Source: Candidatus Methylomirabilota bacterium (GTDB lineage: Bacteria > Verrucomicrobiota > Verrucomicrobiia > Limisphaerales > UBA11358). From it: DNA of 64,000 nt. The stretch covers positions 463 through 64,462 of the forward strand of contig DASQOZ010000070.1 in assembly GCA_035644195.1 (NCBI GenBank), in the 5' to 3' direction. Below the pieces are notes generated by a model. It searched no databases. It saw only the letters and a list, made by a program, of their open reading frames with translations, and had not been told where the DNA came from. Numbering within the stretch: position 1 is the stretch's first letter; each line of letters opens with the position of its first letter. Positions 1 to 64,000 of the stretch are shown piece by piece. The translations under genes were made by a program, and so were the position numbers.

Positions 1-2
1 TG

Positions 3-905
3 ATGACTGGCTCCGTCCTGTTTGAGATTTTTCTCGCCGTGCCGTATTACTTTGCGTTCGGGGATGAGCCGAAACTGGTGGAAAATTCCGTTTTGGCCGT
101 GATGCTTTTGTCCGGCCTCTTCGGCGCGGTGTTGAACGCGTCATCGTCGCTCGCGCGGGAAATCCGCAGTGGAACTGCATTGGCCGTTTTGTCCAAGCCG
201 GTCGGACGCGCGCAATTTCTGCTGGCAAAATTTGCCGGACTTGCCGCCGCGCTCACGGTTTTGACCTATGTAAACATGATCGGCGTGCTGCTCGCCAGCC
301 GGATGGCGTTCGATGCTTATGGCAAAACCGATTTGCCGGCGATTGGAATTTTCGCGGCGGGAATCATTTTTGCCTACGCGCTGGCGGGCTTCAGCAATTT
401 TTTCCTGCGCCGTCCGTTCGTGAGCGACGCGGTTTTGATGTTTGTCGTCATGGCAACGTTGACCGCATTCATCATTTTTCAATTTACCACACAGATGCAA
501 AGCGCCGGAACGGTGGCGCATGTGAATTGGAATTTATTGCCACCGGGAATGTTAATCTTATTCGCGCTGTGGATTCTCGCAGCGCTGGCGCTGGCGTGTT
601 CGACGCGTTTCGACACGATTCCGACGCTGGCGATTTGCTCGGCATTTTTTTTGGTTGGCCTGATGTCGGACTACATTTACTCGCAATCCGGCGGAAAAAT
701 CGAAAGCGGCGCGCCGTGGTGGGCTTCAACGCTTTACAGCATCGTCCCGAACTGGCAGCTTTTCTGGCTCGCCGACGCCATTGACACGGGCAAAAGCACG
801 TTTCAATGGGCTTACGTCGGCAAAGCATTTGGATACATGATTTGCTATGCGGGCGCGGCGCTGGCCGTCGGCACAATGTTGTTTGAAGATCGAGAATTGA
901 GTTAA
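3..905 (+). CDS. ABC-2 type transporter permease-like membrane protein
   Basis: The ORF starts in a TGATG stop/start overlap with a gene lying off-window. It has about 6 hydrophobic helices and an ABC-2/NosY-like loop, SSLAREIRSGTALAVLSKPVGR. Confidence 0.5.
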   Translation: MTGSVLFEIFLAVPYYFAFGDEPKLVENSVLAVMLLSGLFGAVLNASSSLAREIRSGTALAVLSKPVGRAQFLLAKFAGLAAALTVLTYVNMIGVLLASRMAFDAYGKTDLPAIGIFAAGIIFAYALAGFSNFFLRRPFVSDAVLMFVVMATLTAFIIFQFTTQMQSAGTVAHVNWNLLPPGMLILFALWILAALALACSTRFDTIPTLAICSAFFLVGLMSDYIYSQSGGKIESGAPWWASTLYSIVPNWQLFWLADAIDTGKSTFQWAYVGKAFGYMICYAGAALAVGTMLFEDRELS

Positions 906-906
906 A

Positions 907-2763
907 ATGGAACGCAACACACAGAAAAACGGGCTGATAAATCTGGCCGTGACGGTGATGGTTTTCATCGCCGCGTTCGCCGTCACCGTTCTGGCCAATT
1001 CGCTCGCCGGAGAAGCCGCGTCGGTTTTTCTCGGCATCGGCGCGCTCGTCGCGTTCGCAAGCTGGTTTCAGATGCGGCTCGAAGAAAATGAGCGGCTCGA
1101 AAAACTTGAGATCGAGGAAATGGCGCGCGCCAAAGGCGAATCGGCTTTGTTCGAATCGAAGGAATCCGAAGTTTTTCCCGCGCGCCGCTCGCGCGAGCAA
1201 TTTGAAAAATTTTTCGTTCCCGGATTTGCCGTTTTGCTTTTTCTGCTCGAAGCGGGCGGCGCATATCTGCTCTGGCAATGGACCGGCAAATCAACCGCTG
1301 ACATCGCTTCCGCTCACGCCATGCCCGCGCTGTCGCTCTTCGCCATTTTCGCGCTGGTGCTTTTTTTGATCGGGCGTTTTTCCGTGACGATTGCGCGGCT
1401 TGGCAACCACAGATTGTTGCGGCCAAGCGCGAGTTTTCTTTTGGCGGGTGCTTACATTTGCTTTTTCACGGCGCTTGGAATTGCTGGTGTCAAAATTGAA
1501 TTTCCAAAAGCGGATTTTTGGGTCGCCCGAGCGCTTTGCATTCTGCTCGGATTGATGGCGGCGGAAATTCTTCTGACGCTGCTGCTGGAAATTTATCGTC
1601 CACGCATCAAAGGAAAAATTACGCGCCCGCTTTACGACAGCCGCGTCATCGGCCTGCTCGGCCAGCCGGAAAGTCTGTTCACGACCGCTGCGCAAACGCT
1701 CGATTATCAATTCGGCTTCAAGGTTTCGGAAACGTGGTTTTTCCAGATGCTGAAGCAAAATTTGCCCGCGCTTCTGCTGGCACAATTGGTCATCCTGCTG
1801 CTTTCAACTTGTGTTGTTTTCGTCGAGCCGGGCGAGCAGGCAGTGCTTGAACATTTTGGCAAACCCGTCGCCATGCTCGATGCTGGCGCGCATTTCAAAT
1901 TGCCGTTGCCGCTTGATAACATTTACCGCTACAGCACCGAACAGATCCAAACGCTCTACGTCGGCTTCACGCCGGGCGTGGATGAAGCGCAAACGATTCT
2001 TTGGACGATTGCGCACAATCAGGAACAAAATTTTCTCGTCGGCAACCGGTTGACGGCGGCGGTGCAAAAAGAATTGGGCGAGTCCAGCGACGCGCTCAAG
2101 GCGCCGCCCATCAGCCTCATCACTGTCAGCATTCCGGTGCAATTCCAGATCACCAACGTCATGCAATGGGCTTATGCCAATGCCGATGCGACCAGATTGC
2201 TGGCGGACGTGGCGTCGCGCGAAGTCGTGAAATTCCTCGCCGGCGAGGATTTGAAAGACATCCTTTCGCACACGCGATTGGGCGCGGGACAGGAATTGCA
2301 GGCGCGAATCCAATCCGCCGCCAACGCGCGGAAGCTCGGCGCGAAAATTCTTTTTGTCGGCCTGCAGGACATTCATCCGCCGACGCCCATCGCCGCTGAT
2401 TATGAAAACGTGGTCGGCTCATTTCAAAAAATGATTGCGACCACGAACAATGCCGCCGCCGATGCGATCCGCACCAACACGCTGGCCGGCGCAATGGCGT
2501 TTTCGGCGGTAAATGTCGCCGAGGCGTCGCGAATCCAATTGCAAACCGTCGCGCGCGCAAACGTGGCGTTGTTCACGAACCAAATCCCCGCGTTCCAGGC
2601 CGCGCCGTCGGTCTACGAACAGCGCGCGTATTTTGAAGCGTTCGCCGATGCGACCAAAAACGCGCGCAAATATGTTTTGCTCGTGACGAACACGCAGGAC
2701 GTTTTGATTTTTGATTTGGAAGATAAAATTCGCACAGACCTTTTGAACGTGAATCCCGAATAA
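907..2763 (+). CDS. Polytopic membrane protein with C-terminal SPFH/band-7 domain
   Basis: The ATG lies 2 nt after the previous stop. The N-terminal half is multi-TM. The C-terminal half opens with the SPFH core VFVEPGEQAVLEHFGKPV. Confidence 0.55.
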   Translation: MERNTQKNGLINLAVTVMVFIAAFAVTVLANSLAGEAASVFLGIGALVAFASWFQMRLEENERLEKLEIEEMARAKGESALFESKESEVFPARRSREQFEKFFVPGFAVLLFLLEAGGAYLLWQWTGKSTADIASAHAMPALSLFAIFALVLFLIGRFSVTIARLGNHRLLRPSASFLLAGAYICFFTALGIAGVKIEFPKADFWVARALCILLGLMAAEILLTLLLEIYRPRIKGKITRPLYDSRVIGLLGQPESLFTTAAQTLDYQFGFKVSETWFFQMLKQNLPALLLAQLVILLLSTCVVFVEPGEQAVLEHFGKPVAMLDAGAHFKLPLPLDNIYRYSTEQIQTLYVGFTPGVDEAQTILWTIAHNQEQNFLVGNRLTAAVQKELGESSDALKAPPISLITVSIPVQFQITNVMQWAYANADATRLLADVASREVVKFLAGEDLKDILSHTRLGAGQELQARIQSAANARKLGAKILFVGLQDIHPPTPIAADYENVVGSFQKMIATTNNAAADAIRTNTLAGAMAFSAVNVAEASRIQLQTVARANVALFTNQIPAFQAAPSVYEQRAYFEAFADATKNARKYVLLVTNTQDVLIFDLEDKIRTDLLNVNPE

Positions 2764-2767
2764 TTTT

Positions 2768-3673
2768 ATGAAACGGAATCTTGTGACCACCATTGTTGCC
2801 GCGGCGTTGATCGTGATTTTCGCGATGCTGCTGTTTTCATTTCAAGTGCGCCAATCGGAAGTCGCCGTCGTCACGACGTTCGGCAAGCCGGTTGGCAACA
2901 TCACCGAGCCAAATCTTTATTTCAAATGGCCGTGGCCGATCCAAAAAATTTATAAATTCGACAATCGCGTCCAGAATTTTGAAGACAGGTTCAGCGAAAA
3001 TCAGACAAGAGACCAAATCACCATCTTGACGAGCGTTTATATTGGCTGGCGGATTTCTGACGGACAGCGGTTTTTGCAGGTTTTCAAAAACGGCTCCGTT
3101 CCCGCCGCGCAGCAAATGCTCGAAGTCATGTTACGCAGCGCAAAAAACGCCGTCATCGCATCAAACGAACTGTCCGGTTTTGTAAATTCCGATCCGCAGC
3201 AATTGAAATTTGAAGAAATCGAAAATAAAATCAAAATGGCGGTGCAGACGCAATTGAGCACGAACAACGTCGGCATCAACATCGAATTTCTCGGCTTCAA
3301 AAAAATCGGGCTGCCCGAAAGCGTGACGCAAACGGTTTTTGACCGCATGAAATCGGAGCGCCAGAGCATAATCGTCGCAAACCAGTCGCTCGGCGATTCC
3401 GAGGCGATGAAAATCAAGTCCACGGCCGAACGCCAGGCCGCCGAGACGATTTCAAAAGCCAGCGCCGAGGCCATCCAAATCCGCGCTGCGGGCGAGGCCG
3501 AAGCCGCGAAAACATTCGCCATCTTCCAGCAAAATCCCGAACTGGCGAATTTTCTTTTGCGGATTGATGCGTGGAAACAATCGCTCAACCAGCATTCGAC
3601 TTTGATTTTTGACGAACGCTACCCACCGTTTGATTTGTTCAAATATTTGCCGACGAATTCCATGACGAAATAA
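2768..3673 (+). CDS. SPFH/band-7 family protein (HflC-like)
   Basis: Single N-terminal TM helix, then VRQSEVAVVTTFGKPV and an Ala/Glu-rich coiled C-terminal region typical of prohibitin/HflC-type proteins. Confidence 0.6.
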   Translation: MKRNLVTTIVAAALIVIFAMLLFSFQVRQSEVAVVTTFGKPVGNITEPNLYFKWPWPIQKIYKFDNRVQNFEDRFSENQTRDQITILTSVYIGWRISDGQRFLQVFKNGSVPAAQQMLEVMLRSAKNAVIASNELSGFVNSDPQQLKFEEIENKIKMAVQTQLSTNNVGINIEFLGFKKIGLPESVTQTVFDRMKSERQSIIVANQSLGDSEAMKIKSTAERQAAETISKASAEAIQIRAAGEAEAAKTFAIFQQNPELANFLLRIDAWKQSLNQHSTLIFDERYPPFDLFKYLPTNSMTK

Positions 3674-3677
3674 TTTG

Positions 3678-4790
3678 ATGAACGAACACGACCATCACGA
3701 TCACGAGCATCCGCACTTGCCGAGCCAAAGCAATGCGACGGCTGGCGTGCCGGAAACGCAGGACGCCGGCACGCAGGCGCTGGCCGAGGCGTTGCGCAGC
3801 AGTTTTTTCATCGTCAAAATTGTGATGGCGCTGATGGTCGTCGCATTTTTCAGTTCGGGATTTTTCACCGTCGGCCCGCAGGAAAAAGCCGTCATACTCC
3901 GTTTCGGCAAACCCGTCGGCGAGGGCGAAAAGATTTTGCTCAACGCCGGGTTGCACTGGTCGTTTCCGTATCCGGTTGATGAAGTCGTGAAAATTCCGAT
4001 CACGGAACAGCAAACGCTCCAATCCACCGTCGGCTGGTATTTCACGACGCCCGAACAGGAATTGAGCGGCGAGGAAATTCCCGCCGGCCAGTCGCTCGAT
4101 CCGGCGCGCGACGGCTTTGCCATCACCGCCGACCGCAACATCATTCACACAAAAGCTACGCTGCATTATCACATCGAAGACCCGATTCGATATGTGTTCG
4201 GCTTTTTGTCCGCATCCAACACGATTCAAAATGCGTTGAATGAGTCGGTGCTTTACACCGCCGCGCATTTCAAGGTGGACGACGCGCTTTATGCCGACCA
4301 AGCCGGATTTCAGGATGCCGTGCGCATTCGCGTCGGCAATTTGACCGATGCGGAAAAGCTCGGCATCGTCATTGACAATTGCAACGTGCAAAATATTCCG
4401 CCGCGTCAATTGAAAGACGTTTTCGCGCAAGTCATTGAGTCACGCGAAAATCGCACCAAGACAATGACCGAGGCCAGAAGCGCGGCGGACAAAATTTTGC
4501 GCAATGCCGATGCGCAATCCAAAAGCATCGAGAATCTGGCAGAATCGGCGCGAACGAATTATGTCTCGCTCGTCAACGCCGACGCGAAACGATTCAGCGA
4601 ATTGCTGCCGCAATACCGGACCAACTCTGCCTTGGTCGCGCAACAAATGCTCATGCCCGCGCTCGGCAACGTGATGACCAATGTGCAGGACAAAATCTTT
4701 TTGCCGCAACGCGCCGATGGCAAACCGCGCGAACTTCGGTTAATGTTAAATCGCGAACCGCCTCAGCCGAAAAATGCGGCGAGCCAGTAA
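3678..4790 (+). CDS. SPFH/band-7 family protein (HflK-like) with His-rich N-terminus
   Basis: I prefer the ATG at 3678 over the track TTG at 3675. N-terminus is MNEHDHHDHEHPH, followed by a TM helix and the SPFH core GPQEKAVILRFGKPV. Confidence 0.6.
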   Translation: MNEHDHHDHEHPHLPSQSNATAGVPETQDAGTQALAEALRSSFFIVKIVMALMVVAFFSSGFFTVGPQEKAVILRFGKPVGEGEKILLNAGLHWSFPYPVDEVVKIPITEQQTLQSTVGWYFTTPEQELSGEEIPAGQSLDPARDGFAITADRNIIHTKATLHYHIEDPIRYVFGFLSASNTIQNALNESVLYTAAHFKVDDALYADQAGFQDAVRIRVGNLTDAEKLGIVIDNCNVQNIPPRQLKDVFAQVIESRENRTKTMTEARSAADKILRNADAQSKSIENLAESARTNYVSLVNADAKRFSELLPQYRTNSALVAQQMLMPALGNVMTNVQDKIFLPQRADGKPRELRLMLNREPPQPKNAASQ

Positions 4791-4822
4791 ATGAAAAATT
4801 TAATCTTGAACGCGATAGCGTC

Positions 4823-4897
4823 TTGGAGTGCGGCAGCCTTCTGCCGCTTTCGATCGGCAAACCGGTTTGAAAGCGCCAGAGGACTGGCGCAGTCCAA
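4823..4897. repeat. Double-hairpin REP-like element
   Basis: Two 7-bp stem / 4-nt loop hairpins: gcggcag-cctt-ctgccgc (4830-4847) and gcgccag-agga-ctggcgc (4873-4890). They are enclosed by pairing termini ttggagt...agtccaa. Intergenic, just after the SPFH operon. Confidence 0.6.
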
Positions 4898-4925
4898 AAA
4901 CCTGTCGGCAAATCTGTAATTAAAA

Positions 4926-5330
4926 ATGGACGCGATGCAAAAAAAGAAAATGTGGAAAGTGGCGGCGATACATTTGTTGCTTTCTCTACTTGCGATTTTT
5001 GGCGTTTTTTATTTCTTTTTTTTCTTGGGTGATTTTTTATATCTCCCCGTCACATTCTGGAGTAAGATGTGCATGTGGCTTCAACCTTTTTTCTGCCAAT
5101 TGTTCTTTTTCTTTCTAAAGGCTGATGCGGAAAATCTGGAAATTTCTTTGCTTATACAAATTCCACTGTATCTGTTTTGTATTTTAATTTGGAGCTTTTG
5201 TGTTGGTTGGCTTTATACAAAATTAGTTAGTTTGCTCAACCGTGATTCAATTCTCGGCAGAAAAGTTTTTTCAAATCGTAAATCGCAAATCATAAATCGT
5301 AAATTTCTATGCAAGTCACTTCACTTTTAA
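4926..5330 (+). CDS. Hypothetical small membrane protein (AT-rich)
   Basis: 134-aa ORF that is very hydrophobic and Phe/Leu-rich, with lower GC than its neighbours. Its 3' end runs through a heptamer repeat and overlaps the ATPase start. I recognise no family. Confidence 0.3.
   Translation: MDAMQKKKMWKVAAIHLLLSLLAIFGVFYFFFFLGDFLYLPVTFWSKMCMWLQPFFCQLFFFFLKADAENLEISLLIQIPLYLFCILIWSFCVGWLYTKLVSLLNRDSILGRKVFSNRKSQIINRKFLCKSLHF
5273..5304. repeat. Heptanucleotide tandem repeat (AAATCGT-like, about 4.5 units)
   Basis: aaatcgt aaatcgc aaatcat aaatcgt aaat, ending 5 nt before the ATPase ATG at 5309. Confidence 0.8.
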
Positions 5331-7351
5331 GCCAGCACGAACACGATGACAATTGCGGCTGCGGCCATGACCACGAACATTCGTCGGTGCATTTGTGGCA
5401 GGCCGTCCTCGGAATCGTGCTGGTGCTGAATGCGTTCATCGTGGACTGGATTTTTTCCGAAGGCAGCACGGTCGCCAGCTTCAGCGCATTTTTCGGCGCG
5501 ATCATTTTGATTTATCCCATCGTCGTCACGGCCATCAAGGATTTGCGGCAAGGCCGTTTGAGCATCAACGAACTTGTCGCCATCGCCGTGCTCGCGGCGT
5601 TTGCGTCCGGCGCCGTCGGCGTTTTCAACGGGCAGGAGGCAAGTGTTTTCAGCACGCAAGCCAGCACGGGCTACAAAACCGCCGGCCTCATCGCCTTCCT
5701 GATGCTCATCGGCGAACTCATCGAAACACGCACCGCCGAGGGCGCGCGCCAATCCATCGAATCGCTGATAAAATTAACTCCGACCAAAGCGCGGCGAATC
5801 ACAAAAGACGGCAGCGAAGAAGAAATTGCTGCGAGCGAATTGAGCGTCGGCGACACGATTCGCATTCGTCCCGGCGACAATGTCGCGGCGGACGGAATTA
5901 TTTTGAGCGGCCAAGGCTCGTTCAACCAGGCGACCATCACCGGCGAATCATTGCCCGCCGACAAAAAAACTGGCGATGAAGTTTTTGCCGGCACGCAAAA
6001 TCTTACCGGCGTTCTGGAAATCAAAGTCAGCCGCGCCGGTGAAGACACGACGCTTGGCCGTGTGCGCGAATTGATTCTCGCCGCCGAAAAAACCAAATTG
6101 CCCATCATGAAAATCGTGGATCAATACATGGGCTATTACACGCCGCTCGTGTTGCTCATCGGCATTTTGGTCTGGGCGTTCACGCACGATTTGAGCCGCG
6201 TCATCGCCGTGTTCGTCGTCTCATGCCCGTGCGCGTTCATTCTCGCAACACCGACGGCGATGGTCGCCGCGCTGTCCGCCGCCGCGCGTTTGGGAATTTT
6301 GATCAAGAACGTCGCCGACATCGAAGCTGCCGCAAAAATCAACGCTTTCATCTTCGACAAAACCGGCACTCTCACGACCGGCCAGCTTGCCGTCAGCCGC
6401 CTCGCGCCGATTGGCGAAACGAAACCCGCCGAACTTCTGTTGCTCGCAGCGTCCGCAGAAAAATACAGCAATCATCCAACCGCCAAAGCGCTTGCGACGC
6501 TCGCAGGCGAAGCCGGAGTTCCGCTGGCCGAACCAAAAGATTTTACCGAAACGGCCGGTCGCGGCGTGAAAGCGGAAATCAATGGCGCGAAAATTTTGGT
6601 CGGGCGCGCGCAATGGCTGAAAGACAACGGCGTGGATTCCAATTTCGAAAAATCCGTTGACCTCAACGAGACCGAAGGTTGGAGTTTGATTTTCGTCGCA
6701 CAAAACGGGAAATGCGTCGGCTGGGTCGGCTTGCAGGACAAAACTCGCGCAGAAGCAAAAGAAGCGTTGACCGAATTGAAAGAAGCCGGCGTTCGCCGCA
6801 TCGCGATGATTTCTGGCGACCGTCAGGTTGTTGCCACTCGCGTCGCCGCCGAAATTGGTTGCGAAGAAGCAAAAGGTGATTGTTTGCCGCAAAACAAAGT
6901 TGAATTCGTCCGCGCCGTGAAAGCGAAAGGTTATCGCGTCGCGGTCGTCGGCGACGGCGTGAACGACGCGCCGGCGCTCGCGGCGGGCGACATCGGCATC
7001 GCAATGGGCGCGGCGGGCAGCGAAGTGGCGATCCACAGCGCGACGATTGCGCTGATGAACAACGACCTGCGCCGGTTGCCGTTCCTCGTGAAACTTTCGC
7101 GCAGCGCGCGTGCGGTCATCAACCAGAATTTTATTTTCGGCGTTTGCTTCATCATCGTCGGATTGTCGGCGTCGGCGTTCGGCTATATCGGCCCGGTCAC
7201 CGCCGCGATTTTGCACGTCACCGGCACACTCTTCGTGATTTTCAACAGCGCGCGCCTCGTGCGCAAAGGCGAGGAACTGGAACATTTCCATCCCGAACCG
7301 GAAGAACCGCCGCAAAAAGTTTCCGGCCAACTGACGCCGAAGCTGGCGTAA
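5309..7351 (+). CDS. Heavy-metal translocating P1B-type ATPase (Zn/Cd/Pb-type CPC motif)
   Basis: Motifs SCPCAF (CPC), DKTGTLT and GDGVNDAPAL are present. The N-terminus is His/Cys-rich (HEHDDNCGCGHDHEH) in place of an HMA domain. Confidence 0.9.
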   Translation: MQVTSLLSQHEHDDNCGCGHDHEHSSVHLWQAVLGIVLVLNAFIVDWIFSEGSTVASFSAFFGAIILIYPIVVTAIKDLRQGRLSINELVAIAVLAAFASGAVGVFNGQEASVFSTQASTGYKTAGLIAFLMLIGELIETRTAEGARQSIESLIKLTPTKARRITKDGSEEEIAASELSVGDTIRIRPGDNVAADGIILSGQGSFNQATITGESLPADKKTGDEVFAGTQNLTGVLEIKVSRAGEDTTLGRVRELILAAEKTKLPIMKIVDQYMGYYTPLVLLIGILVWAFTHDLSRVIAVFVVSCPCAFILATPTAMVAALSAAARLGILIKNVADIEAAAKINAFIFDKTGTLTTGQLAVSRLAPIGETKPAELLLLAASAEKYSNHPTAKALATLAGEAGVPLAEPKDFTETAGRGVKAEINGAKILVGRAQWLKDNGVDSNFEKSVDLNETEGWSLIFVAQNGKCVGWVGLQDKTRAEAKEALTELKEAGVRRIAMISGDRQVVATRVAAEIGCEEAKGDCLPQNKVEFVRAVKAKGYRVAVVGDGVNDAPALAAGDIGIAMGAAGSEVAIHSATIALMNNDLRRLPFLVKLSRSARAVINQNFIFGVCFIIVGLSASAFGYIGPVTAAILHVTGTLFVIFNSARLVRKGEELEHFHPEPEEPPQKVSGQLTPKLA

Positions 7352-7360
7352 TTTTTCCGT

Positions 7361-7813
7361 ATGCCGAAACGCAAAGACACAAAGTTGGAATCAGAAGGCG
7401 CAGAATTTTTAGTTCTAGGCCATCTGCTAATTGAAGGTGTCCATTGCTACAAAGCTTACGTTAATTTCCCCGGCTACGATTTAACCGCAGTAAATCCGAT
7501 TACCGGAAAAACCGCTAAAATACAGGTGAAAAGCCGATGGGCAACGGATTACGATAAAAGTTTTCCGCTCAAGAATTTTAACTGTAATTTTGTAGTTCAT
7601 GTTGCACTCAATCGCGGTAATTCATTCAGAAAACGTGCAACAAAAGTTAGTCCTACGTCTCCAGAGTTTTATGTATTGCCAATCGAAGAAGCGAAGAAAG
7701 CGCTGAAAGAAAGCGGTGGATGGAGCAAAGTGCGCCTAAATAAAATTCCAAAATCTAAATTGTCTTTTTACAAAGACAATTGGCAATTGATTCGTGATTT
7801 TTTAGAAAATTGA
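7361..7813 (+). CDS. Hypothetical protein, possible PD-(D/E)XK (Hjc-like) nuclease fold
   Basis: AT-rich 150-aa ORF. The pattern E-x8-G...YDLTAV...AKIQVKSR resembles the D...(D/E/Q)xK core of archaeal Hjc-type nucleases. This is a weak, motif-only call. Confidence 0.3.
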   Translation: MPKRKDTKLESEGAEFLVLGHLLIEGVHCYKAYVNFPGYDLTAVNPITGKTAKIQVKSRWATDYDKSFPLKNFNCNFVVHVALNRGNSFRKRATKVSPTSPEFYVLPIEEAKKALKESGGWSKVRLNKIPKSKLSFYKDNWQLIRDFLEN

Positions 7814-7817
7814 TTTT

Positions 7818-9032
7818 ATGCCCGTCGCTGAATTAAATCCGCAAACGCAAACCGGAAATCAAAGATCCGCCGAAGTCGTCGTGTCCGTGCGCGGGTTGAC
7901 AAAAGTTTTCAAGGATTTCTGGAATCGCCCCAAGGCGCGAGCGGTGGACAACGTGGATTTTGAAGTCCGGCGCGGCGAAGTTTTTGGACTGCTCGGCCCG
8001 AATGGTTCCGGCAAATCCACGACGGTCAAGCTGCTGCTCGGTTTGCTGAACCCGACGAAGGGTCACATCGAGGTCTTCGGCCATTCGCCGCGCCATGTGC
8101 AGACGAAATCGCGCATCGGTTATTTGCCGGAGGAATCGTATCTGTATCGCTACCTCAACTCGCGCGAGACGCTGGATTTTTTTGGAAATCTTTTCCAACT
8201 CTCGAAAGGCGACCGCGATAATCGCGCGGAACAATTGCTTGAAATGGTCGGCCTCGGCAAAACGCAAACGCGAGCCGTCGGTGAATTTTCCAAGGGTATG
8301 CAGCGCCGCATCGGTCTGGCGCAGGCGCTCATTAACGATCCCGATTTGGTGATTCTCGACGAACCGACCGCCGGCCTTGATCCGATTGGCTGCCGTGAAG
8401 TGAAGGATTTGATCATCGCGCTCGCGCGTCGTGGCAAGACGGTGATCTTGAGCAGCCATCTGCTTTCCGATGTCGAGGACGTTTGCGACCGCGTGGTGAT
8501 TTATTACGGCGGAAAAATTCAGGCCGCAGGCACGTTGAAAGAATTGCTCGCGACGCCGGATACGCTGCAAATCACGACGCCGGTCCTACCGCGCGAAACT
8601 TTGGAGCGCGTTCTGGAAATCATCCGCAAGGATGTTTCAACCGGCGAAGTGCGCGTGGACAATCCGACGCAAAATCTCGAAAGCTATTTTCTCGACGTGG
8701 TCGCGAAGGCGCGCGCGGCGAATGAAACCAGCGGCGCGCAATCCGGCGCGCGCGTGGCCGAATATCTGCGCGGCGGAGAATCGGCGCACAGCGCCGACGC
8801 TACAGCAAAAGTTTTGGAAAAACTTTCATTGCCACAGGCAGCGCAAACCATTTCTGAAATAAAAATTTCCGCGCCCGCCGCTGAAAAGAAATTGGACGAC
8901 AAAAAACTGGCCGCGTTGACGCAGCCGACCGAGACGAAAATTCCAGAAGCCAAACCAGTGCCAGAAGCGAAGCCGGTGGATTTGTCGAAAGCGGATGAAA
9001 AATTGTCGTCGCTGCTCGGAAACAAGAAATGA
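7818..9032 (+). CDS. ABC transporter ATP-binding protein with low-complexity C-terminal extension
   Basis: Walker A GPNGSGKST, signature FSKGMQRR and Walker B LVILDEPTAGLD. The C-terminal tail contains PEAKPV PEAKPV. Confidence 0.85.
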   Translation: MPVAELNPQTQTGNQRSAEVVVSVRGLTKVFKDFWNRPKARAVDNVDFEVRRGEVFGLLGPNGSGKSTTVKLLLGLLNPTKGHIEVFGHSPRHVQTKSRIGYLPEESYLYRYLNSRETLDFFGNLFQLSKGDRDNRAEQLLEMVGLGKTQTRAVGEFSKGMQRRIGLAQALINDPDLVILDEPTAGLDPIGCREVKDLIIALARRGKTVILSSHLLSDVEDVCDRVVIYYGGKIQAAGTLKELLATPDTLQITTPVLPRETLERVLEIIRKDVSTGEVRVDNPTQNLESYFLDVVAKARAANETSGAQSGARVAEYLRGGESAHSADATAKVLEKLSLPQAAQTISEIKISAPAAEKKLDDKKLAALTQPTETKIPEAKPVPEAKPVDLSKADEKLSSLLGNKK

Positions 9033-9039
9033 TTTTCAT

Positions 9040-9102
9040 CCGCAGAGTCGCCGAGACGCAGAGAATTTCAATTTTCAACTCTGCGCCTCCGCGTCTCTGC
9101 GG
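9040..9102. repeat. Imperfect palindromic element (CCGCAGAG...CTCTGCGG)
   Basis: The arms ccgcagagtcgccgagacgcagag and ctctgcgcctccgcgtctctgcgg flank an AT loop. Located between the ABC ATPase and permease genes. Confidence 0.6.
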
Positions 9103-9118
9103 TTAGCTAAATTTTGAA

Positions 9119-10504
9119 ATGCAAAGAATTCTCGCCATCTCGTGGTTGACGTGGAAGGCCGCGCTGCGGTTCAAATTATTCCTCGTCATCGCGGCGTTGT
9201 TGATTCTGGCGGTGGTCGGCCTGCCGCTGGTCATCAAGGACGACGGCACGGCGCGCGGATTCACGCAGATCATTTTGACCTACACGTTGAGCGCGATCAC
9301 GGCGTTGCTCGGACTTTCGACTCTGTGGCTTTCGTGCGGCACGCTCGCCCGCGACATTGAGGAATGTCAGATCCAGGTCGTCGCTACAAAACCGATTGCG
9401 CGCTGGCAAATCTGGATTGGCAAATGGCTGGGAATCGTGACGCTGAACGCGGTTTTGCTGGCGATTTCCGGCGCGTGCGTTTTTGGATTGTTGCAATGGC
9501 GCGCGACGAAATTGCCGGAAGCGGAACAGAAAAATTTGCGTGAACAGGTTTTGGTCGCTCGCGGCTCGGCAAAGGAAAAAAACAACGACGCGGACATTGA
9601 CGCGACGACGGAAAAGGTTTTGCAGGAGCGTTTGAAAACCAGCCCGGTTGAAACGGCGAACATGGCGGAAGTGCGCCGTCAAATCCGCGAGCAGGTAAAG
9701 GCGGATTTTCAACTGGTGGCGCCTGGCTATCCGCACGGGTGGCAGATTGACCTGGGTTTCGCGAAAAATTATCTGCGCGACAAGCCGCTGCAATTGCGCG
9801 TGAAATTCAACGCGGCGAACAAAAGTTCTTCCGGCACGTTTGTGGCGCAATGGCAGGTCGGCGATCCGAATTCGCAAAAAATCTGGCAGAGCGATCCGAT
9901 GAGCCTCGCGCCGGACACATTCCACGAATTTGAAGTTCCGCCGAATCTTTTTGACGGCAAGGGCGTGCTGACGATTATTTTTCTGAACCGGAACGACACG
10001 GCGCTGCTGTTTCCGCTCGAAGACGGCATGGAAGTTTTGTATCCCGAAGGCGGCTTTGCGCTGAATTTCGTGCGCGGGCTAGGAATCATTTTCTGCTGGA
10101 TGGCTTTGCTCGCGGCGCTCGGACTCATGGCAGCGAGTTTCCTGTCGTTTCCCGTGGCGACGTTTTTTTCGCTGGCGATGCTCGTGGTGATTTTGGGGAG
10201 CGGCACTTTGGCCGAGACGGTTGAGAATGGCACGGTCGGCGTGGGCAATGCAGAAAAAGGAATCGCGGGGCATTCGGTGGCGGACGTGGTTTTGATCCCG
10301 ATGTTCAAGGGCATTCTGGCCGTCGTCAGCCTCACGAAAAATGTTTCGCCGATTGATTTGTTGAGCACTGGCCGCGCGATTTCATGGGGCGATTTTGGCA
10401 TGGCGTTCGGGCAGATCGTTTTGCTGCTGGGCGGAATCATTGCCGTCATCGGAATCGTTTTGTTCAACCGGCGCGAGCTGGCGACGGCGCAGGGAAACCA
10501 ATGA
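9119..10504 (+). CDS. ABC-2 type permease-like membrane protein with large extracytoplasmic loop
   Basis: N-terminal TM helices with TLARDIEECQIQVVATKPIARW (ABC-2 loop). A soluble insert of about 180 aa is followed by C-terminal TM helices. Confidence 0.55.
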   Translation: MQRILAISWLTWKAALRFKLFLVIAALLILAVVGLPLVIKDDGTARGFTQIILTYTLSAITALLGLSTLWLSCGTLARDIEECQIQVVATKPIARWQIWIGKWLGIVTLNAVLLAISGACVFGLLQWRATKLPEAEQKNLREQVLVARGSAKEKNNDADIDATTEKVLQERLKTSPVETANMAEVRRQIREQVKADFQLVAPGYPHGWQIDLGFAKNYLRDKPLQLRVKFNAANKSSSGTFVAQWQVGDPNSQKIWQSDPMSLAPDTFHEFEVPPNLFDGKGVLTIIFLNRNDTALLFPLEDGMEVLYPEGGFALNFVRGLGIIFCWMALLAALGLMAASFLSFPVATFFSLAMLVVILGSGTLAETVENGTVGVGNAEKGIAGHSVADVVLIPMFKGILAVVSLTKNVSPIDLLSTGRAISWGDFGMAFGQIVLLLGGIIAVIGIVLFNRRELATAQGNQ

Positions 10505-12063
10505 ACGCGCGTTTCAAAAAAATTATTTTGCTCCTGCTGGCCGCCGCGCTGCTTTTCAGTTCCGGCCAGGTGCAAAAGTCATTGAACCGCGACCGCAAGC
10601 AGCTTGGCCTGACCATTTCCGAGCCGCTGCAAAACGCGCCGCCGCTGCTGGCGTTCACGACGGTGGCGCTGGGCGGCTTTCGCGGGCTGATCTCCAATTT
10701 TCTCTGGATCCGTTCCAACGATTTGCAGCAGGACGACAAGTATTTCGAGGCGGCGCAGCTCGCGGACTGGATCACGGATTTGGAGCCGCACTTCGCGCAG
10801 GTCTGGGTTTTTCAGGCGTGGAACATGGCCTACAACATTTCCGTGAAGTTCAAGGATTTTCCTGACCGCTGGCGCTGGGTCGAGCGCGGCATCGAATTGT
10901 TGCGCGACAACGGGCTGCGTTACAATCCGAACGACGTTTTAATCCATTTTCAACTCGCCCAGTTTTTCCAGCACAAAATGGGCGCGAACCTCGACGACGC
11001 GAATGTTTATTACAAGCAGCAATGGGCGCGTGAAATGACGCCGTTCTTCGGCGCGAACGGAACGAATTTTGAAAATTTGATTTCTCCGCAAACTCCGGAG
11101 GAAAAAACGAACGCGCTGGTCCTCCGCGAAAAATACAAGATTGACCCCGTGTTCGCCCAAAAAACGGACGCGCAATGGGGGCCGCTCGACTGGCGCCTGC
11201 CCGAGGCGCACGCGATTTACTGGTATGCCCTGGGCCTTGAAAAGGCAGGGGAAAATCCCGGCAAGATCAAACAGGGTGATTTGATACAGTTGCGCCGGGG
11301 CATTTATCAAACCATGCAACAGGCATTTTTTCATGGCCGTCTCATCACCGATCCCTTCAGCAAAACCTACTCGCTTGCCCCAAACCTCGACCTGGCTTCC
11401 AAGGCAAACGACGCCTATGAGCGACAATATGCCGACGAGTCCGATCCCGGCCAGAAAAACGGCGTTCTGACAGGCCACCGTAATTTTTTGGGCAGCGCGG
11501 TTTATTTTCTTTACGAAAACAACCGCGTGGCCGAGGCCGCGAAATGGTATAAAATCCTTGGCGAAAAATACCCTGACAAGCCGGTTTTGGAAAACGATCC
11601 AAATTCATTTCCAAAAAACCTGACGCTTGAAGATTATGCCTTTGCCCGCGTGCAATTGGAAATCGGCGACACTTCGCAGGAGCGAACGACGGGGGTGATT
11701 GAAGGCCTGATCGCGCGGTCATATTACGAGCTGGCCATCGGGCAGGACGACCGCGCCGTCGGATTCAAACTGAAGGCCCGGCTGGTTTGCGATCATTATG
11801 CCGCAAAGATCGCCAGCCCGGGCAACAATCAAGAACGCACCAAGTTGCCACCCTTTGACGTTCTCAACCGCACCGTTCTGACCGACCTCCTCGACACGCA
11901 AAAACCGATGCTTCCCTATGCCGCGCGCGCCGTCATCCGCACACAACTCGGAATGCCCGCCGAAACCAATGCGCCGCCCGCCGTCACAATTTCGACAAAC
12001 CAAATTGTTCCTTCGGCCTTGTCCAATACAAATTCGCCCGCAACCAATTCCATCGGCAAATAA
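10501..12063 (+). CDS. Hypothetical secreted protein
   Basis: The ATG at 10501 makes an ATGA overlap with the upstream stop. It gives a signal-peptide-like start, MNARFKKIILLLLAAALLFSSG. The track start at 10384 lies inside the previous gene. I recognise no family. Confidence 0.5.
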   Translation: MNARFKKIILLLLAAALLFSSGQVQKSLNRDRKQLGLTISEPLQNAPPLLAFTTVALGGFRGLISNFLWIRSNDLQQDDKYFEAAQLADWITDLEPHFAQVWVFQAWNMAYNISVKFKDFPDRWRWVERGIELLRDNGLRYNPNDVLIHFQLAQFFQHKMGANLDDANVYYKQQWAREMTPFFGANGTNFENLISPQTPEEKTNALVLREKYKIDPVFAQKTDAQWGPLDWRLPEAHAIYWYALGLEKAGENPGKIKQGDLIQLRRGIYQTMQQAFFHGRLITDPFSKTYSLAPNLDLASKANDAYERQYADESDPGQKNGVLTGHRNFLGSAVYFLYENNRVAEAAKWYKILGEKYPDKPVLENDPNSFPKNLTLEDYAFARVQLEIGDTSQERTTGVIEGLIARSYYELAIGQDDRAVGFKLKARLVCDHYAAKIASPGNNQERTKLPPFDVLNRTVLTDLLDTQKPMLPYAARAVIRTQLGMPAETNAPPAVTISTNQIVPSALSNTNSPATNSIGK

Positions 12064-12069
12064 TTTCAT

Positions 12070-12126
12070 GGGAGGGTCGCCGTGTCGACGACCCAAATTT
12101 TGGGACGGCGACACGCCGTCCCTCCC
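12070..12126. repeat. GGGAGGG...CCCTCCC palindromic element
   Basis: gggagggtcgccgtgtcgacgaccc aaatttt gggacggcgacacgccgtccctccc. The termini pair, and each arm contains its own hairpin with a tgtc or acac loop. Confidence 0.7.
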
Positions 12127-12173
12127 ATTCACAAGATTGCTTCACGACAAATCCCTGCTAATCTTTTCGTTCC

Positions 12174-13907
12174 GTGACCAAAGGAAAAAAATCTAAAAAT
12201 CGTCCCTTGCGCGTTGGTTTGATTTCACTCGGCTGCGCGAAAAATCTCGTGGACGCCGAGGTCATGCTCGGCTCGCTGATGAAAAGTGGAGTCGAAATCA
12301 CCAACGACGCCGCGCAGGCCGACGCGCTCATCGTCAACACCTGCTCCTTCATTGACTCCGCGCAGGAAGAAAGCGTGGACACGATTCTTGAATCCGTCGA
12401 ACTGCGCGATGCGAACCGGCGCGGCCAGGCCGTCATCGTTTCCGGCTGCCTCTCGCAGCGTTTCCGCGAGGAACTTCCAAAATTATTGCCTGAAGTGGAT
12501 GCGTTCATGGGCATTGACCAGGTCGCGCGAGTCGGCGACATCGTCGGCAAAGCCATTGCCAGCCGTGCGGAAAAAAATGGGAATGAAAAATTAAAAATTA
12601 AAAATTCAAAAACGAAAATTTCCGCGCGCCTGAACGAACTGGAAAAGAACCGCGACCTTTCCGCCCGCGAAAAAGAAGAATCTTTGCGCGGCACGGACAA
12701 ATTTGGCAAAACCAAAACCGTCGTAGCGGCGTCTCGGGAGAGCGCCGCCAATTTATCTTTGGCGGAAGGAACGGCGGCGTTCTCCCGAAACGCCGCTACG
12801 ATCTTCGATGTCACTTCGCGCCCCGTCTTCATTCCCGATTTCGAGACGCCGCGCTTCCGGCTGACGCCGAAACATTTTGCCTATCTGAAGATCGCCGAGG
12901 GTTGCAACCATCCGTGCAGCTTCTGCATCATTCCACGCATGCGCGGCTCGCACCGCAGCCGCACGCAAAAAGACATTGTGGCTGAAGCGAAGGCATTGAT
13001 CGCCGACGGCGTGAAGGAGATCAATTTAATTTCGCAGGACTCGACTTATTACGGATTGGATTTGCGTCCGAACCATTCGCGAGCGATTTCTTCGCCTGAA
13101 AAATTTTCCGCCGCCGCAAAATCGCTCGCCGCCGATGCCACGACCATTTGTTCGCTACTCCGAGAACTGAATTCGATCAAAGGCGATTTCTGGATTCGCC
13201 TGCTCTACACGCATCCGGCGCACTGGACGGACGAATTGATTCAGACAATCGCCGATTGCAAAAAAGTCGCGCGCTACGTTGACATTCCGCTGCAACACAT
13301 CCACGAGAATATGCTCGAACGGATGCGCCGCGAAACATCGCAGCAATACATCGTTGATTTGATTCAGAAAATCCGCGCCGGAATTCCGGGAATTGCGTTA
13401 CGGACGACCTTCATCGTCGGTTTTCCGGGCGAAACGGAAAGCAGTTTTGAAACGCTGCTTGATTTTGTCCGTGAAACGAAATTCGAACGGCTCGGTGTGT
13501 TCACTTATTCGCAGGAAGACGGCACGCTCGCTGGAAAAATGGCCGGACAAATTCCCGACAAGGTCAAACAGAAGCGCCGCGAACTCGTTATGGCCGCGCA
13601 ACACAAGATCGCCCGGCAAGTTTCAGAGAATTTTGTTGGCCGCGAAATCAAAGTCCTCGTCGAAGGCCAGGCGAATGAAAAGCAGCTTCAACAGGCGAAC
13701 GTCAGTTCGTGGGAACACGGCTTGATTCGCGAAGCAGAAACTTCAAAACTTCAAATTCAAAATTATCTCATTGCTCGCGGCGAAGCCGACGCGCCGGACA
13801 TTGACGGTCGCATTTACATTCGCGGCAGATTGCCAATCGGCGAATTTGCCAAAGTCAAAATTATCGGCCACACGGATTACGATTTGATTGCCGAGCCGGT
13901 GGCGTGA
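12174..13907 (+). CDS. rimO: Ribosomal protein S12 methylthiotransferase RimO (with about 100-aa repeat-derived linker insertion)
   Basis: GTG start. MTTase N-domain LRVGLISLGCAKNLVDAEVM, radical-SAM motif EGCNHPCSFCIIP and a C-terminal TRAM-like region. The linker between the domains is far longer than in canonical RimO. Confidence 0.85.
   Translation: MTKGKKSKNRPLRVGLISLGCAKNLVDAEVMLGSLMKSGVEITNDAAQADALIVNTCSFIDSAQEESVDTILESVELRDANRRGQAVIVSGCLSQRFREELPKLLPEVDAFMGIDQVARVGDIVGKAIASRAEKNGNEKLKIKNSKTKISARLNELEKNRDLSAREKEESLRGTDKFGKTKTVVAASRESAANLSLAEGTAAFSRNAATIFDVTSRPVFIPDFETPRFRLTPKHFAYLKIAEGCNHPCSFCIIPRMRGSHRSRTQKDIVAEAKALIADGVKEINLISQDSTYYGLDLRPNHSRAISSPEKFSAAAKSLAADATTICSLLRELNSIKGDFWIRLLYTHPAHWTDELIQTIADCKKVARYVDIPLQHIHENMLERMRRETSQQYIVDLIQKIRAGIPGIALRTTFIVGFPGETESSFETLLDFVRETKFERLGVFTYSQEDGTLAGKMAGQIPDKVKQKRRELVMAAQHKIARQVSENFVGREIKVLVEGQANEKQLQQANVSSWEHGLIREAETSKLQIQNYLIARGEADAPDIDGRIYIRGRLPIGEFAKVKIIGHTDYDLIAEPVA
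12586..12620. repeat. Heptanucleotide tandem repeat (AAAAATT-like, 5 units) inside rimO
   Basis: aaaaatt aaaaatt aaaaatt caaaaac gaaaatt, read in-frame as KLKIKNSKTKI. Confidence 0.8.
12723..12799. repeat. GTAG...CTAC palindromic element (copy E), in-frame inside rimO
   Basis: The left arm gtagcggcgtctcgggagagcgccgcc pairs with the right arm ggcggcgttctcccgaaacgccgctac. Translated as VVAASRESAANLSLAEGTAAFSRNAATI. Confidence 0.75.
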
Positions 13908-13908
13908 T

Positions 13909-13972
13909 GGGAGGGACGGCGTGTCGCCGTCCTTGACTAAATAAAATGGGACGCCGACACGGCGTCCCTCCC
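13909..13972. repeat. GGGAGGG...CCCTCCC palindromic element (likely also rimO terminator)
   Basis: gggagggacggcgtgtcgccgtcc ...loop... gggacgccgacacggcgtccctccc, beginning 2 nt after the rimO stop. Same family as 12070-12126. Confidence 0.7.
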
Positions 13973-14021
13973 AAAGTTTTCTCTTGGTGTTCTTGGTGCC
14001 TTGGTGGTTCAATTCTTGGAA

Positions 14022-14741
14022 ATGGCCACGCTCGTTTTCGACATTGAAACCTCCGCGCAACCGCTCGAAAATTTCGACGCGGCGCAGCAGGAATATCTTT
14101 TCCGCGAAACTGAAAAGATTGCCGATGAAGTTGATAAATCTGCCAAGCGCGAAGAAATCACGCGCTTCATGTCGCTCTGGCCGTTCACGTCGCAAGTCGT
14201 CTGCATCGCCATGCTCAATCCCGAAACGCTGCGCGGACAATCACTTTTCGTCGCGGAAGATTTCGAGGAAACCGCCGAGGAAAATGCCGAAGTAAAATTC
14301 ATTCCCTGCGCGGACGAGACGGAACTGCTTACGCAATTTTGGGACGCGGCGAAAAAATTCGATTCCATCGTCACCTTCAACGGACGCGGCTTCGACGTGC
14401 CGTTCATTTATCTGCGCTCGGCGATTTTGAACGTGCCCATCTCGAAAAAAAACTGGCTCGGCTACCGTTACGCCACCGACCCGCACTGCGACCTCGCGGA
14501 GCAATTCACCTTTTACAGCGTGAGCGGGCGCGACGGCGCGGCGCGGCGGTTTAATCTGGATTTTTACTGCAAAGCCTTCGGCATCGAATCGCCCAAGAGC
14601 GCGGGCGTGACCGGCATGGACGTGACCACGCTGATGGCCGAAAAAAAATTCCGCGAGATTGCCGAATACTGCCTGCGCGACGTCCGCGCCACCGTGGAAC
14701 TTTACAAAATCTGGAAGGAAAGGCTGGCGGGGATAAAATGA
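14022..14741 (+). CDS. RNase H-fold 3'-5' exonuclease (PolB-exonuclease-like)
   Basis: I prefer the ATG at 14022 (MATLVFDIETS), which carries the Exo I DIET motif. Downstream are TFNGRGFDVPF and a YCLRDV-type Exo III motif. Confidence 0.65.
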   Translation: MATLVFDIETSAQPLENFDAAQQEYLFRETEKIADEVDKSAKREEITRFMSLWPFTSQVVCIAMLNPETLRGQSLFVAEDFEETAEENAEVKFIPCADETELLTQFWDAAKKFDSIVTFNGRGFDVPFIYLRSAILNVPISKKNWLGYRYATDPHCDLAEQFTFYSVSGRDGAARRFNLDFYCKAFGIESPKSAGVTGMDVTTLMAEKKFREIAEYCLRDVRATVELYKIWKERLAGIK

Positions 14742-15727
14742 AAATACCTGAACTTCGTCTGCACAATCGAAATATAGAAAGTATATTTAGCCTTCTTGGT
14801 GAAAAGGAAAATGACATTACTTATAGTTTAGGTTGGGCTTTTTCGAGAAGCCCACACTTTTTGCAATTGTTTTTGAAAAAGATTTTGCCTCCGAATTTGT
14901 ATTTTAATATCGAAGAATTGGAAATTGTTTTGCAAGAGCATAAAGGCGAAGCTGGTATAACAGATATTGAAATTCGTGAGATAAGCGGAACAAATGTCCA
15001 CGTAATTATTGAAGCAAAACGCGGATGGTCATTTCCATCACTTGATCAACTAGAAAAATATGTGCCGCGCTTCCGAAATACGAATAGGGATTTATATTTG
15101 ATTGTAACAATGTCCGAGTGTTCCGAAGAATACGCTAGGGCGAGCGGTTTGCCGACAAAAGTCAACGGAATAGCAGTAAAGCATATTAGTTGGAGCGAAA
15201 TCAGTTCTCTTTGTAATAGTGGCGTCGGAAGTCACGCTGAAAAGCGTCTGATGCGAGAATTAAAAAATTATTTGGCCACGATTGTAAATATGCAAAAGCA
15301 AGATTCAAATTGGGTTTATGTTGTATCTCTTGGAAATCAAGAGTGCGCGCCGGGGTTGACCTTTAAGCAGGTCGTCAATGAAAGAAAGCGTTATTTTCAC
15401 CCATATGGTAGCGGCGAAAGATGGCCCAAAGAACCGCCCAATTATATTGGATTTCGTTACGATGGAATCCTTCAAAGCATCCACCACATCGAGAGTGCGG
15501 AACTTTTTAAGAACTTTCATTTACATTTTCCAGAATATCCAGACGAAATCGAAGATGGAGCGCGTTATCTTTATAAACTCGGACCGGCAATTCGTCCCTT
15601 GCACGAAGTTAAAGCCGGGGCGATAGTTCGTAGCTTGCGGGTTTGGGCGATGCTTGACCTTCTTTTGACTTGCCAAACAATTTCAGAAGCACGAGATAAA
15701 AGTTATAAACGATTGGAGCAAATTTAA
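14738..15727 (+). CDS. Hypothetical protein with PD-(D/E)XK nuclease-like N-terminal domain
   Basis: Its start makes an ATGA overlap with the exonuclease stop. The GC drop is strong: a sampled line is about 32% against about 62% just upstream. The core GITDIEIRE...VHVIIEAKRG fits D-x(n)-ExK. The C-terminal roughly 130 aa are unrecognised. Confidence 0.4.
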   Translation: MKIPELRLHNRNIESIFSLLGEKENDITYSLGWAFSRSPHFLQLFLKKILPPNLYFNIEELEIVLQEHKGEAGITDIEIREISGTNVHVIIEAKRGWSFPSLDQLEKYVPRFRNTNRDLYLIVTMSECSEEYARASGLPTKVNGIAVKHISWSEISSLCNSGVGSHAEKRLMRELKNYLATIVNMQKQDSNWVYVVSLGNQECAPGLTFKQVVNERKRYFHPYGSGERWPKEPPNYIGFRYDGILQSIHHIESAELFKNFHLHFPEYPDEIEDGARYLYKLGPAIRPLHEVKAGAIVRSLRVWAMLDLLLTCQTISEARDKSYKRLEQI

Positions 15728-15735
15728 TTTGATTC

Positions 15736-16500
15736 ATGTCCACCCTCATTTGCTTCGCCCTGAAAGAAGAAGCCGCGCCGTTTCGGAAAATCGCGGCGGG
15801 TATCAGCTTGCGCCGCGACCACCATGTTTCAATTTTGCTCACCGGCATCGGCCGCCAGAACGCCGAAAAATCCCTGCGCGAATTTCTGAATTCTTGTAGG
15901 AGTCGAGGTAACCAGACTCAAATTAAAGAAGAGTTAGAGACTCCTCACGTCGTCTCCTACAAACCGGATTTGGTGCTGACCTGCGGTTTCGCCGGCGGAC
16001 TGAATCCAGAATTGAAACTCGGCGACGTGATTTTTGAAATTTTCCCCAGTAGCAGCCGACGTGAGTCGGCTCAAACTGAAACCGGAAATCAATCAGAGCC
16101 GATTGACATCGGCTGCTACGATAAATTGATTGCCGCCGGCGCAAAGCCCGCAAAAATTTTCTGCGCCGACCGCATCGCCACGACCGTCGCCGAAAAGAAA
16201 AAATTGCGCGACGAAACCGGCGCTGATGCCGTCGAAATGGAATCGGCGGCGATCCACGTCGTCTGCCGCGAACGCGGCATTCCCTGCGCCACCGTCCGCG
16301 TGATCTCCGACACGGCCAATGAAGATTTGCCGCTGGATTTCAACACGCTTTCCAAGCCGGACAAGAATCTGGATTTTGGAAAATTATTCCTGGCCATCGC
16401 CAAATCGCCCGGAAAAATTCCCGCGTTGATGCAGTTGCAGAAGAAAACCAAATTCGCGGCGGAGCAACTGGCGGCGGTTTTGGAGAAAATAATCCGGTAG
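15736..16500 (+). CDS. PNP/UDP-1 family nucleosidase (MTA/SAH nucleosidase or HpnG-like) carrying two in-frame repeat insertions
   Basis: LLTGIGRQNA, CGFAGGLNP and DAVEMESAAI are typical of MtnN/HpnG-type phosphorylases. It lies convergent to the hopanoid-type genes. Confidence 0.6.
   Translation: MSTLICFALKEEAAPFRKIAAGISLRRDHHVSILLTGIGRQNAEKSLREFLNSCRSRGNQTQIKEELETPHVVSYKPDLVLTCGFAGGLNPELKLGDVIFEIFPSSSRRESAQTETGNQSEPIDIGCYDKLIAAGAKPAKIFCADRIATTVAEKKKLRDETGADAVEMESAAIHVVCRERGIPCATVRVISDTANEDLPLDFNTLSKPDKNLDFGKLFLAIAKSPGKIPALMQLQKKTKFAAEQLAAVLEKIIR
15895..15961. repeat. GTAG...CTAC palindromic element (copy A), in-frame in nucleosidase CDS
   Basis: tgtaggagtcgaggtaaccagactc ...aaattaaagaagagtta... 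gagactcctcacgtcgtctcctaca, translated CRSRGNQTQIKEELETPHVVSY. Confidence 0.8.
16049..16119. repeat. GTAG...CTAC palindromic element (copy B), in-frame in nucleosidase CDS
   Basis: gtagcagccgacgtgagtcggctc ...loop... gagccgattgacatcggctgctac, translated SSSRRESAQTETGNQSEPIDIGCY. Confidence 0.8.
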
Positions 16501-16552
16501 GGCCGCGTTGCCGCGCGGTCCAAATTTGGGCGGTGCAGCAGCACCGCCCTAC
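16497..16552. repeat. GTAG...CTAC element (copy F) between convergent genes; probable bidirectional terminator
   Basis: gtagggccgcgttgccgcgcggtcc aaatttg ggcggtgcagcagcaccgccctac. The termini pair and each arm has its own hairpin. The terminal TAG and CTA triplets are the stop codons of both flanking genes. Confidence 0.7.
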
Positions 16553-16974
16553 CGTTGAATCGAATTGGTTTCTGCTGGCGGCGCGGGTTTTTCTTTCGTG
16601 TGTTCGCTGTAGCTGATGAATCCCGCGCCGATGACGATGAGAATCACGCCAACCCAGCGCCACAGCGAAACTTGTTCGTTCAAAAACCACATCGCGGCAA
16701 ACGTGGCGAAGACAAAACTCAATGCGGTCAGCGGCCAGAGAAAACTGATTTCGCTCTCGGACATCAAAATCAGCAGGCAGCCGAAAAACAACGCCTGAAA
16801 AAACATTCCCAGCCAGATGAAATAATTTGTGCCAGCGGCTTTAATGAAACGCGCGACGGCGGCGACACTGTTGGTTTTGGCTTCGCCGATTTGGTTCATG
16901 CCTTTTTTCAAAAACACGATGCCGGTGGATTCGAAAAAAAGTCCGATCAACAAGATGACAATTAATTTGGTCAT
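16549..16974 (-). CDS. Small DMT/EamA-like (ArnE/SMR-like) membrane transporter
   Basis: 141 aa with four hydrophobic helices. The size and pattern match small EamA-domain proteins. Its start overlaps the upstream gene by 4 nt. Confidence 0.5.
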   Translation of the reverse strand: MTKLIVILLIGLFFESTGIVFLKKGMNQIGEAKTNSVAAVARFIKAAGTNYFIWLGMFFQALFFGCLLILMSESEISFLWPLTALSFVFATFAAMWFLNEQVSLWRWVGVILIVIGAGFISYSEHTKEKPAPPAETNSIQR

Positions 16975-17816
16975 AAATCCTGATAGCGAATCAATTCAAC
17001 CCCGAGTTTTTGCACAAGCTCTTTCACGCGCGGGCTGACCAGAGCATCCAACTCATGCTTAAATTCTCCCAGCGACGGATGCGAGTAAAGCTCCGAATCG
17101 CCGTCGGGCAAGTCCGGCAACAATTTCAAAATGTAATCTTCATCCACGCGCGCATTTTGCAAAAGGCCAAAAGTGATTTGCGCGTGGCGGATGTTTTTTC
17201 GCCCAAGCGATTTGCGCGCGCGGTTGGAAAGCCATTCGTAAATCGTCGCGTGGGAAATTTTGTAGAAGAGATGGCCATTGGAAATTTTGCGGCTGCGCGA
17301 AAGGCAATCGCGAGTGAGTCGTAAATAGCGGATGCCAAGCTTGTTCGCGTCTTCCATCAGGATTTTGAAAATGGTTGGATGCAAATGCAAATGCAAATGG
17401 CCGTTGACGTGGTCAAGCGGCAAGCCAGTTGCGTGAAATTTTTCAAATTGCGCATGGATTTCGGCGCGAAGCTGTTCGCGTAGGCTGCGTTTGAAAAAAT
17501 AATCCATTCCGACGCCGACCGGCGAATTGGAAAATTCGCCGCGCGAATTGACGAGGCCGGGAATTTTTCCCGGTAGCAGCGCGGAATGGCCTTGCAGTAA
17601 AGTCAGGTGCAAACCGACGCCGAGTTTTGGATTCTCTTTTGCCAGTTTTGCGGCTTCGTCGAAACCAGATTCATTCACCATCAAACTGGCACTGGTCAAA
17701 ATGCCGTCGCGATGCGCGCAGATGACGGCTTCGTTGACAGAATACGAGAGGCCGAAGTCATCGGCATTGACGATGAGGCGACAAGCAGGTTTCGGATTTG
17801 AAAGGATGGCAGGCAT
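16971..17816 (-). CDS. YdjC/ChbG-family deacetylase (HpnK-like)
   Basis: The internal ATG at 17816 avoids overlap with the upstream gene. LIVNADDFGLSYSVNEAVICAHRDGILTSASLMVN is the YdjC signature. Confidence 0.7.
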   Translation of the reverse strand: MPAILSNPKPACRLIVNADDFGLSYSVNEAVICAHRDGILTSASLMVNESGFDEAAKLAKENPKLGVGLHLTLLQGHSALLPGKIPGLVNSRGEFSNSPVGVGMDYFFKRSLREQLRAEIHAQFEKFHATGLPLDHVNGHLHLHLHPTIFKILMEDANKLGIRYLRLTRDCLSRSRKISNGHLFYKISHATIYEWLSNRARKSLGRKNIRHAQITFGLLQNARVDEDYILKLLPDLPDGDSELYSHPSLGEFKHELDALVSPRVKELVQKLGVELIRYQDL

Positions 17817-17827
17817 CTGAATAAAAA

Positions 17828-18700
17828 TTACGGCGTTCCGTAATTTGAAGTTTTTGCGCATAACACAAATCGCAGCCACGATTGAAAAATCAGCGCGAGC
17901 TTGTGCGGCTTGGACAATTTCAGCGGCTGCGCGCCGAAGACATCGAAGCGATTGCGCTCAAGCTTTTGCAGCAATTGCCAATAGACCGAACCCATCAATT
18001 CGGCGGCGACCATTGATTTGCGATCTTCGTCGGGCAGGGTAAGCCGCGCCAATCCGTAAAATGCGCGGGCGCGGTCGGCGATGTGCGAGGCAAGTTGATG
18101 AAACTGTTCCGAATATTCGTGCCGCAAAATGTTTTCTTCGCTGACGCCAAATTTTTTCAATTCACTTTGCGGCAGATAAATCCGTCCGCGTTCGGCGTCG
18201 GTTTTCACGTCGCGCAAAATGTTCGTCAGTTGCAACGCCTTGCCGAGATAAATGGCGTAATCACGGGTCGCAGGATTTGTGTGGCCAAAAATTTCGATGC
18301 TTAACAAGCCGACGACGGACGCGACGCGATGGCAATAGAGTTCCAACTGCTCGAAATTTTCGTAGCGTTTCGTGTCCAAATCCATTTCACAACCTTTGAT
18401 GAGTTCGTCGAACAATTCAAATCGAAGGCCGAACTTTTGAATGACCGGCTGGAATTCCTGATTCACAGGAAATTGCGGCAAACCGCTTTCGCAGGCGAGT
18501 TTCACATCAGCACGCCATTCGGCGAGTTGGGCGCGGCGCTTTTCTGCCGGAATCGTTTCGTCGTCGGCGACATCGTCCACTTCGCGGCAAAAGGCATAGA
18601 GCGCGGACATGGCGTCGCGTTTGGATTTTGGCAAAAGGACAAAAGCGAGCGCGAGATTGGACGCGCTTTTTTTTGTGATGGCGCGGCTGTGTTGCATCAC
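17828..18700 (-). CDS. Squalene/phytoene synthase family protein (HpnD/HpnC-like)
   Basis: First Asp-rich motif YAFCREVDDVADD and second region NILRDVKTDAERGRIYLP. Confidence 0.8.
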   Translation of the reverse strand: MMQHSRAITKKSASNLALAFVLLPKSKRDAMSALYAFCREVDDVADDETIPAEKRRAQLAEWRADVKLACESGLPQFPVNQEFQPVIQKFGLRFELFDELIKGCEMDLDTKRYENFEQLELYCHRVASVVGLLSIEIFGHTNPATRDYAIYLGKALQLTNILRDVKTDAERGRIYLPQSELKKFGVSEENILRHEYSEQFHQLASHIADRARAFYGLARLTLPDEDRKSMVAAELMGSVYWQLLQKLERNRFDVFGAQPLKLSKPHKLALIFQSWLRFVLCAKTSNYGTP

Positions 18701-18945
18701 GGTTGCGGCGTTGATCCGTCGGATTTTTCCCCTTCACGGATGGGCGGCAGTCCACCGGTTTCCGCCAAAGTCGGGTTGAGGGAGCGGCGCTTGTCCCGAT
18801 GAATCCGCTTTCGCTTCCGACGGTTTTTGTGGAAAAACATAAACCAAACCAATGCCAGCACCGATGCAAGCACCACGGCTCCAAGCATGATAAAAAAACT
18901 TATCCATGCAGGCGAAAAACTTGTGGCTGCGGGAATCTCGTCCAT
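18697..18945 (-). CDS. Hypothetical small single-pass membrane protein
   Basis: 82 aa with one TM helix followed by a KNRRKRKRIHRDKRR basic patch. It fills the gap between the regulator and the synthase exactly, with a 4-nt overlap downstream. Confidence 0.3.
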   Translation of the reverse strand: MDEIPAATSFSPAWISFFIMLGAVVLASVLALVWFMFFHKNRRKRKRIHRDKRRSLNPTLAETGGLPPIREGEKSDGSTPQP

Positions 18946-18950
18946 ATCAA

Positions 18951-20354
18951 TTAATTTTCATTTGGGTTTTCGGCGACGTTCATGCCGAGCCGCTGCATTC
19001 GATAGCGAAGCGAATGACGCGTGAGTTGGAGCCGTTCGGCGGCGCGCGTGAGATTGAAATCGCTTTGTTGAAGCGCGCCGTTGATCAAATCCCGCTCGAT
19101 TCGCGCCAACGCATCGTCCAACGGCTCGTTTGACGGGGGCGGAACAGCCGCTGTTTTTTGCAAACGCGATTCGATCTGAAAATCGGGCAGGCTGGCCGCT
19201 TGAATTTCCCGGGTAGTCTCCAAAATCAACGCGCGTTCGATGACGTTGCGAAGTTCGCGGACATTGCCCGGCCAATGATGCGAAAGCAATTTTTGCCGCG
19301 CGCCGGAAGCGATGCCGCCGACATTTTTGTTCATGGCGGCGCAAAATGTTTTCAAAAAATGTTCCGCCAAAAGCAAAACGTCGTCGCCACGCTCGCGCAA
19401 TGGCGGCAACCGGAATTGCACGACGTTGAGGCGATGAAACAAATCTTCCCGAAAATCACCGGAGGCGATGGCCTGCGTAATATCACGATTTGTCGCGGCG
19501 ATGAACCGGACATTGACGCGCAACTCTTGCGTGCCACCGACGCGGGTGAACGAGCCGTCCTCCAAAAACCGCAGCAGTTTTGCCTGAAGCGGTTTGCTCA
19601 TGTCGGCGATTTCATCGAGAAAAATCGTGCCGCCATCGGCTTCCTCGACGCGACCGGACTTTTGTTTCAATGCGCCGGTGAACGCGCCTTTTTCATGGCC
19701 GAACAATTCGCTTTCCAGAAGTGTTTCGGGAATCGCGGCGCAATTGATGCGGACATAATTGGCATCGCGGCGGCGGCTCAAGCCATGAAGCGCGCCGGCG
19801 ACCAATTCTTTTCCCGTGCCGCTTTCGCCGAGAATCAAAACGCGCGCGTCGGTCGGCGCGACGGTTTGAATCAGTTTCCGCAAGTCTCGAATTTTTTCGG
19901 ATTCGCCGACGATTGGATCGAGGCTGAAAATTTCGCCGGCACGCGAGCGGAGCGCGGCATTTTCGCGCAACAGCCGATAACGTTCGGCGCAACGAGCGAC
20001 AGCATGAAGTAATTCTTCGGGTGCAAACGGCTTGGCGAGATAATCCATCGCACCGGCTTGAATCGCTTCGACGGCAAGTTTTGGCGTCGCGTAAGCCGTG
20101 AGCATGAGCGCGGGCAACTCCGGCCATTGCGCGCGGATTTTCCGCAAAAAATCATAGCCGTTCATGCCGCCGAGTCGCGCGTCGGTGATGACCATTAAAA
20201 ATTCCTCGCTTTCCAAAAGAGCGAGCGCTTCCTCGGCGGATTCGACGATGCGCACGGCATGGTCTTCGTCCTTGAGCATTGTTTGCAAGGACGCGCGCAT
20301 ATTTTTTTCGTCATCCACGACGAGGACGGGCGGCAGCGGAGAGTTCGATTTCAT
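18951..20354 (-). CDS. Sigma-54-dependent response regulator (NtrC family)
   Basis: Receiver domain VLVVDDE...D, AAA+ domain with GESGTGKE and GAFTGA, and a C-terminal HTH. Confidence 0.9.
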   Translation of the reverse strand: MKSNSPLPPVLVVDDEKNMRASLQTMLKDEDHAVRIVESAEEALALLESEEFLMVITDARLGGMNGYDFLRKIRAQWPELPALMLTAYATPKLAVEAIQAGAMDYLAKPFAPEELLHAVARCAERYRLLRENAALRSRAGEIFSLDPIVGESEKIRDLRKLIQTVAPTDARVLILGESGTGKELVAGALHGLSRRRDANYVRINCAAIPETLLESELFGHEKGAFTGALKQKSGRVEEADGGTIFLDEIADMSKPLQAKLLRFLEDGSFTRVGGTQELRVNVRFIAATNRDITQAIASGDFREDLFHRLNVVQFRLPPLRERGDDVLLLAEHFLKTFCAAMNKNVGGIASGARQKLLSHHWPGNVRELRNVIERALILETTREIQAASLPDFQIESRLQKTAAVPPPSNEPLDDALARIERDLINGALQQSDFNLTRAAERLQLTRHSLRYRMQRLGMNVAENPNEN

Positions 20355-20355
20355 T

Positions 20356-21744
20356 CTATCGCGCCAGCCTGACGGCTGCTTTTGCAGGAAATGTTAGAAC
20401 AAATCGTGCGCCTTTTCCAAGCTCTGATTCCACGCGCACGGTGCCGCCATAAAGTTCCATGTTGTGTTTGACGATGGCGAGGCCAAGGCCGGTGCCTTTT
20501 TCTTTGGTGGTGTAATACGCCTCAAAAATCCGTTCGATTTTGTTCGGCGCGATTCCCGCCCCGTCGTCACGAACGGAAATTTCGACGGAATAGTCGCGAC
20601 GACATTCCGCAGCAATAAAAATATTCCCATTGTCGCCGAGCGTTTCCCGCGCGTTTTGAAGGAGGTTGACAAAAATTTCCGACAAATGGCGGCGCTGCAT
20701 GAGCAACGGCGGAAAACTGCGGCCATATTCGCGATGAATTTTTATTTGTGTCGGCACTGCCGGGGGGAAAACCTGCGCAACAGCGCGATTCAATTCCTCG
20801 ACGACGTTAAGTTTTTCGACGCGGCCTTCGCTCAATTGGGCGTAACCCATGATTTGCGTGATGGCGCGGTCGGCCCGCTCGACCTCTTCCTGGATGATTT
20901 CAATTTGTTGCGCGGAATTATTTTTTCCATCTTGCAACGAACGTTTCAGCGAAAACGCCGCGTTGTTGATCACGGCCAGTGGATTTTTGATTTGATGCGC
21001 GAATTCGGCGGCGAGGCGGCCTGCGGAGCGCAACTGGCTTTCGCGCGCGGCAAATTCGTTTGCTTCCGTTATGGCCAACTCCTGGCGTTCCAGCAACAAT
21101 TGCATACCGTAGCAACTGGCCGTCGTGAGCAGCAAAACCACCAGCCGCAACACAAAGGGTTCGCCCAAATTGTCGCGCGGATTTATATCCAGCGCGAGCA
21201 GCGTCGTGTCATCAAGGCTGCTGGCGGCGGAAATATCCAGCACGCCCACCAGCACATAACATAAACTCACGGCTACGTTCAGGGACACTTGCGAAAAACT
21301 CGGCGGCACGCTGACCGAATTGCGGACGATCAATGCAACGAACAGCCAGAACAAAATACTGTCCAATCCGCCGCTCAACAGCGCCAGCGCGGCGATCAAC
21401 AACGCATCCACCAAACCGCTTGTCACCACCGTCCATTGCACCAATGCCAGCGGCATCCGCTCCGCCGCCAGCAAAACGGCGGCAAAAAAAACATTCGCGA
21501 GGATATAAAACCAAAAAATGAACTGCACCGTTTCTGCCATCACGTCCCGCATGCTCAACGTCAGGCCGAACCAACGGGTGGACTCGAAAGAATATAAGAT
21601 CATCCCGATGAACACCATTTTGACCGGCAGCATGATGTTCCGCTCCATGATTTCAATGCGGCGGAGCAGGCGCGCCGGATTGGGCGCCGGAATTTCGAAC
21701 AGCGCAGGCAACCGTTTCAGCCACTGTGCATGGCTTGGTTTCAT
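20356..21744 (-). CDS. Sensor histidine kinase with polytopic membrane N-terminal domain
   Basis: About 6 TM helices, then H-box EFAHQIKNPLAV, followed by N/G boxes (GTGLGLAIV). Confidence 0.85.
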   Translation of the reverse strand: MKPSHAQWLKRLPALFEIPAPNPARLLRRIEIMERNIMLPVKMVFIGMILYSFESTRWFGLTLSMRDVMAETVQFIFWFYILANVFFAAVLLAAERMPLALVQWTVVTSGLVDALLIAALALLSGGLDSILFWLFVALIVRNSVSVPPSFSQVSLNVAVSLCYVLVGVLDISAASSLDDTTLLALDINPRDNLGEPFVLRLVVLLLTTASCYGMQLLLERQELAITEANEFAARESQLRSAGRLAAEFAHQIKNPLAVINNAAFSLKRSLQDGKNNSAQQIEIIQEEVERADRAITQIMGYAQLSEGRVEKLNVVEELNRAVAQVFPPAVPTQIKIHREYGRSFPPLLMQRRHLSEIFVNLLQNARETLGDNGNIFIAAECRRDYSVEISVRDDGAGIAPNKIERIFEAYYTTKEKGTGLGLAIVKHNMELYGGTVRVESELGKGARFVLTFPAKAAVRLAR

Positions 21745-21769
21745 AACATTTTCACCGCGAAGAAAAATT

Positions 21770-22318
21770 TTAACGCGCCAGTTTCAATGTGCGTTCGGCA
21801 ATTTTTTCCACCGGCCACAAACGGCCAATACCTTCGTAGCCGCACGACAGCATTCCTTCATCCGGACCAATAAATTTCGCGCCGCGTTTCTTGAGCGTCG
21901 CGACATTTGCCCGCGTCGCCGGATGCAGCCACATTTTGCCGTTCATCGCTGGTGCGATCAAAAATTTTGCCTTTGGATTCAACGCCAGCGCGATGCAAGT
22001 CAGCGCGTCATCGGCAAAACCATTCGCCATTTTTGCGATCACATTCGCCGTCGCTGGCGCGACCAAAAACAAATCAGCTTCGTCCGCCAAACGAATGTGC
22101 GCTGGTTGCCAGCCTTGTTCCTCGTCATAAAGATTGGTGACAACGGGATTGCGCGTGAGCGTCTTGAATGGCAGCGGCGTGATGAAATGCTGCGCATCGG
22201 TAGTCATCACCACGCGCACGTCGCATTTCGCCTTCGTGAGCAACGACGCCAAATCCGCTGCTTTGTGTGCGGCGATCGAGCCGGTCACGCCGAGAACGAT
22301 TTTTTTTGAAACACTCAT
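21770..22318 (-). CDS. coaC: Phosphopantothenoylcysteine decarboxylase-type flavoprotein (CoaC domain only)
   Basis: KIVLGVTGSIAAHKA and PAMNGKMW motifs. At 182 aa there is no CoaB domain. Confidence 0.75.
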   Translation of the reverse strand: MSVSKKIVLGVTGSIAAHKAADLASLLTKAKCDVRVVMTTDAQHFITPLPFKTLTRNPVVTNLYDEEQGWQPAHIRLADEADLFLVAPATANVIAKMANGFADDALTCIALALNPKAKFLIAPAMNGKMWLHPATRANVATLKKRGAKFIGPDEGMLSCGYEGIGRLWPVEKIAERTLKLAR

Positions 22319-22332
22319 GTTGCAATTCTAAT

Positions 22333-22992
22333 TCAAAACTCCGGCGGTTGCGAACGCGCCGAGCGCATTTTTTCCGCCTCGATGATCGCCATCGTCCGCC
22401 GCAAATCTTCCTGCTTCGTCGTGCTCAACAAAAGATAATCGAAATTTTTCCACTGCGCGATTTCCTGCCGCGCAACGGCGAGACGTTTTTGAATCTCCTT
22501 CTCGCCGTCCGAATTGCGCTTTTTCAACCGCTCTTCCAATACCGTCAGCGGCGTCGGCGTCAGAAAAACCGTGACCAGCGCGCGTTTCAATTCCGGCTCG
22601 CTTTCCGCCTGTTCGCGGATCGTCGCCGCGCCCTGCACGTCCACGTTCAGCAACACATCCTTGCCCATACGTAATTTGCCGAGCAGTTCCGATTTCAAAA
22701 TGCCGTAGCTATTGCCGTAAACCGTCGCGTGTTCGAGGAAATTTCCCGCGTGCAACCGCTTCAAAAATTCCGACGCGTCAAAAAAATGATAATCCACGCC
22801 GTCCTTTTCGCCGGGACGCGGCGCGCGCGTCGTGCAGGTGATCGCGCGCGTCATGTCCGGTCGCGCGCGAAGCAATTGCTGGCAAAGCGTCGTCTTGCCG
22901 CCGCCCGACGGCGCGGAAATCAAAATCAACAGCGGCGCAGAATTTTTTTTATTCTGGCTTCTGGTTTCTGGCTTCTGGTTCCCGTTTTTCAT
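22333..22992 (-). CDS. gmk: Guanylate kinase with repeat-derived N-terminal extension
   Basis: The ATG at 22992 makes an ATGA overlap with the yicC stop. P-loop SAPSGGGKTT. The first roughly 15 aa, MKNGNQKPETRSQNKK, are encoded by a heptamer repeat. Confidence 0.85.
   Translation of the reverse strand: MKNGNQKPETRSQNKKNSAPLLILISAPSGGGKTTLCQQLLRARPDMTRAITCTTRAPRPGEKDGVDYHFFDASEFLKRLHAGNFLEHATVYGNSYGILKSELLGKLRMGKDVLLNVDVQGAATIREQAESEPELKRALVTVFLTPTPLTVLEERLKKRNSDGEKEIQKRLAVARQEIAQWKNFDYLLLSTTKQEDLRRTMAIIEAEKMRSARSQPPEF
22952..22979. repeat. Heptanucleotide tandem repeat (TTCTGGY x4) in gmk 5' end
   Basis: ttctggc ttctggt ttctggc ttctggt on the + strand, which is CCAGAAR on the coding strand. 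Confidence 0.8.
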
Positions 22993-23870
22993 TCCACGTT
23001 TTGCACTTGCTCCCGAAATCTTTCCAATTCTGTTTTCAGCGTCACGACCTCGCGCGAAATCACCGCGTCGTTCGCCTTCGAGCCGATTGTATTGATTTCG
23101 CGGTTCATTTCCTGCGCCAGAAAATCCAACGTGCGCCCGACCGGCTCGCGCGATTTCCGGCAATCTTCAAATTGTTTGAAATGACTTTGCAGCCGCGTCA
23201 ATTCCTCCGAAATGTCCGAACGATCCGCGAATAAGACAATTTCCTTCAACAACCGCTCGTCATCCGGCGCAATGTTTTCAATTCCCGCGCTCTTGATGCG
23301 TTCGAGCAATTGCTTGCGATAATTTTCCGCCGTCTGCGGCGCTTGCTTCTGAACTTTTTCGACGCTTTGCCGCATGACTTCGATTCTCGTCGCTAAATCT
23401 TCTGCCAAATGCGCGCCTTCGCGTTCGCGCATTTTCACGAGCGACGCCAGAGCTGGTTTCAATGCCTTTTCCACGGCGGGCCAGATGCTTTCTGCCTCGA
23501 CCAATTCTTCATCCGTTTGAAAAACTCCCGGCGCGCGCAAAATCTGATCCAGCGAAACGCCGCCGGATAATTTCAATTGTTTCGCCAGCTTTGCTAATTC
23601 CTTCGCATAAGCCTCGGCGAGCGGTTTATTGATGTGCATCTGCGCGGACGATTTGCCTTCGGCGGCGTGGATGGCGATGCGCGCCGTTACGCGCCCGCGC
23701 GCGACCTGCGCATTGATGGCGTCGCGCACCTGCGATTCGAGCATCTCCAACTCGCGCGGCAGGTTCACGGAAATTTCGGATTGGCGGCGGTTGACCGCGC
23801 CCAGTTCGACGGTGATTTTGAAACCGTCCCGCGCGCATTCGCCGCGACCGTAACCCGTCATGGATTTCAT
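22989..23870 (-). CDS. yicC: YicC-family stress-induced protein
   Basis: The MKSMTGYGRGE start is typical of YicC, and the long helical middle region and C-terminal domain fit the family. The upstream part of the track ORF is ignored. Confidence 0.8.
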   Translation of the reverse strand: MKSMTGYGRGECARDGFKITVELGAVNRRQSEISVNLPRELEMLESQVRDAINAQVARGRVTARIAIHAAEGKSSAQMHINKPLAEAYAKELAKLAKQLKLSGGVSLDQILRAPGVFQTDEELVEAESIWPAVEKALKPALASLVKMREREGAHLAEDLATRIEVMRQSVEKVQKQAPQTAENYRKQLLERIKSAGIENIAPDDERLLKEIVLFADRSDISEELTRLQSHFKQFEDCRKSREPVGRTLDFLAQEMNREINTIGSKANDAVISREVVTLKTELERFREQVQNVE

Positions 23871-23985
23871 CCCGCGCAGTGTGCGAAAATTCCCCGCCGC
23901 AAGCGAATAAATTTTCAAAACGCGCTCGGCGATGTGAATTCAAATCAATCTGGACGCAATGAAAATGAAAGTTTAGCGTTCAAAC

Positions 23986-24789
23986 ATGAGCTTGGTATCC
24001 GACTACTACGTTTACGTTTATATCGATCCTCGTAACTACGAAGAATTCTATTACGGCAAAGGCTGTGGTAGCAGAAAAGATATTCATCTGGTGGACGCTG
24101 GCAAATCTCGGAAGGCATTGCGAATCGCCGACATTCGCAGTGCCGGTTGCGAGCCGATTGTTCGTGTCATCGCGCGCGGTTTGACGGAGGATCAAGCTTT
24201 ATTGGTTGAGGCAACACTTCTTTGGAAGCTCCGCAAGTTCACAACCAATGAAGTTGCTGGACATTTTTCCGACAGCTTCAGACCACACGACACATTTCAT
24301 CGCGACCTGCCAGGCTTTGATTTCCAGAATCGTCTTTACTATTTCAATGTTGGCGAATGTCACCGCAGAAATTGGGATGAGTGTCGTCGCTATAATTTTA
24401 TCTCGGCTGGCGGCGGCATTCGTTGGCGAGATGCTATTTCTGGCTTTCATCCCGGTGATGTCTTTGCAGCGTATCTCAAAGGACACGGATACGTTGGCAT
24501 TGGCCGCATACGAACCAAACCGCAACCAGCAAATCAGATTCTTATTCAGGGCAAGCCTCTTCTCACGTTATGCCCACAGATGGCGCTTGATTCTGATTCC
24601 GCCGAGAAGTCGGAGTATGTTGCGATTGTAGATTGGATTAAATCACTTCCCCGTGAAAAGGCACAGATGAAACGCAAATCAGGCATTTACACGACTACTC
24701 ATGTTCGTGCGTCTCTTGATGGGCAACCCGACACCGTCGCTTTTTTGGGCGAGGCATTTGATGTAAACTTCAACGATATTTTGGCTTAA
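23986..24789 (+). CDS. GIY-YIG nuclease domain protein with C-terminal PUA-like (EVE/ASCH-like) candidate domain
   Basis: N-terminus YYVYVYIDPRNYEEFYYGKGCGSR ... EATLLW gives the GIY, YIG, Arg and Glu positions. The C-terminus NWDECRRYNFISAGGG...FHPGDVFAAYLKGHGYVGIGRI resembles EVE-type folds, by motif only. The gene is AT-rich. Confidence 0.55.
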   Translation: MSLVSDYYVYVYIDPRNYEEFYYGKGCGSRKDIHLVDAGKSRKALRIADIRSAGCEPIVRVIARGLTEDQALLVEATLLWKLRKFTTNEVAGHFSDSFRPHDTFHRDLPGFDFQNRLYYFNVGECHRRNWDECRRYNFISAGGGIRWRDAISGFHPGDVFAAYLKGHGYVGIGRIRTKPQPANQILIQGKPLLTLCPQMALDSDSAEKSEYVAIVDWIKSLPREKAQMKRKSGIYTTTHVRASLDGQPDTVAFLGEAFDVNFNDILA

Positions 24790-24805
24790 TTTTTATCCGC
24801 AATAA

Positions 24806-24866
24806 TTTCAACGCTGCCAGAAAATCCTTCGACAGCGGCGCTTCAAATTTCACCGGCCTTTTCGTG
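24806..24866 (-). pseudogene. Remnant of RluA/RluD-family pseudouridine synthase 3' end (direct repeat copy 1)
   Basis: The minus-strand reading is KRPVKFEAPLSKDFLAALKLL. It resembles the Rlu C-terminus (HP-TG-x-x-FEAPLP-D). It is a repeat of 25466-25526, with a 26/27 identical core. Confidence 0.45.
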
Positions 24867-24870
24867 CGTT

Positions 24871-25185
24871 TTAATTTTGTTTCAATTCTTCAATCAGTCC
24901 CGAAGCCAAAAGCTGCTCGAACAATTCATAGACCACCGGTCGGAAATTGATAAACACGCAAAAAATCACGCGCTCGCCGCGAACGGATTCCGCCTTGAAA
25001 ATCACCCGGTTGCGCCCGACCCGCAGCCGCGAATATCCAGCCAGCCGTCCTTCAAGCTGTTTCAAGTCGCCCATGTCTTTTTCCAGCCCTTTGATTCCAG
25101 CACTCAACACGCGTTTCGGTGACGGCGAAAGAGCTTTGATAAAATTTTCCGCGAATGGACCGATTTTTATTTTAGTCCTCATCAA
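24871..25185 (-). CDS. Type II toxin, RelE/ParE superfamily
   Basis: 104 aa with GYSRLRVGRNRVIFKA...VIFCVFINFRPVVYE, the typical RelE/ParE core. It overlaps the antitoxin gene by 14 nt. Confidence 0.7.
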   Translation of the reverse strand: MMRTKIKIGPFAENFIKALSPSPKRVLSAGIKGLEKDMGDLKQLEGRLAGYSRLRVGRNRVIFKAESVRGERVIFCVFINFRPVVYELFEQLLASGLIEELKQN

Positions 25186-25420
25186 AAACTTCGTCGAAAT
25201 CTTTGAATTTCATTTTGCCCGACTCGTAATCTTCCAGCGCCTTGAGGAATTTTTTATCGCCCAGCAATTCCATCGTCTCGATCATCGCTTCGATCCGGTC
25301 TTTGGAAAGATAAACGCCGACGACTTTGCCGTGCCGTGAAATGGCAAAGCTGTCCCGCTTGAGCAGCCGAGGCAGATTGGCCTGCGCTTCCGTCACATTC
25401 ACTGTAGATTCACTCTTCAT
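25172..25420 (-). CDS. Type II antitoxin, Phd/YefM family
   Basis: 82 aa with VNVTEAQANLPRLLKR...ISRHGKVVGVYLS and an acidic C-terminus. Confidence 0.75.
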   Translation of the reverse strand: MKSESTVNVTEAQANLPRLLKRDSFAISRHGKVVGVYLSKDRIEAMIETMELLGDKKFLKALEDYESGKMKFKDFDEVFDED

Positions 25421-25432
25421 TAACTGTATAAT

Positions 25433-25621
25433 TCATCGCTTTGTGGATTTGGTCAAGCGGAGAAACTTCAACGCATCGCGAAAATCCTTCGGCAGCGGCG
25501 CTTCAAACGTCATTTCCTTTTTTCGCGCGTGCAGCATCACGCGCGGCACGCCGGCGTAATCGCGTCTGCGGCCACCTTGCCGGGATTTGTTCAAAGAAAT
25601 TTTTTGCAAAAATGTGGCATC
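25433..25621 (-). pseudogene. Remnant of RluA/RluD-family pseudouridine synthase C-terminus (direct repeat copy 2)
   Basis: The open minus-strand frame reads ...GRRRDYAGVPRVMLHARKKEMTFEAPLPKDFRDALKFLRLTKSTKR*. The LHA and FEAPLPxDF motifs are present with an internal deletion. No catalytic domain lies upstream. Confidence 0.45.
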
Positions 25622-25671
25622 TCAATTGCAAATGAATCAAAAATTCGAGATGCTCTGGCTTCGATTTTGAA

Positions 25672-28600
25672 ATGAGCGTAAAATTAGAACCCATCCGCCC
25701 CGACAAATTGTCGTCGCATCTCATCGCGCACATCAACGTCAAGCTCGCGCTCATCGGCTGCGCGCCGGTGGCGATTGAAGGCAACCGGGAATTTTCGGAA
25801 ATTGTTTCTGCGATGGCTGCACAATCGCGGGAGAAAGACCGGTTGCTTGGAAATTATCTCAATCCTGCCGACCAACGCATCCAAACTTTTCTTTTCGATT
25901 ACCTGCAAGATGTTCCGGTGCCGAAATTGCCGTCGCACACGTTCACACTCGACCGCGCCGGACTCGCGCGCGTGCTGTCGCTGCCGATTGACCGCAACGA
26001 ATTTCATTCAGAAATCATCAATTCCTATCGCGTCGCCAACGGCGTGCTGCACAATCCAAAAAGCGACCGGCGCACGACGCAGGGAATTTTTCACGTGACG
26101 GAGGGCGGTTTGCCGATTCCCGACGACAAACTCGGGGTGCCGAAAATCGCGTTCGCCAAAATGCTCGCGCTGGCGCTCAACCCGCCGCGCGAAATCATGC
26201 GGCTTCCATTTACTGCCACACAGGCGCAACCGGCGGAATGTTTCGTCTCGCTGCTGCTCCGCCCGATTGTTTGCCCGGAAGTTCCCGGCTTCACGCCGGA
26301 AAAAACGATGGAAATCCGATTTTTTGTTCCGGGAAATCTCGTTAGCAACCTGGATTTTATCGAAAGCATTTTCGGAAACGGCGGCGATCCGATTTTGCCT
26401 GAAAATGATTCCGCGCTTGATGCTGAACATTGGACTGGTCACACCGGCTGCGTCATCCTCGCGCCGCATTTAACCAAAGCGACAAAAAAATCCGTCGGCC
26501 TGCCGCATTGGGACAAAGCGACGGAACGCCAGCGTCGCGACGGGATGTGCTGGAAAAATGAAAATGAACTCTACAACAACGGCAGCGCCTTTAAGCTGAC
26601 CTGCCGGGACGAATCCGGCGTCATCGTCACGCTCATCGCGGACAATTACTACGGCTATTGCAAAAAAGAAGTGAAGACGCAAATCAGTTTCGCCGCGAAT
26701 CTTTTTGGCAATTGCGAGGAGGAGCACGCAGGCGGCGCGCTGGTTTTTCCGAGCTACGACCTCGGCGAGGAATTCAGCGGCGACGTCCATGTCAAGCGCA
26801 TGGGCTATTCGTTCACGGACATGACTTCGCGCTTCGGCAGCGCGATGGACGTGAAGCAGGAAGGTTTTGCAGTGGACAAAAAATTTCCCGAAATCATTTA
26901 TGTCCCCGAAATGGCGCACTTCGACCTGCATAACCAGAAAATCTCATGGGAAAATGCCGGCGGCAAACACAGCATCAAATTGCAGCCGGAAAAAACTTAC
27001 GTCCGCCCGTCCGGCTACAAGGTGAAAATGGAAAAACCGCCGGGCGCGCACCGGATGTGGCGACTCGTCGGCACCGTCGCGGAAGGAACTCTTTGCCACA
27101 AACCCAGCACGGTTTCCGGCGGCGGCAAATCGGAAATTTCAAAACCGATCACCGATGCGATTTTGACCGGGCCTGTTTTTGTCACCGATTTCAAAGCGGA
27201 TTTTGATCGCGTCGCCGAATGGATTGACCACGATTATGCGAACCGGTTTGCCGACAAGACGAAAAAAGATTCGCGCTCGATTCTTGCGGCGGAACGTTCG
27301 CTCGGCTCGGTCATCAAATTGCTCACGCCGGACAAACGCGAATACACCCCCGATTACAACACATGGCTGAATTCGATCCCGCAATACGTCAAGGAACTTG
27401 TCTTCGTCGTGAAGCGTTATTACAAGCCGGAGTGGAACACGAATTGGCGCGACCACTTCAGCGTGGACATCATCAACGGCATTCCGGGCAACGAACTGAA
27501 ATGCGATAATCGCAAAATTGTGACGACGTATTTGCGCGTCGGTTTCGACGATGATGGCGCGTGGCGGACGTTTGGCTTGCGAAAAGATTTTCATCCGTCC
27601 GTGAAAATCCAAACGGAAGACGACATCACCGCGTCGGTGATTGTGCCGCCAGCCGCAATTGAAAATGTTCCGAACGCGGACAAAAATTCCGCGCTCAAGT
27701 TCGTCAAAAATTGCGAACAGCGTTTGTTCCAACGGCCGGACGACGCGATTCATCGCGGCTACGACAAACAGGCCGAATCCGATTTCGCGCAACCGGACAA
27801 TTTCTTTTCCAATTACGAACCGCTACCGGCGAAAGCCGCGCATGAATTGATCGAGGACGCGATCGGCTTTTATCAATTCACCGAGCCGATGCAATCGCTC
27901 ATCCGCGAAATTGCTGAAGTTGGCCAGCCGGAATTTTTTGTGTCAACCGCACATCCCCGATTGGTTGACGGCAAGCCGAGTAAAAATCCGCGTTACTTGC
28001 AAAAGCGTCCCGACCTCGTCAATCCGCGCGAAAGTTATCTGGCGGAAATGGCCGCGCGATTGCGGCGTCGCGTGCCGTTGAGCGAACCGCTGCATACGCC
28101 TGTATCCGTCGTATTGCCCGGACGCCGCAACAATCCGCCGGAACACGGCATCCGCTCGCTCGCCTGTTACAATCCGATTCATTTCATGGAGTTGCCGGAA
28201 TTGTTCATGGAATTTATTTGCAGCATGACGGGCAAATCGCCTTCGACGACGGGCGCGGGTTCGGAAGGCGCGTTGACCAAAGGCTCGTTCAACGCACTGC
28301 CGCCAATCATTGACCTGAACAACGCGCTCGTCTCGTTTATTCTCACCGGCCATAACGCGTTCGTGACGGCTGCCGGTTTTGTCGGACCAAAAGTGCGCGT
28401 GGACCACGACGTGAGTTTGATTGTGCCGGAAGTTTTTTGCCGGATGTCGCCGGAAGAGCGCGATCCGAAGTTTTTAATTGAAAATCATTTTCTGGAAAAG
28501 TGCGAAGACTTCGAGCACAACGGAAAAAAAACCCTCGCCAGCCATCTCGGTTATCGCATCAACGCGCGATTTGTTCACTCATTTTTTGGCCGTGTGTTCA

Positions 28601-29088
28601 ATCATCCGCACGCCGTGTTCACGGAAGAAATGTTGAAACCGGAATTGCAGAGCGCGGATATTTTTGCGGACGGCATGGACAACATCGTCGCCACGCAAAA
28701 GCGCGTCGCCAGAATGTATTTTGACGATGGCAGCATCGCACAGGCGTGCCCGCCGTTGAAGACGTTGCTCCACATCATGCTCAATGACGAATGTGAGGGC
28801 AAAGGGCTTGGCCATCCCGAAGTCCGGAAACTTTTTATGCGCGAACATCTTCTGGCAAGTGACTGGTATGCGGCGCGGCTCGTAGCCAAGCAAAAAATTG
28901 ACTGTTTGTTATGGAAGCGACACGTTGAATATCTCAACCAGTTTTTGCGCAAGCCAAGCCACGGAGACGTGGCCGGCAGTTTGAAAATTTCAGGGCGCTT
29001 GACATATGCGCGAAAAAAATTGGAGGAGATCGAATCAGCGGATTACCTGGACAAATTATCCGGCACGCTTGGCGCAGAACCCGTCTAA
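25672..29088 (+). CDS. Large conserved cytoplasmic protein, candidate PPi-dependent PEP carboxykinase family
   Basis: 1138 aa with no TM helix or signal peptide. The size matches the roughly 130-kDa PPi-PEPCK class, and there is a P-loop-like VSGGGKSEISK. The family assignment rests on memory of size and motif only and has not been verified. Confidence 0.35.
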   Translation: MSVKLEPIRPDKLSSHLIAHINVKLALIGCAPVAIEGNREFSEIVSAMAAQSREKDRLLGNYLNPADQRIQTFLFDYLQDVPVPKLPSHTFTLDRAGLARVLSLPIDRNEFHSEIINSYRVANGVLHNPKSDRRTTQGIFHVTEGGLPIPDDKLGVPKIAFAKMLALALNPPREIMRLPFTATQAQPAECFVSLLLRPIVCPEVPGFTPEKTMEIRFFVPGNLVSNLDFIESIFGNGGDPILPENDSALDAEHWTGHTGCVILAPHLTKATKKSVGLPHWDKATERQRRDGMCWKNENELYNNGSAFKLTCRDESGVIVTLIADNYYGYCKKEVKTQISFAANLFGNCEEEHAGGALVFPSYDLGEEFSGDVHVKRMGYSFTDMTSRFGSAMDVKQEGFAVDKKFPEIIYVPEMAHFDLHNQKISWENAGGKHSIKLQPEKTYVRPSGYKVKMEKPPGAHRMWRLVGTVAEGTLCHKPSTVSGGGKSEISKPITDAILTGPVFVTDFKADFDRVAEWIDHDYANRFADKTKKDSRSILAAERSLGSVIKLLTPDKREYTPDYNTWLNSIPQYVKELVFVVKRYYKPEWNTNWRDHFSVDIINGIPGNELKCDNRKIVTTYLRVGFDDDGAWRTFGLRKDFHPSVKIQTEDDITASVIVPPAAIENVPNADKNSALKFVKNCEQRLFQRPDDAIHRGYDKQAESDFAQPDNFFSNYEPLPAKAAHELIEDAIGFYQFTEPMQSLIREIAEVGQPEFFVSTAHPRLVDGKPSKNPRYLQKRPDLVNPRESYLAEMAARLRRRVPLSEPLHTPVSVVLPGRRNNPPEHGIRSLACYNPIHFMELPELFMEFICSMTGKSPSTTGAGSEGALTKGSFNALPPIIDLNNALVSFILTGHNAFVTAAGFVGPKVRVDHDVSLIVPEVFCRMSPEERDPKFLIENHFLEKCEDFEHNGKKTLASHLGYRINARFVHSFFGRVFNHPHAVFTEEMLKPELQSADIFADGMDNIVATQKRVARMYFDDGSIAQACPPLKTLLHIMLNDECEGKGLGHPEVRKLFMREHLLASDWYAARLVAKQKIDCLLWKRHVEYLNQFLRKPSHGDVAGSLKISGRLTYARKKLEEIESADYLDKLSGTLGAEPV

Positions 29089-29202
29089 AATGTCTGGCAG
29101 AAACGTTGAGAAAATTATTCCCATAAGCCGCGTTTACTGACAGGTGGACGATTTTTCCCCTTGTTTGAACCGAAAATTCTCGAATTGCCGAGGAAACGGA
29201 CA

Positions 29203-29292
29203 TGGCGGAAGGGGTGGGATTCGAACCCACGGCAGCCTTGCGACTACTCCTGATTTCGAGTCAGGTGCCTTTAACCACTCAGCCACCCTTCC
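29203..29292 (-). tRNA. tRNA-Ser (anticodon CGA), encoded CCA
   Basis: The reverse complement is GGAAGGGTGGCTGAGTGGTTAAAGGCACCTGACTCGAAATCAGGAGTAGTCGCAAGGCTGCCGTGGGTTCGAATCCCACCCCTTCCGCCA. It has a 7-bp acceptor stem, the anticodon loop CT-CGA-AA, a long variable arm and a GGTTCGAATCC T-arm. Confidence 0.9.
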
Positions 29293-29308
29293 ATTATCAT
29301 TGATTTAA

Positions 29309-29899
29309 TTGACTTTTTTTGCATTCCTGCAAATCGTCAATTTACATTTTCTATACTATACGCTGAAAGCGAGTTCACAGCATAAAACAGAAGCACGTTG
29401 GCAAAAAACGCCCGTGGCCAATCTCATGCGCTACGTTCAATCAGGAAACTACTATGCCCGAATTCGCGTGCGCAGCAAGTTGATTTGGAAATCGCTCAAG
29501 ACCGACCGAATCAGCGTCGCCAAATTGCGCTTGAGCGATTTTCAAAGAGAGGAACGCCCGCGCGCCGCCGCGCGCAAGGCCGTTGCGCTGCAAACTTACC
29601 GGGAACGGCTGAAGGGCGACCACTCTCTCAAAGAGCGAAGCAAAACATATCGGGAAGAACGAATCTCTGCTCTGTTGAAATCGTGGCTCGTTCTGGCCGA
29701 AAAAGATATTTCTCAAATTTCAAAATCCGACTGTTTGAATTGGGCTGCCGAATACGGATTGAAAGCCAGCCCGTCATCTTTTAATAACACGGTGGGCACG
29801 CTCAAGCAGATTTTGGACGTCGCGGTCGAGGCTGGGGCGCGTTATGACAATCCGGCTGTTCACAATCTAACGGTGATTCACCGAAATTTTCGTGAGTGA
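29309..29899 (+). pseudogene. Tyrosine recombinase (phage integrase) N-terminal fragment
   Basis: YYARIRVRSKLIWKSLKTDRISVAKLRL (arm-binding region) and SFNNTVGTLKQILDVAVEAGARYDNPA (SAM-like core-binding domain). The ORF stops before any R..HxxR..Y catalytic domain. It is followed by 280 nt of AT-rich non-coding DNA. Confidence 0.6.
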
Positions 29900-30177
29900 T
29901 TAAAATTCACAATCTATTTTTATTTTACCCGCATGATTGATTTCCCTGCGATGCTCACCAGATGGCTCCGGCCAAAAGGCACGCAGTAGGTTTTCAAATA
30001 ATTTTTATTCGCGTTGATTTTCATGTAATCACATTGGTTTTATTGGCGATTGTTGCTTTCTGCCGATTTGATTTAGCACCTCTCCTTTGGCTTTGATTTG
30101 ATGCTTTTTGCTCTAAAACACAAAATGGCATCAGATTGACTGCCTTTTATTTTAATGGCCTCGCAACAATTTTCCCA

Positions 30178-31164
30178 TCACCCGCCGATGGCGGTCATCA
30201 CGCGCTGCGGCTGGTAATTCTCGCGGAACAGATGTTCGGAAGGCTTTTGCACGAGCGTTTCACAAATCAATTTGTGCAAATACGCCGCGTCAATCTGCGG
30301 ACGCAACGCCAGCTTCAAATCCGTTTCCAAATGGTTGCCGAGGCACGGACGCAATTTGCCATCGCACGTCAGCCGCATCTTGTTGCAACGCTCGCAAAAA
30401 TGCAGGTCGCTCAACGCGCCGATCAAACCCATCGTCACGCCGCGTTTTTTGAGGCGAAAATATTTTGCCGGGCCAAAACCGAATGATTCCGTGAGCGGCT
30501 CCATCTCATCCTCGCGTCGCAGCTTCGCAAACAATTCCGTGACCGGGAAAAAATTCTTTTCGCTCAACATTTCCGTCAGGCTTACGGGCATCAATTCGAT
30601 GAAACGGATCGCGACATCGTGTTCCGCCGCGAAGTCGAGCAGCCGGAAAACTTCGCCGTCATTTTTCCCGCGCATCAGGACCGTGTTCAGCTTCACCGAC
30701 TCGAAACCGAGTTCTTTCACAAGCTTGATGCCGCGTAAAACCGGCGCGACATCGCCGTTCGTAATCGCGCGGTAAATCGCCGGGTCGAGAGCATCGAGAC
30801 TGATGTTGATGCGGCGCAAACCCGCGTCAAACAAGGGTTTTGCGAGTTCCTGCAATCGCGTGCCGTTCGTCGTGAGCAGCACCGATTCGACGCCCGGCGT
30901 GGCAATCAAATCGCGGATAAAATCCACCGCGCCTGGACGGATCAGCGGTTCACCGCCAGTCACGCGAAACCGTTTGAAGCCCAGCGCCGTCGTCGCGCGC
31001 ACGATGGCGAGCAGTTCGTCGTAGGCGAGAATTTCCCCGCGCGGCAGCCAGTCGGCGTAATTTTCCGGCAGGCAATACAGACAGCGTTCGTTGCACCGGT
31101 CGGTGATCGAGATGCGCAAATAGTCAACTGTGCGCCCGAACGAGTCTGTGCGATTCAAATTCAT
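30178..31164 (-). CDS. moaA: GTP 3',8-cyclase MoaA
   Basis: Radical-SAM motif CNERCLYCLPE and a C-terminal cluster region CERCNKMRLTCDGKLRPCL. Confidence 0.9.
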   Translation of the reverse strand: MNLNRTDSFGRTVDYLRISITDRCNERCLYCLPENYADWLPRGEILAYDELLAIVRATTALGFKRFRVTGGEPLIRPGAVDFIRDLIATPGVESVLLTTNGTRLQELAKPLFDAGLRRINISLDALDPAIYRAITNGDVAPVLRGIKLVKELGFESVKLNTVLMRGKNDGEVFRLLDFAAEHDVAIRFIELMPVSLTEMLSEKNFFPVTELFAKLRREDEMEPLTESFGFGPAKYFRLKKRGVTMGLIGALSDLHFCERCNKMRLTCDGKLRPCLGNHLETDLKLALRPQIDAAYLHKLICETLVQKPSEHLFRENYQPQRVMTAIGG

Positions 31165-31664
31165 TTCTTATTCGCTACTTTTCCATGCGGATCGTCACCG
31201 CGCAAGTGAGCCAACCCTTCGCGAATCGCCGGTGACAAAATTTCCAGACATTCGCGCACCGCCGACGGCTTGCCTGGCAAATTGACAATCAATGATTTTC
31301 CGCGCGTGCCCGCGACCGCGCGCGATAAAATTGCCGTCTTCACTTTGGCGAACGATTGCACGCGCATGATTTCGCCGAAGCCGGGCAGCTCCTTTTCCAA
31401 AATAATTTTTGTAGCTTCCGGCGTCACGTCGCGCACGGAAATTCCCGTGCCGCCTGTTGTCACAATTAAATCGCATTTCAACTCATCCGCGAACTTTTTC
31501 AATGCCGCCGAAATCAAATCAATTTCATCCGGCACAATCGCCGATTCAAATTTCGCCGCGCCACCAAGAAATTCGCGCAGCACGCTTTCAATTTCCGGCC
31601 CGCTGCGGTCTTCGTAAATCCCCGCGCTCGCGCGGTCGCTGATGGTGATGCGCCCGATTTTCAT
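31161..31664 (-). CDS. mog: Molybdopterin adenylyltransferase MogA/MoaB-type
   Basis: TISDRASAG...DLIVTTGGTGISVRDVTPEAT motif. 4-nt overlaps on both sides. Confidence 0.8.
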   Translation of the reverse strand: MKIGRITISDRASAGIYEDRSGPEIESVLREFLGGAAKFESAIVPDEIDLISAALKKFADELKCDLIVTTGGTGISVRDVTPEATKIILEKELPGFGEIMRVQSFAKVKTAILSRAVAGTRGKSLIVNLPGKPSAVRECLEILSPAIREGLAHLRGDDPHGKVANKK

Positions 31665-32110
31665 TCCTTGATTTTCTTTGCAACGCGGATGTTTTCAATC
31701 CGCATCGTCTTGTCCACAGCCTTGCACATGTCGTAAAGAGTCAGCGCCGCCACGCAAACGCCCGTGAGCGCTTCCATCTCCACGCCGGTCTGCGCGCACG
31801 TCTCCGCCGCGCAAAAAATCTCAATCGCCGCCGCGCGCACTTTGAAAGTCACTTCGACATGGTTCAACGCCAGCGGATGACACAGCGGGATCAATTCGCC
31901 CGTCCGCTTCGCCGCCTGGATTCCGGCAATCTGCGCCACCGTCAGAACATCGCCTTTTGGCAGCGCATTTTTTTTCAACGCGCGAATCGTTGCCGGCGCA
32001 CAAACCAATTTTCCTTCGGCCACCGCGCGCCGCTGTTGGATTGGTTTTGCGCCCACGTTCACCATGCGCGCCGCGCCCGCCGCGTTGAGATGGGAAAATT
32101 TCTTTTTCAT
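31661..32110 (-). CDS. moaC: Cyclic pyranopterin monophosphate synthase MoaC
   Basis: MVNVGAKP...KGDVLTVAQIAGIQAAKRTGELIPLCHPL is the typical MoaC core. Confidence 0.9.
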   Translation of the reverse strand: MKKKFSHLNAAGAARMVNVGAKPIQQRRAVAEGKLVCAPATIRALKKNALPKGDVLTVAQIAGIQAAKRTGELIPLCHPLALNHVEVTFKVRAAAIEIFCAAETCAQTGVEMEALTGVCVAALTLYDMCKAVDKTMRIENIRVAKKIKE

Positions 32111-32114
32111 CGAA

Positions 32115-33794
32115 TCACGAACCCATCATACTTCTCAACGGTAAAAATTCCAACTCCGCTCCCGCTTCCAACTCCGCACAATTCACCGGCACGCGAATCA
32201 GCGCGTTCGCCGCTGCGAAGCAAGTCACGTCGCCGGAACTCGACCATTTCAGCGGATGCAAATTTATTTCGCCGTTCAAAAACTCCAACCGTGCCGGCCA
32301 GAGCGTTTCGCGCGGACACGGCTTGTCGTCCAATTTTGTGGCGAGCCTGCCACGCATAAATTTTGGCGCAATTTCGCCGGTCAGTTTCGCGAGCGCCGTG
32401 GCGACGGCGAAATGAAAACAGACAAAATGCGAGAGCGGGTTGCCCGGCAAACCAAACGCCACGCGCGAACCGTTCACGCCGAAGATGAGCGGCTTGCCAG
32501 GACGCACGTTGACTTGTGAAAAAGCGGTTTCAAAACCGAGCCGTTCCAGCAGCGGACGCGTGAAATCTTTGTCGCCGACACTCGCTCCTCCGGAAATCAA
32601 AATCAAATCCGCCGCCGCGATGCGGTTCAAATCAAGTTGCGCCCACGCCGCCTCAAAATTTTCCGGCAGATGTTTCTGGTCCAAGTCACACGAAAAGTTT
32701 TGCAACAGGCCGCGAATCAAAATCGAATTGCTGTCGCGGATTTGCCCCGGCTCCGGCGTTTGATCAGGCGGAATAATCTCATCGCCCGTCGTGAAGTGTG
32801 CCACGCGCAATCGTGGACTCACCAGCGGCTGCGTGCAGCCCGCCGTCGCCAGCAACGCGAGTTTGCCCGCGTCCAGCCGCACGCCGGATTTCATGAGCGG
32901 CTGTCCAGCCTTCACATCTTCGCCGCGCTTGCGGAGGCTTGATCCACTTTCGAGTTTTGTGATTTTAATTTTGTCGCCGTTGCGCTCGACGTGTTCCTGC
33001 ATTACTACGCGCACACCGTCGCACGGCAACGCCGCGCCCGTCGCCACGCGCACCGCTTCACCGCGCCGGAGCAGGCGCGGTTTCCAATCCGCCGCGTGGA
33101 TCGTGTCCACGATTTGAAAATTGTCGGACGCATCATCGGCCAGAATTGCGTAACCATCGCGCGTGGAGCGGTCATTCGGCGGCAAATCTTCCGGCGCGCA
33201 AACCGTTTCGCGCAGCACGCGGCCAAAAGATTCTTCCAGCGGAACGCGAACCGGCGGCAACGGCTGGCAGCTCGAACTGATTTCCGAAATAGCTTCGTCC
33301 AACGATTTGTAGGAGACGACGTGAGGGGTCTCTGATTTTTTTGAAGTGAGACTCGTCACCTCGTCTCCTACAAAATCAATTGGCAACGCGCGTCGTTTCC
33401 AGATCGGCACGTCGCGTTTGAGGCCATCCATGAATTCGCCGGTCAACGCGATGGCTTCCGCGCGATGCCTGGCGGCGACGCCAAGATAAATTGCCGTTTC
33501 GCCGACGGGAATGATTCCGACGCGATGAATCACTTTGGCGGCGAGACACGGATGCCGCGTGGAAATGTCCTGAATCAGCCGCCGGATTTCGCGCGCGGCC
33601 ATTTCAGGATAGGCTTCATATTCAAGCGCGGAAATTGTTCCGCCATTTTCTTCATCACGGACCAAGCCGCGAAATTCAATCCACGCACCAAGCGCGGTCT
33701 TTGCAGACGGCCACCATTGCGGCGGAGAAATTTTTTCCGCAATCGGTCCTTTCGTGAGTTGAATTTCAATTTCCATGCGACAAAATAATTTCAT
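32115..33794 (-). CDS. MoaE-MoeA fusion protein (molybdopterin synthase catalytic subunit + molybdopterin molybdenumtransferase)
   Basis: The N-terminal roughly 145 aa are MoaE-like (EYEAYPEMA...DVPIWKR). The rest is MoeA-like (SLDEAI...RSTRDGYAI...SGGASVGDKD). The joint is the repeat-encoded DFVGDEVTSLTSKKSETPHVVSYK. Confidence 0.85.
   Translation of the reverse strand: MKLFCRMEIEIQLTKGPIAEKISPPQWWPSAKTALGAWIEFRGLVRDEENGGTISALEYEAYPEMAAREIRRLIQDISTRHPCLAAKVIHRVGIIPVGETAIYLGVAARHRAEAIALTGEFMDGLKRDVPIWKRRALPIDFVGDEVTSLTSKKSETPHVVSYKSLDEAISEISSSCQPLPPVRVPLEESFGRVLRETVCAPEDLPPNDRSTRDGYAILADDASDNFQIVDTIHAADWKPRLLRRGEAVRVATGAALPCDGVRVVMQEHVERNGDKIKITKLESGSSLRKRGEDVKAGQPLMKSGVRLDAGKLALLATAGCTQPLVSPRLRVAHFTTGDEIIPPDQTPEPGQIRDSNSILIRGLLQNFSCDLDQKHLPENFEAAWAQLDLNRIAAADLILISGGASVGDKDFTRPLLERLGFETAFSQVNVRPGKPLIFGVNGSRVAFGLPGNPLSHFVCFHFAVATALAKLTGEIAPKFMRGRLATKLDDKPCPRETLWPARLEFLNGEINLHPLKWSSSGDVTCFAAANALIRVPVNCAELEAGAELEFLPLRSMMGS
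33308..33372. repeat. GTAG...CTAC palindromic element (copy C) at the moaE/moeA joint
   Basis: tgtaggagacgacgtgaggggtctc tgatttttttgaagt gagactcgtcacctcgtctcctaca. The arm sequences are closest to copy A. Confidence 0.8.
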
Positions 33795-34030
33795 CCGCCC
33801 GACACCGGAGGAATCAACGCCACTTCATCCGAACCTGAAAAAACCGTTTGTTCATCGGCGTATTCCCAATTGCACGCGAGCCGGGTGTTTTTTTTATGAT
33901 CTGCCAGCGCGGGAATTTTTTCGGTCAAAATTTTCCAAAGCTGTTCGCCGTTCAGCGGCGATGCCGGCGCAAGTTCCATTTCGGCGCAGCCGGCCACGTC
34001 CTTGAGCTGGGCAAAAAATAAAACGCGCAT
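33791..34030 (-). CDS. moaD: Molybdopterin synthase sulfur carrier MoaD
   Basis: I prefer the internal start MRVLFFAQLKD. The C-terminus ends ...PPVSGG. An ATGA overlap joins it to the moaE start. Confidence 0.7.
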   Translation of the reverse strand: MRVLFFAQLKDVAGCAEMELAPASPLNGEQLWKILTEKIPALADHKKNTRLACNWEYADEQTVFSGSDEVALIPPVSGG

Positions 34031-34043
34031 GACGAATGAGAAT

Positions 34044-34805
34044 TCAACCCGCCGCTTCCAGCAACAATTTTCCGCCGGCAAAAATCAGCACGCCCGCCAG
34101 CACGCGGCTGAAGGTGACGCTGCTCCAGCGCCGCGCGCCGAGATGCGTGCCGAGCAGCGCGCCGATGACGGCGGGCAGCGTGAGCCAGAGCAGCGGCCCG
34201 GCGTGCGTGATTTTTTCCCAGCCCGCGCCGACGAGTCCGGCGATGGAGTTCACCACGATGAATCCCGCCGCGATGCCGCCGGTGGTTTTTGGTTTCACCC
34301 AGCGGAACAGATAAAGCAGCGGACTCAAAAAAACTCCGCCGCCGATTCCTGTCAATCCCGCCAGAAATCCCAGCACCGCGCCGACAAGCAATGCGACCGG
34401 CAAAAAACATTTTCGCACGGCGACATCATCCGTCTGCCAGCGAGAACGGAACAGCAGAATAATTCCGGCAACCGACAGAACCGCGCCCAAAATAATTTTG
34501 TAAGTTTGCGCGCTGACGTGGATTTTGCTGCCGAGAAAAGCCAATGGAATTGAGGCGATGGCGAACGAAAGAAAAATTTTCCACTCGAAATGCCCGGCCT
34601 TGTAAAATCGCCAGAACGCGATGCTGGCGACGAAAATGTTGACTATCAACACCGCCACCTTGGCGGACGCGGGCGCGACGCCGAGCAGCGCAAGCGCGGC
34701 GAGATAACCCGTCGCGCCGCCATGGCCGACGGAGGAATAAAAAAATGCGACGCCGAAAACGGCGGCGATCAGGACTGTCCAATTCAATGTCGTCAGGTCG
34801 TGCAT
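34044..34805 (-). CDS. TauE/SafE family sulfite-exporter-like membrane protein
   Basis: 253 aa with about 8 TM helices and a Gly-rich repeat pattern (GGGVFLSPLL) typical of TauE/SafE. Confidence 0.7.
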   Translation of the reverse strand: MHDLTTLNWTVLIAAVFGVAFFYSSVGHGGATGYLAALALLGVAPASAKVAVLIVNIFVASIAFWRFYKAGHFEWKIFLSFAIASIPLAFLGSKIHVSAQTYKIILGAVLSVAGIILLFRSRWQTDDVAVRKCFLPVALLVGAVLGFLAGLTGIGGGVFLSPLLYLFRWVKPKTTGGIAAGFIVVNSIAGLVGAGWEKITHAGPLLWLTLPAVIGALLGTHLGARRWSSVTFSRVLAGVLIFAGGKLLLEAAG

Positions 34806-35365
34806 GGCAAATCGGCGGGCAAGTTCCAGTTGGCAAAATATATTGCTTCGCTCGCAGGTGGTTCAACGAACCGGGCGAGGCCGGATCGGACGCATTGTCC
34901 GGCAAAATCTTTTACGGCGAAACATCCGTTTTCAAGCTGCGCCATTGCCAGCGCATGAGTTGATTTCGGATAAATCGCAACGAGCGGTTCGATGTGGCCG
35001 GACAACTTTGGAATGACCCCGCAAGTTTCCGAACAACCGCCGGCCAGCCGCTGCAAAAATTCCGCAGTCATTTCGGGCAAATCTATCGCCAGCACGAGCA
35101 GCGATGAAGTCGTTGCGGCATCGAGCGCGCTTTCGATTCCGGTGAGCGGCCCGGCATCGGGAAATTTATCCAGCAACACACGGCGCTCGAATGCGGAGTA
35201 ATTTGTCCCTGGGCAACCGGAAATAAAAATTTCTGCCGCGCCTGCTTCCCGCGCGAGTTGAATCTGCCGCGCCAGCAAAGTTTGTCCGCCAATTTTCAAA
35301 AACGCCTTGTCGCAACCCATGCGCGAGGATTTTCCACCGGCGAGAATGACGGCGCTGAAGTTCAT
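34793..35365 (-). CDS. mobA: Molybdenum cofactor guanylyltransferase MobA
   Basis: The N-terminal signature is AVILAGGKSSRMGCDKAFL. Confidence 0.8.
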   Translation of the reverse strand: MNFSAVILAGGKSSRMGCDKAFLKIGGQTLLARQIQLAREAGAAEIFISGCPGTNYSAFERRVLLDKFPDAGPLTGIESALDAATTSSLLVLAIDLPEMTAEFLQRLAGGCSETCGVIPKLSGHIEPLVAIYPKSTHALAMAQLENGCFAVKDFAGQCVRSGLARFVEPPASEAIYFANWNLPADLPCTT

Positions 35366-35820
35366 TTTTCAACGCGAAGCATTCCGCCGGTGAGAATTCG
35401 CGCACGCAGGCCGCCGCGCGCGTGCAGCAATTTTTCCGCGCCCGGCGCGATGGCGTCGTCCATCCAATGACACGGGCTGCATTCGGCCGTGCCCGCAAAG
35501 CGCACGCTCTGGATTTCAAATTCCTTGCCGATGAGCAAATTCAAATCCACGCCCGCCGTGACGACGTTTCGCCGCGTGACGCCGGGTGATTTGCCGTTCA
35601 CGCCGAGCTTGCGGCAAATGTCTTCAAAAACTTCCGATGCAAAAAAAGTGATCTGGCCTTTGTAGTCGTGCTTGAAGTCAAAAAAACGGTCATCTTCAAT
35701 TCCCCGTCCGGCCACGCAACGGATTTCCGCGCGTTCAATTAAAGGATATTCGCCCGGCGGCTGCTCGTGATGGCCGAAAAAATTGTGGCCGGGTGAAATA
35801 TAGAGATGGCGAATCTTCAC
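35362..35820 (-). CDS. MOSC domain-containing protein
   Basis: 152 aa with the conserved C-terminal Cys context ECSPCHWM and RRNVVTAGVDLN. Confidence 0.7.
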   Translation of the reverse strand: MKIRHLYISPGHNFFGHHEQPPGEYPLIERAEIRCVAGRGIEDDRFFDFKHDYKGQITFFASEVFEDICRKLGVNGKSPGVTRRNVVTAGVDLNLLIGKEFEIQSVRFAGTAECSPCHWMDDAIAPGAEKLLHARGGLRARILTGGMLRVEK

Positions 35821-35855
35821 GGTTCAAAGATGACATTTTTGACGGCGAAGAAAAA

Positions 35856-38054
35856 TTATTTCTTCATGGCTTCGACTCGCACCGCGCAATGCTTGTAGCT
35901 TGGCTGGCGCGAATGCGGGTCAAAATCCGAGCGCGTCAGCTTGTTCGTGATGCCGTAGTGCATCGGAATAAAAATTTGCCCCGCACGCACGCCGGCCGTC
36001 ACGAACGCCGTGCATTCCACCTTCGCGCGACGCGAAATCACGCTGGCTTTTGAGTTCGGCGCGATGCCCAGCCGCGCGGCGTCGGCGGGATTGATCTCAA
36101 CGTAGGCGTTCGCCGGATAAAGCTTCCGCAGCACGTCGGATTTTTCCGTGCGCGTGTTCGTGTGCCACTGCGCGCTCGTGCCGCGACCAGTCAGCAACAC
36201 GAAGGGAAATTCCGCGTCCGTTGGTTCGGCGACCGGGCGCGGCGCATCGAATAGAAATTTCGCCTTGCCGTCTTCGTGGAAAAATTTCCCATCGGCGAAT
36301 AGGCGTCTTTCCTTTTGTAGAGACGAGTCTTTCTGAAACGGCCACTGGATTCCGCCTTCGTCGTCCAGATGTTTGTAATCCGCAATGCCGGTGATGTCGC
36401 AAGGCTGGCTGCGCGAGATTTCCTTCATCAATTGGAACGCCGCTTCCGGCGAACTCCATTTACGGAACATTTCACCACAGCCCCAATACCCGGCGACGAG
36501 CTTGCAAATGTTGAAATCGCTCAACGCCTGGCCCGGCGCGCGGCGGACTTTTTTCACAAGGCCGATGCGCCGTTCTGAATTGATGAGCGTGCCTTCCTTT
36601 TCGCCCCAGCCGGCGGCGGGCAAAAAAAGATGCGCGCGCTGCGCCGTCTCCGTCGTCGGATACAAATCCTGCACGACAAGAAATTCCAGCTTGTCCGCCA
36701 GCCGGTTGAAATTGTCCCGGTCAATCCACGAATGCGAACTGTTCGTCGCCATCACCCACAGTCCTTTGATTTTTCCGTCAGCGATGCCCTGAACGATTTG
36801 ATCATAAGCCCAACTCGGCGCAGTCGGAATTTTTTGTTCAGGAATTTCCAAAATCGAACTGATTTTTTTCCGATGCTCCGAGTTTTGAAAATCGTGTCCG
36901 CCGAGCAGACTCGTGATGTTCGCGTAAAGCCGTGAACCCATCGCATTGCACTGGCCGGTGATGGAATTGGCGCCGGTGCCGGGCCGCCCGATGTTCCCGG
37001 TCATCAGCGCGAGATTGATGATGGCCTGCGCCGTGCGTGTGGCTTCGTGACCTTGATTCACACCCATTGTCCACCAGAATGAAACCGCTTTGCCGCGATG
37101 AATCGTTTCGGCGAATTGTAAAATTTCTTCCGGCGATAAATTTGTTTCCGCCGCAACTTTTTCCAAAGTGAATTGTCGCGCGAAGGACGCGAAGTCCGCG
37201 AAGTCATTTGTATTTCGCTCAATGAATTCGAGGTCAATCCAATCATTTTGAATCAGCAGATTTGCGATGCCGTAAAGCAAAACCAAATCCGATTTTGGTT
37301 TGAGCGCGACGTGCTGCGTCGCGTTCATCGCCGTTTCCGTGCGGCGCGGGTCAACGACAATGATCTGCGGACTGTTTTTATTTTGCAGCACGCGCTGCCA
37401 CATGATCGGGTGCGCGATGCACGGATTTGCGCCGACGAAAACCAAAACGTCGCTGGCTTCAAAATCCGCGTAGGTGAACGGTGGCGCGTCGAAACCGAAA
37501 CTTTGCTTGTATGCCGTGTGCGCCGTGGCCATGCACTGCCGCGTGTTCGAGTCGCAATGCAACGCGCCCATGCCGAATTTCCACAACGCGCCGAGCAGCG
37601 CCATTTCCTCGGTGCAAATTTGTCCCGTGCCGAGAAACGCCACGTTCTCGTTGCCGTGCCGCGCCATGATGTCCTTGAATTTCGACGCGAACAATTTCAT
37701 CGCGTCGTCCCAGGTCGTCGGCTGAAATTTTCCGTTCGCGTCGCGCAGCAACGGCGTCGTGCCGCGATCCGGCGCGGACAACGGCGCGAGCGCTTCCCAG
37801 CCTTTCGGACAGGCCATGCCGAGATTGACCGGATAATTTTCGTCCGCAGTCAAGTTCACCGCCTCGCCATCCTTCAAATGGATTTTCAAGCCGCAACCGG
37901 TCGAGCAAAAACCGCAGACCATCGTGGTCGTCGCATCCGGCGCAAATTTGGCCGGAACTTTGCCGAGGCCGAACTTGCCCGGATGCAAAACCAAATCTTC
38001 CGTGAGCGGCCCGGTCCACTCGCGCAAAACCGGTTTGGAAAATTTTAATTTCAC
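35856..38054 (-). CDS. nasA: Assimilatory-type nitrate reductase catalytic subunit (molybdopterin oxidoreductase, no Tat signal)
   Basis: N-terminal 4Fe-4S motif CGFCSTGCG...ACPKG, MGD-binding regions throughout, and no RRxF signal peptide. Confidence 0.8.
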
Positions 38055-39700
38055 GCGGCGATCCCTCCCGGCATTTTTTTGCCCGCACCCGCCCGGAAAA
38101 AAACGTAGCGCGCAATGATTTCAGAAAGCAAAGTGGCCAGCGTAGCCGCGCCAGCCCAAATCAAAACCGCACCGCCAACATTGGTGATTGTGAGCAGTCC
38201 AAAAATTGTTGAAGCCACAAACAAGGCCGTCCTTATTGGCGTTGTGCGTGGAAGCAGTTCGCGGATGGCGCGGGCATTCAGATGAATCGGGCTGGCGGAA
38301 TTTTTCAATGCGGCGCGCAATTCCATTCGTCGCCAGATGAACAGGGCCGTGCGAACCACCAGCGCGGCGATTGCAAACGGCTGTGCGAAATTTATTTTTC
38401 CGAGTGCCGCAAACGTGGCGGCGGCGAACGTCGCGCCGAGCAGCAGCGTCGTGCCAAAGAAATTTCCAAACGAATATCGCGGCGACCAGATGGCGCGCTT
38501 TGTGTCCACATAAACCATGCCTGAAACAAAAATGCAGCCGAGGCCGACGACCGCCGCGCCGAGCGTGAGCGGCAGTTGCAATTTTTCCAGCGGCGGCAGC
38601 CACGCGGAAATTTTCTGGAGTAGTTCGCCGAGCTTCGGAAATTTTTGCGTGAGAAACGGCAGCCATGCGAGCGTAGTTGCAGCGGCGGCGAGCGGCGCGA
38701 ATTGATTAAACGCGATAATCTCGCGGCTCAACCAGCTCGTGCGCCAGCCCAGAAATGCGCGCCACGCTTTCAACGGCTGGCCGAGGTGCAGCGGCGCAGC
38801 AAGCAGGCCGATGTTCAGCAGCATGAACGCAGCGAGGAGCAAAACTGGCGTTGTCGGAACAATTGTCGCCGCGAGAAACATTCCGGCGGCAGCTTGCGTG
38901 AAAACCAGCATGACGACGAGCGGCCAGTGCGGATTGTCAAGGCGCGGCGCGTTGTGGTCGGCGGCGAAAACCATTCCCTTCAACGCGCGCTTTGAGAGGT
39001 AGCGCGTGGTTGGCTGGGTGATTTTCGGATTCGGCGAGTCGGCGAGGAAATTTTTCTGCGCTTCGCCGTTTTGAAACTGCGTCCTGATTTCCGCCTGATT
39101 TACCAGGGTGATTGCAATCGCGCCGTTCGGACATGACTGCACGCACGCGGGCGCTTCGCCGACGGCGAGGCGGCTCACACACATGTCGCACTTGCGGACG
39201 ATGCCGAGTTTCTCGGAATACTTCGGCACTTCATACGGACATTTCATCACGCAATACTGGCAGCCGATGCACTGGTCATCGAGATGCCGCACGATGCCGG
39301 TGACAGGGTCTTTGTCATAGGCTTTCACCGGGCAGCCGTTCAAACAGCCGGGATCAACGCAGTGATGGCACGCGGTCGTAACCGTTTGCTGAAACGGTTT
39401 TTCTTCCGCGACGCCGTGAAGCAATCCGACTTCGCGCCACGTTTCGTTTTCCTCCAGGCCGTTGAGTGAATGGCAGCCGGCGACGCACGCTTTGCAGCCG
39501 GAGCAGGCGTCGAGGTCAACTTGAAAGGCGTATTGCTCGCCGAGATTGGGCGAACGCGCGGGCATCAGCGCGCTATAAATTTTTTCTGAATGGCCGTTGC
39601 GGTCGTGGTGCTGCGAGAAGCGTTCCACCGCCGTCAACGTCCGCTGCTCGGTGAGCAATTCGTCAATCAGCGTTAAATTGTTTTCGGCGATGGATTTCAT
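38051..39700 (-). CDS. Fusion of DmsB-like 4x[4Fe-4S] ferredoxin and DmsC-like polytopic membrane anchor
   Basis: The N-terminal half carries four Cys clusters ([35 protein letters not shown]...CVQSCP). The C-terminal roughly 300 aa contain about 8 TM helices. 4-nt overlaps join it to nasA and nirA. Confidence 0.7.
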
Positions 39701-41415
39701 TCTTCGTTGGTGAAGATCGCCTGCAACGTGTTCAGGTCATTGCGCGTGGTGAATTTTTGGAACGTCTCGCCTGCTTCGCGACGGCGCAGATAACCTTTCA
39801 ATATTTTTTCCAGCGTCGGTTTCAAATCGTTCGCCGTGACACCGGAAAAAATCTGCCGACCGACCGCCTGATTTGCGCCGAAGCCGCCGCCGACAAAAAC
39901 ATGGTAGCCATCCTCGCCGCGCACTTTCACGCCAAGCAAACCGATGTCGCCCATGTAATGCTGCGCGCAGGAATTCGGGCAGCCGGTGAGATGGATGTTG
40001 ATTGGCGCGTCGAGCGTGATGCGCTTGTCGAGATAATCGGCGAGTTCCAACGCGTGGCCTTTCGTGTTCGACTGCGCGAATTTGCAAAATGAATTTCCCG
40101 TGCAGGCGATCAATCCGCCGCGCAACAAACTTTGCTGTGTATCGAAACCGATTTTGCGCAACGCCTTCTTTACGGTCTCGACGTAAGCGTCCGGAACATT
40201 TGGGATGATGAAATTCTGCCAGACGGTCAGCCGGATTTCGCCCGAACCATAAAGGTCGGCAATCTCCGCGACGCGCAGCATCTGCTTCGGCGTGATCTGG
40301 CCGACGGGCATGGCGACGCCAACGTAGTTCAAACCTTTTTGCTTTTGCGGAAAAATTCCGATGTGCGAGTGTGGTAATTTTGCATCGCCGTATTCCACCT
40401 TCAAATCCGCCGGCGTGCGTTGCAATTTGTAGCCGAGAATTTTTTCCGCTTCGCCAAGATATTTTTCCAGCGGCCACGTTTCGAGCAGATGTTTCAGCCG
40501 CGCTTTCTTGCGGTCGCCGCGATTTCCGTTGGCAATATAAATGCGGACGAGCGCGACGATGACTTTGTTCAATTCCGCCGCTTTCACCAAAACGCCGAGG
40601 TCGCGTGCAAATGTCTTGTGGCCGGTTGCGCCGCCGAGCGCAATTCGGAAGAAAACTTCATCGCCAACCTTCACGGCTTTCGCGCCGATGTCGTTCGTGT
40701 CCTCGACCGTGCCAATAAGTCCGCCGCCGTCGAAGGCGATGTTGAACTTGCGGGGCAAATCGTAAAACGAACGGTCGTTGATAATGATTTGCGCAAGTTC
40801 CTGAACGAGCGGTTGCACGTCAATCAATTCGTGCGGGTCAATTCCAGCGGTGGGATTCGCGGTGAGATTGCGGATGTTGTCCGCGCCTGCGCCGCGCGTG
40901 TGCAGGCCAACGCTCTGGATTCGCCGTAAAACTTCCGGTGCGTCTTTCGGCTGAATCAAACGCATCTGAAAATTTGCGCGCGTGGTGATTTGCACATATC
41001 CACTGGTCAAATCCTTCGCGACGGCGGCGAGTTCGCGCAGTTGAAACGTTTTCAGCACGCCGCCGGGAATACGCAGCCGCGCCATGAACGCCTCCTTGTT
41101 CGGCGTCAGAAAAAAAAGTCCGTTCCATTTGAAGCGGAAAATCTCCTCCTTGTCCGGCGATTTATTCGTGACGGCGTTTTCAAGAATCTGGTCATAGGCG
41201 TCGAGCGGGTGCAATTCGTGTTTGACACGCTCCTCGAAAATCAAATCGTCGAGCGAAATTTTTTTCTCTGCTGCGGGAACCGGCGCGACATCGCCAAACG
41301 AAACGCCGTGCGCGGCAAGACCGGCGAAAAATCCCTCAAGATATTTCCGCTGCTCGTCGTTGAGCGGCTCGCCGTTGATGTGCTGGACGGGAATTTCCAT
41401 TTTACTGCTTTTCAA
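39697..41415 (-). CDS. nirA: Sirohaem-type nitrite/sulfite reductase hemoprotein (NirA-like)
   Basis: RFKWNGLF, the RIPGG repeat modules and the Cys cluster CTGNSFC...CPNSC. I infer nitrite as the substrate from gene context. Confidence 0.75.
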   Translation of the reverse strand: MKSSKMEIPVQHINGEPLNDEQRKYLEGFFAGLAAHGVSFGDVAPVPAAEKKISLDDLIFEERVKHELHPLDAYDQILENAVTNKSPDKEEIFRFKWNGLFFLTPNKEAFMARLRIPGGVLKTFQLRELAAVAKDLTSGYVQITTRANFQMRLIQPKDAPEVLRRIQSVGLHTRGAGADNIRNLTANPTAGIDPHELIDVQPLVQELAQIIINDRSFYDLPRKFNIAFDGGGLIGTVEDTNDIGAKAVKVGDEVFFRIALGGATGHKTFARDLGVLVKAAELNKVIVALVRIYIANGNRGDRKKARLKHLLETWPLEKYLGEAEKILGYKLQRTPADLKVEYGDAKLPHSHIGIFPQKQKGLNYVGVAMPVGQITPKQMLRVAEIADLYGSGEIRLTVWQNFIIPNVPDAYVETVKKALRKIGFDTQQSLLRGGLIACTGNSFCKFAQSNTKGHALELADYLDKRITLDAPINIHLTGCPNSCAQHYMGDIGLLGVKVRGEDGYHVFVGGGFGANQAVGRQIFSGVTANDLKPTLEKILKGYLRRREAGETFQKFTTRNDLNTLQAIFTNEE

Positions 41416-43166
41416 TACACGTCGCGTTGATAGCGCTTGTCGGTTTTCAACTTCGCGACATAAGCCTTCGCGTCGTCAGCGCTTTTGCCGCCGGCGGTCT
41501 CGATGATCTTGTGCAGAGCATCGTCCACGTCCTTCGCCATGCGGCTCGCATCGCCGCAGACGTAGAAATGCGCGCCAGCTTCGAGCCACGACCACAGCTC
41601 GACGGCGTTTTCGAGCATCCGGTTCTGGACGTAAATTTTTTCTTTCTGATCGCGGGAAAATGCCGTGGACAATTTCGTGAGATGACCGTCGGAAAACATT
41701 TTTTCCAATTCGTCGCGATAATAAAAATCCGTGGCGACGCGCTGCTCGCCGAAGAACAGCCAATTTTTTCCGGTTGCGCCAACAGCGCGGCGCTCGTGCA
41801 AAAATGCGCGGAACGGCGCGACGCCGGTTCCCGGCCCGACCATGATGATTGGCGTCTCCGAATTCGTTGGCAGACGAAAACCGTGCGATGTCTGCACAAA
41901 AACGGGAACGGGATTTTCGCTGGCGTGGTCGGCAAGAAAAGTCGAAGCCAAACCTTTGCGCGCCCGCCCGTGAGATTCGTAGCGAACGATACTGACGGTC
42001 AAATGAACTTGTCCGGCGTGCGATTTGGGGCTGGATGAAATGGAGTAAAGTCGCGGCGCGAGCTTTTTGAGCAGCGAAACAAATTCTTTCGGCGACAATT
42101 TTGCATCCGGCGTTTCGAGCAGCAAATCAATGACTTCGCGTCCCCAAAGAAAATTTTTCAAATCGTCCTTGTGTCCAGGCGCAAGCAAATCTCGCAAAAC
42201 AGAATTGCGTTCACCGATGAATTTCAAAAGTTCCGGCGATGGTTTGGTGATGTCGTAAAATTCGGCGAGCGCCTTGCGAATCGGGATTTCACCGCCGTTG
42301 TTTGGCAAAACCATTTCGTCGCCGGAAAAATTCAGCGAATGCAAAATATCCGCGACGAGTTCAGGGCAATTTTTCGGAAAAATTCCGAGCGCATCACCAA
42401 CTTCGTAATTCAAACCCGAATCTTCGAGCGAGATTTCAAAATGGCGCGTTTCTTTTTCCGAACCGTCGGCGGTCAATTTGCGGTTCGTCAGCAGGCGTGC
42501 GGGAAATGGATTGTTTCTGTTATAGGCGAGCGCAGGCGTCACATTGGAAGAGACATCCAATGCAACAACAGGCGGGACGCCTGCGCTCCCAAAAAATTTC
42601 AGAACGCCATTCTGCCAATTTTTTGCCTTCGCTTCGTAATCCAAATCGCAGTCGTCGAGCGGATGAATTCGTTTCGCGCCGAGTTGTTCGAGGCGCGCGT
42701 CAATTTTTTTGCCGGCGGCGCAAAAATTTTCGTAATTGGTGTCGCCAAGCGCGAGGACGGAATAATTCAGGTGTGACAGCGATTTTGCGACGTCGGTTTG
42801 CAGCCAGTCCCAAAACGCCTGCGCGTTGTCGGGCATATCGCCGTCGCCATAAGTGCTGGTGACGACGAGCAGATTGGTTTCCTTGCTCCAATCAATCTTG
42901 GCGTGTTCGGCGGCGTCCACGACGCGCGAGTTGCAGCCACGCGATTTTGATTCTTTCGCGATTTGTTTCGCGAGTTTTTCCGCCGTGCCGGTCTGGCTGC
43001 CGAATAAAATCAAAAGTGGAATTGTTGCGGAGTTTTTTTCAGAACCGTTTTGATTTGCGGGAACGAAATTTTTCCCCGCGAGCAGTCCGGCCATGTAGCC
43101 GTTGAGCCACAGGCGTTGATCCGTGCCGAATGGCGCGGTTTCCGGGATGAAAGTCGTCGTTTGCAT
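41412..43166 (-). CDS. CysJ-like NADPH-flavoprotein reductase (flavodoxin + FAD/NADPH domains)
   Basis: Start MQTTTF at 43166. Flavodoxin region ILFGSQTGTAEKLA, FAD-binding RLYSISSS and NADPH-binding GPGTGVAPFR. Confidence 0.8.
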   Translation of the reverse strand: MQTTTFIPETAPFGTDQRLWLNGYMAGLLAGKNFVPANQNGSEKNSATIPLLILFGSQTGTAEKLAKQIAKESKSRGCNSRVVDAAEHAKIDWSKETNLLVVTSTYGDGDMPDNAQAFWDWLQTDVAKSLSHLNYSVLALGDTNYENFCAAGKKIDARLEQLGAKRIHPLDDCDLDYEAKAKNWQNGVLKFFGSAGVPPVVALDVSSNVTPALAYNRNNPFPARLLTNRKLTADGSEKETRHFEISLEDSGLNYEVGDALGIFPKNCPELVADILHSLNFSGDEMVLPNNGGEIPIRKALAEFYDITKPSPELLKFIGERNSVLRDLLAPGHKDDLKNFLWGREVIDLLLETPDAKLSPKEFVSLLKKLAPRLYSISSSPKSHAGQVHLTVSIVRYESHGRARKGLASTFLADHASENPVPVFVQTSHGFRLPTNSETPIIMVGPGTGVAPFRAFLHERRAVGATGKNWLFFGEQRVATDFYYRDELEKMFSDGHLTKLSTAFSRDQKEKIYVQNRMLENAVELWSWLEAGAHFYVCGDASRMAKDVDDALHKIIETAGGKSADDAKAYVAKLKTDKRYQRDVY

Positions 43167-43173
43167 CACGTCA

Positions 43174-43212
43174 TGAGAAAAGCGAGACGCGCCCCACCTT
43201 GCGATGGGGCGC
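43174..43212 (-). terminator. Rho-independent terminator-like hairpin after the porin gene
   Basis: On the minus strand, GCGCCCCA-tcgcaagg-TGGGGCGC is followed by gtctcgcTTTTCTC. It lies in the 68-nt gap before the cysJ-like start. Confidence 0.45.
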
Positions 43213-43234
43213 GGCGACGGGAGGAACATCGTCG

Positions 43235-44728
43235 CTAAAAATTGAGTGTAAATTGAACATAGACGTAATCCGCGTCGCGGTCGCCGCCGACGCCTGCGAG
43301 TGATTGCTGAATGTATTTGCCCGTGAAGAAATGGCCGTAACCGGCTTCGATTTGCGCGTAGCGCGTGAGCGCGTAGCCGGCAATCAAATCCAATTCGGTG
43401 CCGACAAATGGGCTGTTGCCGGAATTAATGCCGTAGCCGCCGGTCGTGCGAGGCGCACCACCGACATTGTAAAAAAAGTCGTGCGTATTCGCGAGCCAGA
43501 AGCCGTGACCTTCTAGCGCGACGCTCAAACGCGACGTCGGTTTGAGCGTCAGTTCGCCGCGAACGTCCTGGATGTTTTGCAGCGAGACGAAATCCATGTA
43601 GCCGTAAAATTTGTGGTTCGTCGGAAACAAATTGTCGAACGTGCCGTGCGTGCCATCGGCTTTATTGTCATCTCCGGAGCTATAGGTGTATTCAATTCCT
43701 AGCCGTGGCGTCGCCCACCAATCGGAAAATGTGTAACCGCCTTGCGCGATAAACATGAAAGCATCCTGTCGCAGGCGCGGAGCGGTCAACGCCGGTTTGG
43801 TTGGATCGGCGAAATCGCCGAATTGATACGCGCCTTCGAGCGAATAATCGTAGTTGCCCAATTCGCCCGGCTTGGATTTCAAGCGTCCGCCGATTGTGTA
43901 AATGTCGCGCGCGGTCGGCTGCGGAAATTGCGGGCTTGGCTCCGTGTTGATAGCTTTGCGGTCGGCGTTGCGCGACAGAAAATAAACGTCGAGAATCGTT
44001 TTGGGAATTTTTGTGCTCGTCGCATAGACGCCGGAAAACCAATCGTGCGTGTTGTCCACGTCGAAGCCGCCGTTTTCAGGAATGACCGGATAGCCGGTGA
44101 AAAAGTCCGCGCCGAAAAATTCATTTTGCCAGCGGACTTTCGCCGTGTCGAACGCCCGGCCGATGTTGTTCCAGCCATATGCACCGATGAGCCGTTCTTC
44201 ACCGTAGGACAATTCCTGCCGTCCGGCTTTGAGCGAAAGCGGAAATTCCTTGTGATTGCCGATGGTGAAATACGCCTGATGCAAATCAATTGCGTCGGCT
44301 TCCGGTCCATTTTCCTTTCGCTTCACCGTGCCGGGAATGGCGGGCGCATTTGCGTAGGCGAAACGTTCGTCGCTCAAAGCCACGCTGCTTTGCGCTTCGG
44401 TGTAGATGCTCCACCACTTTTCTGTGTAGCCGATGTGAAGGCGCAAACGATTCAAAAAATAATCGTTGACCATGTCCGCGCCGTGATCACGAAAATCCAC
44501 GGAATCGGCGTGACCTTGAATTGCAAAACCGGATTTGGATTCGTAACGGAAACGGTCGTTGCCGCCGAAATCCCATTGGTTCATGTAGGGATTCTGTGCG
44601 CGCAGGTATTCGTTGAGGAATCCCTGGAACGGCGTGGGCGGCGGCGGCGGCGTGTATTGAGCGTGGACTTGGTTGAGGGCGGCGAGCACGAGCGCTCCTG
44701 CCGACAATGTTTTCAGGGTTGGCTTCAT
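43235..44728 (-). CDS. Outer-membrane porin (alginate-export/nitrate-cluster porin-like)
   Basis: The start at 44728 gives the signal peptide MKPTLKTLSAGALVLAALNQVHA. The sequence is beta-rich with alternating aromatic residues and ends in a terminal F. Confidence 0.6.
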   Translation of the reverse strand: MKPTLKTLSAGALVLAALNQVHAQYTPPPPPTPFQGFLNEYLRAQNPYMNQWDFGGNDRFRYESKSGFAIQGHADSVDFRDHGADMVNDYFLNRLRLHIGYTEKWWSIYTEAQSSVALSDERFAYANAPAIPGTVKRKENGPEADAIDLHQAYFTIGNHKEFPLSLKAGRQELSYGEERLIGAYGWNNIGRAFDTAKVRWQNEFFGADFFTGYPVIPENGGFDVDNTHDWFSGVYATSTKIPKTILDVYFLSRNADRKAINTEPSPQFPQPTARDIYTIGGRLKSKPGELGNYDYSLEGAYQFGDFADPTKPALTAPRLRQDAFMFIAQGGYTFSDWWATPRLGIEYTYSSGDDNKADGTHGTFDNLFPTNHKFYGYMDFVSLQNIQDVRGELTLKPTSRLSVALEGHGFWLANTHDFFYNVGGAPRTTGGYGINSGNSPFVGTELDLIAGYALTRYAQIEAGYGHFFTGKYIQQSLAGVGGDRDADYVYVQFTLNF

Positions 44729-44762
44729 GATTTTTGTTTTTGGGGTTGGCATTTTGTTTGGT

Positions 44763-45632
44763 TCAAGCATGGTTGAATGCGGTTAAATTATTTTTGACGG
44801 CTGGCGGCAAAACGTTTTCCACGGGCGACTGTTCGATTTTTGGCATGACGGTTTTCCGATGCGCGCGGACTTCGAGAAATTCAATCAACTGCTCGCGCAG
44901 TTTGTAATAATCGGGATGCTCCATGACGGCCTTGCGCTCGCGCGGGCGCGGAAACTTCACGTCCATGATTTCGCCGACTGCCGCCGCCGGGCCGTCGGTC
45001 ATGCAAACGATGCGGTCGCTCAAGAACAACGCCTCGTCCACGTCATGCGTGACCATGAGCGCGGTGATTTTATTTTTGCGCCAGAGTTCGATGAGGACTT
45101 GCTGCAATTCGTAACGCGTGAGCGAGTCGAGCATCCCAAACGGCTCGTCGAGCAAAAGCATTTTCGGCTTGAGCGCAAACGCGCGCGCGATGCCGACGCG
45201 CTGCTTCATGCCCTGCGAAAGTTCGGCGGGCTTTTTATGCATCGCATCGCCGAGGCCGACGACGGTGAGATAGTATTCGACGATTTCGCGCCGCTCCTGT
45301 TTGCTTGCCGTGAAAAAGACTTGCTCGACGCCGAGCAGCACGTTTTCGTAGGCCGTCATCCACGGCAGCAGCGAAGGCGATTGGAAAACCACGCCGCGAT
45401 CCGGTCCCGCGCCGGAAAGCTCACGCCCGGCCAGAATGATTCCGCCGTCGGAAATTTCATTCAATCCGGCCAGCATCGAAAGCACCGTGGATTTTCCGCA
45501 GCCGGAATGCCCGATGAGCGTGACAAATTCCCCTTTCTGGATGTTCAGGTTGAAATCCTTGACGATCACCGCGTCGCCCTTTGGCGTCGGATAAACCTTC
45601 GCAAGGTTCGAGAGTTCGACGTAATTGCTCAC
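44763..45632 (-). CDS. nrtD: Nitrate/sulfonate/bicarbonate-type ABC ATP-binding protein (NrtD-like)
   Basis: Walker [10 protein letters not shown], signature LSQGMKQR and Walker B LLLDEPFG. Confidence 0.8.
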
Positions 45633-46534
45633 GAGTTGACCTCCACGGATTCTTCCTTCATTTCATTTTTGCGAATTGGCGTCTTGCGCCAGCCCGTCAT
45701 GTTGCGCGGGATGTTCAAATCTTCCGGCTCGATGTCCGGCAAAATCAATTTGCGCGTGATGGCCGTGTGCCGCTCCTGCTTCGAGCCGAGCATGAATTCC
45801 ACGATTTCGCGGCGCAGTTGCTTGAAATGCGGGTCGTGGTTGATGGATTTGCGGTCGCGCGGACGCGGAATCTCAACGGTGAAGCTCGACCCCAGCGTTG
45901 CGCCCGGCCCGGCGGTCAGCGGAATGATCCGGTCTGCAAGATAAATTCCCTCGTCAGGATCGTTCGTGATCATCACGACGGTTTTTTTGTCGTCGGACCA
46001 AATGCGGGAAACTTCGTCCTGCAACGTCGCGCGCGTGAGCGCATCGAGCGCGGAAAGCGGCTCGTCGAGCAATAAAATTTGCGGATCCATCGCCAGCGCG
46101 CGCGCGACGGAAACGCGCTGCCTCATGCCGCCGGAAAGTTCGCCCGGCTTTTTATCGCGCGCGGGCGTGAGATTCACCATCGCGATGTATTTCTCGACGT
46201 GCGCTTTTCGTTTGTCGTCCGACCAATTGGGATTCACAGCTTCGACGGCGAGCAAAATATTTTCAAATACTGTCAGCCACGGTAGCAGCGAATAATTTTG
46301 AAAAACAATGCCGCGATCCGGTCCCGGCTGCGTGATCTCCAAATCGTTCAACATCAGCGAACCGTTGCTGGGCTTGAGCAAACCCGCGATGAGCGAGATG
46401 AGCGTCGTCTTGCCCGCGCCGGAAAAACCGACGATGGCGACGAACTCACCTTTTTCGACGGACAGGTTGATGTCTTTCAACACCGGCGAGCCGCCGAAAT
46501 TTTTCGAGATGTTTTTGAGTTCGAGATAAGCCAC
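45629..46534 (-). CDS. nrtC: Nitrate/sulfonate/bicarbonate-type ABC ATP-binding protein (NrtC-like, no NrtA-like C-domain)
   Basis: A GTG start at 46534, 6 nt after the nrtB stop, gives (M)[14 protein letters not shown]. Walker [10 protein letters not shown] and signature LSGGMRQR. Confidence 0.75.
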
Positions 46535-46539
46535 AAAAT

Positions 46540-47325
46540 TTACGCCGTTTTGAATTTTTGTTCCACCACGCTCATCAGGCGGTCGAGGATGAAGCCCACG
46601 ACGCCAATCGTGACGATGCACAAAATGATGTGTTCGTAGATGAGCGAGTTGTATTCCTGCCACAGAAAACCGCCGACGCCGGGACGACCGGTCAACATTT
46701 CAGCCGCGACGATGACGAGCCACGCAATGCCGAGGCTCAACCGGAATCCCGTGAACATATATGGCAGCGACGCGGGAATCAGAACCTTGAACAAGGTTTT
46801 CGTGCGCGAGAGCTTCAAAACTTTCGCGACGTTCAGATAATCCTGCGGAATCGCGCGCACGCCGACTGCGGTGTTCAAAACCGTCGGCCACATCGAGCAA
46901 ATGGCGATGGTGAACAGCGCGCCGAGTTCGGAAGCATCCTTGCCCGCGCCCATGAACAACACGAGTCCGAGCGGCAACCACGCGAGCGGCGAAACCGGAC
47001 GAAGCACTTGAATGATGGGATCAAAAATTTTCGTGAACGTTTTGGACAACCCCAGAAAAAATCCAATCGGCGTTCCGATGAGCAGCGCGAGCAAATAACC
47101 CTTTGCGACGAGTTGCAATGAATACCAGGTGAAACGCAAAATACCCTGGTCCATTTCACCGCGCTTGGCGAACGGCTCGACGATGTAAGGCTTGCTGGTT
47201 TCCCACGTTTTCGCCGGCGTCGGCAAGTCTTTCGCCCATGTCGCGCACGAGATTTGCCACAGGATTAAAACTGCGGCGACGCCGACGAGCGGCAAAACGA
47301 ACCAGTCAAATTTGAATGATTTCAT
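46540..47325 (-). CDS. nrtB: Nitrate ABC transporter permease NrtB
   Basis: 261 aa with 6 TM helices and a binding-protein-dependent transport EAA-type loop ([22 protein letters not shown]). Confidence 0.8.
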
Positions 47326-47326
47326 T

Positions 47327-48622
47327 TCAGCCTTTCACATTGTTGACCGCGAAACTTTTTGCATAAGCCTCCAAATCGCCGGTCGGGTCAAATGTCGCGC
47401 CGTCGAACAGCGTTTCTTTGTCATTGTTCATGCCGCCGTGCGCGTAGCCGATTTCCTTCATCGCCTCTTCGTAAATGTCCGTGCGCATGACTTGCTTGGC
47501 GATGCCGTCATAATCCGGCGTGCCTTTGAGCAAACCCCAGCGGCGATATTGCGAGAGAAACCATTTCGCAAATTTCGGCTGCGGGTAATTGCAGTTGCGG
47601 CTGCTGAAGATCATGTAGTTCGGGTCTTCCTTCGTGCGACCGTCGCCGTAATCGTAATGACCTTGCAACCGGCCAAGAATCGTCTTGGCATCACAGTTGA
47701 TGTAAGTCGGTTTGCTGACAATTTCGCATTGCTCCGGGCGGTTGCTCAAATCGTCGAGCCAGATGCTCGCCTCGTTCAACGCTTTCAAAACCGCTTTCAC
47801 CGTCTTCGGATTTTTGTCGGCGAATTCGGCGAGGAACGCGCAAACTTTTTCTGGATGATCTTTCCAGATGTCCTGCGTGGAAACGGAGGTGTAACCGATC
47901 TTGTCCGCGATGGCGCGCGCGCCCCACGGTTCACCGACGCAGAAGCCGTCCATCTTGCCGATTTTCATGTTCGCCACCATTTGCGCGGGCGGAACAGTGA
48001 TGAGCGAAACGTCCTTGTCGGGATTGATGCCGCCTGCGCCGAGATAATAACGCATCCACATCGCGTGCGTGCCCGGCGGAAAAGTCATCGCAAACGTCAG
48101 CGGTTCACCGAGTAAATTTGCTTTTTCGACGAACGGCTTGATGGCTTTCGGATCCGCGCCGACTTTTCCTTTCCACTCCGTCTTGAGTGAAATCGCCTGT
48201 CCGTTGCGGTTCATCAGCCACGGAATGATCATCGGTTTTTTCGGTGAACCGGCCAGTCCCATCGTCGAGGCAATCGGCATTCCGATGAGCATATGCGTCG
48301 CTTGAATCGTGCCAGTCGAAAGATTGTCGCGGATGGCCGCCCAGTTCGCGCCTTTCGTCACGGTGGAATTGATGCCGTATTTTTTGAAGAAACCTTTTTC
48401 GTGCGCGATGACGATGGGCGAGCAATCCGTCAGCGCAATCATGCCGAAGTTCATCGTCGCCGCTTCCGGCGCGTCGCTGGCATAGACGCTGCCGATCCAG
48501 CTTTTGGGCAGTCCGGCGAACAACGCGGTGAGCGTGACGCCTTTGACGGCTTTGCCGAGAAATTCGCGGCGATTCAAATTATGCTGGGACGAGTTCGTTT
48601 TCTGATTGGGTGTGTTTTTCAT
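47327..48622 (-). CDS. nrtA: Nitrate ABC transporter substrate-binding protein NrtA (Tat signal)
   Basis: The start at 48622 gives MKNTPNQKTNSSQHNLNRREFLGKAV (twin-arginine motif), followed by the NrtA/CmpA-type fold. The upstream 91 codons of the track ORF are rejected. Confidence 0.8.
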   Translation of the reverse strand: MKNTPNQKTNSSQHNLNRREFLGKAVKGVTLTALFAGLPKSWIGSVYASDAPEAATMNFGMIALTDCSPIVIAHEKGFFKKYGINSTVTKGANWAAIRDNLSTGTIQATHMLIGMPIASTMGLAGSPKKPMIIPWLMNRNGQAISLKTEWKGKVGADPKAIKPFVEKANLLGEPLTFAMTFPPGTHAMWMRYYLGAGGINPDKDVSLITVPPAQMVANMKIGKMDGFCVGEPWGARAIADKIGYTSVSTQDIWKDHPEKVCAFLAEFADKNPKTVKAVLKALNEASIWLDDLSNRPEQCEIVSKPTYINCDAKTILGRLQGHYDYGDGRTKEDPNYMIFSSRNCNYPQPKFAKWFLSQYRRWGLLKGTPDYDGIAKQVMRTDIYEEAMKEIGYAHGGMNNDKETLFDGATFDPTGDLEAYAKSFAVNNVKG

Positions 48623-49676
48623 AGTCAATGTTGGTGGTGGAATTACGAAGGCAGAGTGCCCGGTCAAAAATGTCCGTGCGGAAAATGCGGCAACCCAGTT
48701 CGTCGGTGAGCGGCGCAGGATTCGGACACAATCCGCTGGCGCGCAGCCGTTGAAGAATCCACTCGGCTTTGTCGCTCGAAGGTTCGTTCGCGTTGTGCCG
48801 GTGAAACACGCTGAAGTTCGGGATGTGCCGCACGCCGCCGTGGCCGAAATCAAAATCCGCGCTGAACCCGCGCCGCAACGCCGCCGCCGGAACATTCACA
48901 TAAGCCGGCTGCGCGAGCGTGGTGATGATTTCCTCGCGATTGTCCGGCGCGTCGCAAAATTCGCAGGCTTCCAGCAGCGCGGCGACGAGCGCGACGTGTT
49001 CCGCATCGCGTCTCTCGGCAAAATCGCGGCGCACCATGAGGACTTTTTCGGGATGGCCGGGCGCAAGCTCCGCGCTCGCGGCCACGCACCAGCCGACGCG
49101 CGATTGCACGGCGACCGAGTTCCACGGTTCGCCCACACAAAAGCCGTCGAGATTTCCGGCCTTCAGGTTCGCCACCATCTGCGGCGGCGGCACGACGACG
49201 ATGCGCACGTCGCGGTCGGGATGAATTCCTGCCGCCGCCAGCCAGTCGCGCAGCAGAAAATTGTGCGATGAAAACGGATAAACAACACCGAAGACAAAAG
49301 TTTTCTCGCGGCGCGAACGATTGATTTCTTCGCGCAATGTTTTTCCATCACGCACGCCGCGTTTCCAAAGTTCATTTGAGAGAGTGATTGCGTTGCCGTG
49401 CAAATTGAGAACGAGCGCGGTCAGGCAGTCGCAGGAAATCGAGCCGAGTCCGAGCGTCGCGGCGACGGGCATTCCGGCGACGGCGTGCGCGGCCTCCAGT
49501 TCGCCGTGGATGATTTTGTCGCGGATCGTCGCCCAGCCGAGTTCGCGGCTCAACGTGACGTTTAATCCAAATTTACGGAATAATCCGAGTTCGTGCGCCA
49601 TCACGAGCGGCGCGCAATCGGTCAACGGCACAAAGCCGACGCGCAATTTTCTTTGCGTCACGGGCATTTTGGTCAT
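48579..49676 (-). CDS. Cytoplasmic NrtA-like protein (NasS-like nitrate/nitrite sensor candidate)
   Basis: The start MTKMPVTQRKLRVGFVPLTDCAPLV has no signal peptide. It is homologous in pattern to the adjacent NrtA (GFCVGEPWN). Confidence 0.55.
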   Translation of the reverse strand: MTKMPVTQRKLRVGFVPLTDCAPLVMAHELGLFRKFGLNVTLSRELGWATIRDKIIHGELEAAHAVAGMPVAATLGLGSISCDCLTALVLNLHGNAITLSNELWKRGVRDGKTLREEINRSRREKTFVFGVVYPFSSHNFLLRDWLAAAGIHPDRDVRIVVVPPPQMVANLKAGNLDGFCVGEPWNSVAVQSRVGWCVAASAELAPGHPEKVLMVRRDFAERRDAEHVALVAALLEACEFCDAPDNREEIITTLAQPAYVNVPAAALRRGFSADFDFGHGGVRHIPNFSVFHRHNANEPSSDKAEWILQRLRASGLCPNPAPLTDELGCRIFRTDIFDRALCLRNSTTNIDYEKHTQSENELVPA

Positions 49677-49726
49677 GTGCGTTTTTTTGTTCACTCGTCG
49701 CGGTTTTTCAGCCGCCGCCTGATGAT

Positions 49727-49744
49727 TAAGCGCGCCATGTGCCA
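49727..49744 (-). promoter_or_regulatory. Candidate sigma-54 (-24/-12) promoter for the nitrate operon
   Basis: The minus strand reads TGGCAC-atggc-GCGCt, with GG-N10-GC spacing conserved and a degenerate -12 element. It lies about 50 nt upstream of the NasS-like ATG. Confidence 0.3.
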
Positions 49745-49810
49745 AAGGTTGATTTCGGCGCGATGATTGCTACTCTTAATTTCAATGGAAACAATGAGCC
49801 GGATTCATAC

Positions 49811-50719
49811 ATGAGCGCGCCGCTCGACAGTCGGCAGGTTCGCGCGTTCTGCGCGCTCGCGCGCACGGGCAGCTTCACGCAGGCCGCGCGCGAGCTGCAC
49901 CTCACCCAATCAGGCATCAGCCACTCGATGAAGGCGCTGGAAGCCGATATTGGCTGTCGCCTTTTGGACAGGCTGGGTAAAAAGGTCGTGCTTACGCAGG
50001 CGGGTGAACAATTGCTGCATCACTCGAAAAAAATTTTGCAGGAAATGAAAACCGCGCGCGAAACGCTCGGACATCTCGGCAAATGGGGCAAAGGAAGACT
50101 GCGGATTGGCGCGAGTACGACGGCGTGCCAGCACATCATTCCGCCAGTATTGCGGGAGTTCAAAGAAAGTTTTCCCGAACACGCCATCACCATCGAACCG
50201 GGCGACACGCCTGAGATGGTTGATGCGCTGCTGCACCATCGGATTGACCTTGCGCTCTCGCTCGAGGCCAGCAATGAACCGCAGCTTGAATTTCATCCGC
50301 TTTTCACGGACGAACTGCATTTCATCGTCGCCGCGCTGCACCCGTGGGCGAAGGCCGGGCGTGTAGAGCGTGCGGAAATTCCGCGCCAGAATTACATCCT
50401 CTACAACAAGCGCAGCATCACGTTCCGGCTCATCGAGGAATATTTTCGCCGCGAGCAAATGGTGCTGAACACCGTGATTGAAGCCGGCAGCATGGAGGCG
50501 ACAAAGGAACTGGTGAAACTCGGCATCGGCGTGAGCATCCTCGCGCCGTGGATTGCTCAAAAAGAAATCGGGGAAGGCTCGCTTGTCGCGCTGCCGCTCG
50601 GACGAAAAAAATTGCAGCGGCGCTGGGGGATTTTGCACTGGCGCGGCAAGCGACTGAACCTCGCGGAGGAAACTTTCATCGGCTTGTGCGAATCGGCAAC
50701 CAGTTTATTACAAGGTTGA
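49811..50719 (+). CDS. LysR-family transcriptional regulator
   Basis: The start MSAPLDSRQVRAFCALARTGSFTQAARELHLTQSGISHSMKALE contains the HTH. It is divergent from the nitrate operon. Confidence 0.85.
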   Translation: MSAPLDSRQVRAFCALARTGSFTQAARELHLTQSGISHSMKALEADIGCRLLDRLGKKVVLTQAGEQLLHHSKKILQEMKTARETLGHLGKWGKGRLRIGASTTACQHIIPPVLREFKESFPEHAITIEPGDTPEMVDALLHHRIDLALSLEASNEPQLEFHPLFTDELHFIVAALHPWAKAGRVERAEIPRQNYILYNKRSITFRLIEEYFRREQMVLNTVIEAGSMEATKELVKLGIGVSILAPWIAQKEIGEGSLVALPLGRKKLQRRWGILHWRGKRLNLAEETFIGLCESATSLLQG

Positions 50720-50826
50720 AACCATTGCTTGCGAAAAATGCAAAGATACTGGCAATTTAGTTTGCGTTGTTTCGATTAAATCTGAAATGTCTATGAGAGT
50801 AAAATAAGGGAAATTCGCGTTTTTCA

Positions 50827-50866
50827 ATTTCGAGTCAGGTGCCTTTAACCATTCAGCCACCCTTCC
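50827..50866 (-). pseudogene. tRNA-Ser 5'-half copy (nt 1-40, through the anticodon loop)
   Basis: atttcgagtcaggtgcctttaaccattcagccacccttcc matches 29253-29292 with one mismatch, in the same orientation. Confidence 0.8.
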
Positions 50867-51002
50867 AGCCGAAACCTCAAAAATTAAACCAGCAAACTTT
50901 GTCGCGGTAAATCTTAATCCGGTGAACAACCCGCGTTTGACTATTCAACCGCGATTCACTAATGTCGCACCTCGTAAAATACAACAAAGGGAATTCAAAA
51001 TT

Positions 51003-52052
51003 ATGGCAACCAAATCTGAAAAAAACGCTGTTGAAATCAAAGCCGCGCCGTCGCACGCCCGCGAACTCGAAGCCGCCATTTCCAGCATCCACAAAAGTTA
51101 CGGCGACGGCGCGATCATGCGGCTCGGCGACGCGCAATCGAAAGTCAAAATCGGAATCATTCCCACGGGCGCGCTCGCGCTCGATCTTGCGCTCGGCGTC
51201 GGCGGCATTCCGCGTGGACGTGTGATTGAAATTTACGGGCCGGAATCTTCAGGCAAAACGACGTTGATGCTCCACGTCATCGCCAACGCGCAAAAATCCG
51301 GCGGACTCGCCGCGTTCATTGACGCCGAGCACGCGCTTGATCCCGCTTACGCAAAAAAACTCGGCGTGAACCTCGACGACCTGCTCGTCTCGCAGCCGGA
51401 TTCCGGCGAAGAAGCGCTGACGATTTGCGAAACGCTCGCGCGCTCGAACGCGCTCGACGTCATCGTGATTGATTCCGTCGCCGCGCTCGTGCCCAAAGCC
51501 GAACTCGAAGGCGAGATGGGCATGGCCACGATGGGAATGCAGGCGCGGCTCATGTCGCAGGCGCTTCGCAAGCTCACCGCGATCCTCGGCAAGTCCAAGA
51601 CCACCTGCGTTTTCACGAATCAATTGCGCGAAAAAGTCGGTGTCATGTTTGGCAGCCCCGAGACGACGCCCGGCGGCAAGGCGCTGAAATTTTACGCGAG
51701 CGTGCGCCTCGACATCCGCCGCAAGGAAACGCTCAAGGACGCCGCGCAAAATCCGATTGGCAACCACGTCCGCGTCAAGGTCGTGAAAAATAAAGTCGCG
51801 CCGCCGTTCGCCGAGGCCGAGTTCGACATCATTTACAATCACGGCATCAATAAAGAAGGCAGCATCCTCGACGTGGGCATCACCGACGGCGTCGTGGACA
51901 AAAAAGGCGCGTGGTTGCAATTCGAGGGCGAACTCATCGGGCAAGGCAAAGAAGCCGCGCAAAAAGCGCTCGTCGAAAAACCTGCGCTCGCAAAGAAAAT
52001 TGTGGATGCGATTTTGGCGAAGCGAAATGGCGTGACGGCGGAAGAAAAATAA
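51003..52052 (+). CDS. recA: Recombinase RecA
   Basis: [17 protein letters not shown] (Walker A) and the L1/L2 loop regions. I prefer the start at 51003 (MATKSEKN). Confidence 0.95.
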
Positions 52053-52064
52053 ACGGCAACGACG

Positions 52065-52460
52065 ATGAAAAATCTTTTCAAGATTGTTGTAACAATAATC
52101 TTGATTCTCATCGTCGTTTTTGTGCTTTTTGTCGTGATCGTGCGTTCACTTTTTATCGTAATGCCGATGCCGACGAATTCAATGAAACCGCTACTCACAA
52201 CCAATGATGTTGTTGTAGCTAAAAAACGGTTTGACATTTCATCGCTTAGCAACGGAGATTTAGTTGTCGTAAATCTTTCGATACCGGACGGAACTAAAAT
52301 TCTCACGGTTCGGATAATTGATCAGCGAACAAATACTCCTGCTGGTCAATTCTATTTAAGCGCGGCTAGCACTAATGGCATTGATTCTAAATTTCTTGGA
52401 ACACTGCCAGCAACTGACATTCGCGGTAAAGTCATTCACATTTTTAAGGGTGCCTATTGA
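52065..52460 (+). CDS. Short S26-family signal-peptidase-like protein
   Basis: AT-rich. N-terminal TM helix, box B-like PTNSMKPLL, and box E-like NGIDSKFLGTLPATDIRGKV. No clear box D Lys. Confidence 0.4.
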   Translation: MKNLFKIVVTIILILIVVFVLFVVIVRSLFIVMPMPTNSMKPLLTTNDVVVAKKRFDISSLSNGDLVVVNLSIPDGTKILTVRIIDQRTNTPAGQFYLSAASTNGIDSKFLGTLPATDIRGKVIHIFKGAY

Positions 52461-52465
52461 CACCC

Positions 52466-52520
52466 AAGCCGTTCTTGCTTTCCGCGCCAGACCAAGCCAT
52501 TTTTTCAAGCCCGCACAGCG
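52466..52520. repeat. 55-bp direct repeat, copy 1 (flanks MazF TA cassette)
   Basis: aagccgttcttgctttccgcgccagaccaagccattttttcaagcccgcacagcg. It is 53/55 identical to 53314-53368. Confidence 0.85.
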
Positions 52521-52531
52521 TTTTATAAAAT

Positions 52532-52603
52532 TGTAGCAGCGGACGTCAGTCCGCTCTGATTTATCTTAAAAAAGAAATGAGCCGGCTCACGTCGGCTGCT
52601 ACA
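52532..52603. repeat. GTAG...CTAC palindromic element (copy D), intergenic
   Basis: tgtagcagcggacgtcagtccgctc ...tgatttatcttaaaaaagaaat... gagccggctcacgtcggctgctaca. Confidence 0.8.
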
Positions 52604-52645
52604 ATTATCCTCGACAATAGCCTGAATTCAGCCTACATTTAGTCT

Positions 52646-52945
52646 ATGAAAATTGCCGGTCGTGCCCGTTCCCGAAAAACGAAAGTCAATTTGCGCTCGC
52701 AACTGTTCACGTTGAGCAATGCCAAAACGTATTTAGGCCGCCTGATGGAAAAAGCCGGTCGCGGCGAGACGGTTTATATTGTTCGCGGCCATCGCCGGTT
52801 CGTTTTGCAGGAAGTTCCAGAAATTGAACCCATTCCTGTTCGTCCGGCGGGATATTTTGCCAACGCTTACAGCAAGGCGGAAATTCAGGAAGAAAATCGG
52901 CTCGCCAAATCTTCGGTGATTCGCGCGCCCAAAGACCTTGAATAA
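52646..52945 (+). CDS. Type II antitoxin (Phd/YefM-like or AbrB-like partner of MazF)
   Basis: 99 aa with FTLSNAKTYLGRLMEKAGRGETVYIVRGHRRFVLQEV. It lies 8 nt upstream of the toxin gene. Confidence 0.55.
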   Translation: MKIAGRARSRKTKVNLRSQLFTLSNAKTYLGRLMEKAGRGETVYIVRGHRRFVLQEVPEIEPIPVRPAGYFANAYSKAEIQEENRLAKSSVIRAPKDLE

Positions 52946-52953
52946 AGGACGCG

Positions 52954-53292
52954 ATGAAGCAATGGGATATTTTCATGTTTCCGTTCAGCAAGGAGCGGCG
53001 GCATCCGGCTGTCATCATTTCCAACGACGAAACCTGCCAGAATCCCGACGTTGAAGAAGTGAACGCCCTGCTTTGCACGTCGGCCAAAGTGAATCGCGAG
53101 CCAAAAACCACCGAAGAAGTTTTGGACGAAGCGGACGGGCTGGATTGGAAAACAATGGTGCGTTGTGATAAAATCCATTTGCTGCCGAAGGAACGATTTG
53201 ATGACCAAAAGGGAAACGTCACCGACGAACGGCGATATTTAATTGCCCGCAAAATGATAGAAACTTTAAGGCTGCCGATTCATCGCAGGTGA
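52954..53292 (+). CDS. Type II toxin, MazF/PemK family
   Basis: WDIFMFPF...RHPAVIISND...ALLCTSAKV...MVRCDKIHLLPKERF matches the PemK fold pattern. Confidence 0.7.
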   Translation: MKQWDIFMFPFSKERRHPAVIISNDETCQNPDVEEVNALLCTSAKVNREPKTTEEVLDEADGLDWKTMVRCDKIHLLPKERFDDQKGNVTDERRYLIARKMIETLRLPIHRR

Positions 53293-53313
53293 CTTTAACC
53301 GAATCGTCATCCG

Positions 53314-53368
53314 AAGCCGTTCTTGCTTTCCGCGCCAGACCAAGCCATCTTTTCAAGCCCGCAAAGCG
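53314..53368. repeat. 55-bp direct repeat, copy 2
   Basis: aagccgttcttgctttccgcgccagaccaagccatcttttcaagcccgcaaagcg, ending 12 nt before the ATG at 53381. Confidence 0.85.
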
Positions 53369-53380
53369 GGATTTTTATAC

Positions 53381-55009
53381 ATGAGTGACGTTTCCGATCT
53401 CGGTCTTGATTTGGAGAATCTGTTTCAGCCCGCGTGGACGCAGGCAAAAACGGAATCCAAGCGCTTTGAAAAATTTACCGGACTCGAAGGCGTAAAGCCC
53501 GAACGCCGTTTCAGCGATAAACCCGGCGAACGTCGCGGCCCGCGTCGTGATTCCGGCGGCGGTGAACGTCGTGGCGGCCCGCCGCGCGGTGGTTCCAAAT
53601 TTGGTGGTGGCGACCGCAAGAAATCTTTTGGCCAACGTGATGACAATCGCGGTGAACGCCGCGAGCGTCCTGAACCGCCCGCGCCATTGCCGGAAATTTC
53701 CGTCACTTTTGTTGCCGATGAGAATGGCGTTGAATCTCTGTCCCGCCAGATCAAGATGACAGGGCGTTGCTATCCGCTCTTTCAAATCGCGCAACTGGTT
53801 TTGGATAAGCCGGAGCGTTATTCCGTCCAGCTTGGCGTGAAGAAAAAATCCGACGGCGCGATTGCGCAGCAACTTTTTGTTTGCGCGCTCGACGACACGC
53901 CGTGGCTTTCGGAAGACGAAGCCGTCGAGCATGTCCTTAAAAATCATTTCGCCACGTTTTATCAGGCTGAACGCACGGCCACCGAGCCGCCGAAGGGCAC
54001 TTACACGTTTGTCGCGCAATGCGGTTTGAGCGGCGCGATTCTCGGCCCGCCGAATTATCACGATTACCAAAATCAATTGCGCAAGCTGCACACGGAAAAA
54101 TTTTCACGGATGCCGTTCGACATGTTCAAGGCGCGCGTAAAAATCGTGAAGGACGAAGTGGTCGTCAAAAAATGGATTGAGGAGCAAAGTTTCAAGACGG
54201 AATACGCCTGCCTCAACGTGCCCGAACCGCTCAAGTTGCCGACGATGGAAGAAGTTGAAAAACATTTTCGCGCGACGCACAAGGATTCAATCATCAAGCA
54301 AGCCGAGAAACATACGGTCAGCGGCGTGGTGAGCAGGAATTTGAAGAGCCGTGAATTGTATCGGCTCGTGCGGACGGAATGGGAAAATCAAAAACATTTC
54401 CCGCTACAATTGGCGACGGCGTTGAGCAAACAATTTGCGTCGCTCGGCCTACAATTTTTCAAGGTCAACAAAATGGCCGTGCATGTCAGCGTGGCGCGCC
54501 CGCAATTTTTGGATTTGGAGACGACGCCGGTTTCGGAAAACATCAAGCGCATTATTGGCTTCATCAGCACGAATCCAAGATGCACGCGACGGAAATTGAT
54601 TGAATCGCTCGCGCCCACGCCGCCAAAGCCTGCGGTTCTTGAAGTCAAACCGGATGAGCCGAAAGTTGATGCGCCCGACGGGCCGACGCCGGAACAAACG
54701 GCGTTGATTGCCGACTTGCATTGGCTGATTCATCAAGGCCACGTTTTGGAATTTGCCGACGGTCGGATGGAGACGGCGAAGAAACCGTTGCCGCGCCCGC
54801 CGAAACCGGAAAAGAAAACGGACGAAACAAAATCCGCCGAAGAAAAGCCTGCGACGGAAGGCGAAATTGTTTCAACGGATCCGGTGCCTCAAGCCGAAGC
54901 AGAAATTTCCGCGCCAACTGGATCATCGGCACCCGTGCCTAAATCGGTTCAATCTGAAGCCACTTTGGACGAAGCAAAGCCGACGGAAGAAGTTCCGTCG
55001 CCGTCTTGA
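53381..55009 (+). CDS. Hypothetical protein with N-terminal RGG/Arg-Gly-rich region
   Basis: 542 aa. The N-terminus is ERRGPRRDSGGGERRGGPPRGGSKFGGGDRKK and the C-terminus is Pro/Glu/Lys-rich. It sits directly upstream of a DEAD-box helicase. I recognise no family. Confidence 0.5.
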   Translation: MSDVSDLGLDLENLFQPAWTQAKTESKRFEKFTGLEGVKPERRFSDKPGERRGPRRDSGGGERRGGPPRGGSKFGGGDRKKSFGQRDDNRGERRERPEPPAPLPEISVTFVADENGVESLSRQIKMTGRCYPLFQIAQLVLDKPERYSVQLGVKKKSDGAIAQQLFVCALDDTPWLSEDEAVEHVLKNHFATFYQAERTATEPPKGTYTFVAQCGLSGAILGPPNYHDYQNQLRKLHTEKFSRMPFDMFKARVKIVKDEVVVKKWIEEQSFKTEYACLNVPEPLKLPTMEEVEKHFRATHKDSIIKQAEKHTVSGVVSRNLKSRELYRLVRTEWENQKHFPLQLATALSKQFASLGLQFFKVNKMAVHVSVARPQFLDLETTPVSENIKRIIGFISTNPRCTRRKLIESLAPTPPKPAVLEVKPDEPKVDAPDGPTPEQTALIADLHWLIHQGHVLEFADGRMETAKKPLPRPPKPEKKTDETKSAEEKPATEGEIVSTDPVPQAEAEISAPTGSSAPVPKSVQSEATLDEAKPTEEVPSPS

Positions 55010-55065
55010 GCCGCGCGTTTCAAATTCATTGCTTTCAATAATTTCCTGCACTGCTAGATTAGCCT

Positions 55066-56298
55066 ATGGCTTTTAGTAAATTAGGTCTTTCTCCGACAAT
55101 CGTGGATGGCGTCAAAGCGATGGGTTACATCGAACCGACGCCCATCCAGTTGCGCTCGATTCCGCTCGTGCTCGCAGGACGCGACGTCATCGGCAGCGCG
55201 CAAACCGGCACCGGCAAAACCGCCGCGTTCGCTTTGCCCATTCTCTCGAAGCTCGTGCAACACGCGCCCGGCCCGCGCGCGCTCATCCTCGAACCCACGC
55301 GCGAACTTGCCGCGCAAGTTGAGACCGCCATTCATAATTACGCGCGCTTCACGAATTTGAAAACCACCGTTGTTTACGGTGGCGTCGGTTACGGGCGGCA
55401 GACGGACGAATTGCGCGCCGGCGCGGACATCGTCGTCGCCACGCCCGGACGGCTGCTCGACCACATGGAAAAAGGCACTTTGCGATTGGATAAAACTCAA
55501 TTTCTCGTGCTCGACGAAGCCGACCGGATGCTCGACATGGGATTTTTGCCAGACGTGCGCCGCATTTTGGACAAATGCCCGCGCCAGCGTCACACCGCGC
55601 TGTTTTCCGCGACGATTCCGCCGCAAATTGAAACGCTCATCAAATGGGCGATGCACAATCCCGAAACGATAGAGATCGGCGCGCGCCGTTCGCCCGCCGA
55701 AACGGTGAAACACGTCATCTATCCCGTCGCCGATTCGCAAAAGACCGAACTGCTGCTCAAGCTGCTCGATTCCGTGAATTACAATTCCGTGCTGATTTTT
55801 TGCCGGACAAAACACGGCGCCGACCGCATCGCGCAGACGCTCAAGCGCAGCAATCACGCCGTCGCCGTGCTGCATTCCAACCGCACGCAACGCGAACGCG
55901 AGCAGGCGTTGCGCGGTTTTCGCGACGGCCGCTTTGAAGTCCTCGTCGCCACGGACATCGCCGCGCGCGGACTCGACATCGCCGACGTCAGCCACGTCAT
56001 CAACTACGACGTGCCGCAGCATCCAGAAGATTACATCCATCGCATCGGGCGCACCGGACGCGCCGAAGCCACCGGCGACGCCTTCACCATCATGACCTCC
56101 GAAGATTCCAGCCACGTCTTCGCCATCGAACGGTTCATCAGCCAGAAAATCGCGCGCGTGAAGCTGGAAAATTTCGATTACAAATACACGATGCTTTTCG
56201 AGGAAGGCAAACCCGGCCAACCGAAAGGTTTTCCCGGCAAAGCCCGCGGCTCAAGAATTCGCGGCGGTTATCATTTCGCCCCCGGACGGAGACGGTAA
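55066..56298 (+). CDS. rhlE: DEAD-box ATP-dependent RNA helicase (RhlE-like)
   Basis: Q-motif, AQTGTGKT, DEAD (LVLDEADRM), SAT and HRIGRTGR motifs. Confidence 0.9.
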   Translation: MAFSKLGLSPTIVDGVKAMGYIEPTPIQLRSIPLVLAGRDVIGSAQTGTGKTAAFALPILSKLVQHAPGPRALILEPTRELAAQVETAIHNYARFTNLKTTVVYGGVGYGRQTDELRAGADIVVATPGRLLDHMEKGTLRLDKTQFLVLDEADRMLDMGFLPDVRRILDKCPRQRHTALFSATIPPQIETLIKWAMHNPETIEIGARRSPAETVKHVIYPVADSQKTELLLKLLDSVNYNSVLIFCRTKHGADRIAQTLKRSNHAVAVLHSNRTQREREQALRGFRDGRFEVLVATDIAARGLDIADVSHVINYDVPQHPEDYIHRIGRTGRAEATGDAFTIMTSEDSSHVFAIERFISQKIARVKLENFDYKYTMLFEEGKPGQPKGFPGKARGSRIRGGYHFAPGRRR

Positions 56299-56304
56299 AA
56301 TAAT

Positions 56305-56937
56305 TTAAGCAGATGGTTGCGATTGTTCGTCAGAAGAAGATGGAAGTTTAGGCTGTTCCGGTGTTTGACTTTCAACAACTTCACGCAAGCAGGGCAAATT
56401 GGAATCATACACTTCATCTACTGCACCAAGCCAATATGCATCAATTGAACTCAACGGATTTTCATCTTCCTGCAAACCTTTCCGCTCGTGGTTTTGGAAG
56501 ATAAAAAGTCATAGATGAATTCGCCACAACGCACGACGCCTCCGTTGCTGTTAATAAAAACTGTGATTGGATTTTCTCCAGGAGAACGGAGCTTCAAAAT
56601 TTCTACAGCTAATTTCCCTACTAAATCATCAGTGAGGTCGCCGAAGATTTGAACTGAGCGATTTATGTCCGCTCTGAAATTAGGATCAATCGTTGCCACA
56701 ATCTGACGTTTCTCCGCATTTAGCGACCGCTTTGAATTTTCTTCCAATCAATTTGTCGGTCTCATAAACGTCAGAACCAAACTCATTTTTTTCGCGGCGA
56801 AGTCGCTCAAAGAAACCGCCCAAGCCGCCTTCGACGCCGTTGTAAATAAGTTTGAGACGCCGCGCAATTGTCTCGTCGGCGTCCGACTGATCCCGAACTG
56901 TCAATGGAGGAGTTTCCATATCAAAAGGGTAAGACAA
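56305..56937 (-). pseudogene. Decayed ClpP-fold (S14-like) serine protease gene
   Basis: Three minus-strand pieces lie in different frames. The middle piece has ENPITVFINSNGGVVRCGEFIYDFL (compare ClpP INSPGG..AIYD). The last piece (56305-56472) reads SIDAYWLGAVDEVYD. The catalytic Ser/His region is missing. AT-rich. Confidence 0.45.
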
Positions 56938-57030
56938 ATTTTGTCCTATTCAAATAAAATTTTAACGAAAAATGTGACGTAGCAGAAGTTGAAAAATATC
57001 CGTTGATTTAGGTCAGGATGACCCGGAATT

Positions 57031-57273
57031 TCATTTCGCCTTGCGTCCGCGACGCGCGCGATAAGTCGTCAAAGTGGAGAATTGACCGGAGGCGATTTCC
57101 GAATGTGCGTGGTCATGCAAAGCGTCGTAAGCGCGTTTGTGACGACTTTTCACTTTTCGCACCGCTTGAGCTACAATGGTTTCATCAACCGTTGTAATTT
57201 CAGGCAGCTTACTTCCTGAAAGAATCAGCGAGCGAACACGAGACGAAGTTATTGTGCGGCTTTTTCGCATCAC
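57031..57273 (-). CDS. Hypothetical small basic protein
   Basis: 80-aa ORF in the AT-rich islet. I recognise no family. It may be a remnant. Confidence 0.2.
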   Translation of the reverse strand: MMRKSRTITSSRVRSLILSGSKLPEITTVDETIVAQAVRKVKSRHKRAYDALHDHAHSEIASGQFSTLTTYRARRGRKAK

Positions 57274-57313
57274 GCAATGAGCCTAATCTTACTCTAAAGG
57301 GAATCAATGTTTT

Positions 57314-58837
57314 TCACTCCAAAATTTGCCGTAGCAAAATTTGAAAAACTTCCGTTGATTCAATTTCTTTCACGCCCAAAAATTCTGGCCTTTCACTGAT
57401 GATGACCGGCCAATCGCGTTTGTCCGCCGGACGCCGTCCGTGCGAACCTTTCACCAGCGTCGCGTCGAGCGGAATCACGTCCATCAACATCCGCAGGCCG
57501 AGTTTCTTTTGCAGCAGCCGCCACGCGATTTTTAATTTCGGCAGCGGAATCTTCGGGTCGAGAAACAATTCCACCGGGTCGTAGCCGGGTTTGCGATGGA
57601 TGTCCACCGTCCGCGCAAAATCCGGCGCGCGCGCGTCGTCGAGCCAGTAATAATAAGTGAACCACGCGTTCTCCGGCGCGACGGCGATTAAATCTCCGGC
57701 GCGCGGATGGCCAATGCCCGCTTCGGCCTTTTCCTTTGCACCGAGGACGGTCACGTCCACCTCGACCTGTTTCTCCAGCACGTCGCGCACTTTCGATTCG
57801 AGCGAGCGGTCGTTCAAATAAATGTGCGCGACTTGATGATCGGCCACGGCAAAAACTTTGCTCGCGCCCGCGTCGAGAATTTCCATGCCGAGTTCGTCTT
57901 TGATTGCAAGCCAGCCTTTTTGCCGGAACAAACGGTTCAAATGAATCGGCGCGTCCACGTTCGTGATGCCGTATTCGGAAAGCAAAACGATTTTCACGCC
58001 GCGCGCGCTGAAATATTTGATGAGGTCGCCGACGATAGAATCAATCGCCTGCAAATCGGGAATGATTTTGGGATTGGTGGAACAAGCGTCCCGCTTGTTG
58101 AATTCGGCGTCTCGCCGAATTTTATTTCCGGAAGAATTTTCCGGCGGGACGCCGGAATGAACAGGCGAGACGCCTGTGCCACCCACATAAACGCCATGCC
58201 GCTGCAAATTGTAATCCAAATGCGGCAAATAAATCAGGTTCAGCGGCGGCGCGTATTTATTTTCAATCCACTTCGCCGATTCCGCAATCCAGCGCGTCGC
58301 GCAATCAGCAGAGCCTTGCAACGTTTTGATTCCCGCCGCTGGTCCCCAAAATCCGAAGAACGGAAATTCGCCCAAATCTTTTTTGATTTCTTCGCGGATG
58401 GAATATGGCCATGAATAAATGTCGAAAACTTTTCCGCCGTCGGCCTTGTAAATCGGGCGCGGCGTGATGGAATAATCCGCGCTCGAATACATGTTGAACC
58501 ACCAAAACACATTTGCGATTGATGATTTACGATTTACGATTTCAGATTGTTTTCGGAGTGCGTCCCAGATTTTTTTGCCGTGAACGATGTGATTCGATTG
58601 TTTCCAAAATTGAACTTCAGACAATTCACGATTATGCCAGCCGTTGCCGACGATGCCATGGTCGCGCGGTAATTTGCCGGTGAGATAATTCGATTGTGCC
58701 GTGCAGGTGACGGCGGGAAACGCGGGCGCGATGTGCGCGAGCGCGCCGCGTTTACGAAATTCCGCGATGCGTGGCGTATGTTCGCCGATGAGCGCTTCGG
58801 TGAGGCCGACAACGTTGATGACCGCGACACGATTCAT
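57314..58837 (-). CDS. Alkaline-phosphatase-superfamily nucleotide pyrophosphatase/phosphodiesterase (EboF-like)
   Basis: N-terminus VINVVGLT...AFPAVTCTAQSNYLTGKLPRDHGIVGNGW (metal/Thr nucleophile region). An ATGA overlap joins it to the upstream DHQS-like gene. It carries two repeat-derived in-frame inserts. Confidence 0.7.
   Translation of the reverse strand: MNRVAVINVVGLTEALIGEHTPRIAEFRKRGALAHIAPAFPAVTCTAQSNYLTGKLPRDHGIVGNGWHNRELSEVQFWKQSNHIVHGKKIWDALRKQSEIVNRKSSIANVFWWFNMYSSADYSITPRPIYKADGGKVFDIYSWPYSIREEIKKDLGEFPFFGFWGPAAGIKTLQGSADCATRWIAESAKWIENKYAPPLNLIYLPHLDYNLQRHGVYVGGTGVSPVHSGVPPENSSGNKIRRDAEFNKRDACSTNPKIIPDLQAIDSIVGDLIKYFSARGVKIVLLSEYGITNVDAPIHLNRLFRQKGWLAIKDELGMEILDAGASKVFAVADHQVAHIYLNDRSLESKVRDVLEKQVEVDVTVLGAKEKAEAGIGHPRAGDLIAVAPENAWFTYYYWLDDARAPDFARTVDIHRKPGYDPVELFLDPKIPLPKLKIAWRLLQKKLGLRMLMDVIPLDATLVKGSHGRRPADKRDWPVIISERPEFLGVKEIESTEVFQILLRQILE
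58081..58177. repeat. Composite of four consecutive short hairpins, in-frame inside phosphodiesterase CDS
   Basis: aacaagcgtcccgcttgtt, aattcggcgtctcgccgaatt, ttccggcgggacgccggaa and acaggcgagacgcctgt. The stems are 7-8 bp and the loop cores GTCCC/GGGAC and GTCTC/GAGAC are mutual reverse complements. Confidence 0.75.
58517..58551. repeat. Heptanucleotide tandem repeat (GATTTAC-like x5 = reverse complement of the 5273 unit) inside CDS
   Basis: gattgat gatttac gatttac gatttca gattgtt, read on the minus strand as QSEIVNRKSSI. Confidence 0.75.
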
Positions 58838-59991
58838 TTTTTTTCGGCGCGTTGGCGAAGTTCACCGATCGCTTCGACAATTTTATTTGCGTTCATTTCC
58901 TGAACTTCGATTCCGCGCCCGATTTCTTTCAAAAGCGTGACGGTCAGTTCGCCGCCGAGATGTTCGCGAAATTCTTCGAGGCCGTTGAGGATTTGGAAAT
59001 GGCCGCGACCGTCAACGGCCAACAATTCGTGAGCGAACAATTTGAAACCGAGTTGCTCGAGCAATTTCAAAATCCGTTCGGCGGATGGCGCGTCGAGCAG
59101 ACCGGCGTCGCGCGAGTAAATCACATCGAGAGCAACGCCGATGGCAACGGCTTCGCCGTGAGGAAGATGGAAATTGGAAAGCTGCTCCAGTTTGTGCGCC
59201 GCCCAATGGCCGAAATCCAGCGGGCGCGCCGAACCGATTTCGAACGGGTCGCCGCCCGTGGCGATGTGTTCCAAATGCAATTCGGCACAACGACGGATCA
59301 ATTGCTTCACCGTCGCCGGTTCGAATGAAATCAATTTTTCGACTTCGCGTTCGATTTCGTCGAAAAACTTTTCATCGCGGATGCAAGCGACTTTCACGGC
59401 TTCGACGTAACCGGCGCGTTTCTCTCGCGGCTTGAGCGTGGCAAGCAGATTGAAATCGTTGATGACGGCGTGCGGCGGCGCGAATGTGCCGACAAAATTC
59501 TTTTTTCCGAAGGCATTGATGCTGTTTTTCACGCCGACGCCGGAATCGGCCTGGGACAAAGTCGTCGTCGGAATGCGGACGTGCCGCACGCCGCGATGCG
59601 CGGTTGCCGCGGCAAAACCGGCGACATCGAGCAACGCGCCGCCGCCGACGGCGAGCAAATAGGATTGGCGGTCAATGTGGTAACGATCAATCTGCGACAA
59701 AATGTCGGTGACGATGGTGATGGAATTTTTCGATTGTTCGCCTCCGGCGACAAACAGCGGCGAGCGGGCAAGTTGCAATTGCTTGCCGTGGGCGGAAAAA
59801 TAATTTTCGATCTGACGTTCGAGCGTCGGCTGCGATTGGGCGAGCGCGTCTTCGAGGACAACGAGAACTTTTTTTGGCAGGCCATCGGCAAGCGCGTTTT
59901 TCAAAACCGGATTTGCCGGAGCAAAGATGTCTTCGGTGAAGAAGACGCGCAGTTGCCAGTTGACTTGGATGGAACGCCGAATCTCGGACAT
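58834..59991 (-). CDS. 3-dehydroquinate-synthase-family sugar phosphate cyclase (EboD-like)
   Basis: GGGALLDVAGFAAATAHRGVRHVRIPTTTLSQADSGVGVKNSIN and the metal-binding HGEAVAIG region. It is paired with an AP-family enzyme rather than with aro genes. Confidence 0.65.
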   Translation of the reverse strand: MSEIRRSIQVNWQLRVFFTEDIFAPANPVLKNALADGLPKKVLVVLEDALAQSQPTLERQIENYFSAHGKQLQLARSPLFVAGGEQSKNSITIVTDILSQIDRYHIDRQSYLLAVGGGALLDVAGFAAATAHRGVRHVRIPTTTLSQADSGVGVKNSINAFGKKNFVGTFAPPHAVINDFNLLATLKPREKRAGYVEAVKVACIRDEKFFDEIEREVEKLISFEPATVKQLIRRCAELHLEHIATGGDPFEIGSARPLDFGHWAAHKLEQLSNFHLPHGEAVAIGVALDVIYSRDAGLLDAPSAERILKLLEQLGFKLFAHELLAVDGRGHFQILNGLEEFREHLGGELTVTLLKEIGRGIEVQEMNANKIVEAIGELRQRAEKK

Positions 59992-60049
59992 GATTCAATT
60001 TTGAATCACGCGCGGAGATTTTCGAGTTTTTAATTTCGGCGCGGAAATT

Positions 60050-60955
60050 TTATTCTGCCAGCAGCTTGGAAATTTTTCCTTCAAAACTGATTGTGTCACC
60101 TTTTGGGTGGACATCATCTCTTGCCCGCACATTGTCAAAACGCAAGAAACCCTTCTTGTCCACCAGAAACATATGCGGGATTCCATCAATACCAAATTCC
60201 ACGGTAAATTTGTTATCATTCTGCTGCTTGCCATCAAAATACTGTGGCCATGAAATATCATGCTGCTTAACGTATTCTTCCAATTCCTTTTTATCTGTAT
60301 CGCAACTGATGCCAATCACTTCAAAACCTTGCGCATGAAAATTTTTCAAAGCCGCCTTCACTCGTGGCAATTCTGCTACGCAAGGACCACAATGCGTTCC
60401 CCAAAAATCCACCAGCACAACTTTGCCTCGCATTTGAGCCAAATCCACTTCGCGCCCATCCACCGCCGTGAATTGCAAGGACACGGATTTGCCATGTGAA
60501 TCGAGCCGATTCAGAAAACCCTTCGTCCAGAGTTTGTATTTTTCAGGCGCGGAGCTGGCAACCAATTCATTCGCCAAAGCTCGCGCTTTGTCTAAATTGC
60601 CAAGATATTCGTAATCTTCCGTTGCTCCCATGATGAACTGATAACCGTTTGCCTCTTTTGGATAATCTTTGATGAGTGTCCATGCGCCTTCAACCAGTCG
60701 GTCGGTTGCATTGGACGCACCAGAATTCATTATTTTATCCAACTGTTCGTCCCGCCACTTGAATTGCTTGAAATAATCCGTGTTCAAAGGAGAGTTGGTT
60801 TTGACCATGATACCGCCGATGGTCACCCACTCGCCATTCGTTTTGACAAAGCCATCCTTCATGGGCAGCCAATTTATTTTTTCCTGCGCGGATAAATTGA
60901 GCGCGACAAATATTCCGACAAAAATAAACAAATGGCTCAAACGAAGATTTTTCAT
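60050..60955 (-). CDS. Secreted TlpA-like thioredoxin-fold thiol:disulfide oxidoreductase with unknown N-terminal domain
   Basis: Signal peptide MKNLRLSHLFIFVGIFVALNLSAQ and active site FWGTHCGPCVAELP. Confidence 0.7.
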   Translation of the reverse strand: MKNLRLSHLFIFVGIFVALNLSAQEKINWLPMKDGFVKTNGEWVTIGGIMVKTNSPLNTDYFKQFKWRDEQLDKIMNSGASNATDRLVEGAWTLIKDYPKEANGYQFIMGATEDYEYLGNLDKARALANELVASSAPEKYKLWTKGFLNRLDSHGKSVSLQFTAVDGREVDLAQMRGKVVLVDFWGTHCGPCVAELPRVKAALKNFHAQGFEVIGISCDTDKKELEEYVKQHDISWPQYFDGKQQNDNKFTVEFGIDGIPHMFLVDKKGFLRFDNVRARDDVHPKGDTISFEGKISKLLAE

Positions 60956-61013
60956 AGGCTGTTTAATTTAACTGTAATCAAACGGCCAATGAAGAAAAGC
61001 AGCAAGTCTGAAA

Positions 61014-63473
61014 TTATTTCACAACAGCTTTGTCTTCGGGAATTCTCATGCAATAGAACGAACGATAAACGAAGACGAGCGCGATGATAAAACAAACGCC
61101 GCCGATGGCCCACGAAACGTGCGAATCGGGATGTTCTTTTTTCATGGTCACGGCGATTTCGGTCGCGAGCAGTCCGAAAAGCGTCGTGAATTTGATGATG
61201 GGATTCATTGCGACGGAACTGGTGTCTTTGAACGGATCGCCGACGGTGTCGCCGACGACGGTTGCGGCGTGAAGTTCGGTTCCTTTTTGGCGCAAATCCA
61301 CTTCGACAATTTTTTTCGCGTTGTCCCACGCGCCGCCAGCGTTCGCCATGAAAATTGCCTGGAACAATCCGAAGAACGCGATGCCAATCAAATAGCCGAT
61401 GAAGAAGTATTGATTGAAAAATGGCAGGCCGAGCGCGAAGGCAAAGACGACGATGAAAATGTTGATGAGTCCGCGTTGAGCATAAACGGTGCAAATCTCG
61501 ACGACTTTTTTGCTGTCCTCAATCGAAGCGGTTTGCTTTTCGAGATTCATGTTTTGTTTGATGAACACGACGGCACGATACGCGCCGGTGACGACGGCTT
61601 GCGTGCTGGCGCCGGTGAACCAGTAAATCACCGAACCACCCATGAGCAGGCCGAAAACAATTTGCGGTTCGATAAGGCTCAAGCTGCTGACCGCGCTGCC
61701 AAAGCTCCGCTCAAGCAACATGATGATGCCGAAAATCATGGTGGTCGCGCCGACGACGGCAGTGCCGATCAAAACCGGTTTGGCAGTGGCCTTGAATGTG
61801 TTGCCCGCGCCGTCGCCTTTTTCCAATTCAAGTTTCGCGCTGCCGAAATCGGGTTTGAAGCCGAATTCCTTTTCGATTTCAGCGCCGATATCCGGCGCAC
61901 GTTCGATCTGGCTCAATTCATAAACGGATTGCGCGTTGTCGGTCACGGGGCCAAAACTGTCCACGGCGACAATCACCGGCGCCATCGCCAGAAAACCAAA
62001 AGCGACAAGGCCGAACGCAAAAATCGGCGCAGCGAATGAAAACGCCGGCGGCATAAGTTGTGTCAAATCGCCGTTCAACGAAAACAAATACGCGACGAAC
62101 ATCAGGAACAAAATCACGAGTCCCATCCAGAACGCGGAGAAATTTCCGGCGACGAAGCCCGACAAAATGTTCAGCGACGCGCCGCCTTGCTCGGACGAGC
62201 GCATGACTTCGCGGACGTGCCGCGATTTCGTGCTGACGAAAATTTTCGTGAATTCCATGATGAGTCCGCCAGCCAGCGCGCCGCAGGAAATGATCGCCGC
62301 GAGCGTCCACCAGAGATTCGGCAGCGGCGCTCCGGTGGAGTTGGTGAAATCGCCGAGCAAAAATTTGCTCGCGGCGAAGGCGGTGATGATGGCAAGGACG
62401 CAATTGATCCAGACCAGATCGGTCAATGGCGATTCCCAGTTGAAATCTTTTTTGCCACCGTAACGGATTTGGCTGACGAATTTGTTGACGTAAAATGAAG
62501 CCAGCGACGCGAGCACCATGAGCGTTTGAATCGCAAAGAGCCAGATGATGAGTTTGCCGCAAAGAATTGGCGAAGCGACAAGCGCAATGGCAAGAAACGC
62601 AATCAACGCGACGCTCGTGACGCCGTAAGTTTCAAAACCGTCGGCGGTCGGGCCGACGGAATCGCCCGCGTTGTCGCCGGTGCAATCGGCGATGACGCCG
62701 GGATTTTTCGGATCATCTTCCGGCAGGTTGAAAACGATTTTCATCAGGTCGCTGCCGATGTCGGCAATTTTCGTGAAAATGCCGCCGCCAATTCTCAAAG
62801 CCGATGCGCCGAGCGATTCGCCGATGGCGAAACCGATGAAACACGGCCCGGCGAGTTCGCGCGGAATGAACAGGAGAATGCAAATCATGCAAAAGAGTTC
62901 CACGCAAACGAGCAGCAGTCCGATGCTCATGCCGGATTTGAGCGGAATGAAAAGTGTTTTGAGCGAATCACCTTTGAGCGCGGCGAACGCGGCGCGGGAA
63001 TTTGCCGTCGTGTTGATGCGGATGCCGAACCACGCGACACCGTAGCTGCCGAGAATTCCCAAAATCGAAGCGGCAAGAATGATCACAACGCTGCCGATGG
63101 ACTTATGTTGAAGCGCGGCGAAATAATAAATCATGCACAGCGCGATAAGAATCCAGAGCGCGGCGAGAAATTTTCCCTGTTGCAGCAGATACGTTTTGCA
63201 CGTTTCCCAGATGACATGCGAAACGTCGGCCATCAATTTATGCACCGGCAACGCGCGCGTTTGTTTATATTGAACGATTCCGAACAGCGCGCCGATGACG
63301 CAAACGACGAGGCCGAAACATAAAATCGCGTGGCCGCCCAGGCTGCCGTTCGCGAATGAAATATTTTGCAACGCCGGCAAATTGATGTCCGCGTCGCCGG
63401 CAAAACAATTTCCCGCGCAAAACAGGATCGCCAATGCCATTGCACCTCTAAAAAATCTTTTATTCAGTCCCAT
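61014..63473 (-). CDS. hppA: Membrane-bound H+/Na+-translocating pyrophosphatase
   Basis: DCTGDNAGDSVGPTADGFETY and GDTVGDPFKDTSSVAMNPIIKF motifs, with about 16 TM helices. I prefer the start at 63473 (MGLNKRFF); the first 101 codons of the track ORF are rejected. Confidence 0.9.
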   Translation of the reverse strand: MGLNKRFFRGAMALAILFCAGNCFAGDADINLPALQNISFANGSLGGHAILCFGLVVCVIGALFGIVQYKQTRALPVHKLMADVSHVIWETCKTYLLQQGKFLAALWILIALCMIYYFAALQHKSIGSVVIILAASILGILGSYGVAWFGIRINTTANSRAAFAALKGDSLKTLFIPLKSGMSIGLLLVCVELFCMICILLFIPRELAGPCFIGFAIGESLGASALRIGGGIFTKIADIGSDLMKIVFNLPEDDPKNPGVIADCTGDNAGDSVGPTADGFETYGVTSVALIAFLAIALVASPILCGKLIIWLFAIQTLMVLASLASFYVNKFVSQIRYGGKKDFNWESPLTDLVWINCVLAIITAFAASKFLLGDFTNSTGAPLPNLWWTLAAIISCGALAGGLIMEFTKIFVSTKSRHVREVMRSSEQGGASLNILSGFVAGNFSAFWMGLVILFLMFVAYLFSLNGDLTQLMPPAFSFAAPIFAFGLVAFGFLAMAPVIVAVDSFGPVTDNAQSVYELSQIERAPDIGAEIEKEFGFKPDFGSAKLELEKGDGAGNTFKATAKPVLIGTAVVGATTMIFGIIMLLERSFGSAVSSLSLIEPQIVFGLLMGGSVIYWFTGASTQAVVTGAYRAVVFIKQNMNLEKQTASIEDSKKVVEICTVYAQRGLINIFIVVFAFALGLPFFNQYFFIGYLIGIAFFGLFQAIFMANAGGAWDNAKKIVEVDLRQKGTELHAATVVGDTVGDPFKDTSSVAMNPIIKFTTLFGLLATEIAVTMKKEHPDSHVSWAIGGVCFIIALVFVYRSFYCMRIPEDKAVVK

Positions 63474-63614
63474 AAGGGACGCGTAGTCTGCATCAGCACC
63501 GGGTGATTTTCCAGTATTTTTTGTTGAAAAATGCGAACTGTCCGGCAGGGACGCTTCCATGACCAATGCGAATCGCGCTTGCCGCTGCGCGCCGCTTCTT
63601 TCATTCTCCTGCAA

Positions 63615-64000
63615 ATGGCCGAACACACCGCTTCCACTTTGAACAAACCCGACGTGGCGCTTGAAATGACGCTGCGCCCGTCGCTCTTTTCTGATTTCAC
63701 CGGCCAGCCGCGTGTGAAGGAGCGATTGGAAATCGCCGTTTCCGCCGCCAAACAACGCGGCGAGGCGCTCGACCATATTTTATTGAGCGGCCCGCCGGGT
63801 TTGGGAAAAACCACCATCGCAAATATTTTGGCAAAGGCGATGGGCGCGAATGTCAAAGCCACGAGCGGCCCGACGATTGAAAAAGCCGCCGACCTCGCCG
63901 GACTGCTCACGAATCTCGAAGAAGGCGACGTGCTGTTCATTGACGAAATTCATCGCCTGCAAAAAACCATCGAGGAATATCTTTATCCCGCGATGGAAGA
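63615..64000 (+). CDS. ruvB: Holliday junction branch migration helicase RuvB (5' part, runs off window)
   Basis: This open frame is not in the track because it has no stop. It reads [38 protein letters not shown]...[18 protein letters not shown]...[10 protein letters not shown]. Confidence 0.9.

Follow-up and report, generated by a model that had tools for sequence, protein, structure and literature searches.

A duplicated gene leader brackets a MazF-family toxin–antitoxin cassette at an insertion hotspot beside recA in soil Verrucomicrobiota

Introduction

It has long been asked how chromosomal toxin–antitoxin (TA) modules move when no mobility genes are visible. The locus described here raises the question in compact form: in the window, by which we mean the whole 64,000-nt stretch of DNA that was analysed, a small ORF and a MazF-like toxin gene lie, together with a palindromic element, between two long and nearly identical direct repeats. 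Are these repeats the footprint of an integration machinery, or can recombination between existing chromosomal variants account for them? Integration hotspots and defence islets hold variable cargo between conserved core genes. Among small modules, pdif modules carry TA genes and integron cassettes are bounded by attC sites, and REP/REPIN elements are mobilised by RAYT transposases. The locus adjoins recA, and related genomes offer a clean natural series of empty, TA-only and stacked alleles against which its history can be read.

Results

Anatomy of the repeat-bracketed cassette

The direct repeat, which an earlier note on this DNA had given as 55 bp long, exists and is slightly longer, at 58 nt (Table 1). 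If a 4-nt gap is allowed, the similarity may run 7 bases further (TTTTATA), to 52527 in copy 1 and 53378 in copy 2, so that the duplication could be about 66 nt long. Within the 64 kb, a 35-nt core has exactly two occurrences, against an expectation of 0 from 100 shuffles, and the local alignment between the flanks of the TA cassette scores 104, compared with 16.3 ± 2.2 for shuffled sequence, none of 300 shuffles reaching 104. As the earlier note had stated, the copies enclose only the palindromic GTAG...CTAC element, the 99-aa ORF and the PemK/MazF ORF. It had also judged the repeat far too long for a transposase target-site duplication, and we agree: transposons and insertion sequences leave short duplications of a fixed 2–15 bp, and the 790-nt insert holds no transposase. 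No terminal inverted repeats were seen by eye at the insert ends (TTTTATAAAATT... and ...CGAATCGTCAT). Small minus-strand ORFs that start in each repeat (52356-52508 and 53219-53356, MK[KR]WLGLARKARTA...) were judged to be by-products of the leader duplication and not genes.

Table 1. Coordinates of the features at the recA–P542 locus and of the second TA module, in positions of the window
Feature	Position	Strand	Description
recA	51003..52052	+	PF00154 E 1.4e-130; left border of the hotspot; ends with GAAGAAAAATAA
S26-signal-peptidase-like ORF	52065..52460	+	131 aa; PF10502 E 2e-10; accessory insert, component of allele A
Direct repeat, copies 1 / 2	52463-52520 / 53311-53368	+	58 nt, 55/58 identical, start-to-start 848
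Leader copy 1	52463..52520	+	Cut off inside the hairpin, after CCCGCACAGCG; nhmmer leader profile E 1.3e-5
Junction	52521..52528	+	Novel; A/T-rich filler TTTTATAAAATT (52521-52532) leads into the palindrome
REPIN-like palindrome	52529..52606	.	78 nt; 28-nt arms, 86% complementary (I1); -44.3 kcal/mol, z -5.75
Cassette promoter/operator	52610..52645	+	-35 TCGACA 52611-52616, palindrome CTGAATTCAG 52622-52631, -10 TACATT 52634-52639
Putative antitoxin	52646..52945	+	99 aa; ends 8 nt before the toxin
PemK/MazF-family toxin	52954..53292	+	112 aa; PF02452 E 4.4e-8
Spacer	53293..53310	+	18 nt, CTTTAACCGAATCGTCAT, between MazF stop and leader copy 2
Leader copy 2	53311..53380	+	Full length, working 5' region of P542
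P542	53381..55009	+	Conserved 542-aa protein; right border of the hotspot; DEAD-box helicase next
Second TA module	25172-25420; 24871-25185	-; -	Phd/YefM-like; 104-aa ORF
Repeats flanking the second TA module	24804-24852 / 25464-25512		49 nt, 84% identical

Since the sequences are metagenome-assembled and strain variants of the locus coexist in soils, a chimeric join of two such variants during assembly or binning could in principle have produced a false duplication. However, three metagenome assemblies made independently (L001-L003) contain the identical repeat-cassette structure, and 3 of the 58 positions differ between the copies, which together show that the structure is not an assembly artefact. 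The three contigs come from different samples and assemblers (ENA ERZ27253148, ERZ27253149 and JGI 3300012930), and a 58-nt repeat is shorter than the k of 141 suggested by contig names of the form k141_.... We therefore regard an artefact as exceedingly improbable.

The cassette has the build of a putative TA operon whose borders run exactly from promoter to stop codon. A consensus scan finds a candidate promoter, TCGACA-17-TACATT, that encloses a 10-bp palindrome, and it is here that nucleotide homology to the cassettes at three other places in genomes ends on the left. The toxin match to PF02452 (33.7 bits, gathering cut-off 23.1) covers profile positions 1-105 of 109 and places the protein in the PemK/MazF family. 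The putative antitoxin has a weak Phd/YefM profile match (E 0.07) and none in NCBIfam; an ORF of 97-112 aa is conserved upstream of MazF in L087, L089-L092 and L102-L104, and none is called in L088. The toxin has 733 homologues, the best 120 of which are 79-93% identical, and the few that bear an organism name belong to Verrucomicrobia MAGs. A plasmid or phage vehicle for the cassette was considered and rejected, there being no match in either the plasmid or the phage collection.

The palindrome between copy 1 and the cassette consists of two mutually inverted, GTAG-headed hairpin units and is present in multiple copies, two properties of a REPIN. Related copies lie at 16047-16121 and elsewhere in the window, and also in L045, L031 and L025, but none lies beside the cassette in L087-L092 or L102-L105. 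Having no place in the cassettes elsewhere, the palindrome is probably, to judge from these sequence comparisons, a secondary insertion or an element that already sat at the recipient junction. Once it is removed, the junction reads AAAATT...CTCGACA and resembles GAAAATTGCTCGACA upstream of the cassette in L087 and L089.

The repeat is part of the leader of P542

Between the end of copy 2 and the ATG at 53381 there are 12 nt, as the earlier note had stated, and the proposal that the repeat is a duplicated piece of the 5' leader of the downstream gene is borne out by about 40 related loci, each with a single orthologous leader of about 75 nt directly before the ATG. A leader profile (nhmmer) gave one match per locus in 34 relatives and two in this strain alone, and exact 27-mer scans recovered three metagenome contigs with one leader copy each upstream of P542 and had no match in viral contigs. 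The repeated sequence, whose copy number the earlier note had wished to see determined, is thus no dispersed intergenic repeat or MITE: it occurs twice in the window and once per relative locus, always before P542. The gene itself has 80 orthologous loci; the syntenic order is recA, P542, DEAD-box helicase, and the product of P542 has no match in Pfam or NCBIfam.

In copy 2, a candidate promoter TTGCTT-17-CATCTT (3/6 in each hexamer) is followed by a hairpin, CCCGCAAAGCGGG (53358-53370), a T-run and the start codon; hairpin and T-run were flagged by the consensus scan. In some loci a separate recA terminator precedes the leader, which argues that the leader carries a promoter, and it is the probable promoter and 5' UTR of P542. 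Copy 2 is identical to the leader of L009 at 69/69 positions, whereas recA and P542 are only 82% and 74% identical to those of L009, and the last 4 nt of the spacer before it (TCAT) also precede the leader in L009. A structured RNA, riboswitch or attC site was ruled out: at the gathering threshold Rfam contains no family for the window besides the tRNA, the copies fold no better than shuffled sequence (z +1.4 and -0.4), and the leader hairpin has no covariation among 36 sequences, though its sequence is conserved. A sigma-54 promoter and a LexA box were dropped by eye because spacing or motif did not fit.

An insertion hotspot with three alleles

The recA–P542 junction is an insertion hotspot in this soil Verrucomicrobiota clade, with variable accessory genes between recA (called as 349 aa in L001-L003) and the leader. 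Other cargo in relatives includes other TA pairs, restriction-modification genes and small ORFs, and none of the 17 other inserts of at least 400 nt (L001 excluded) has flanking repeats. In the window, the first insert is the S26-like ORF, which scores E 8e-12 against TIGR02227, slightly below its cut-off, and has no tblastn match (E ≤ 1e-4) in the 80 genome loci.

Three alleles were recovered at this hotspot. Allele A (L093-L095) reads recA, S26, leader, P542, the S26 stop codon being followed by 3 nt, one leader and P542; it is a true empty site of the kind that the earlier note had proposed to look for, with a single leader and no TA module. L093, whose recA and S26 proteins are 93% and 88% identical to those of the window, aligns continuously to 51779-52520, ends exactly at 52520 and picks up at 53312. 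The left junction of copy 1 with the S26 stop codon and the right junction of copy 2 are therefore both ancestral. Allele B, found in four independent assemblies (L102-L105), reads recA, MazF cassette, leader, P542 and has no S26, no REPIN and no flanking repeat: the recA stop TAG adjoins the -35 box of the cassette, and the MazF stop is followed by 14 nt, one leader and P542. L102 aligns without a break to 52611-55007. Its cassette differs from that of the window by 14% and the 3' end of its recA by 12%, which fits a long residence of the cassette at this place. An 11-mer repeat seen in the L102 flanks is a chance match inside coding regions. Allele C, that of the window, reads recA, S26, leader positions 1-58, REPIN, cassette, leader, P542; its left part is that of A and its right part that of B.

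The flanks carry the marks of homologous exchange. The recA gene of the window is a mosaic in which one 120-nt block is 99% identical to L094 and two others are 97.5% identical to L102 and 96.7% to L062, respectively, whereas identity to these three is 77-86% in other blocks; the nearest relatives are likewise incongruent, L093 being closest at the 3' end of recA and L084 at the 5' end of P542. Judged by these sequence patterns, recombination is rampant at the recA–P542 locus.

Possible insertion with target duplication or by a dedicated process

The ancestral outer junctions and the 790-nt insert formally amount to a target-site duplication, and the cassette could thus have entered an S26-leader-P542 allele de novo, duplicating 58 nt of its target. 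This might have happened by repair of a staggered double-strand break, with two nicks 58 nt apart being filled in, or by template switching, in which a fork stalled at the leader hairpin or the REPIN would copy the cassette from elsewhere and re-enter upstream. The duplication's right edge inside a hairpin, with a very stable palindrome 8 nt away, suits such a scheme, as does the resemblance of CCGAATCGT in the spacer to the leader start CCGAAGCCGT, which could be a trace of microhomology. The cassette has also moved among at least three loci with sharp promoter-to-stop borders, and a second TA module has a similar bracket. Yet the same cassette family lacks a duplication at this very hotspot (L102-L105) and at two other loci, as does every other hotspot insert; no donor locus with matching flanks was found; and the scheme requires a special event although natural alleles already supply each half of the structure. 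We consider such an insertion rather unlikely, while taking it seriously.

The second TA module raises the broader claim of the earlier note, that both modules share a repeat-bracketed layout and hence a common, uncharacterised insertion mechanism. The layout stands, the flank alignment of the second module scoring 58 against 16.4 ± 2.3 for shuffles (0/300 as high). The common mechanism is not supported: the same TA family occurs at the same hotspot in L102-L105 with a single leader and no duplication, that is, in relatives of the kind that the earlier note had itself named as speaking against its proposal, and flanking repeats are absent from the homologous cassettes at glnA–pyrC and agmatine deiminase–IleRS as well as from the 17 other hotspot inserts. 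For the second module, whose locus lies between a GIY-YIG gene and the PPi-PEPCK gene, no empty site was obtained, the context upstream of the PPi-PEPCK gene not being conserved in L097-L101; in L097, a transglutaminase-like fragment shows weak homology at its 3' end to repeat copy B of this module.

One may still suppose that some recurrent or dedicated process inserts promoter-to-stop TA cassettes in these Verrucomicrobia while duplicating about 50-60 bp of target, a supposition we find improbable. By analogy with repeat duplication in CRISPR arrays, integration would proceed with a "long target-site duplication", perhaps through widely staggered nicks or primed fill-in; the brackets at both TA modules would be its footprints, which older insertions (allele B, the glnA–pyrC copies) would have lost. 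More improbable still is a dedicated, uncharacterised mobility system that uses attachment or duplicated sites of about 50-60 bp, whether site-specific-recombinase-like, integron-like or an integrase-less element mobilised in cis. Such a system would account for two TA modules in 64 kb that each lie within direct repeats of 49-58 nt, with the downstream repeat beginning 18 nt past the toxin stop in both, and a 41-nt tRNA-Ser repeat encloses a 21.5-kb segment of the window. The repeat pairs of the two TA modules have unrelated sequences, however, and each derives from its local target: in one case the P542 leader, in the other the 3' end of what remains of a transglutaminase-like gene. The 58-mer, moreover, does not fold like attC, the insert holds no integrase, cassettes at other sites lack brackets, and a single leader stands beside P542 in about 40 loci, some with no history of nearby insertion.

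A proposed join of two leader-bearing alleles

The absence of repeats at the homologous cassettes elsewhere, in allele B and at the 17 other hotspot inserts shows that TA insertion itself makes no repeats. On balance, the bracket is best explained as the product of one homologous and one illegitimate join between two leader-bearing alleles, and not as a transposase footprint. The parents would be recA-S26-leader-P542 and recA-[MazF TA cassette]-leader-P542, both ending in the same leader; the first arrangement is present in L093-L095 and the second in L102-L105. The homologous crossover would lie within recA if the S26 allele entered a TA-bearing chromosome, or in the leader or P542 if the TA allele entered an S26-bearing one. 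The illegitimate join would connect leader position 58 on the S26 side, in mid-hairpin, to DNA about 20 nt (plus the REPIN palindrome) upstream of the -35 box of the cassette. Both parental leaders would thereby be retained and bracket the cassette like a target-site duplication, an outcome of homology-facilitated illegitimate recombination. The same product would result if a circularised fragment of 848 nt recombined by one crossover in the leader. The scheme predicts a parent of the form recA-REPIN-TA-leader, with TTTTATAAAATTGTAGCAGCGGACG directly after the end of recA in place of the leader. The anatomy, the single-copy leader of relatives, the three alleles and the mosaic recA are read from the sequences, while the order and enzymology of the joining and the promoter function of the leader are inferred.

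Several observations count against the two-allele join. The nearest sampled alleles are just 86-92% identical, which puts reconstruction of the junction and its microhomology beyond reach. The spacer between MazF stop and leader measures 18 nt in the window and 14 nt in L102 and differs in sequence, so that the cassette could have been inserted next to the leader independently in each. The join does not account for the 12-nt filler and the REPIN that lie at the junction. Nor do the 3 variant positions divide neatly between the parents: the loop base of copy 1 matches L102, and copy 2 matches L009, so that these positions were set aside as uninformative on the parentage of either leader copy. 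The case for a promoter in the leader is weak, and the hairpin is without covariation. Finally, if rare illegitimate events produced both brackets, it is a strange coincidence that a second TA module within these 64 kb should also have flanking repeats of about 50 nt.

Under the two-allele join, P542 would keep an intact leader in allele C, and the truncated copy 1, which has lost the hairpin, could drive the TA genes jointly with the promoter of the cassette. RecA could delete the cassette by recombining the 95%-identical copies, a loss that the toxin would penalise.

Discussion

At this hotspot, ordinary recombination between alleles with a common short leader suffices to add a TA cassette beside existing cargo, and suffices also to leave a long footprint that resembles a target-site duplication. 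Long direct repeats around small cassettes thus need not mean new integration machinery. The by-products of the analysis are perhaps more interesting than the repeat: a hotspot within a junction of the recA operon, a MazF cassette that is highly conserved in Verrucomicrobia, REPIN-like elements and a mosaic recA.

Set beside known systems, the palindrome resembles REP/REPIN elements in its GTAG heads, each followed by a GC-rich hairpin, in the mutual inversion of its units and in recurring as several related copies, both within the window and among relatives; it differs in that some copies lie in frame inside ORFs. As far as can be shown, it is a passenger at the junction and not the cause of the 58-nt repeat. 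Integron cassettes and pdif modules share with the locus a TA unit of promoter-to-stop size between repeats of tens of bases. The repeats here, however, are neither attC- nor dif-like: they fold at shuffle level, no XerC/D-type AT-rich palindrome was seen by eye, and the repeat is a host gene leader, single in 34 relatives; it forms no array, and the 790-nt insert contains no integrase. Nor does an attL/attR island describe the structure, the insert having no recombinase ORF and other hotspot inserts having no flanking repeats. With integration hotspots and defence islets the locus has in common a fixed core pair (recA and P542) and variable cargo, which across lineages comprises three TA families, restriction-modification genes and small membrane ORFs. 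It differs in the very small size of the inserts (0.4-2.7 kb), in their place within what is otherwise a 20-nt operon junction, and in having no integrase or tRNA target at recA–P542 itself.

The cassette resembles the MazEF/PemIK type II TA systems in the small ORF 8 nt before a PemK/MazF toxin, in the sigma-70-like promoter with a palindrome between -35 and -10, and in its patchy distribution. By profile, on the other hand, its putative antitoxin is not MazE/PemI-like and only faintly recalls Phd/YefM; the toxin family seems to be limited to chromosomes, with no plasmid or phage match and with Verrucomicrobia MAGs as the few named hits, and is unusually conserved, as the best 120 of the 733 homologues indicate.

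The closest parallel to the proposed mechanism comes from the orphan immunity-gene arrays in V. cholerae T6SS clusters and Rhs loci, for which one-sided homologous plus illegitimate joins have been proposed (PMC5361080, which cites de Vries & Wackernagel 2002 and Prudhomme et al. 2002 on homology-facilitated illegitimate recombination). At our locus the duplicated border is a 75-nt non-coding leader and not a gene end, there has been one round only, and the mechanism is deduced from the alleles. As in those arrays, a conserved anchor is common to alternative alleles, and a new module has been added beside the old, which it does not replace, with the shared border partly duplicated and no mobile-element genes.

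Results

The repeat around the MazF module is the leader of the next gene

The MazF toxin–antitoxin (TA) module lies within a direct repeat whose two copies are 55/58 identical and spaced 848 nt apart, and which enclose only a palindrome, the 99-aa (putative antitoxin) ORF and the PemK/MazF (toxin) ORF. The earlier note had described this layout with 55-nt copies, the second ending 12 nt before the next gene, which encodes a 542-aa protein (P542), and the observation is confirmed. The 35-nt core of the repeat occurs exactly twice in the window, where none is expected by chance, and the flank-to-flank alignment score is 104, compared with 16 ± 2 in shuffles. Because three contigs from other samples (L001–L003) have an identical arrangement, we reject an assembly artefact.

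Using P542, we fetched 80 orthologous loci (protein identity 58–79%), mostly labelled Verrucomicrobia, although some bins are evidently mislabelled. The gene order recA, P542, DEAD-box helicase is conserved, with the helicase after P542 in most loci. The distance from the recA stop to the P542 ATG is 12–31 nt in 31/80 loci, a short spacing that suggests co-transcription, and 49–2683 nt in the others. Most loci in which recA and P542 do not abut have a conserved element of ~75 nt before the P542 ATG, with the sequence ccGAAGCnGCGCTTGCTTTCC, ~11 nt, CAATCCATGCTAtGAT...TTTCAACCCCGCgtgtCGGGGCATTTTTtAC-ATG. We identify copy 2 as the orthologue of this leader, as expected from the earlier proposal that the repeat is a duplicated piece of it. 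In 34 relatives, a profile of the leader has a single match at each locus; the window strain alone gives two. Scanning for an exact 27-mer added three metagenome contigs with a lone copy upstream of P542 in each, and the viral collection gave no match. Judged by these sequence matches, with one leader per locus in relatives, always before P542 and never viral, the repeat is a locus-specific regulatory region, and a dispersed element is rejected.

In loci with gaps of 123–138 nt, apparent recA terminator hairpins, recognized by eye, precede the leader, which would therefore have to supply the P542 promoter. The predicted promoter, TTGCTT-17-CAT(G/C)(C/T)T, has weak hexamers; after it come a 5' hairpin, whose sequence is conserved but in which no covariation was found, and a U-rich tract. 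The window and the related loci L093, L084, L004/L085, L086, and L009 share a variant of the leader in which a deletion of 11 nt removes the TGCTAnnAT box. The window leader (53311–53380) is 69/69 identical to that of L009 (5926–5994) despite identities of only 82% for recA and 74% for P542, pointing either to very strong constraint or to recent exchange. P542 itself has no match in Pfam or NCBIfam; its N-terminal region is Arg/Gly-rich, and the protein may act as a factor associated with RNA or DNA.

Features of the window and cargo of the recA–leader interval in relatives
Feature	Position	Strand	Remarks
S26-peptidase-like small ORF	52065–52460		left of copy 1
Repeat copy 1	52463–52520		58 nt
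GTAG...CTAC palindrome, REPIN-like	52529–52606		78 nt; fold −44 kcal/mol, z −5.8
99-aa ORF	52646–52945		between repeat copies, before PemK/MazF ORF
PemK/MazF ORF	52954–53292		PF02452, E 4.4e-8
Repeat copy 2	53311–53368		58 nt
P542	53381–55009	+	542 aa; ATG 12 nt past copy 2
TA2 antitoxin, Phd/YefM-like	25172–25420	−	overlaps 104-aa ORF
TA2 104-aa ORF, RelE/ParE-like	24871–25185	−	
TA2 direct repeats	24804–24852 / 25464–25512		49 nt, 84% identical
tRNA-Ser(CGA)	29203–29292		
tRNA-Ser fragment	50827–50867		41 nt, 98% identical to 5' part of tRNA-Ser(CGA); 55 nt upstream of recA
REPIN-like palindromes	15893–15966, 16047–16121		both in-frame within 254-aa ORF 15736–16500
REPIN-like palindrome	33303–33340		one unit, within 559-aa ORF 32115–33794
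REPIN-like palindrome	L045:7646–7714		related locus
Repeated stretches	45115–45238 / 46032–46155; 45325–45409 / 46242–46326		917 nt apart, 76–77% identical
Inverted repeat	5273–5304 / 58511–58542		32 nt, 91% complementary; AAATCGT-like heptamers; arms 53 kb apart
BrnT/BrnA-like TA pairs	L062, L079, L086		recA–leader insert; by eye
Putative two-gene module, possibly DUF4926/DUF6883-like	L007, L010, L012, L020		recA–leader insert; by eye
DNA methyltransferase / restriction genes	L023, L042		recA–leader insert; by eye
Small membrane or secreted ORFs, others			recA–leader insert; by eye

A recombining hotspot between recA and P542

What lies between recA and the leader varies among relatives (L005–L081 region surveyed); the cargo was identified by eye from ORF translations, without a family search. 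Among the genome loci, L001 excluded, 0/17 hotspot inserts of at least 400 nt have flanking direct repeats. The window recA (51210–52052) is a mosaic, in which one 120-nt block is 99% identical to L094, the following block 97.5% to L102, and a further one 96.7% to L062; L065 is also among the relatives matching 120-nt blocks at 97–99%, while other blocks are only 77–86% identical to those same relatives. The nearest relative differs by side, being L093 for the recA 3' end and L084 for the P542 5' end. The mosaic points to homologous exchange being frequent in these soil Verrucomicrobia, and together with the differing nearest relatives and the leader shared with L009 it marks the locus as heavily recombining.

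The empty site and the cassette without a duplication

Homologues of the S26-peptidase-like ORF led to L093–L095, where only 3 nt separate the S26 stop from a single leader, with P542 next and no TA module. These loci represent the true empty site. L093 (S26 88% and recA 93% identical in amino acids) aligns with the window continuously up to 52520 and picks up again at 53312, so that the left junction of copy 1 and the right junction of copy 2 are both ancestral. Formally, the window thus has a 790-nt insertion (52521–53310) with a 58-nt duplication.

The toxin has 733 homologous proteins, the best 120 at 79–93% identity, and the cassette family has no match in plasmid or phage collections. 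Outside the recA hotspot, homologous cassettes lie at glnA|pyrC (L087, L089, L090) and, abutting the convergent IleRS stop, at agmatine deiminase|IleRS (L088), which brings the unrelated genomic locations of the cassette to at least three. Nucleotide homology with these two sites is confined to window positions 52604/52610–53293, and the ends of the shared stretch coincide exactly with the -35 box and the stop codon of the toxin gene (L087:3663–4340; L088:3650–4332; L102:1786–2467). Neither palindrome nor flanking repeats are present at these two sites, and no mobility genes or repeats accompany the cassettes in these relatives.

Four independent assemblies (L102–L105) have the cassette in the same hotspot (MazF 92%, recA 88–93% identical in amino acids), with the recA stop TAG abutting the -35 box; downstream, 14 nt lie between the MazF stop and the one leader, which precedes P542. 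The S26 ORF, the palindrome, and the duplication are all absent. The common novel TA-insertion mechanism at which the earlier note had hinted is thus not upheld for the MazF module, although its judgement that the repeat is not a transposase footprint stands. The L102 alignment with the window is unbroken across 52611–55007. The cassette diverges from that of L102 by 14% and the recA 3' end by 12%, similar values that fit a long residence of the cassette at the hotspot, with the recA-3'/S26/leader segment imported from an L093-like genome.

Other repeats and features of the window

The second TA module (TA2) is also repeat-bracketed, as had been noted, and this is the only hint of a dedicated cassette-mobility system; its repeat is, however, unrelated in sequence to the 58-nt one, which speaks against such a system. 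Both TA2 copies read ..FEAPL(S/P)KDF..ALK.. on the minus strand, with weak similarity that may extend to ~100 nt, and appear to derive from the 3' end of what remains of a transglutaminase-like gene; this repeat too would therefore be local sequence. A search for alleles of the TA2 locus in relatives yielded none. We consider such a system very improbable.

A whole tRNA-Ser gene occupies the recA-upstream position of the fragment in L102, L065, L012, L016, and L081; in both L097 and the window, tRNA-Ser comes right after the PPi-PEPCK gene. The 21.5-kb segment from gene to fragment, which holds molybdenum-cofactor genes, NMT1-type transporter components, a LysR regulator, and further large ORFs, and in which no integrase was noticed, resembles an inserted or rearranged stretch with the tRNA repeat at its ends. 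The GTAG...CTAC palindromes form a REPIN-like family, and those within ORFs are apparently translated as peptide inserts; the translation of the 559-aa ORF resembles a MoaE-MoeA fusion. The repeated stretches in 45115–46326 look like tandem paralogous genes. An identical S26 protein is labelled Methylomirabilota MAG by NCBI, while most related loci are labelled Verrucomicrobia, and the contig is probably mis-binned.

Discussion

Given the alleles of L093–L095 and L102–L105, the window allele corresponds to the S26 allele on its left, up to leader position 58, and to a TA allele on its right, starting just ahead of the cassette promoter. Most simply, two leader-sharing alleles would have been joined, the true parents lying outside the sampled set. 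One crossover would have been homologous, within recA or within leader/P542, and the other join illegitimate, linking leader position 58, inside the hairpin, to a point a few bases before the cassette, where the palindrome is now located. The same structure would also result if a circularized fragment had entered by a single crossover in the leader. The weaknesses of the two-allele join are that it does not account for the 12-nt filler and palindrome at the junction, that the post-MazF spacer differs between the window and L102, and that the three differences between copies 1 and 2 do not assign them to parents. A staggered break, or a template switch at the hairpin or palindrome, could instead have led to de novo insertion accompanied by a long duplication of the target. 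The anatomy suits this route just as well, but the duplication is never seen with the same cassette elsewhere, and we regard the route as rather unlikely.

Functionally, P542 would retain a complete leader; copy 1 is without the 3' half of the hairpin. A predicted sigma-70-like site (TTTTCA-18-TAAAAT) reaches across the new junction, and a candidate promoter of the cassette itself (TCGACA-17-TACATT) has a CTGAATTCAG palindrome. Being 95% identical, the repeats would allow loss of the 848-nt unit through RecA, which the toxin should counter-select.

The locus is a new, well-documented case of known processes, namely a MazF-family TA module at a recombination hotspot and allele stacking. The two-allele join has the outcome that homology-facilitated illegitimate recombination should give, a process also proposed to underlie the orphan immunity arrays of V. 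cholerae T6SS clusters and of Rhs loci (PMC5361080).

Follow-up and report, generated by a model that had tools for sequence, protein, structure and literature searches.

A four-hairpin array inside a phosphodiesterase-family gene is very probably an intragenic REP element of the GTAG/GTGG-headed type

INTRODUCTION

REPs (repetitive extragenic palindromes), a class of small bacterial DNA elements that are probably selfish, are usually treated as extragenic. The GTAG-type REP families were described by Di Nocera, De Gregorio and Rocco (2013, BMC Genomics 14:522; PMC3733652), who reported degenerate heads, among them GTGG in Opitutus terrae, and accepted the head variants GTRG/GTGG for GTAG-type REPs (PMC3733652). 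In that work the genome of O. terrae, a member of the Verrucomicrobia, holds the most intragenic GTAG REPs, and intragenic REP dimers encode 20–30 aa (PMC3733652). Additional file 3 gives peptides of intragenic O. terrae GTAG-19 copies, including GTGVSPV, GTGVPPV, GRDARAT and GTGVPPVMADQPHGRDARAT (PMC3733652). The listed peptides are translations of the unit that we describe here.

We analysed a 64-kb stretch of DNA, called the window throughout, in which a gene of the phosphodiesterase family contains an array of four small hairpins. A sequence-only reading had drawn attention to the array but did not identify it as a REP/REPIN-type element, although intragenic REPs were already documented in Verrucomicrobia (PMC3733652). 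We find it very probable that the array is an intragenic GTAG/GTGG-headed REP, arranged as a head-to-head (REPIN-like) dimer in which each arm carries a second, headless hairpin of the GGCGTCYCGCC type.

RESULTS

Host gene and its neighbourhood

The array lies within the following gene:

57314..58837, minus strand: host gene, encoding a 507-aa protein of the type I phosphodiesterase / nucleotide pyrophosphatase family (alkaline-phosphatase superfamily; Pfam PF01663, E 1.4e–51)

Upstream, with a 4-nt overlap, is a 3-dehydroquinate-synthase-like (DHQS-like) gene at 58834–59991, and the gene order H+-PPase, DHQS-like, phosphodiesterase-family gene is conserved synteny. An ebo-type operon, considered for the gene pair, was set aside: the conserved part is only the DHQS-like and phosphodiesterase-family pair beside the H+-PPase. 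The host protein has 8000 homologs at E ≤ 1e–20, and the best 120 of them (73–82% identity, 472–530 aa) come from Limisphaerales/Verrucomicrobiia MAGs. A PDB sequence search with the host protein found no solved relative and just a marginal match to PafA over 36 residues. AlphaFold2, run on an alignment of 30 close homologs, gave a mean pLDDT of 35 and left the putative loop position in the fold unconfirmed. Three contigs carry an identical 507-aa protein; since two of them are independent ENA and JGI assemblies, we reject an assembly artefact as the source of the array.

Anatomy of the array

Positions 58081–58177 hold four perfect hairpins with stems of 8, 9, 8 and 7 bp and loops of 3 nt:

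58081–58099: hairpin 1, AACAAGCG-TCC-CGCTTGTT
58101–58121: hairpin 2, AATTCGGCG-TCT-CGCCGAATT
58139–58157: hairpin 3, TTCCGGCG-GGA-CGCCGGAA
58161–58177: hairpin 4, ACAGGCG-AGA-CGCCTGT

All four had been placed at these positions by the sequence-only reading, with loops of 4 nt, for which a reading as 3 nt plus an additional closing G-C pair is preferable. The higher-order palindrome that it had proposed is present too: it spans 58076–58183, its arms (58076–58133 and 58126–58183) are 76% complementary, its ends read GGTGG...CCACC and its centre is TTCCGGAA. The proposed gain of about 35 aa likewise agrees with the exact length of the element, 36 codons (residues 219–254, GGTGVSPVHSGVPPENSSGNKIRRDAEFNKRDACST), with codon boundaries at both ends and an open sense frame. 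Because the element is palindromic, its peptide would be similar if it lay the other way round. It is built as follows:

58076..58183, minus strand: whole inserted element, a 108-nt imperfect palindrome made of an inverted pair of two-hairpin arms; inverted repeat, codon-phased, with an empty site in the nearest homolog
58161..58182, minus strand: outer REP unit 1, a GTGG head plus the hairpin at 58161–58177, GTGGCACAGGCGTCTCGCCTGT; exact match to a repeated metagenome variant
58139..58157, minus strand: headless inner hairpin, TTCCGGCG-TCC-CGCCGGAA on the coding strand, with the GGCGTCYCGCC core as in the REP unit
58122..58138, no strand: central spacer, with the palindrome TTCCGGAA at 58126–58133
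58101..58121, plus strand: headless inner hairpin, AATTCGGCG-TCT-CGCCGAATT, partner of 58139–58157
58077..58098, plus strand: outer REP unit 2, inverted, GTGGAACAAGCGTCCCGCTTGT, with the hairpin at 58081–58099

The units (22 nt, stems of 7–8 bp, loops of 3 nt) fall within the size of REP units, which are 20–40 nt long and have stems of 5–13 bp and a small loop. The two outer units are mutually inverted with their heads pointing outward, and unit 2 differs from unit 1 by a compensated stem change, G-C to A-T. In each arm the second hairpin, which has no head and shares the GGCGTCYCGCC core, follows the first at a distance of ten bases. Both outer ends are headed GTGG in the window, the orthologous copies L003 and L004 have GTAG, and the inner hairpins are headless.

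Chance does not readily produce such a cluster. The window has 16 perfect hairpins with a stem of at least 7 bp and a loop of 3 nt, versus 9.1 ± 3.1 in dinucleotide shuffles, and four of these within 100 nt were found in none of 300 shuffles (the shuffle maximum was three, reached once).

The array as an in-frame insertion

All length variation in the 120 best homologs lies between the conserved motifs PHLDYNLQRxG and NPxIxxDLxxIDxIVGDL. At this site the nearest homolog by tree, P0020/L203 (475 aa), reads TAC GAT GTC TCT GGC AAA TTG AAT where the window has TAT GTG G[GTGGCAC...GTTCCAC]C AAT, so that 37 codons replace 6 unrelated codons. No target-site duplication was found at the element junctions (flanks TATGTGG / CAATCCC). 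In about 40 homologs from named genomes that are more distantly related, the two motifs are just 29 residues apart, versus 66 here. The sequence-only reading had claimed an in-frame insertion, and the empty site of P0020/L203 together with the short loop of the roughly 40 distant homologs establishes this at the level of the sequence alignments. Moreover, peptide and hairpins occur together: homologs without hairpins (L203, L006, L008 and the distant ones) lack the peptide, and the peptide-bearing copies L204, L206, L211, L003 and L004 all retain the hairpins.

The element would have entered, or would have been built up in, a permissive loop between the PHLDYNLQRxG and NPxIxxDLxxID motifs. It may have persisted because it amounts to 36 codons with no stop in frame and adds a Gly/Ser/Pro/Arg-rich stretch that the protein tolerates.

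Maintenance and folding of the hairpins

We compared 11 arms from six orthologous copies. The mini-hairpins are paired in 95.7% of cells, with both-sided changes in 7 of 17 pairs; none of 500 shuffles reached the observed pairing and covariation, and slid controls did not come close either. The left-right differences between the arms of one element are compensated inside each hairpin, which is why the local stems are perfect but the long-range pairing is 76%. Hence what is conserved as a unit is the small hairpin and not the long one of the mRNA. Rearrangements are also seen in orthologous copies: in L206 a loop is inverted (GTCCC to GGGAC), in L004 a deletion joins hairpins 1 and 2, and in L003, L004 and L211 the central spacer contains additional, nested palindromic DNA. 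More generally, orthologs have longer, variable and partly nested palindromic inserts at the position of the central spacer. Judged by these comparisons, it is the hairpins, as DNA or as RNA, that are conserved across orthologs, and not the peptide.

As sense RNA the element folds into one long hairpin (–62.8 kcal/mol, z –7.7); as single-stranded DNA it folds into four mini-hairpins closed by GGTGG/CCACC (z –7.3). The strength of the RNA fold could be taken as a sign of a functional RNA element, i.e. a stable mRNA structure selected for ribosome pausing between parts of the enzyme, for mRNA half-life or for cleavage. The compensatory changes that keep the hairpins among orthologs point the same way, and many REPs have been argued to act as RNA elements (PMC3733652). 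However, close orthologs function without the insert or with unrelated palindromes of other length and stability, the same units also occur in unrelated genes and between genes, and what covariation keeps is the small hairpin of each unit, not the long hairpin of the mRNA. An Rfam search gave no match at the gathering score; the sole match, to a microRNA hairpin model (23 bits versus 86), was sub-threshold and is due to the hairpin shape. The intrinsic-terminator scan of the host gene found no terminator. We consider a selected RNA function very improbable.

Turnover of inserts at the same loop

In orthologs this site is occupied by at least eight unrelated peptides, mostly palindromic as DNA, or by none. 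The 120 best homologs are distributed as follows:

Family A (the insert of the window): 29 of 120
Family B (VGDEVTSL...EPPHVGSY): 40 of 120
Family C: 6 of 120
Family D: 4 of 120
Family E: 5 of 120
Family F: 4 of 120
Family G: 7 of 120
Family H: 3 of 120
Family I: 5 of 120
Other inserts: 2 of 120
No insert: 15 of 120

Strong palindromes are found in the DNA of families B, C, D, E, G and H and of the L009 type, several of them with GTAG or GTGG heads; the type I insert is not palindromic. The insert junctions differ among orthologs by a few codons. A neighbour-joining tree of the 120 homologs was too poorly resolved for insertion events to be counted, and we used a nearest-neighbour comparison instead. 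With the site masked, the nearest neighbour carries a different insert for 66 of the 120 proteins. Neighbours at ≥98% identity have their insert in common, and at 90–95% identity the insert often differs. As far as the alignments tell, the occupant of the loop switches between proteins that are just 5–10% diverged.

This turnover bears on the possibility that the insertion is adaptive at the protein level and forms a new surface loop under selection for a function such as interaction or regulation. Such a loop would suit the intact reading frame and the occurrence of the peptide in about 29 of the 120 close homologs. Yet orthologs at 90–95% identity have unrelated peptides or none, either orientation of the palindrome gives a similar peptide, and the same peptide motifs turn up in unrelated enzymes wherever the REP lands. 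We regard an adaptive origin as extremely improbable; we think it most probable that the element is neutral for the host gene, or selfish.

Another gene of the window shows the same pattern. The PNP_UDP_1 phosphorylase-family gene at 15736–16500 carries REP dimers at two sites, and in 120 homologs each site is empty or holds different families. Reuse thus belongs to the permissive loops of this lineage and is not peculiar to the phosphodiesterase-family enzyme. One precedent is mentioned for recB of Xanthomonas, with different REPs at about the same site (PMC3733652). A loop may be reused because resident hairpins are targeted, because of recombination, or because insertion is frequent enough to saturate it. 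We tentatively put forward, as possible though not probable, that the loop is a REP 'landing pad', where families would replace one another or vanish at the same few codons within about 5% protein divergence, either because incoming elements target resident hairpins or because recombination swaps short tracts; the pattern would then hold at every permissive loop of Limisphaerales-like genomes.

REP-type elements in the window

Six further elements of the window have the GTAG head:

12721–12801: GTAG-headed dimer, inside RimO
15894–15962: GTAG-headed dimer, inside the PNP_UDP_1 gene
16049–16119: GTAG-headed dimer, inside the PNP_UDP_1 gene
33306–33374: GTAG-headed dimer, in the MoaE-MoeA linker
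16495–16554: GTAG-headed dimer, intergenic
52529–52606: GTAG-headed dimer, intergenic

In the 64-kb window, 5 of 7 GTAG-type dimers are intragenic. Other palindromic families are found at four places:

4823–4897: other palindromic family
9040–9102: other palindromic family
12068–12128: other palindromic family
13908–13973: other palindromic family

The sequence-only reading was right to assign the array to a palindromic repeat system that comes in many sequence variants, but it overlooked the closest architectural relatives in the window, namely the six GTAG-headed inverted pairs, four of them inside genes. It had instead linked the array to 4823–4897, 12070–12126 and 13909–13972 as sharing one building block. 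Paired hairpins do exist at these three sites; the building block is not the same, as heads and loops differ. They belong to families of TGGGAGGG-headed units with GTGTC/GACAC loops and to a GCGGCAG/GCGCCAG type.

The same REP family in metagenomes and in other proteins

The GTGGCACAGGCGTCTCGCCTGT variant was matched exactly in metagenome contigs, e.g. L083, L115 and L158. A metagenome scan with the pattern GTRGCRCRGGCGTCYCGCCYGY found at least 144 units in at least 120 stretches. Among the matches listed, no unit lies in the orthologous gene, and for 73 of the 144 an inverted partner is present no more than 160 nt away. The two stem pairs left free as R/Y are Watson-Crick in 136 and 138 of the 144 units listed, and the unconstrained base 23, which follows the unit, is G in 127 of the 144 units listed and pairs with C5. 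Of these 144 units, 108 are headed GTGG and 36 GTAG; as the pattern itself specified a head, the scan is no independent test of head conservation. Several contigs (L158, L108, L141) have more than one copy of the unit, L158 having three dimers in 12 kb.

Members of the same family also occur in frame in Pfam-confirmed genes for ClpB, PBP1A, a Ser/Thr kinase and an FGE-sulfatase, as well as for a class-III aminotransferase, AlaRS, Mfd and UvrD. In these unrelated proteins the in-frame copies give peptides of the form GTGV[SP]PV...[RQ]DA[RC]AT. Composites of headed and headless hairpins are found elsewhere, in L164, L174 and L198, so that a multi-hairpin architecture is not unique to this locus. 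Closer to the array, a fuzzy search of the 64-kb window and of about 100 kb of close relatives found no further copies of the outer REP unit, so that a high copy number in this genome is only a possibility. The two-hairpin arm has no second copy in about 165 kb of local DNA.

These data also bear on how the four hairpins came together. A single REP or small hairpin might have expanded to four on the spot, by slipped or template-switch replication and with no transposition of a composite. The headless inner hairpins do share the core of the outer ones, the two-hairpin arm is without a second copy locally, and the inversion in L206, the deletion in L004 and the nested palindromes of L003 and L004 speak for active local rearrangement. 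Against this stand the outer units, which match a dispersed family exactly, and the composites of L164, L174 and L198; we find a purely local origin of the array very improbable. Even as a REP dimer, the array could owe its four-hairpin architecture to local duplication or template switching, with no ready-made unit having transposed, since the two inner hairpins are without a GTAG/GTGG head.

Mobilisation

By analogy with known GTAG REPs, a RAYT (an IS200/IS605-like Y1 HUH protein) encoded elsewhere in the genome would recognise single-stranded hairpins with a 5' GT(A/G)G head. The search covered every ORF in the window and in 200 loci, and phmmer was queried with the protein of L109 and with a RayT sequence of E. 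coli. No RAYT/Y1_Tnp was found among the ORFs of the window (HUH/Y motifs and phmmer) or in the close loci; L109 and L051 were the only matches, and the RAYT-like gene of L109 is flanked by a different REP type. Y1_Tnp genes are nonetheless present in the clade, and on the P0045 contig one lies immediately downstream of the orthologous gene. Since REPtrons, in which a RAYT gene is flanked by its cognate REPs, are single-copy, the absence of a RAYT from 64 kb is weak evidence; with none in the window, the mechanism of mobilisation is one that we infer.

DISCUSSION

Most REP copies in this 64-kb stretch are intragenic, and many families make use of one and the same loop. For annotation, this explains odd low-complexity inserts and length variation in proteins of Verrucomicrobia: recurring peptides such as GTGVSPV, RRDACAT, VGDEVTSL...PHVGSY and the like are repeat-derived and not functional motifs. 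If the landing-pad proposal is true, turnover of intragenic REPs would regularly diversify the length and sequence of loops in housekeeping enzymes of the lineage and would leave a natural record of the succession of REP families. If reuse reflects targeting of resident hairpins, it would bear on the way in which REPs and REPINs spread.

Three known kinds of element invite comparison. With MITEs (Correia/NEMIS, ERIC, Nezha) the array shares short repeats of non-coding capacity, inverted symmetry, a location in or near genes and folding as RNA. However, the ends in the window are GT(A/G)G-headed hairpins and not IS-type terminal inverted repeats. We rejected a MITE, as there is no flanking direct repeat and the six codons of the empty site are replaced, not duplicated.

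The Rickettsia palindromic elements (RPE-1 and relatives, reportedly described by Ogata et al. in Science in 2000 and cited in PMC3733652) are alike in being palindromic repeats of about 100–150 nt that lie in frame in conserved genes, add a tolerated peptide and are absent from orthologs. Their sequence family and host lineage are unrelated to ours, and RPE-1 is a single long palindrome whereas the window has GTAG-headed mini-hairpins. Given the Verrucomicrobia-like host and the GTAG-type match, the relation to RPEs is behavioural only and concerns in-frame palindromic insertion. To our knowledge, RPEs have no associated transposase.

The closest system is GTAG-19 of O. terrae. Both have a unit of about 22 nt whose 5' head is GT(A/G)G and whose stem measures 7–8 bp, inverted dimers, a Verrucomicrobia host and stem sub-families that differ by complementary changes; both also have in-frame intragenic copies that encode the same peptides (GTGVSPV / RDA[CR]AT). 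In contrast to O. terrae, the host of the window is a Limisphaerales-like MAG for which a high copy number and a cognate RAYT are putative, and unlike the usual dimer of 20–30 aa, the arms in the window have two hairpins each, the inner one headless, and make up 36 codons. Since GTAG REPs, GTGG heads and the intragenic GTAG-19 copies of O. terrae have been catalogued (PMC3733652), an element of this kind is already known. Overall, what goes beyond the prior description is only the four-hairpin build and the fast turnover of occupants at one loop.

REP dimers inside other genes of the window

REP dimers, inverted pairs of GTAG/GTGG-headed palindromic units, lie in frame within three further genes:

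12721-12801: GTAG-headed REP dimer in the RimO gene (ORF 12174-13907, plus strand)
15894-15962 and 16049-16119: two REP dimers in a PNP_UDP_1 (HpnG/MTA-nucleosidase-like) gene (ORF 15736-16500, plus strand)
33306-33374: GTAG-headed REP dimer in the gene for a MoaE-MoeA fusion protein, in the linker between both domains (ORF 32115-33794, minus strand)

Across the whole window, five of the seven GTAG-type dimers are intragenic. The MoaE-MoeA linker dimer encodes the peptide FVGDEVTSLTSKKSETPHVVSYK and belongs to family B, the same family that fills the phosphodiesterase-gene loop in 40 of the 120 orthologs. Each of the two dimer sites in the PNP_UDP_1 gene is, among 120 homologs, either empty or occupied by differing palindromic families. 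The RimO gene probably contains inserted material beyond its dimer, since its product has 577 aa (versus 432 positions in the NCBIfam profile) and ∼127 residues separate the UPF0004 domain from the radical-SAM domain.

Intergenic elements and RNA

The RimO gene is also flanked at each end by one copy of an inverted-pair element of another family, and paired-hairpin elements occupy four more intergenic positions:

12068-12128 and 13908-13973: two copies of the element flanking the RimO gene, with TGGGAGGG heads and GTGTC/GACAC loops
4823-4897, 9040-9102, 16495-16554 and 52529-52606: paired-hairpin elements
29206-29292, minus strand: tRNA gene (Rfam)

The four paired-hairpin elements represent at least three more families, and those at 16495-16554 and 52529-52606 have GTAG heads. 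Apart from the tRNA gene, nothing in the window reaches the gathering score of an Rfam model.

Variation at the phosphodiesterase-gene hotspot

Copies of the four-hairpin palindrome in orthologous phosphodiesterase-family genes have undergone local rearrangements. At one metagenome locus (L206) the loop of hairpin 2 is inverted from GTCCC to GGGAC, which changes the peptide from SGVPPE to SGGTPE. Hairpins 1 and 2 are fused by deletion in the copy at a second locus (L004), and this copy and that of a third (L003) carry an additional GTGG-headed palindrome nested within the central spacer. The hotspot of a further locus holds a different insert:

L210 3600-3771: family I insert, FGYGYPQEPEGGWPKLEGVLTELTQL

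The DNA of this insert shows no palindrome, and the insert represents either an element that has degraded or another kind of loop extension.

Taxonomic label of the bin

The product of ORF 15736-16500 (P0121) is protein VE344_07420 of the source MAG, Methylomirabilota according to NCBI. This label looks doubtful, because all close homologs of the examined genes come from Verrucomicrobiia/Limisphaerales MAGs.

Candidate transposase genes

Y1_Tnp genes or similar ORFs were seen on two metagenome contigs:

P0045 contig (JGI 3300047160), 4597-5052 of the listed locus: Y1_Tnp gene (PF01797), 151 aa
L109 2240-2806: RAYT-like ORF (Y1_Tnp, 24 bits)

The first is the immediate downstream neighbour of the phosphodiesterase-family ortholog; no Y1_Tnp gene is present in the corresponding spacer of the window (56299-57313). 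The RAYT-like ORF has inverted copies of the hairpin repeat CTGTGCGGAAAGGCTCTGCCTTTCCGG on both sides. This repeat differs from the GTAG/GTGG family, which the same contig carries too. Together, the ORF and its flanking copies resemble a REPtron, in which a RAYT gene is flanked by REPs.
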